Positions 1 to 64,000 of a DNA stretch of 64,000 bases are shown here, one piece after another. The translations under genes and the position numbers were made by a program. The stretch lies in the NCBI RefSeq assembly GCF_988243305.1, contig NZ_OZ547136.1. One strand, given 5' to 3'. How positions within the stretch are numbered: the stretch's first letter is position 1; each line of letters starts with the position of its first letter. The notes beneath the pieces are model-generated. The model was not told where the DNA came from, did no database searches, and saw nothing but the letters and a program-made list of their open reading frames with translations.

Positions 1-20956: not shown

Positions 20957-21055
20957 CTACGGCGCATTGCCGACGACCACCACCACACGCACGACGACCA
21001 CTGCGGCGGATGGCGCAGTTGGTAGTAGTTTTGCGTTGAACATGGAAGTAGTCAT
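20957..21055 (-). CDS. ivbL: ilvB operon leader peptide
   Basis: Hand translation of minus strand: MTTSMFNAKLLPTAPSAAVVVVRVVVVVGNAP* (32 aa, Val/Leu-rich control codons). Confidence 0.85.
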   Translation of the reverse strand: MTTSMFNAKLLPTAPSAAVVVVRVVVVVGNAP

Positions 21056-21184
21056 TGGGGACCTTGTTGGTTTTGTGTTTAACAATATTTATACAAGCAC
21101 AGCTTTACAGGGGAGACAATGGAAAATTTTTCAGCAAGGGAAAATTGAGGGGTTGATCACGTTTTGTACTGAATTGCAGGTAAC

Positions 21185-21335
21185 AAAAAACCCCGCCGGA
21201 GCGAGGTTTCGTCAGTCGCCTGCGGCTGGTAACCGCAAAGCACACTGTATTATGTCAACACTGAAAGTATACGTGTTCCGCGCAGAACGCGCAATTTCGG
21301 CACGAATTTTGACGTATTTAGTGCATAGTTGAGTA
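21185..21335 (-). ncRNA. istR: istR antitoxin sRNA region (IstR-1/IstR-2), approximate
   Basis: Position divergent from and upstream of tisB, next to the LexA box; terminator-like hairpin ccucgcuccggcgggguuuuuu at ~21182..21206 on the minus strand. Boundaries inferred from the known locus layout, not from sequence identity. Confidence 0.4.
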
Positions 21336-21365
21336 TCGATCACAGTTTGCGTTTTGTCTAAATAT

Positions 21366-21385
21366 TACTGTTTATTTATACAGTA
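21366..21385. promoter_or_regulatory. LexA box (SOS operator) of the tisAB/istR-2 locus
   Basis: TACTGTTTATTTATACAGTA: perfect CTGT-N8-ACAG palindrome ~235 nt upstream of tisB. Confidence 0.7.
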
Positions 21386-21619
21386 AACTTCTATAATATC
21401 ACTGTACGCAATGTGTTATGTGGGGGCCGCATCGTTACCCGGCGCACTAAGTCCTGGCTGAAACGGGTGGTGCCGTCAGCGCCTTAACCCCGCGTGAGCA
21501 CACTGTGTTATGTCAACAAGCACAACGTTTCTCCTTGAGATACCGCGTGCACAACAGCTGGCAACAGGCAGCGGAAAGGTACGTCAGCTGGCAGTGCTCC
21601 TGAACCACAGGAGACGCGT

Positions 21620-21709
21620 ATGAGCCTGGTGGATATCGCCATTCTTATCCTCAAACTCATTGTTGCAGCACTGCAACTGCTTGATGCTGTTCTGAAATAC
21701 CTGAAGTAA
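21620..21709 (+). CDS. tisB: SOS-induced type I toxin TisB (small membrane peptide)
   Basis: Hand translation MSLVDIAILILKLIVAALQLLDAVLKYLK* (29 aa); too short for the ORF track; followed by an intrinsic terminator. Confidence 0.85.
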   Translation: MSLVDIAILILKLIVAALQLLDAVLKYLK

Positions 21710-21730
21710 TTCAGATTCAAGTCGCACTAA

Positions 21731-21758
21731 AGGGGAGCGGGTAACCGCTCCCCTTTTA
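21731..21758 (+). terminator. tisB intrinsic terminator
   Basis: AGGGGAGCGGgtaaCCGCTCCCCTTTTAT hairpin plus T-run. Confidence 0.65.
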
Positions 21759-21988
21759 TATTTAGCGTGCGGGTTGGTGTCGGATGCGATGCTGATGCAT
21801 CTTATCCGCCCTACCATCCCTCCCGGCAACATTTATTGCCGCTTTTGTTTACATATTCTGCCGCTAAACAATTCCCCATTCCTGGCGTATATCTGGCTAA
21901 CATTTATCAATGTGATAGATTCCTCTCCCGCATTTATGGGAATGCGTAGTGACTTATTCTAATTATTTTTATAAAAGCATCCGTGATA

Positions 21989-23173
21989 ATGAAAAGGCAT
22001 AGAAACGTCAATTTGTTATTGATGTTGGTATTACTCGTGGCCGTCGGTCAGATGGCGCAAACCATTTATATTCCAGCTATTGCCGATATGGCGCGCGATC
22101 TCAACGTCCGTGAAGGGGCGGTGCAGAGCGTAATGGGCGCTTATCTGCTGACTTACGGTGTCTCACAGCTGTTTTATGGCCCAATTTCCGACCGTGTGGG
22201 TCGCCGACCGGTGATCCTCGTCGGAATGTCCATTTTTATGCTGGCAACGCTGGTCGCGGTCACGACCTCCAGTTTGACAGTATTGATTGCCGCCAGCGCG
22301 ATGCAGGGGATGGGCACCGGCGTTGGCGGCGTAATGGCGCGTACTTTGCCGCGTGATTTATATGAACGGACACAGTTGCGCCACGCTAACAGCTTGTTAA
22401 ATATGGGGATTCTTGTCAGTCCGTTGCTCGCACCGCTAATCGGCGGTCTGCTGGATACGATGTGGAACTGGCGCGCCTGTTATCTCTTTTTGTTGGTACT
22501 TTGTGCCGGTGTGACCTTCAGTATGGCCCGCTGGATGCCGGAAACGCGTCCGGTCGACGCACCGCGCACGCGCCTGCTTACCAGTTATAAAACGCTTTTC
22601 GGTAACAGCAGTTTTAACTGTTATTTGCTGATGCTGATTGGCGGTCTGGCCGGGATTGCCGCCTTTGAAGCCTGCTCCGGCGTGCTGATGGGCGCGGTAT
22701 TAGGGCTGAGCAGTATGACGGTCAGTATTTTGTTTATTCTGCCGATTCCGGCGGCATTTTTTGGGGCATGGTTTGCCGGACGTCCTAATAAACGCTTCTC
22801 AACGTTGATGTGGCAGTCGGTTATCTGCTGCCTGCTGGCTGGCTTGCTGATGTGGATCCCCGACTGGTTTGGCGTGATGAATGTCTGGACGCTGCTCGTT
22901 CCCGCCGCGCTGTTCTTTTTCGGTGCCGGGATGCTGTTTCCGCTGGCGACCAGCGGCGCGATGGAGCCGTTCCCCTTCCTGGCGGGCACGGCTGGCGCGC
23001 TGGTCGGCGGTCTGCAAAACATTGGTTCCGGCGTGCTGGCGTCGCTCTCTGCGATGTTGCCGCAAACCGGTCAGGGCAGCCTGGGGTTGTTGATGACCTT
23101 AATGGGATTGTTGATCGTGCTGTGCTGGCTACCGCTGGCGACGCGGATGTCGCATCAGGGGCAGCCCGTTTAA
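21989..23173 (+). CDS. emrD: MFS multidrug efflux pump
   Basis: ORF 21983..23173; start MKRHRNVNLLLMLV gives 394 aa; 12-TM MFS. Confidence 0.9.
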   Translation: MKRHRNVNLLLMLVLLVAVGQMAQTIYIPAIADMARDLNVREGAVQSVMGAYLLTYGVSQLFYGPISDRVGRRPVILVGMSIFMLATLVAVTTSSLTVLIAASAMQGMGTGVGGVMARTLPRDLYERTQLRHANSLLNMGILVSPLLAPLIGGLLDTMWNWRACYLFLLVLCAGVTFSMARWMPETRPVDAPRTRLLTSYKTLFGNSSFNCYLLMLIGGLAGIAAFEACSGVLMGAVLGLSSMTVSILFILPIPAAFFGAWFAGRPNKRFSTLMWQSVICCLLAGLLMWIPDWFGVMNVWTLLVPAALFFFGAGMLFPLATSGAMEPFPFLAGTAGALVGGLQNIGSGVLASLSAMLPQTGQGSLGLLMTLMGLLIVLCWLPLATRMSHQGQPV

Positions 23174-23180
23174 GCTCACG

Positions 23181-23678
23181 TCACCGCAGCATCGTCATCA
23201 GCTCCATGGGAGAACGATGCTGCTTTATCAGATCACGCATCACCCGCATATGCGGCGCAGAGTAAGAATAAAACGCCTGATAGCCCGCACAAAGCACGCT
23301 GTCTGGCGTCTCCTCCCGAGCGTGCGGACACAGCAGATGCCAGTCGCACGCCTGGCAGCCACGGCGCGGTTGCGGGTTTTCGCTGCCACACCATTTTTGT
23401 AATGTGGCGTCAAAAAGCTCAATCGAGATACGACTGATATCTGCCCGCACCCAACACTCAAACAGGGCAATTAAAAATTTCCCCCACAGCTCTGCTGTCA
23501 CCGAAGCGGCCGTCAGATCGCCCCGGTCATCAAATTCAAGATGGGGAATGAGCTGTACGGAGCGGATGCCCCGCTGTTTGAAATTGTGATAAAAATCGGC
23601 AGGTTGCAGAGCATCCTTATACTCTACAACCAGTTTATGCCTGTCCTCTTCAGCATCAATGACCTGACTTCCTGTCAT
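23181..23678 (-). CDS. yidF: YidF (Cys-rich, radical-SAM-maturase-like)
   Basis: 165 aa ORF in conserved emrD-yidFGH context. Confidence 0.75.
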   Translation of the reverse strand: MTGSQVIDAEEDRHKLVVEYKDALQPADFYHNFKQRGIRSVQLIPHLEFDDRGDLTAASVTAELWGKFLIALFECWVRADISRISIELFDATLQKWCGSENPQPRRGCQACDWHLLCPHAREETPDSVLCAGYQAFYSYSAPHMRVMRDLIKQHRSPMELMTMLR

Positions 23679-24037
23679 GCGACTCTCTCAATAAATACGA
23701 TAAGTTGATGTATATGCGTTACAGCAAACAGTATTGCGAGAGATAACACCGCGAGGGAGATCAAAAATTTGTCACGGACTACGTGAAATTGGGAAAAATC
23801 GCTATTCGTGACATCCATTAAATTGCGATTACGAGTGTAGTGCCAGAGGATCAGCGCCACGATGGCGAGGATGCCAATCGAAATCCAGAATAACATGCCC
23901 GCCTGGTGCCAGTTGTGTTTGATAGCCAACGCCATCAACGCGCCGTAGCCCAGCATGGTACGAAACCACGCCAGTGATGTGCGCTCCGGCTGCAGCCCTG
24001 GGTCGGCAATGCGTCTGGCTTTGCGGCTATCCGGCAT
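23675..24037 (-). CDS. yidG: Inner membrane protein YidG
   Basis: 120 aa hydrophobic ORF overlapping yidF and yidH ends. Confidence 0.75.
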   Translation of the reverse strand: MPDSRKARRIADPGLQPERTSLAWFRTMLGYGALMALAIKHNWHQAGMLFWISIGILAIVALILWHYTRNRNLMDVTNSDFSQFHVVRDKFLISLAVLSLAILFAVTHIHQLIVFIERVA

Positions 24038-24374
24038 ACAACACCAGTCCCATGACGATCACCGCCACGATCATCAATATTAAGCTGATGATTAATAAGC
24101 TGTTGGTATAGGGCAGGTCCTCTTTCAGACGCATCGCTTTTTCATTGCGTAACCAGCGCAAGTAGCCATACATCGCTAACCCGCCGGAAAACAGACACAA
24201 CAACAACGCCAGCAGTTCGCGAATGACGGGCGTGGCGAAATCTGGCGCAAGTTGGTCAAGCCCAACCCCCGCCGCCAGAAATCCTAGTGCGGTACGGATC
24301 CACGCCAGAAAAGTACGCTCATTAGCCAGCGAGAAGCGGTAATCGGGCGCTTCTCCGAGGCGGGAAATTTTCAT
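24027..24374 (-). CDS. yidH: Inner membrane protein YidH (DUF202)
   Basis: 115 aa membrane ORF, first gene of the yidHGF cluster. Confidence 0.75.
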   Translation of the reverse strand: MKISRLGEAPDYRFSLANERTFLAWIRTALGFLAAGVGLDQLAPDFATPVIRELLALLLCLFSGGLAMYGYLRWLRNEKAMRLKEDLPYTNSLLIISLILMIVAVIVMGLVLYAG

Positions 24375-24481
24375 TGTTGCTCCTTTGCAATTTCACTAAC
24401 GCTCTATCTTTAGCGGTTTTTTTAAGAATTTCGTCCGCCCGTTTCCTGATATGCTTTTGCCATCCGCTACAAGGAGGTCAG

Positions 24482-24931
24482 ATGGGTATCATAGCGCAAA
24501 CTAAAATCAGTTCATTGGGCATGCTGTTCGGTGCCATCGCTTTAATGATGGGGATTATCCACTTTTCATTCGGCCCTTTTTCCGCACCACCGCCAACGCT
24601 TGAAAGCATCGTGGCGGATAAAACGGCTGAAATTAAAAGAGGTCTTCTCGCCGGAATAAAAGGCGAAAAAATTACCACCGTGGAGAAAAAAGAGGACGTG
24701 GATGTCGATAAAATCCTCGATCAAAGCGGTATCGCACTGGCCATTGCTGCGCTACTTTGCGCATTTGTTGGCGGTATGCGTAAGGAAAATCGCTGGGGCA
24801 TTCGCGGCGCGCTGGTTTTTGGCGGCGGGACGCTGGCTTTCCATACCTTGCTTTTTGGTATCGGCATCGTGTGCAGCATTTTGCTGATATTCCTTATCTT
24901 TTCCTTCCTGACCGGCGGTTCGCTGGTTTAA
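24482..24931 (+). CDS. yidI: Inner membrane protein YidI
   Basis: Track ORF 24374..24931; start at MGIIAQTK is preceded by aaggaggtcag SD and gives 149 aa. Confidence 0.75.
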   Translation: MGIIAQTKISSLGMLFGAIALMMGIIHFSFGPFSAPPPTLESIVADKTAEIKRGLLAGIKGEKITTVEKKEDVDVDKILDQSGIALAIAALLCAFVGGMRKENRWGIRGALVFGGGTLAFHTLLFGIGIVCSILLIFLIFSFLTGGSLV

Positions 24932-24939
24932 GCAGCCTG

Positions 24940-24975
24940 AATAATGCCCGCCGGGTGATCATCAGCGGGCATTAT
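24940..24975. terminator. Bidirectional terminator between yidI and yidJ
   Basis: aataatgcccgc-cgggtgatcatca-gcgggcattat hairpin between convergent genes. Confidence 0.5.
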
Positions 24976-24977
24976 CG

Positions 24978-26471
24978 TCAGAACTTCTGTTTTTTCTCTT
25001 CCACCTTCACCACTTGTGTCGGTAGGCCGGTGTCATAGTCGCGTACTACTGGCGAATAGCCATCTTGTGGGCGTGGACGAAATGCCCCCATCCAGCGCGG
25101 CTGTGCATCTTTACGCCACGGACGCAGGCTCCATTGATAACTGCGGAACGGATCGCGAATTTTGTCCATGTAATCCAATAAGGCGTCATGCATTTTGCTG
25201 CGAACGTCGGCAAAACGGATATCATCGATCAGGTTATGCATTTCATTTGGGTCATTACGGCGATCGTAAAGTTCATCACTGGTGAAGAGGTTGAGTACCA
25301 GTTTAAAGTCATCCGTCACCCAGCAACGCACCGGAATAAAACCGCCAAAGCTGTCATGCTCAATCTCGTAGCGGTTAAATTCCACCATTACGCCGCGTGG
25401 CTCTGTCACGGCAAGGATATTTTCCCCCGGCAGAATCTCTGGTTTTTCAATATCTGCCAGCGCCATCATTGTCGGCAGTAAATCGATATGACTGACTGGC
25501 GTATCGACCTGTCGCCGCTCCCCTTGCGGCGAACGGATGATCAGCGGAATGCGGGTGATGTCGTCATACATCGCCGCCCCTTTACTGATCAGCTTATGTG
25601 CGCCCATCATTTCGCCGTGATCGGAGGTATAAATAACCCACGTATTTTCACGTTGCTCTGGCGTTAAGGCATTGATGACCCGTCCGATTTGGTCATCAAC
25701 AAAGTCATTACAGGCAAAATAGAGCGGATGGTGATAAAGCCCGTCATCACCGACTGGCGATGGCATCGCCTGCGCCCATAAGCGGTGATGTTCCGGTTTG
25801 TTAGCCAGGTCATCCTGTGCTTTCTCGCCCAGCTCGTAGTAAAAATCAGCGTATTTCTCTAAATACTCCACCGGACAGGTGAACGGGTGATGCGGCTCAT
25901 CATACGAAACCACCATCAGGAAGGGTTCCTCGGCGCGCGCGGGCTGTTGCAGAAAATCTACCGCCCGATTGCTGATGCGGTGCGCCCAGGTGAAGGTTTC
26001 GTCGATATGGTTCGCCTGTAAATCCTCAACGCTGTTTAGGCCATTGCGCCACAGGCTGATCTCTTTTTCCGTCAGTTCGCTAAGGTAGTTCGCCCCATCG
26101 AACCAGTAATCAGCGTCCCACTCCGGCGGACACTCGCCAGTGCCGAAATAGTCATGACCGTCGAGATGCCATTTGCCAATGTAACAGGTGTGATAGCCCG
26201 CATCCTTAAAGTAGCGCCCCATGGTGGAAATGTTTTTACCTGGCGCGACGTTGTTGGTCCACGGGCCGGACTGGTTAGCGTAGATACCGGTAAACAGCCC
26301 GGCGCGCGCTGGTGTACAAACCGGTGAACAGGTATAGGCGGAATTAAAGCGAATACTTTCCGCCGCCAGACTATCAATATTTTGCGTATTCAGCGGCTTA
26401 CCGCTATAGCAACCGACCATATTGGTGGCCTGGGTATCGGTCATGATGAACAGAAAATTGGGGCGTTTCAT
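24978..26471 (-). CDS. yidJ: Sulfatase-family protein
   Basis: 497 aa with sulfatase signature CSPVCTPARAGLFTG (C-x-P-x-R). Confidence 0.85.
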   Translation of the reverse strand: MKRPNFLFIMTDTQATNMVGCYSGKPLNTQNIDSLAAESIRFNSAYTCSPVCTPARAGLFTGIYANQSGPWTNNVAPGKNISTMGRYFKDAGYHTCYIGKWHLDGHDYFGTGECPPEWDADYWFDGANYLSELTEKEISLWRNGLNSVEDLQANHIDETFTWAHRISNRAVDFLQQPARAEEPFLMVVSYDEPHHPFTCPVEYLEKYADFYYELGEKAQDDLANKPEHHRLWAQAMPSPVGDDGLYHHPLYFACNDFVDDQIGRVINALTPEQRENTWVIYTSDHGEMMGAHKLISKGAAMYDDITRIPLIIRSPQGERRQVDTPVSHIDLLPTMMALADIEKPEILPGENILAVTEPRGVMVEFNRYEIEHDSFGGFIPVRCWVTDDFKLVLNLFTSDELYDRRNDPNEMHNLIDDIRFADVRSKMHDALLDYMDKIRDPFRSYQWSLRPWRKDAQPRWMGAFRPRPQDGYSPVVRDYDTGLPTQVVKVEEKKQKF

Positions 26472-28183
26472 AGGCTATCCTTCGCGTCGGGAGTAAAGGT
26501 TACGGCTGGGTCGTGACGATGCCGCCAGCTATCAAAAATCAGGTAGACAATCACTACGGCAGCGATGAAATAACTGATCATCGCTAACCAGCGCGTACCG
26601 TAGCCGCCGAATTCAGCCAGCCCGGCATAGACGCCAATCATCGCGAACAGGATGCCAATTGACGCGATCTTGACGTTTTTCCACGGTTTCATGTCCACCG
26701 CAAACGCATCGTTGAAGGTGAACGGCGTGGCGCGCGGTTTGATAAAACCGATCACCAGCATCACGACCACGTTGATGCAGAACGTACAGGCCAGCACATA
26801 GAGGAAATGGAAGTCGAACTTCACCAGATAGTTGATGGTGATGTAGCTGATTATGCCAATCCCCATCGCCATTTTTGCCGCCAGCGCCGGAATGCGCGGG
26901 AAGAAAAAGCCCATAATGATGATGGTAACCAGCGGCACGTTGTAAATACCGTTGAGCTGTTTCATCCAGCTATATAGCCCCTGCGGCGCGTTGGCGATCC
27001 ACGGCGCGACCAGCACCGAAACGATAGCGATAAAGAAACCAAATTTGCGCCCGACGGTGACCAGCTGCTGCGGCTCGGCATTCTGGTTAATGATGCGCCG
27101 GTAAATACCCATACTGAATAACGTACTGGCGCTATTCAGAAAGCCGTTGAAGGTACTGATCACCGCACCAAATAACACCGCGCCGAAGAAACCCACCAGT
27201 GGCACTGGCAGAACGTTATTGACCAGCGTCGGGTAGGCCATGTCGGCTTTAGGTAAATCCTGATACAGATGAAACGCAATCAACCCTGGCAGCACCAGTA
27301 CCAGCGGGTCGAGCATTTTCAGCACCGCCGTTAACAGCGCCCCCTTTTGCCCTTCCGCCAGGCTTTTTGACGCCAGTGTGCGTTGCACGATGCCCTGATT
27401 TGTACACCAGTAAAAGGTGTTCACCAGAATCAAACCGGTAAATGCCGCGCCAATCGGCAAGGGATCGGTCGGGCCGCCGACTGAGTTTAATTTCTCGGCG
27501 TGAACGGTGGTGAGTTGCTCAATGCCCTGCATAAAGCTGCCCTTGCCCATCGCGATCAGGCCAAATATCGGCACCATCAACCCGCCAATAACCAGCCCAA
27601 TACCGTTAATGGAGTCTGCCACTGCCATTGCGCGCAGTCCGCCGATCACCGCATACAAAATTCCCGCCATACCAAGCAAAATAACCAGTAGCCAGATCGC
27701 TGCGCCGTGGGAAATTTGTAACGATTCCCCGACGTGAAACAGGCTGTTGAGCGCCAACGCGCCGGAGTAGAGAACAATCGGCAGAAAGCAGACACCGGTG
27801 GCAATGAGGAAGCAGAAGTCGATGATAATACGCGTCGTTTTATCATAACGTTCCTCCAGGAAATCGGGGATGGTGGCAATGCCACGCTTCAGATAGCGCG
27901 GTAAAAAGATTAGCGCGAGGAAGATCAGCGTCACCGCAGAAGTGACTTCCCAGCCCATCACCGACATGCCGCTTTTGTAGGCCTGCCCGGAAAGTCCAAC
28001 CAGTTGTTCCGTGGAAAGGTTGGTTAGCATTAACGAAGCGGCAATAACCGGCGCTTTTAGTGAACGTCCGGCAAGAAAATAGCCTTGTTGCGATCCGGTA
28101 TCTGTTTTGCGGACCTTCCACCAGGTGATGACCGCCACCAGCAGCGTAAAACCGACAAAACTCAAGATTTGTAACGAATTCAT
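26468..28183 (-). CDS. yidK: Sodium:solute symporter (SSS family)
   Basis: 571 aa polytopic transporter, overlaps yidJ start. Confidence 0.85.
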   Translation of the reverse strand: MNSLQILSFVGFTLLVAVITWWKVRKTDTGSQQGYFLAGRSLKAPVIAASLMLTNLSTEQLVGLSGQAYKSGMSVMGWEVTSAVTLIFLALIFLPRYLKRGIATIPDFLEERYDKTTRIIIDFCFLIATGVCFLPIVLYSGALALNSLFHVGESLQISHGAAIWLLVILLGMAGILYAVIGGLRAMAVADSINGIGLVIGGLMVPIFGLIAMGKGSFMQGIEQLTTVHAEKLNSVGGPTDPLPIGAAFTGLILVNTFYWCTNQGIVQRTLASKSLAEGQKGALLTAVLKMLDPLVLVLPGLIAFHLYQDLPKADMAYPTLVNNVLPVPLVGFFGAVLFGAVISTFNGFLNSASTLFSMGIYRRIINQNAEPQQLVTVGRKFGFFIAIVSVLVAPWIANAPQGLYSWMKQLNGIYNVPLVTIIIMGFFFPRIPALAAKMAMGIGIISYITINYLVKFDFHFLYVLACTFCINVVVMLVIGFIKPRATPFTFNDAFAVDMKPWKNVKIASIGILFAMIGVYAGLAEFGGYGTRWLAMISYFIAAVVIVYLIFDSWRHRHDPAVTFTPDAKDSL

Positions 28184-28349
28184 CTCATAGCCCTTATTTA
28201 TGTTTATGTCCCGGACGCATGAATATAGGGAGAGGTAAAATGCGTCGGGTCAGGCAGTCAGATTCTTAAAATACAAACGTCGTATCCCTGAACGGATTGT
28301 TTTCTGTTAAGTTCAGGTTGTGAGCATAATTCGCCGGAGGGATATTAAA

Positions 28350-32178
<3,829 letters not shown>

Positions 32179-32473
32179 TTCCACATCCTCTTTTCTCAAT
32201 TCTGTAAGTAGGAAGCCTGATTGGTTATGCGGCAGGCCTGGAGCGAGGATAGGAAGATGCGATCGGCAGAACATGACGACCCAATGGGATTCGTGATCGC
32301 TTTCATGCTTTTCGTTGGGCGGTAGAGATCTACGTTTTCGCGAAAAAGTAGACATCTGTGAGCACTGGTACACAGCATCGAACACATCTTTAAAAAAAAG
32401 ATTTTTTTTCAATCGATTAAGCAGAACTTGTGGGCGCATTACCCGGGCTTGCAGGCAAAAAAGAGATCTAGAG

Positions 32474-33190
32474 ATGATCTACAAAAGCATTGCGGAGCGG
32501 TTAAGAATTCGACTTAACTCCGCGGATTTCACGCTAAACAGCCTTCTTCCCGGTGAAAAAAAGTTGGCGGAAGAATTTGCGGTATCGCGGATGACCATCC
32601 GTAAAGCCATTGACCTGCTGGTAGCGTGGGGGCTGGTGGTCCGCCGCCACGGTAGCGGCACTTACCTGGTGCGCAAAGATGTACTGCATCAAACCGCCAG
32701 TCTGACCGGGCTGGTGGAGGTGTTAAAACGCCAGGGAAAAACGGTCACCAGCCAGGTGCTGATTTTTGAAATCATGCCTGCGCCTCCGGCCATTGCCAGC
32801 CAGTTACGGATTCAAATCAACGAGCAGATCTACTTCTCCCGTCGCGTTCGTTTTGTGGAAGGGAAACCGCTGATGCTGGAAGACAGCTATATGCCGGTAA
32901 AACTGTTCCGCAACCTATCGCTGCAACATCTGGAAGGGTCGAAGTTTGAATATATTGAACAAGAGTGCGGGATTCTGATTGGCGGTAATTATGAAAGCCT
33001 GACGCCGGTGCTCGCCGATAGACTGCTGGCGCGGCAAATGAAGGTAGCGGAACACACGCCACTGCTGCGGATCACCTCGTTGTCATATAGCGAGAGCGGG
33101 GAGTTTTTGAATTATTCAGTGATGTTCAGAAATGCCAACGAATACCAGGTGGAGTACCATTTACGGCGACTCCACCCGGAAAAGAGTTAA
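32474..33190 (+). CDS. yidP: GntR-family (HutC subfamily) transcriptional regulator
   Basis: Track ORF 32315..33190; start at [10 protein letters not shown] gives 238 aa; N-terminal GntR HTH. Confidence 0.8.
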
Positions 33191-34848
33191 CCGATACTCC
33201 AGAAGAGCACCGCCAGTAATTGGGGGGTGATAATGCGCAGGAACATCACTAACGGATAGACAGTGGCGTAAGAGAGCGCCGCCGCACCGCTCGTTGGATG
33301 AAGATTATTAGCAAACGCCAGCGCCGGAGGATCGGTCATGGAGCCAGCCAGCATCCCGCACATGGTCAGGTAATTCATTTTGGCTAACATCCGCGCCAGA
33401 ATACCAACAGTAATCAGCGGAACGGCGGTGATCAGGGCCCCATAACCAATCCAGCTTAGCCCTTCGCCATTGACCAGGGTATTTACAAAATCCCCACCAG
33501 ATTTCAGCCCCACTACCGAGAGGAACAGTACGATCCCCAGCTCCCGCAGCGCGAGGTTGGCGCTTGGCGGCATAAACCAGTACAGCTTACCGATACTGCC
33601 GATACGCCCGAGGATCAACGCCATAATCAGCGGACCGCCCGCCAGCCCCAGTTTCAACGCGGCCGGGAATCCCGGCACAAAGACGGGAATAGAACCTAAC
33701 AATACGCCAAGCCCGATACCAATAAACACCGGCAACATCTGAACCTGTTGCAGTTTTTGCTGCGCATTCCCCAGCACATTGGCAACGGCATCAATTGCGG
33801 ACGGACGCCCCACCAGGTTGAGAATATCGCCGAACTGCAGGCTGATATCACCACTGGCGACCAGTTCGACCCCGGCACGGTTCAGGCGCGAGATAACAAC
33901 GTCATAGCGTTCTTTAAAGTGCAGGTCGCGAATACGTTTTCCGAGCACGTTTTCATTGGTGACCACCACACGCTCGACGCGCAAATCAGTGCCTTTCGTA
34001 GACAGCGAGGTATCGACCTCCTGACCAATCACCAGTTGCGCATTATGTAAATCCGCTGGCTGCCCCACCAGATGCAGCAAATCGCCCAGTTGGATAATGG
34101 TATCTGGCGAAGGTACTTTTAGGGTTTCTTCTCGTTTCAGACGCGAGCAGATAATTTTGTCGCCGTTGAGAATCGGTACATCTTTAATGGCTAAATCATG
34201 CAGGTTAGGATTCTCAACGCGAATATTGATAGTCCTGATCAGCGCGCCGCCATTGGTGCGTGAAGACTCGTGCTGCTGGGCTTCTGTCTCGACATTGACG
34301 CGGAAAATAACCCGCAACATCCACATGGTGAACAAAATCCCGCAAATGCCGAATGGATACGCCATCGCGTAACTCATCCCCATCTGATCGACCATTTCCA
34401 TTGGTGTACCCAGGTCGCGCAAGATCTGCTGCCCTGCCCCCAGTGCTGGCGTATTGGTTACCGCACCGGAGAAAATCCCCAGTACTACCGGCAGTGGAAT
34501 ATCAAACAGTTTATGCAGGATGGCGGTAACCAGACCACCGATGATGACGATCAGAACAGCAAACAGGTTGAGGCGTAATCCGGAGACGCGCAATGAGGCA
34601 AAGAAGCCCGGACCCACCTGAATCCCGATGGTATAAACGAACAGGATCAGGCCAAATTCCTGAATAACATGCAGCATATCGCTACTTAATGTCATCCCCG
34701 CCTGAGAAACAAAATGGCCGACGATGATCCCACCAAACAGCACGCCGCCAATACCTAATCCTATGCCGCGAAATTTGACGTTGCCGATAAACAAACCGAC
34801 GACTGCCACCAAAGCCAGAATACTGACCGTTAATGCTATATCACTCAT
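33187..34848 (-). CDS. yidE: Putative transporter YidE (AAE family, TrkA_C domains)
   Basis: Track ORF 33187..34872; start [14 protein letters not shown] gives 553 aa. Confidence 0.85.
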
Positions 34849-35002
34849 CGTCCATTTCTCTTGAGATAACATTTTAATTGCTACGGATTATGGCTGAATC
34901 GGTGAAGCAGATTTGCCTTATAGCGCACATTATCACGGGAAAGAACGTGCCGAAATATCTTAAACAGGCGAAAATTAACGCATTGTTGAAGAAGAAAGAC
35001 AA

Positions 35003-35030
35003 AAAAAGCCCCACCAGAATGGCGGGGCAA
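35003..35030 (-). terminator. ibpB intrinsic terminator
   Basis: Minus-strand gccccgccauucuggugggg followed by U-run, 14 nt past the ibpB stop. Confidence 0.5.
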
Positions 35031-35043
35031 AGAGAATAGCTAG

Positions 35044-35472
35044 TTAGCTATTTAACGCGGGACGTTCGCTGATAGCGATACGCTGCGCTGCGATGGGTTC
35101 AGGCTCATTACGAATTAAATCAATATGCAGTAAACCGTTTACGAAGGTTGCACCAGAGACTTCCATATTTTCAGCCAGCGTAAAGCTCAGGCTAAATGGC
35201 TGATTCATAAGCCCTTGATGCAGCCATTTTTTCTCTTCTTTTGGCTGCTCCGGCGTGCCTTTTACGCTCAGGCGCGTACCTTCCAGTTGAATCTCTAAAT
35301 CTTCCTGACGAAAACCTGCCAGCGCAAGGGTAATGCGGTAGTGGTTATCGTCGCTTTTCTCAATGTTGTACGGCGGGAAGCTCTGGCTTTCACCGGCGTT
35401 TTGCAGTGCGTTGGCCAGTTTGTCAAAACCGATCCATTGACGCATCAGTGGGGATAAATCGAAGTTACGCAT
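35044..35472 (-). CDS. ibpB: Small heat shock protein IbpB
   Basis: Start [19 protein letters not shown] gives 142 aa; alpha-crystallin domain; paralog of adjacent ibpA. Confidence 0.9.
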
Positions 35473-35583
35473 AGTCATTTCTCCTTCTAAGAAGCGAGTA
35501 AGTACCTGCAAATCCGAAGATTCGCATATGCTCCCTGACGGCGAGCATGGAGATGTCAGGCCGCGCAAGGCGGCCTTAGGGAA

Positions 35584-35997
35584 TTAGTTGATTTCGATAC
35601 GGCGCGGTTTTTTCGCTTCCGGAATCACGCGTTCGAGATCGATATACAGCAGACCATTCACCAGGTTAGCGCCACGAACATGAATGTTCTCAGCTAACTG
35701 GAATTTGCGTTCAAAGTTGCGTTCAGCGATGCCCTGGTACAGATAGGTGCGCTCTTTTTGTTCGTCGGCGTGAGCACCTTTCACCACCAGCAGATTATCC
35801 TGGGCGGTAATTTCCAGTTCGCTCTCAGCAAAACCAGCCACAGCGATAGCAATGCGGTAATGGTTTTCGTCTACCAGTTCAACGTTATACGGAGGGTAGC
35901 CGCCATTACTCTGGCTCTGGTTGTTTTCTAAGTGGTTAAACAAACGGTCAAATCCAATAGCAGAACGGTAAAGCGGGGATAAATCAAAGTTACGCAT
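35584..35997 (-). CDS. ibpA: Small heat shock protein IbpA
   Basis: Start [19 protein letters not shown] gives 137 aa; alpha-crystallin domain. Confidence 0.9.
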
Positions 35998-36097
35998 AAT
36001 CAATAGCTCCTGAAATCAGCGAGAATGTAAGACCTTCCACAATGGACAGGTCAGGTAGCCAGAACACCCATCAGGCGCGTCCTCATCGGCTACGATG

Positions 36098-36130
36098 TAA
36101 AAATGGGTCTGGAAATGAACTTTTCAAGCC
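36098..36130 (-). promoter_or_regulatory. Sigma-32 heat-shock promoter of ibpAB
   Basis: Minus strand CTTGAAAA-N14-CCCATTTT matches sigma-32 consensus (TTGAAA / CCCCATNT), ~100 nt upstream of ibpA. Confidence 0.6.
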
Positions 36131-36302
36131 TTATCAGCGGACTTTTTTTTGCAGTTTATGGTCTATTGCATAGACTGAGGGGGCAGCACGAAACGTTAAA
36201 GTGCGATAGCCGCCACAGTGCGACGTTATGATGATGTTATTTTCAGCAAGGGATCGCTATAACTCATCAGGCCAACACCCACGATCAACAGATGAATTTA
36301 TT

Positions 36303-36635
36303 ATGATAAGAAATGTGTTGTTAGCGTTCATGATATGCAGCGGAATGACATTACTTGGAGGATGCTCCAGCGTGATGTCCCATACCGGGGGGAAAGAAGG
36401 AACGTATCCCGGCACCCGCGCCAGCGCCACCATGATTGGCGACGATGAAACCAACTGGGGCACTAAGTCGCTGGCGATTCTCGATATGCCGTTTACCGCT
36501 GTGATGGACTCGCTTTTACTGCCGTGGGACGTGTTCCGCAAAGACAGCTCGGTGCGCTCACGCGTTGAAAAAAGCGAAGCCAACGCGCAAGCCACCAATG
36601 CGGTTATTCCACCGGCCAGAATGCCTGATAACTGA
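36303..36635 (+). CDS. yidQ: Lipoprotein YidQ (DUF1375)
   Basis: Track ORF 36228..36635; start MIRNVLLAFMICSGMTLLGGCSS (lipobox) gives 110 aa. Confidence 0.75.
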   Translation: MIRNVLLAFMICSGMTLLGGCSSVMSHTGGKEGTYPGTRASATMIGDDETNWGTKSLAILDMPFTAVMDSLLLPWDVFRKDSSVRSRVEKSEANAQATNAVIPPARMPDN

Positions 36636-36636
36636 T

Positions 36637-37887
36637 TTAGCGATCAGTTTCGGTGATCCACAGCTGGCCGCCTTCCATCCACGCCAGCCATTGACCATCC
36701 GGCGAGAAGACCACGGCGTCCGCAGAAGGTGGATTGGCGTGGTTTTCGGTTAAATACTCAACCTCGCCGCTTTGCGCATGGGCGCAAGCAATTCGATTAT
36801 CCAGCACAAAGCCCAACCATTCTCCTGACGGATGCCAGTTAAATGCAGACTGAATATCCGTTTTGTTATGGGTTAACTGGCGCGGCTCGCCGCCTTGTGG
36901 CGAGATAAGCCACAGTTGCACAATGCCGTTATCATCACGCATTAAAAACGCGATTTGCGTACCCTGCGGATTACAGCGCACCCAGTGGCGCGGGACGTTG
37001 ACTAACCCCGGATAAGCCCGATGGTGGGTAAAGGTTAAACGTCGCTGCACGACGCCGCGCGGTGGCGCGGGCAGGGTTGTTTCCGTTCCACTTAACGGCG
37101 CATCACCTGCCGCTTTCCAGCCAGCTTCATCTTGCGGTAACTCAACGATAAATAGCTCCGGCACTTTCTCGCCCTTTGGCGAAAGTGTGTCGCCAATAAA
37201 CGCCAGCGCGTGATTTCCTACCCATCCTTCTTCATAAGCACGATTGATTTCATCGCTGCCAGGCTGCGGCGTGGGCGTGGTTTTACTCACCAGCACGCAC
37301 CAGTGGCTACCGCTGTATTCACGCGGATGCTGCTTTTGTACGTTGACCGGGCCAAACGGTGCCGCAACACCGACGTTTCGCAAATCCAGCGCCGAATCGA
37401 GTTGATGCATTACATGGTCGTTATAGGTAAAGCTCACCCTTTCACCGTTCGGGCTAAAGACATGTACATGACTGCCGCCGCGCAGCGCTCCTGGGGTGTA
37501 CGGTGCGGTAATATCCATTGCATCGAGATTGCTCACCTTGCCGCCTTCAACAATCACTCCGCGCCGATGATGGAAGTCGTAATACCATGTTTCATCAGGA
37601 TTTTCCGGGCCGTGGATGAAAACATATTTCTCTGACTTCGGATGAACGGTCACCACGCCGACGTACGCGCCCTGTGACGCGCGATAGATAACCTCGACCT
37701 CTCCAGTATGGATATTCACACGCTCAATGGTCTCGCCGGTAAACGACGCGCCAGAAGGACGCACGTCAAATACCAGCCACTGGCTGTCGGGCGTCCAGGT
37801 ATTGGTATTGGTGAGCAGGTGATTACGGGGAGCAAAGGTTATCTGTTTCATGGCGCGGTCCTGATACAAAACGGGTCCCGCCATCAT
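36637..37887 (-). CDS. yidR: YidR (WD40/beta-propeller-like, DUF3748)
   Basis: 416 aa ORF in conserved position. Confidence 0.8.
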   Translation of the reverse strand: MMAGPVLYQDRAMKQITFAPRNHLLTNTNTWTPDSQWLVFDVRPSGASFTGETIERVNIHTGEVEVIYRASQGAYVGVVTVHPKSEKYVFIHGPENPDETWYYDFHHRRGVIVEGGKVSNLDAMDITAPYTPGALRGGSHVHVFSPNGERVSFTYNDHVMHQLDSALDLRNVGVAAPFGPVNVQKQHPREYSGSHWCVLVSKTTPTPQPGSDEINRAYEEGWVGNHALAFIGDTLSPKGEKVPELFIVELPQDEAGWKAAGDAPLSGTETTLPAPPRGVVQRRLTFTHHRAYPGLVNVPRHWVRCNPQGTQIAFLMRDDNGIVQLWLISPQGGEPRQLTHNKTDIQSAFNWHPSGEWLGFVLDNRIACAHAQSGEVEYLTENHANPPSADAVVFSPDGQWLAWMEGGQLWITETDR

Positions 37888-37951
37888 ACTTCACAAGGAC
37901 TTCACTTTCAGACAATAGTCTTTCGCCATCGTGATGAATGTGAGTGAAAAG

Positions 37952-39016
37952 ATGGAACATTTCGACGTGGCGATTATTGGCCTCGGCCCTGCAGGGTCGG
38001 CGTTGGCGCGAAAGTTAGCCGGCAAAATGCAGGTGATCGCGCTGGATAAAAAGCACCAGCATGGTACTGAAGGTTTCAGCAAACCTTGTGGCGGTCTGCT
38101 GGCACCGGACGCGCAGCGATCTTTTATTCGCGATGGACTGACGCTTCCTGTCGATGTGATCGCCAATCCACAGATTTTCAGCGTCAAAACCATCGACGTC
38201 GCCGCATCGCTCACACGTAACTACCAGCGAAGCTATATCAATATTAATCGCCATGCTTTCGACTTGTGGATGAAATCTTTGATCCCCGCCAGCGTTGAGG
38301 TTTACCACGACAGCCTGTGCCGAAAAATCTGGCGTGAGGATGATAAATGGCATGTCATTTTTCGTGCAGACGGTTGGGAGCAGCATATTACTGCCCGCTA
38401 TCTGGTCGGTGCCGATGGCGCAAACTCGATGGTGCGGCGACATCTCTACCCGGATCATCAAATTCGTAAATATGTCGCTATCCAGCAGTGGTTCGCAGAG
38501 AAACATCCGGTGCCGTTCTACTCCTGCATCTTTGATAATGCGATAACTGACTGTTACTCATGGAGTATCAGCAAAGACGGTTATTTTATCTTTGGCGGTG
38601 CCTATCCAATGAAAGACGGTCAGACGCGTTTCGCGACGCTGAAAGAGAAAATGAGCGCCTTTCAGTTCCAGTTTGGCAAAGCGGTGAAAAGTGAGAAATG
38701 TACCGTGTTGTTTCCCTCACGCTGGCAGGATTTTGTCTGCGGTAAGGACAATGCCTTTCTGATTGGTGAAGCAGCGGGATTTATCAGCGCCAGCTCGCTG
38801 GAGGGAATTAGCTATGCGCTGGATAGCGCAGAGATTCTGCGTTCGGTGTTACTGAAGCAGCCGGAGAAGAGCAACGCCGCCTACTGGCGCGCCACCCGCA
38901 AACTGCGTTTAAAACTCTTCGGCAAGATAGTAAAAAGCCGATGCCTGACCGCACCGGCTTTAAGAAAGTGGATTATGCGCAGTGGTGTGGCGCATATTCC
39001 ACAGTTGAAAGATTAG
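37952..39016 (+). CDS. cbrA: FAD-binding oxidoreductase CbrA (colicin E2 tolerance)
   Basis: Track ORF 37931..39016; start [19 protein letters not shown] (FAD-binding GxGxxG) gives 354 aa. Confidence 0.8.
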
Positions 39017-40305
39017 CCAACGCGCTTCACATCGCCCACCAGCAGGATGTAAGAGAGCGCGCCAATCAACGCGACGGCGGAGATATAAACCAGTGCAGGC
39101 GCGAAACCGTAACCCTGCGCCAGGTAACCCACCACCAACGGAACGGTGATGCCGCCCAGACCACCGGCAAAGTTAAACACGCCGCCGGTTAAACCAATCA
39201 GGCGCATCGGTGCCAGAGAAGAAACCAGCGACCAGGTAATCGAAGCAAAACCGTTACCGAAGAATGCCAGCGCCATCAGGCACATAATCATCATCGGATC
39301 GTTAGTGTAGTTAGCGCCCATAATGCAGGTGGAGATCAGCAAGCCGCAGATAATCGGCGTTTTACGCGCAAAGCCCAGTGAAAAGCCCTTACGTACCAGC
39401 AGATCCGCGACCCAGCCAGAGAGCAGGACGCCGACAAACGCCGCGAGGAATGGCACCGTGGTCATAAAGCCTGCTTTCAGCGCTGTGATTCCTTTTTCCT
39501 GGGTTAAATAGTTCGGGAACCAGGTTAAGAAAAACCACAGTGTAGAAGCCACCGCAAATTGCCCAAGATAGACGCCAATCAGTTTACGATGGAACACCAG
39601 TTTCCAGTCTTTGGCTGTTAACGGCTGACGCGCCTCTTTCTTCACCGGCGCATCACCATCCACCAGACCGCCGCCATCACGAATGTAATCCAGTTCAGCT
39701 TTGCTGATACCTTTAGTCAGGCGCGGCGGCTGATAAACCTTAAACCAAATCAGCGACCAGATAATGCCGATACCACCAGTGACAATGAACACCCAGTGCC
39801 AGCTCAACATCTCCTGAATCCAGATCAGCAGCGGAGTCAGAAACGCCAGACCGACAAACTGACCAGACGTATAAAAACCAACGGCGGAAGCGCGTTCATG
39901 TTCCGGGAACCAGCTGGTCACCATCCGGTTATTGGTCGGGAAAGCGGGCGCTTCGAAAATACCGGTTATCGCGCGCAGACCAATTAATGACATTAATCCC
40001 GTGGCAAAGCCCTGGAATAAAGTCGCCACTGACCAGCCAAATATCGCAATAAAATAAGTCACGCGTGAACCTACGCGATCTAAGAACCAACCGCCGGGGA
40101 TCTGGCATAACGTATAAAGCCATGCGAAGGCCGAAAATACATAGCCCATTTCCGCTTTCGTAATGCCGAACTCTTCCTGAATATGAGCGGAAGCCACGGC
40201 CAGGTTAGCGCGGTCAACATAACAAATGACCACCGTAATAAAGATCATCACCAGCGTCAGATAACGCCGACGCCCCGGCTTTGCTGCATTAACGGGAATA
40301 TCCAT
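39013..40305 (-). CDS. dgoT: D-galactonate:H+ symporter (MFS)
   Basis: Track ORF 39013..40350; start [22 protein letters not shown] gives 430 aa; first gene of the dgo cluster. Confidence 0.85.
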
Positions 40306-40424
40306 AGCGAGCTTTCTCCAGATTTTGGGCATAGCGAAGCCGCTCACCATGCCCTGTAATTTACAGAGGGTTATATTTTTGTATTACTGTTTTAGTGCCC
40401 GATGAGGGGCTTACGTGGCAGGAA

Positions 40425-41573
40425 TTACCACTCTGCTACGCTGTTATCTTCATGACGCCAGAGCGGATTACGCCAGTCCGGGGCATTTTTACTGAACTCA
40501 ATAACTTTAGCTTCGTCGATTTCCACGCCTAAGCCCGGTTTCGTTAGCGGTTTAAAGAAGCCGCCAACCATGCTGAAGTCTTCTTTGTTTTTCACAAAGT
40601 CGAGTAACTCCGCGCCTTTGTTGTAATGAATGCCCATACTTTGTTCCTGAAGTACGGCGTTATAGGAAACAAAGTCGATATGCAGACAAGCCGCCAGTGC
40701 AATCGGTCCGAGCGGACAGTGCGGCGCAAGGGTCACGTCATAGGCTTCTGCCATTCCGGCAATTTTGTAGCATTCGGTAATACCGCCTGCATGAGAGAGA
40801 TCTGGTTGCAGAATCGAAATACCGCCCGCCTCCAGCACGCGTTTAAAATCGAAGCGTGAGAACATGCGTTCACCCGCCGCCAGTGGAATATGCGTTTGTG
40901 CCGCCAGTTTCGGGTAGTATTCGGCTTGTTCCGCCAGCACCGGCTCTTCAATAAACAGCGGGCGATACGGCTCCAGTTCTTTAATCAGCACTTTCGCCAT
41001 CGGCGCGCTGACGCGACCGTGGAAATCAAGACCAAACTCAATCTGATTGCCAAAAGCTTCACGAATTTGTGCCACGGTGTTGACTGCCGCATCTACCGCG
41101 CGGGAGTTATCAATTAGCCCCAGTTCTTCACAACCGTTCAGTTTGAAGGTATCGAAGCCGATTTCGCGCAGGGTTTTAATGCCGTCGATAACATCCGCCG
41201 GACGATCGCCGCCGACCCAACTGTAGGCTTTAATTTTGTCGCGAACCAGGCCGCCCATCAGTTGCCACACCGGCGTATTCAGCACTTTGCCTTTGATATC
41301 CCATAACGCCTGGTCGATCCCGGCGATGGCGCTCATCAGGATTGGACCGCCACGATAAAATCCGGCGCGATACATCACTTGCCATAAGTCATTGATGCGC
41401 GATGGATCCTGACCAATCAAATAGTCACCCAGCTCGTGAACTGCCGCTTCCACCGTACGGGCGCGGCCTTCGATCACGGGCTCGCCCCAGCCGACTACGC
41501 CTTCATCGGTTTCAATTTTCAGGAACATCCAGCGGGGAGGTAAACGATACGTGGTAATTTTGGTGATTTTCAT
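40425..41573 (-). CDS. dgoD: D-galactonate dehydratase (enolase superfamily)
   Basis: 382 aa MR/MLE-type enzyme, overlaps dgoA. Confidence 0.95.
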
Positions 41574-42187
41574 TGCACTGCCTCTCGATACGCCTTAACA
41601 AATGCTGCTGCTTGCTGCGCCGTGCGTTCTACGGATTGCCCCGCGCGATAGAGATCGCTGCCTAAACCTGCTCCTGCACAACCTGCGTCTATCCACTGCG
41701 CCAGGTTTTCTGGTGTCACGCCGCCAACGGCAAAGACTGCGATGTCCGGTGGTAATACCGCTTTTAACGCTTTGATGTATTGCGGACCAAAAGCCGATGA
41801 CGGGAATATTTTCAGCGCCTGCGCACCCGCTTCGAGCGCGGTAAAGGCTTCGGTCGCCGTCGCGCAGCCGGGGCAAACGGTCATGCCGTAGCCCACCGCA
41901 CGGCGGATCACTTCACTATGGATATTGGGCGTAACGATGAGCTGGCAGCCCATCCTGGCGAGTGCATCGACCTGTTCAGGTTTCAGTACCGTACCTGCGC
42001 CAATCAACGCCTTATCGCCGTATGCATCAACGATGGCGGGAATGCTCTGCTCCCATTGAGGGGAATTCAGCGGGATTTCAACCGCGTCGAACCCGGCGTC
42101 AATCACCGCGCCAACATGCGCCAGCGCCTCGTCGGGCGTAATACCGCGCAAAATGGCGATCAGCGGGAGTTTAGTTTGCCACTGCAT
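41570..42187 (-). CDS. dgoA: 2-dehydro-3-deoxy-6-phosphogalactonate aldolase
   Basis: 205 aa KDPG/KDPGal aldolase family. Confidence 0.9.
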
Positions 42188-43049
42188 GAGCGATGCTCCT
42201 TATACCAGCCTGAAATGCCGTGTCGCCCGCTACCGCCGTCACGTCGCACCCCATCGCCTGAAAGGCTTGCTGGTAGCGCGCGGTCAGCGATGTTCCGGCG
42301 ACAAGGGTGATGGCGTGTTGATGGGTTACATAGTCGCGCATACTGGCGACCTCTGCGCCAATCAACAATCCAGAGAGAAATTCGCTGACCTGTTCGCGGG
42401 GAAGTGTTCCCAGCACATGCGAGGCGCGAACTTCAAAAAGCTGCGGCAATATGGCGGGCGCATTAAGGCCACGCTCAAGACCAGCCGCGAAGACATCGGC
42501 AGAGTTTTCCTGCGGCGGCAAACCTGCGCCAATCAATGAGTGATTTAACAGTAAATGATGTAATTCACCGGTCATCACGGTGCGAAAATCGTTGATTTGC
42601 TGGCTATCGGCCTGCACCCATTTGCAATGGGTACCGGGCATAACATAAAGAGAGGAAGGAGCGAGAGCACGCGCGCCGATCAATTGTGTTTCTTCGCCGC
42701 GCATCACATTGTGGTTATCGTCATGAGAGACGCATAATCCGGGAATAATCCAGATATTGTCGCCAACCGACGTTAATTGTTCGCCAATAGACGAAAAACG
42801 GGCAGGAACAGATAAATACGGAGCAACTTTCCAGCCGACATTGCTGCCGACCATTCCTGCCATCACCACTGGCGTATTCTCTTCATGCCAGTCGGTTGTG
42901 ACTTCTGCTAACACCGCAGCCGGAGATTTTCCGTTCAGGCGCGTGACGCCTGCTTCTGATTGCCTGCTCTCCAGGCAGTGGTCGCCCTGATAAAGCCAGG
43001 CGCGCAGATTGGTCGATCCCCAGTCAATTGCGATGTAGCGAGCTGTCAT
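42171..43049 (-). CDS. dgoK: 2-dehydro-3-deoxygalactonokinase
   Basis: 292 aa, overlaps dgoA and dgoR. Confidence 0.9.
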   Translation of the reverse strand: MTARYIAIDWGSTNLRAWLYQGDHCLESRQSEAGVTRLNGKSPAAVLAEVTTDWHEENTPVVMAGMVGSNVGWKVAPYLSVPARFSSIGEQLTSVGDNIWIIPGLCVSHDDNHNVMRGEETQLIGARALAPSSLYVMPGTHCKWVQADSQQINDFRTVMTGELHHLLLNHSLIGAGLPPQENSADVFAAGLERGLNAPAILPQLFEVRASHVLGTLPREQVSEFLSGLLIGAEVASMRDYVTHQHAITLVAGTSLTARYQQAFQAMGCDVTAVAGDTAFQAGIRSIAHAVAN

Positions 43050-43735
43050 GTGATTTCCTTTAACCTTCGTGTCGAGCTGGCGATCATGGTAAGCGCCGCC
43101 TGCTCTGCCGCATCGCCGTCCTGATGCCGTATAGCATCGAACAGCGCCTTATGTTCCTGGAGCGTTTGCGGCATGTTGGCCTCATCGCCCATCCAGGTTC
43201 GTTCAAAAACCGCCCGCTGCAGCGAACTGATCGCAATGCTAAGTTGCTGTAACACCGGGTTATGCACCGACTGCAGCACCGCCTCGTGGTAGCGAATATC
43301 CGCTTCGTTAAACGCTTCGCGGTCCTGATTGTTGGCAATCATCTCGTTCAGCGCCGATTCAATCTGCGCCAGATCGCTGGAAGTCGCGCGCTCTGCTGCC
43401 CAACGGGCAATCGCCGGTTCCACCAGATTTCGCACTTCGCTCATGGCACTGATAAGCCGTGGGTCGTAGTCGTTTTCCAGCACCCATTGCAGTACGTCAG
43501 TGTCGAGGTAATTCCACTGGTTACGCGGTGCCACAAACGCGCCGCGATAACGTTTCATTTCAATCAGCCGCTTCGCCATCAACGAGCGGAACACCTCACG
43601 GATGATGTTGCGCGAGGTTGCAAACTCCTCACAGAGTTCCGCCTCAGCCGGAAGCGGCGAGCCTGGTACGTATTTGCCGTGAACGATCTGTTTACCCAGC
43701 GTAATGACGATGCGATCGGTTTTATTGAGAGTCAT
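43046..43735 (-). CDS. dgoR: GntR/FadR-family repressor of the dgo operon
   Basis: 229 aa with N-terminal GntR HTH. Confidence 0.9.
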   Translation of the reverse strand: MTLNKTDRIVITLGKQIVHGKYVPGSPLPAEAELCEEFATSRNIIREVFRSLMAKRLIEMKRYRGAFVAPRNQWNYLDTDVLQWVLENDYDPRLISAMSEVRNLVEPAIARWAAERATSSDLAQIESALNEMIANNQDREAFNEADIRYHEAVLQSVHNPVLQQLSIAISSLQRAVFERTWMGDEANMPQTLQEHKALFDAIRHQDGDAAEQAALTMIASSTRRLKEIT

Positions 43736-43788
43736 GGAGAGTCCTTGTGCTCTGTATGTTCTTCTCTACTTTACCCCGATCGATGCAT

Positions 43789-43875
43789 AACACGGCAACT
43801 TTGTAGTACCAGCGTGATGACGTTCGCGTTTGCCGTGTGCGTAATGTAGTACAAAATTATATTGTTGTACTACAA
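43789..43875. promoter_or_regulatory. dgo promoter region with putative DgoR operators
   Basis: Inverted repeat TGTAGTACA-N13-TGTACTACA (43844..43875) plus a third half-site TTGTAGTACCA (~43801), immediately upstream of dgoR. Confidence 0.45.
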
Positions 43876-44012
43876 TTTAGATCACAAAAAGAACAATGCA
43901 TAAAAAAATGACATGCGTCGGGCAGAAATCTGAAAAGGGATGTCAGACGCTAAACAGGAGGGAAAGAAGAGTATGCTTTCAACGGCTTAGCTACTCGTTT
44001 AAAGGATTAATC

Positions 44013-44669
44013 ATGAAGTTGAATTTTAAGGGATTTTTTAAGGCTGCCGGTTTGTGTTCTTTGGCATTTGCGTTGACCGGATGTATCACCTGGGGATTGG
44101 TTTCCAATACTGCAAGCCGTCCACATGCCGAGCAATGGCGGTCAGACACGATTAAGGGTTTATCGCTGGCAGAAGATAGTAACGGTACGAAAGGCTATGT
44201 TTTTGTTGGTGAATCGTTGGACTATCTGTTGACCACCGGCGGCGGTGAGGTGGTTAAAATGCTGAACGATCCGGCAATTCATGGTGAAAGAATCACCGTT
44301 TCTGATAACGCGAAATTTATTTTAAGCAGCAGTAATAAGAAATTCTCTGGTGCTATTACGCTCTATTACGACTGGAACAACGAAGAAGATAAGGCACTGG
44401 CAACACAATATGGTTTTATTTGTGATACCCGGCGTTGTACATGGATGCTGGACGGTTTGAAAGGCTCAATCCACCAGAAAAATAAAAAAGCGGATTACTC
44501 AAACGTGATGGTTTTCCATCAACCCTTTACGGTGGGATTTTATGAGTACAAAGCAACAGATGGCGTCCCGCGCGGCCTCGTTAATGCGCTGCTGCCAGTC
44601 ACTCTTACGCTGGATATAGTAACGTCACCACTCCAGTTCCTGATTTTATGCACGACCAGAAATTGTTAA
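44013..44669 (+). CDS. yidX: Putative lipoprotein YidX
   Basis: Track ORF 43896..44669; start [24 protein letters not shown] (lipobox) gives 218 aa. Confidence 0.75.
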
Positions 44670-44674
44670 TCGCT

Positions 44675-44705
44675 GCGGGCAAACGCATTCATGCCGTTTG
44701 CCCAT
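44675..44705. terminator. Bidirectional terminator between yidX and yidA
   Basis: Perfect 9-bp stem gggcaaacg / cgtttgccc with 9-nt loop between convergent genes. Confidence 0.5.
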
Positions 44706-44712
44706 TCACTGA

Positions 44713-45525
44713 TTAATTCAGCACATACTTTTCAATGGCAAACGCCACGCCATCTTCAAGGTTGGATTTGGTGACAAAGTTCGCCACTTCTTTCACCGAA
44801 GGAATAGCATTATCCATTGCCACACCGACACCTGCATATTCAATCATTGCGATGTCGTTTTCCTGATCGCCAATCGCCATGATTTCTTCCGGTTTAATAC
44901 CTAACACGTCGGCCAGTGATTTCACACCCGTACCTTTGTTAACGCGTTTATCGAGGATTTCGAGGAAGTATGGCGCACTTTTCAGCACGGTATATTTCTC
45001 TTTCACTTCCTGTGGAATACGCGCGATAGCCTGGTCGAGGATGGCGGGTTCATCAATCATCATCACTTTCAGGAACTGGGTATTGGGGTCCATTTTCTCC
45101 GCTTCGCAGAACACCAGCGGGATCGTCGCCACAAACGACTCATGCACGGTGTAAGGGCTGATATCCCGGTTGGCGGTGTACAGCGTGGTGCGGTCCAGGG
45201 CGTGGAAATGAGAACCGACTTCGCGAGAGAGTTTTTCCAGGAAACGGTAGTCGTCATAGCTGAGAGCGGTTTGCGCCACGGTGCTGCTATCAGCGGCCTT
45301 CTGTACCAGCGCGCCGTTATAAGTAATGCAGTAGTCGCCCGGCTGTTCCATATGCAGCTCTTTCAGGTAGTTGTGAACGCCTGCATAAGGGCGACCCGTC
45401 GTCAGCACAACATTCACGCCACGGGCGCGAGCTGCGGCAATCGCATTTTTAACGGCGGGTGAAATGGTGTGATCGGGCAGCAGAAGGGTGCCATCCATAT
45501 CGATAGCAATGAGTTTGATAGCCAT
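44713..45525 (-). CDS. yidA: Sugar phosphatase, HAD superfamily (Cof-type)
   Basis: 270 aa with HAD motif IAIDMDGTLL. Confidence 0.9.
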   Translation of the reverse strand: MAIKLIAIDMDGTLLLPDHTISPAVKNAIAAARARGVNVVLTTGRPYAGVHNYLKELHMEQPGDYCITYNGALVQKAADSSTVAQTALSYDDYRFLEKLSREVGSHFHALDRTTLYTANRDISPYTVHESFVATIPLVFCEAEKMDPNTQFLKVMMIDEPAILDQAIARIPQEVKEKYTVLKSAPYFLEILDKRVNKGTGVKSLADVLGIKPEEIMAIGDQENDIAMIEYAGVGVAMDNAIPSVKEVANFVTKSNLEDGVAFAIEKYVLN

Positions 45526-45639
45526 GAGTTCCCCAGGTAGATTGGTTCCTGACCCATGCTAACGCGATTCCGCTCAAAAATCAGTACAACACCCGAGGGA
45601 AAAGGGGGATGCAACGCGCGTTGCATGCTCCCCTTTTGC

Positions 45640-46038
45640 TTAGCGGAAGAGTTTCCCTTTCAGCAGTTCCATACCTGCGGAAAGCAGATCGTTATTGGCT
45701 TGTGGTGACACTTCACCTTGCGGTGAGAGTGCATCAATAATCTTCGGCAATTGTTCTGCCAGTAAACTGGAAGCTGTACTGGTATCCACGCCCAGTTTTT
45801 GCCCGAGATCGGACACCGCATTTGTGCCGAGCGCCGATTCCAGTTGCTCGCCGCTAACCGATTGATTGCCCTGTTGATTACTCAGCCAGGTTGAGAGAAT
45901 GGCACCTAAACCGCCACTTTGCAGTTTTTCCAGCAGCACCTGAATGCCGCCCTGCTCCTCAACCCAGCTCAAAATGGCCTGATATTTCCCCGCATCGCCT
46001 TTCAGAAAGGCACCGACAACTTCATCAAAAAGCCCCAT
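45640..46038 (-). CDS. yidB: YidB (DUF937)
   Basis: Track ORF 45640..46047; start MGLFDEVVGAF gives 132 aa. Confidence 0.8.
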   Translation of the reverse strand: MGLFDEVVGAFLKGDAGKYQAILSWVEEQGGIQVLLEKLQSGGLGAILSTWLSNQQGNQSVSGEQLESALGTNAVSDLGQKLGVDTSTASSLLAEQLPKIIDALSPQGEVSPQANNDLLSAGMELLKGKLFR

Positions 46039-46113
46039 GATAATCACCTGTAAAGCGTTACGTGTTGACTCAAAAAGTATAGATCTGCGGGATGATAATT
46101 GCGGATTGCAGAA

Positions 46114-46147
46114 ATAAAAAGGGCGAAGATGATCTCCGCCCTTTTCT
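46114..46147 (-). terminator. Intrinsic terminator downstream of gyrB
   Basis: Minus-strand gggcggagaucaucuucgcccuuuuu just 3' of gyrB. Confidence 0.55.
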
Positions 46148-46158
46148 TATAGCTTCTT

Positions 46159-46257
46159 GCCGGATGCGGCGTTAACGTCTGATCCGGCCTACAAAATCAT
46201 GCAAATTCAATATATTGCAGGAGTCTCGTAGGCCTGATAAGCGTAGCGCATCAGGCA
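46159..46257. repeat. Pair of REP elements (BIME-like)
   Basis: gccggatgcggcgttaacgtctgatccggcctac and gtaggcctgataagcgtagcgcatcaggc in opposite orientation. Confidence 0.6.
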
Positions 46258-46277
46258 CGCTCGCATTGTTAACGCCA

Positions 46278-49793
<3,516 letters not shown>

Positions 49794-49794
<1 letters not shown>

Positions 49795-50894
49795 TACAGT
49801 CTCATTGGCATGACAACATAGGCAGCCGACTGTGATGCGGCATCTTCAATCTGCACGCTGGAAACCGAATCGGTCAGCATCATGCGGACGTTTTCACATT
49901 TCAGCGCGTTCAGAACATCCAGCACATAGCTGACGTTGAAGCCGATTTCCATCTCCGCACCGCTATAGGTAACGTCGAGGATCTCTTCCGCTTCTTCCTG
50001 TTCCGGGTTGTTGGCGGTGATTTTCAGCTGGTTTTCGCTGACATACAGACGTACGCCGCGGAATTTCTCGTTAGAGAGAATTGCCGCGCGAGCAAACGCC
50101 TGCTTGAGTAAATCGCAGCCTGCTTCCAGATGCTTGTCTGGGTTTTTCGGCAGAACGCGACGGTAATCCGGGAAGCGACCATCCACCAGTTTCGAGGTGA
50201 AGATAAAGTCGCCAACGTGGGCGCGAATGTTGTTGCTGCCAATCTGCACGCGCAGCGGATTGTCGCCGCCGTCGAGCATACGCATCAGTTCAATCACGCC
50301 TTTACGCGGCACGATCACCGAATGGCTTGGCAAAGATTGACCAATTGGCATTGAACAGACTGCCAGACGGTGGCCGTCGGTCGCCACGGTGCGCAGTTCT
50401 TCACCTTCGGTTTCAAACAGCATACCGTTTAAGTAATAGCGAACGTCCTGATGCGCCATAGAAAACTGGGTCGCTTCAATCAGACGCTTCATCGTCGCCT
50501 GCGGCAGGGTAAATTCGACTTCGCTCTGCCAGTCATCGAGATTCGGGAAATCCGCCGCTGGCAGGGTAGACAGCGAAAAACGGCTACGCCCGGAGCGCAC
50601 CAGCATCCGCTCACCTTCCAGCTGCACGGCAATTTCCGCGCCTTCAGGCAGACCACGGCAGATATCAAAGAATTTGCGCGCTGGAACGGTCGTCGCCCCT
50701 GGCTCGTGTGGCTGAACCAGCGCAACGCGTGCCACCATTTCCATCTCGAGATCAGTACCGGTCAGCGACAACGTACCGTCAGCAACCTGTAACAGCAGAT
50801 TACCGAGAATCGGTAGCGTAGGACGACCACCTAACGGACCGCTCACCTGTTGTAGCGGTTTTAATAAATGCTCACGTTCTACGGTAAATTTCAT
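49794..50894 (-). CDS. dnaN: DNA polymerase III beta sliding clamp
   Basis: 366 aa, [17 protein letters not shown]. Confidence 0.97.
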
Positions 50895-50898
50895 AGGT

Positions 50899-64000: not shown

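Follow-up and report, generated by a model that had tools for sequence, protein, structure and literature searches.

The ivbL leader peptide and attenuator upstream of ilvBN in an Escherichia coli genome

The ivbL/ilvBN attenuator of Escherichia coli K-12 was reportedly described by Friden, Newman and Freundlich in 1982 (PNAS 79:6156). Its logic is that of the trp, his, leu and thr leaders, in which tandem control codons are combined with mutually exclusive hairpins chosen by ribosome position (PMC1183508), and ilvBN is counted among the operons controlled by attenuation (PMC1183508, PMC6123439). The ilvL leader of the E. coli ilvGMEDA operon (ilvLXGMEDA) resembles ivbL in being a 32-aa peptide rich in branched-chain residues that precedes an acetolactate synthase operon under multivalent attenuation (PMC6123439), and both leaders are GcvB targets (PMC9299463). 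The two differ in sequence and locus, however, and in their inputs: ilvL, with 15 branched-chain residues, responds to all three of Ile, Leu and Val, while ivbL, which lacks Ile codons, responds to Val and Leu. In K-12, added Val plus Leu repress an ivbL-gfp fusion, and replacing codons within ivbL shifts its amino-acid specificity (PMC11187965); Val/Leu-dependent read-through that requires ivbL translation has also been reported for this strain.

Here we describe the corresponding locus in the window, by which we mean the whole 64-kb stretch of DNA analysed. The interval 20957-21055 is the E. coli ivbL leader peptide gene followed by its attenuator, intact, ordinary and already known. Compared with the trp, his, leu and thr leaders, ivbL differs in that the 5' arm of its predicted antiterminator overlaps the stop codon and the two sense codons before it and, in our footprint model, would be free on untranslated RNA. 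The features of the locus and its surroundings are collected in Table 1.

Table 1. Features of the ivbL-ilvBN locus and its neighbours in window coordinates; nucleotide 1 of the leader numbering is window position 21085.
Feature	Window position	Strand	Leader nt	Description
ivbL CDS	20957..21055	-	AUG 31; UAG 127-129	32 codons + UAG; ATG 21055..21053, stop 20959..20957; from translation
Candidate -10 element TATAAAT	21087..21093	-		read from sequence only
CA-rich 5' UTR AAACACAAAACCAACA	21065..21080	-		identical to K-12
Shine-Dalgarno-like AAGG	21062..21065	-		6 nt before ivbL AUG; read from sequence, putative function
Leu control codons CUA CUA	21023..21028	-	58-63	codons 10-11
Val control region	20972..21001	-	85-114	codons 19-28: GUG GUC GUC GUG CGU GUG GUG GUG GUC GUC
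Upstream hairpin '1:2', presumed pause/protector	20987..21036	-	50-99	-17.5 kcal/mol, z = -3.0
Antiterminator	20917..20966	-	120-169	predicted fold, -21.9 kcal/mol, z = -3.0
Inner hairpin UGGAA-CAACACACG-AUUCC	20934..20952	-		CA-rich loop; enclosed by the antiterminator helices
Intrinsic terminator (attenuator)	20900..20933	-	153-186	AAAACCCCGCCGG CGCAAA CCGGGCGGGG UUUUU; -21.1 kcal/mol
ilvB, acetolactate synthase I large subunit	19163..20851	-	AUG 234	562 aa; ORF; Pfam TPP_enzyme_N, _M, _C; RefSeq annotation of identical DNA
ilvN, acetolactate synthase I small subunit	18869..19159	-		96 aa; ORF; Pfam ACT_AHAS_ss 1.9e-30
Island ORF, 435 aa	17309..18616	-		RefSeq: hypothetical protein
Island ORF, 496 aa	15564..17054	-		RefSeq: hypothetical protein
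istR small RNA	21185-21314	-		Rfam RF01400, 150 bits; just upstream of ivbL as in K-12
tisB type I toxin	21620-21709	+		upstream of ivbL as in K-12

The leader reading frame, its control codons and its alleles

Translation of the minus strand from 21055 to 20957 gives MTTSMFNAKLLPTAPSAAVVVVRVVVVVGNAP* in an intact frame; read as a plus-strand frame, the same interval contains 2 stops, and this reading was rejected. The preliminary description had given exactly this span, stop codon included, without stating the strand, and had called it a 32-aa ivbL leader. A profile search bears that identification out: residues 1-32 of the peptide align with positions 1-32 of the 32-position model NCBIfam NF007579 (PRK10214, 'ilvB operon leader peptide IvbL') at 80.1 bits (E = 8.1e-23), a full-length match above the curated cut-off of 60 bits that places the peptide in this equivalog family, and the frame is nearly identical to K-12 ivbL. 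The accompanying remark that the frame is too short for the ORF track was partly right, although the ORF list, with its minimum of 25 aa, does carry ivbL as a 42-aa TTG-extended ORF at 20957..21085.

ivbL adjoins ilvB-ilvN on the 5' side and on the same strand. The first regulated gene, ilvB, starts 105 nt past the ivbL stop (stop 20957, ilvB ATG 20851), and the order ilvN-ilvB-ivbL-istR-tisB-emrD is shared with K-12. The TisB sequence begins MSLVDIA... here and MNLVDIA... in K-12, an N2S difference. Between ilvN and uhpA, where the K-12 spacer is only 75 bp, some 3.4 kb of low-GC DNA (0.33-0.37 G+C) form an island at window 15500-18860. Its two ORFs gave no match in Pfam or PADLOC, no meaningful NCBIfam match and no PDB sequence match. 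The island is matched in 1110 of 5426 complete E. coli genomes at 80-99.9% identity, but the match covers 80% or more of its length in only 638 of these, and its divergence far exceeds that of the core on either side.

We aligned a 355-bp region, running from the istR side to the first ilvB codons, with K-12 MG1655, as the preliminary description had proposed for ivbL, and found 353 of 355 positions identical. Within the frame, 98 of 99 nt and 31 of 32 aa agree with K-12 ivbL (b3672), which has the same locus, the same neighbours and a 32-codon ORF, identifying the two as orthologues; the terminator, the antiterminator, the Val run and the 5' UTR are identical. One of the two differences is a base some 125 nt upstream of the ATG and the other is coding, changing codon 6 from CTC (Leu) in K-12 to TTC (Phe) here. 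The 355-bp region is matched in 5418 of the 5426 complete E. coli genomes, where it is annotated as ivbL and ilvB, and it is 100% identical in E. coli 118UI, in which RefSeq annotates ivbL.

The peptide contains 9 Val, all within the stretch VVVVRVVVVV and encoded by GUG and GUC only, and 2 Leu, both encoded by the rare codon CUA. Where 10 Val in 12 consecutive codons had been claimed, the count is 9 in 10, and still 9 in any 12; the description of these residues as Val/Leu control codons holds for the Val run and for the CUA CUA pair, with the correction that this allele has 2 Leu codons and not 3. In a scan of all six frames across the 64-kb window, ivbL is the sole site with at least 7 Val per 10 codons, the next best sites having 6, and the Val run is therefore beyond chance. 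A short frame with 9 Val in 10 codons and a CUA CUA pair, preceded at 6 nt by an AAGG that would serve its predicted translation, has the sequence properties of the attenuator class.

As the sole coding difference from K-12, and one that removes 1 of 3 Leu codons, Phe6 could be taken to alter the sensor input by lowering Leu sensitivity or adding a Phe input relative to K-12, all the more as the T at this position is present in 2448 of 5418 complete E. coli genomes (~45%, counted as exact matches to a 57-nt probe centred on that base). The same count means that Phe6 is a common natural allele in these sequences and not a lesion. Against an altered input, position 6 varies across other genera (M, L, N and Q are among its residues) whereas the CUA CUA pair is kept, the codon-6 base is unpaired in an internal loop of the predicted fold, and a stall at codon 6 would lie far upstream of the switch. 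Six other amino acids with codons present up to 5 times in ivbL had no significant effect in K-12, Phe not being among the six (PMC11187965). We consider a changed input very unlikely; conservation of the rare CUA CUA pair across genera, and not of the Leu6 codon, suggests that the Phe6 allele is functionally neutral.

Competing RNA structures and the position of the ribosome

Past the end of the leader ORF and ahead of the first structural gene, energy-based folding easily finds an intrinsic terminator of the form AAAACCCCGCCGG-CGCAAA-CCGGGCGGGGUUUUU, a G+C-rich stem of 13 pairs followed by U5, in agreement with the claim that an attenuator hairpin follows the leader. The antiterminator is predicted to form through the helix UGCGCCG (20966..20960) x CGGCGCA (20923..20917) and a second helix in which GGG (20957..20955, the last base of the stop codon plus two) pairs with CCC (20929..20927) of the terminator 5' arm. 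Its 5' arm, UGCGCCG UAGGG, draws on the stop and on the two codons that precede it, and its partner is the 5' arm and loop of the terminator. In the upstream hairpin, the Leu-codon segment is predicted to pair with the codons from Ala18 through Arg23, that is, with the first Val codons; by analogy with other attenuators of this class, such a hairpin might pause RNA polymerase and keep it in step with the ribosome. The three structures have z-scores of -2.3 to -3.0. Terminator and antiterminator share nt 157-169 (20929..20917) and are predicted to be unable to coexist; computed on one and the same RNA (nt 114-186), the energy is -30.5 kcal/mol in the terminator state and -25.5 kcal/mol in the antiterminator state. 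Fold prediction, which had been proposed as a check together with the integrity of the frame, thus yields mutually exclusive structures downstream of an undisrupted ORF. The exclusivity is one of prediction; the arms are invariant, so that covariation is uninformative about it.

A simple promoter and terminator scan flagged a single weak promoter-like site and, as its only terminator, that of istR. It missed the attenuator terminator, probably because a one-base bulge splits the stem and neither half fits the loop and tail rules. Searching 20000-22500 against Rfam at E <= 1 gave no leader family (Leu_leader, His_leader, Thr_leader, Trp_leader); an ivbL model appears to be missing from Rfam, and for that reason the result does not count against an attenuator. 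Hits to STnc310, P6 and Termite-leu lay on terminator-like hairpins far below their gathering scores and were set aside as chance matches.

Equilibrium folding of the full leader with a masked ribosome footprint gave the terminator at every ribosome position, with pair probabilities of 0.77-0.88. As this calculation never discriminated between ribosome positions, we replaced it as a test of the switch by folding RNA that ends before the terminator 3' arm. Since equilibrium always favours the terminator, the switch would have to be kinetic, as in other attenuators, and read-through would rest on kinetic trapping.

In the replacement model, we took RNA up to nt 171 and folded the part 3' of the ribosome, whose 3' edge was assumed to lie at A-site +12. 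With the A-site at codons 15-19, the predicted energies are -24.8 to -29.1 kcal/mol, and at 16-19 the G-rich Val codons also pair with the C-rich terminator arm. At codons 20-26 they are -21.9 to -23.3 kcal/mol, with the antiterminator itself (-21.9) intact. The energy falls to -16.5 kcal/mol at codon 27 and -8.3 kcal/mol at codon 28, and at codon 33, the stop, only -0.4 kcal/mol is left and the antiterminator is gone. Stalling within or ahead of the Val run would thus leave the antiterminator free, whereas a ribosome at the stop codon would cover its 5' arm. On untranslated RNA the model also leaves the antiterminator free, which would predict read-through without translation, unlike in the trp operon. 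The on/off pattern between the Val run and the stop codon was repeated in 35 of 35 Enterobacterales leaders (the window plus 34, among the matches listed).

We conclude that transcription of ilvBN in E. coli is almost certainly attenuated at ivbL by a ribosome-mediated mechanism. The leader RNA would start at a promoter just upstream and carry the 32-codon ORF with its two rare CUA codons followed by 9 Val in 10. With Val-tRNA and Leu-tRNA in ample supply, the ribosome would reach the UAG and cover UGCGCCG-UAGGG, the antiterminator 5' arm; the CCCCGCCGG...CCGGGCGGGG-U5 hairpin would then form, and RNA polymerase would stop before ilvB. If charged tRNA-Val (or tRNA-Leu) runs short, the ribosome would stall in or before the Val run, and the free 5' arm could pair with the terminator 5' arm and loop once these are transcribed, allowing polymerase to continue into ilvBN. 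We infer the kinetic race and the footprint geometry from the folding model. The Val/Leu response in vivo is reported for the K-12 sequence (PMC11187965), from which the window differs at 2 of 355 bases. With ilvB and ilvN 3' on the same strand, a match to the IvbL family and competing folds predicted, the proposal that ivbL is the regulatory input of ilvBN is supported.

Conservation of the leader across Enterobacterales

We retrieved orthologous leaders from species-representative genomes with a degenerate DNA pattern for VVVVRVVVVV, obtaining at least 120 stretches. At least 37 of these immediately precede an IlvB homologue, in genomes of Escherichia, Citrobacter, Enterobacter, Klebsiella, Kluyvera, Leclercia, Pluralibacter, Cedecea, Serratia, Yersinia, Pectobacterium, Brenneria, Dickeya and Morganella; 35 leaders were aligned. 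For the Val run itself, conservation among these leaders is a circular result, the retrieval pattern having required it. Outside the run, the ORF, the CUA CUA pair and the GNAP-stop tail are kept upstream of ilvB (35 Enterobacterales leaders, among the matches listed). Of the two Leu control positions, the first encodes Leu with a wobble A throughout (35 of 35 leaders), and the second encodes Leu in 31 of 35 and has a wobble A in 32 of 35. The AGG of the Shine-Dalgarno-like element is kept in most orthologues.

The terminator and both arms of the antiterminator are invariant or nearly so across the 35 aligned leaders, from Escherichia to Yersinia, Dickeya and Morganella, and 10 of the 13 terminator pairs never vary. 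Because of this invariance the covariation test is uninformative for the outer helices of the terminator and antiterminator, in which no covariation was scorable among the 35 leaders. Compensatory changes do occur at three pairs of the inner hairpin (35 species), and at the top of the upstream hairpin stem one pair formed by two synonymous sites covaries (C-G in 23 leaders, U-A in 10, A-U in 1). In the antiterminator arm, the wobble bases of the GCG and CCG before the stop are constant in all 35 leaders. For invariant four-fold codons, mean wobble entropy is 0.34 bit in the leader, while such codons in the ilvB genes of these genomes average 1.43 bit (Mann-Whitney p = 2e-4, one codon being double-counted in most leaders).

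Nine of the leaders, from Yersinia, Pectobacterium, Serratia, Brenneria, Morganella and Dickeya, have a GUG aligned with the E. coli ivbL AUG (CCC-GUG-A...), and judging from this alignment their leader peptide probably starts with GUG. Some of these have longer Val runs, with 10-11 Val, UAA in place of UAG, and an extra AC before the conserved GGG.

Upstream elements, GcvB and the meaning of the locus

Our simple promoter scan of the window did not find the ilvB promoter and left the candidate -10 element TATAAAT unflagged. CRP control is indicated by the title of the 1982 paper by Friden, Newman and Freundlich. A CRP-like sequence at 21146-21161 has 3 mismatches, and such sequences occur in the window at the chance rate (204 found versus 215 expected), leaving CRP control unsupported by the sequence here. 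Elsewhere in the window, a perfect CRP consensus (TGTGATTCGATTCACA, 0 mismatches) is present at 59391-59406 on the plus strand, about 75 nt upstream of a plus-strand ORF at ~59482 that encodes MNILHICVTSKWFNIDNKIVDHRP. We take this peptide to be TnaC, the leader peptide of the tryptophanase operon; if it is, the window would contain another known leader-peptide regulator besides ivbL.

Regulation of ivbL and ilvB has also been described at the post-transcriptional level. Translational fusions of both are repressed by the small RNA GcvB via its seed region R1, the effect on ivbL being weak, and the stretch between ivbL and ilvB is listed as a GcvB R1 target (PMC9299463). A GcvB site has been predicted near the ivbL AUG, RNase E cleavage sites have been mapped to the ivbL-ilvB intergenic region, and GcvB lowers RNase E cleavage and raises the ivbL transcript level (PMC11347164). 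From the sequence, we would place the reported R1 site of the ivbL 5' UTR at 21065..21080 and the reported intergenic site at the CA-rich loop of the inner hairpin, 20934..20952; the CA-rich stretches at 21080..21065 and 20949..20939 have the same bases as in K-12.

These unchanged stretches, together with the published repression through R1 and the effect of GcvB on cleavage in the spacer, are what one would expect if the main control were post-transcriptional, with GcvB pairing with the CA-rich 5' UTR and the CA-rich ivbL-ilvB loop and, along with RNase E, setting translation and stability of the mRNA. Such control, however, leaves the Val run, the CUA CUA pair and the invariant competing helices unexplained, and the weakness of GcvB repression of ivbL (PMC9299463) speaks against it too. 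We regard it as extremely unlikely to be the main control: GcvB is an added layer and not a replacement for attenuation.

That the Val-rich ORF is a chance frame and the hairpin an ordinary terminator or stability element that senses no translation is scarcely credible, for although equilibrium folding favours the terminator at any ribosome position and the outer helices of terminator and antiterminator show no covariation, the Val density is found once in six frames of 64 kb, the ORF with its CUA CUA pair and GNAP-stop tail is maintained 5' of ilvB in 35 Enterobacterales, the peptide scores above the curated cut-off of the IvbL equivalog, codon swaps alter the amino-acid response in K-12 (PMC11187965), and read-through in K-12 is already reported to depend on Val/Leu and on ivbL translation.

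Attenuation at ivbL may have a further consequence, if an improbable one. The terminated leader is about 180 nt long and carries two CA-rich R1 sites, through which it might also titrate GcvB in trans as a decoy; this reading draws on these sites together with the reporter data and chimera counts of PMC9299463 and PMC11347164. If true, it would tie branched-chain amino acid sufficiency to the GcvB regulon, the leader being abundant when Val and Leu are plentiful.

The significance of the ivbL finding beyond correct annotation is small. Standard ORF tracks miss this textbook attenuator on account of its length, and flagging it correctly marks the regulatory input of ilvBN. To this the comparison across genera adds a small point, namely that the antiterminator arm GCG CCG UAG GG is frozen even at its synonymous sites.

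Follow-up and report, generated by a model that had tools for sequence, protein, structure and literature searches.

In Escherichia coli K-12, the tisB/istR-1 locus encodes a toxin-antitoxin system of type I for which SOS-inducible toxicity, membrane depolarization, persister formation and neutralization by IstR-1 are all established (PMC2826370, PMC4147584, PMC9040746). The toxin, TisB, depolarizes the inner membrane and promotes persisters that are tolerant to ciprofloxacin (PMC2826370). At the RNA level, ribosome standby on the tisAB mRNA, its 5' processing, its inhibition by IstR-1 and its cleavage by RNase III to a +106 species have been documented in the same strain (PMC6690012, PMC4147584). 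Transcription of the toxin is under the control of a LexA box whose heterology index is reported to be lower than that of any other box of the LexA regulon, and from which LexA reportedly dissociates very slowly (PMC9040746). The system is always located between ilvB and emrD (PMC9040746).

Three other type I pairs of E. coli, dinQ/agrB, zorO/orzO and shoB/ohsC, resemble tisB/istR in that the toxin is small and hydrophobic, its mRNA has a long 5' UTR, and a divergent sRNA is complementary to this UTR and not to the RBS. Besides, dinQ is controlled by LexA, as is tisB (PMC4147584). However, these pairs belong to other toxin and sRNA families and occupy other chromosomal sites, while the DNA described here matches the TisB and istR models specifically.

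The tisB/istR locus between ilvB and emrD

We have analyzed a stretch of 64,000 nucleotides of DNA (the window), in which the gene order ilvB-ivbL-istR-tisAB-ysdE-emrD is the same as in E. coli K-12 MG1655, with the conserved ilvB-emrD site occupied by tisB/istR. A sequence-only reading of this DNA had proposed a complete tisB/istR SOS toxin locus composed of TisB, a LexA box and a divergent IstR terminator, and the three elements were found in place. The interval 21185-21760, which spans exactly from the 3' end of IstR to the end of the tisAB terminator, is almost certainly the tisB/istR-1 module of a non-B2 E. coli chromosome, a type I toxin-antitoxin locus that is intact and works as it does in K-12. 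Presence, integrity and near-identity to K-12 were observed for every sequence element of tisB/istR, while the regulatory steps and the phenotype are what we infer here, because the literature describes them for the identical K-12 sequence. The features are listed in Table 1, those of K-12 having been mapped with a fixed offset (window position = position in the K-12 excerpt + 20366).

Table 1. Features of the tisB/istR locus and its flanks, and substitutions relative to K-12 (positions in the window)
Feature	Position	Strand	Basis or remark
ilvB	19163..20851	-	
ivbL, ilvB leader peptide	20957..21055	-	
istR-2, long LexA-dependent sRNA isoform, 140 nt	21185..21324	-	K-12 b4616 by alignment, 140/140 identical
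istR-1, constitutive antitoxin sRNA, 73 nt as in the K-12 annotation	21185..21257	-	73/73 identical
IstR intrinsic terminator hairpin and U tail, common to IstR-1 and IstR-2	21187..21210	-	RNAfold, 10-bp stem, IstR-1 positions 48-71
Putative IstR-1 promoter	21266..21294	-	Read from the sequence; -35 TTGCGC (21294..21289), 17-nt spacer, -10 TATACT (21271..21266)
Putative istR-2 promoter	21332..21360	-	Promoter scan; -35 TAGACA, 17-nt spacer, -10 GATACT
LexA (SOS) box TACTGTTTATTTATACAGTA	21366..21385		Exact 20-mer, once in the window
Putative tisAB -10 hexamer TATAAT	21392..21397	+	Sequence; LexA box 7 nt upstream
IstR target and ribosome standby region, tisAB 5' UTR	21497..21518	+	Complementarity to IstR
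tisA ORF, 37 codons, in the tisAB transcript	21510..21623	+	ORF list
tisB Shine-Dalgarno AGGAG	21609..21613	+	Sequence; predicted base-paired
tisB CDS, 29-aa membrane-depolarizing toxin (Ser2 allele)	21620..21709	+	ORF list, K-12 mapping, family models
tisAB intrinsic terminator	21729..21760	+	Terminator scan; 12-bp stem 21729..21756, GTAA loop, T tail
ysdE	21833..21907	-	K-12 feature mapped
emrD	from 21989	+	
Substitution, T (K-12 C)	21359		Putative istR-2 -35 hexamer, TAGACA versus TGGACA
Substitution, T (K-12 C)	21421		Leader; U.G instead of C-G at one pair of the predicted +1 fold
Substitution, G (K-12 A)	21624		TisB Asn2Ser
Substitution, T (K-12 C)	21728		One base before the tisAB terminator stem
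Substitution, T (K-12 A)	21742		tisAB terminator loop; stem untouched

The corresponding locus of K-12 MG1655 (tisB/istR-1, b4618/b4616; NC_000913.3 3853118-3853642) has the same site and gene order. Both istR-1 and istR-2 are 100% identical between the two, and so are the LexA box, the IstR target, tisA, the tisB Shine-Dalgarno sequence and both terminator stems. MG1655 differs in carrying TisB Asn2, a C at 21359, a C at 21421 and two other bases in the terminator area, outside the stem. The alignment to K-12 had been suggested as a check on the locus, with divergence or deletion of istR as the outcome that would speak against it; we observed zero mismatches along IstR-2 (140 nt) and IstR-1 (73 nt), istR being neither diverged nor deleted. 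Judged by these comparisons, the locus is an already known one, at its standard site and essentially in its K-12 form, and the sequence contains nothing that contradicts an intact K-12-like module. It implies no new biology.

Regarding the toxin, the tisB ORF translates into the 29-aa protein that had been announced (MSLVDIAILILKLIVAALQLLDAVLKYLK). The ORF is full length, with no frameshift, stop codon or IS insertion at the locus. Two equivalog models of NCBIfam, NF011340 (69.9 bits, cut-off 53) and TIGR04459 (61.5 bits, cut-off 38), recognize TisB above their cut-offs over residues 1-29 of 29, and so does Pfam PF13939 (37.6 bits, cut-off 25), in which the best-matched stretch comprises residues 4-26.

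Regarding the antitoxin, cmscan gave a match to the Rfam istR family (RF01400) at 21185..21314 on the minus strand, which scored 150.1 bits (E = 1.2e-32; the gathering score is 45) and covered the whole model (1-130 of 130). The match was reproduced when the whole window was scanned against Rfam. IstR-1, originally described as 75 nt long, is predicted to fold into two hairpins (-32.5 kcal/mol, RNAfold). The second part of the earlier description, a divergent terminator hairpin consistent with IstR, agrees with a hairpin on the minus strand at the 3' end of the full-length Rfam match: it is G+C-rich, corresponds to the last helix of the istR model and also gave a match in the terminator scan (21202..21190). 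The putative IstR-1 promoter was placed relative to the K-12 5' end of IstR-1; it is identical to that of K-12 and had no match in the scan tools. The -10 hexamer of the putative istR-2 promoter ends 8 nt before the K-12 IstR-2 5' end (21324).

The LexA box had been called perfect. This is correct for its conserved arms, TACTGT and ACAGTA, but not for the whole 20-mer, which matches 18 of the 20 positions of the textbook consensus TACTG(TA)5CAGTA and has eight non-palindromic inner bases. The box is identical to that of K-12, and matches to TACTGTTTATTTATACAGTA with up to two mismatches are expected 0.01 times by chance in the window (shuffled sequence). On these sequence grounds, it would be the high-affinity LexA box of the tisAB promoter. 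The putative -10 hexamer next to it allows a tisAB transcription start to be placed, by position, near 21404. With +1 at 21404, the published +42 and +106 species would start at about 21445 and at 21509, respectively, and the tisB AUG would be at +217. This placement is consistent with the published data (PMC6690012), since the start of the +106 species would fall inside the IstR duplex, as predicted for a cleavage by RNase III.

The locus had also been described as a known type I toxin-antitoxin locus related to persistence, in agreement with the literature (PMC2826370, PMC4147584, PMC6690012), and as unannotated by callers that depend on ORF length. The latter does not hold in general: RefSeq/PGAP annotates tisB in all the tisB-carrying genomes among the matches listed. 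The K-12 record has an annotation for istR, but that of strain 118UI has none. A 29-aa toxin and an sRNA escape genome scans based on ORF length, and flagging both of them helps to annotate the locus correctly.

Pairing of IstR with the tisAB leader and translation of tisB

On the plus strand, the sequence at 21239-21260 is the same as that at 21497-21518 with the exception of one A/G, so that IstR can pair with 22 nt of the tisAB leader, one of the pairs being a G.U. The 5' end of IstR-1 in the K-12 RefSeq record (21257) leaves 19 of these 22 nt within the sRNA. A complementarity of 21 nt is given in the literature (PMC4147584), and would fit a 5' end located two bases further upstream. Counted from the tisB Shine-Dalgarno sequence, the target is 91-112 nt upstream, in agreement with the published standby site, for which a distance of about 100 nt upstream of the RBS is given (PMC6690012, PMC4147584). 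A much longer duplex of about 65 nt between IstR-1 and tisAB (RNAduplex, -73.5 kcal/mol) gave a hint of an origin of istR by duplication of the tisAB leader, and was dropped because its flanks are not significant: once the 22-nt core is set aside, they align locally with a score of at best 10, compared with a mean of 7.2 (sd 1.4) for shuffled sequences, and 66 out of 1000 shuffles reach 10.

We then predicted the structure of the +1, +42 and +106 mRNAs with RNAfold. The tisB Shine-Dalgarno sequence and the AUG are predicted to be paired in the three of them (P(unpaired) of 0.08-0.16), with a mean of 0.15-0.16 for the Shine-Dalgarno sequence. With the transcription start placed by position as above, the target region opens modestly, from a mean P(unpaired) of 0.38 in the +1 mRNA to 0.49 in the +42 mRNA. 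These predictions are consistent with the published standby model, but do not demonstrate it independently; the RBS comes out as sequestered, and the opening of the standby site is weak. The region from 21422 to 21623 is identical to that of K-12, in which both the sequestration of the tisB RBS and the exposure of the standby site in the processed +42 mRNA have been demonstrated experimentally (PMC6690012).

If the locus works as in K-12, LexA bound to the box at 21366-21385 would keep the tisAB promoter off, and heavy DNA damage would remove LexA and allow the synthesis of a tisAB mRNA from about 21404. This primary transcript would be translationally inert because the tisB RBS (21609-21613) is locked in structure. 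The loss of the first 41 nt would make a single-stranded standby site available at about 21497-21518, from which 30S subunits could reach the tisB start codon. IstR-1, expressed constitutively from 21257 to 21185 on the minus strand, would pair through its 5' end with the standby site, blocking standby binding and triggering a cleavage by RNase III that yields the inactive +106 mRNA. TisB would therefore be made only when the tisAB mRNA outnumbers IstR-1. Once produced, the 29-aa toxin would insert in the inner membrane and collapse the proton-motive force and ATP levels, leading to dormancy or persistence.

Differences from K-12 and the tisA reading frame

The interval 21185-21760 (576 bp) contains five substitutions with respect to K-12 (Table 1), none of them in istR and none obviously disruptive. 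The best database match, strain 118UI (NZ_CP032515.1), is 99.7% identical over 701 bp and shares with the window the TisB protein (WP_000060506.1) and the ATA start codon of ysdE, but has a C at 21359 and a G at the position where the IstR target ends (21518). The region around the Asn2Ser codon is present in 4358 genomes, and the 57-mer centered on this codon has an exact match in 3289 of them. Hence, Ser2 is the majority allele of TisB in E. coli, and the Asn2 of K-12 the minority one. The exact 57-mer at 21331-21387, which contains the T at 21359, was found in only 49 of 4296 tisB-carrying genomes. This T, located 6 nt from the LexA box and within the putative -35 hexamer of istR-2, is the sole mildly unusual detail of the locus. 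It is unlikely to have a functional effect, since one non-consensus base replaces another (TGGACA to TAGACA).

One could still argue that the locus is functional and tuned unlike that of K-12, the T at 21359, the U.G pair at 21421 or TisB Ser2 altering the induction threshold or the potency of the toxin. Apart from the rarity of the 57-mer at 21331-21387 (49/4296 genomes), the change at 21421 weakens one predicted pair of the inhibitory +1 structure (-80.7 versus -82.6 kcal/mol for the first 237 nt), and K-12, from which all the experiments come, carries the minority Asn2 allele. However, TAGACA and TGGACA each match five of the six positions of TTGACA and differ from each other only at a position that is already mismatched, and we know of no established antitoxin role for IstR-2. 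Moreover, the change at 21421 keeps a wobble pair and falls within the 41 nt that the active mRNA has lost by processing. As for TisB, the stretch best matched by Pfam (4-26) does not include residue 2, and Ser2 is what most natural E. coli carry. We consider a different tuning quite improbable, and give no more credit to its narrower version, in which the T at 21359 and the U.G pair of the leader could measurably shift the expression of IstR-2 or tisAB and, hence, the level of DNA damage at which this lineage enters TisB-dependent dormancy.

Within a module that behaves as in K-12, tisA could be thought to encode a second peptide, giving a module with two products. Indeed, tisA is an ORF of 37 codons with an ATG that begins within the IstR target region and overlaps the tisB start (ATGA at 21620-21623), a geometry that is typical of translational coupling. 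Against this, TisA gave no match in Pfam or NCBIfam, the ORF has no CDS annotation by PGAP and is no longer a CDS in the current K-12 MG1655 record, and the published mechanism rests on standby binding and not on the translation of tisA (PMC6690012, PMC4147584). We conclude that tisA is probably not a real gene, and the chances that it is translated into a second product are very slim.

Distribution among E. coli genomes and neighboring features

A 701-bp query across the locus was compared with 5426 complete E. coli genomes. It matches 5419 of them, with a query coverage of at least 80% in 4150, and the window is accordingly assigned to the E. coli chromosome. The tisB 57-mer is present in 4358 genomes and an empty allele in 1060 (~20% of the 5426); together, both states account for 5418 genomes, that is, nearly all of them. 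Around 80% of the complete E. coli genomes thus carry the locus, and the window shows the intact majority state. Since about 20% of these genomes are devoid of the locus, its intact presence here bears on the prediction of fluoroquinolone-induced persistence. This presence/absence polymorphism has already been published: phylogroup B2, E. albertii and Escherichia clade V lack tisB/istR (PMC9040746).

An example of the empty ilvB-emrD allele is that of the O2:K1:H4 strain APEC E19019, which has the same flanks (ivbL, ysdE and emrD). These align to the window up to ~21133-21185 on the left and from ~21802 on the right, and istR and tisAB are missing in between, with about 150 bp of mostly unrelated sequence instead (2533..2690 of its excerpt versus 21133..21802). 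The right half of the LexA box appears to persist in the empty allele in a degenerate form (ATACAGCGTAAAC), and the right boundary of this allele is at a REP-like element. That the locus in the window is complete in looks only, a decaying and non-functional remnant, is the least credible explanation and extremely unlikely: the locus is dispensable and polymorphic (empty or replaced in 1060/5426 complete genomes, with independent losses in B2, E. albertii and clade V; PMC9040746), but all its functional elements are intact, with istR identical to K-12 in 140 of 140 positions, tisB full length and above the equivalog cut-offs, the LexA box, target site, Shine-Dalgarno sequence and terminators unchanged, and no frameshift, stop codon or IS insertion.

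Some other features were observed in the flanks of the intact module. The REP-like palindromic element (…GTCGGATGCGATGCTGATGCATCTTATCCGCCCTAC…) occupies 21770..21812, directly 3' of the tisAB terminator, and gave a weak match to naRNA4, below the Rfam gathering score. The start codon of ysdE (21905-21907, minus strand) is ATA in the window, with a T at 21905 on the plus strand, while it is ATG in K-12 (C at 21905) and in the APEC strain. The exact 57-mer around the ATA start is found in 813 of 5418 genomes, O157:H7 included, in which ysdE nevertheless has a PGAP annotation. If YsdE, for which we found no Pfam or NCBIfam match, is a real protein, its translation is probably reduced by this minority allele. 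On the other side of the locus, an SNP at 21040 gives IvbL a Phe6 (MTTSMFNAKLL…) in place of the Leu6 of K-12; the residue does not belong to the Val-rich and Leu run of control codons, and Phe6 is common to strains 118UI and APEC.

Several weak Rfam matches near the locus (Termite-leu, STnc310, P6, naRNA4, RsmY and RRE) were rejected as generic hairpins far below their gathering scores. The Termite-leu match is on the antisense of the tisB terminator, and those of STnc310 and P6 correspond to a hairpin at 20874-20942, downstream of ivbL, which is probably the attenuator terminator of ilvB.

Further away in the window, an ORF of 727 aa (56914..59097, minus strand) matches Pfam PF07906, the N-terminal domain of the ShET2 enterotoxin, with 158 bits. 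A second SOS box of the type CTGT-N8-ACAG at 58391 was discarded; it lies within this ORF, and chance alone would give 0.61 sites of this type. The ORF is located about 5 kb from a match to AsdA, the antisense RNA of dnaA (51712..51792, plus strand, 101.9 bits, above the Rfam gathering score), and K-12 presumably lacks a gene with a ShET2 domain in the AsdA/dnaA neighborhood. Finally, a ROSE_2 RNA thermometer (35991..36063, minus strand, 100.4 bits) and the ES036/CssrF sRNA (46193..46235, plus strand, 56.9 bits) were also detected above their Rfam gathering scores.
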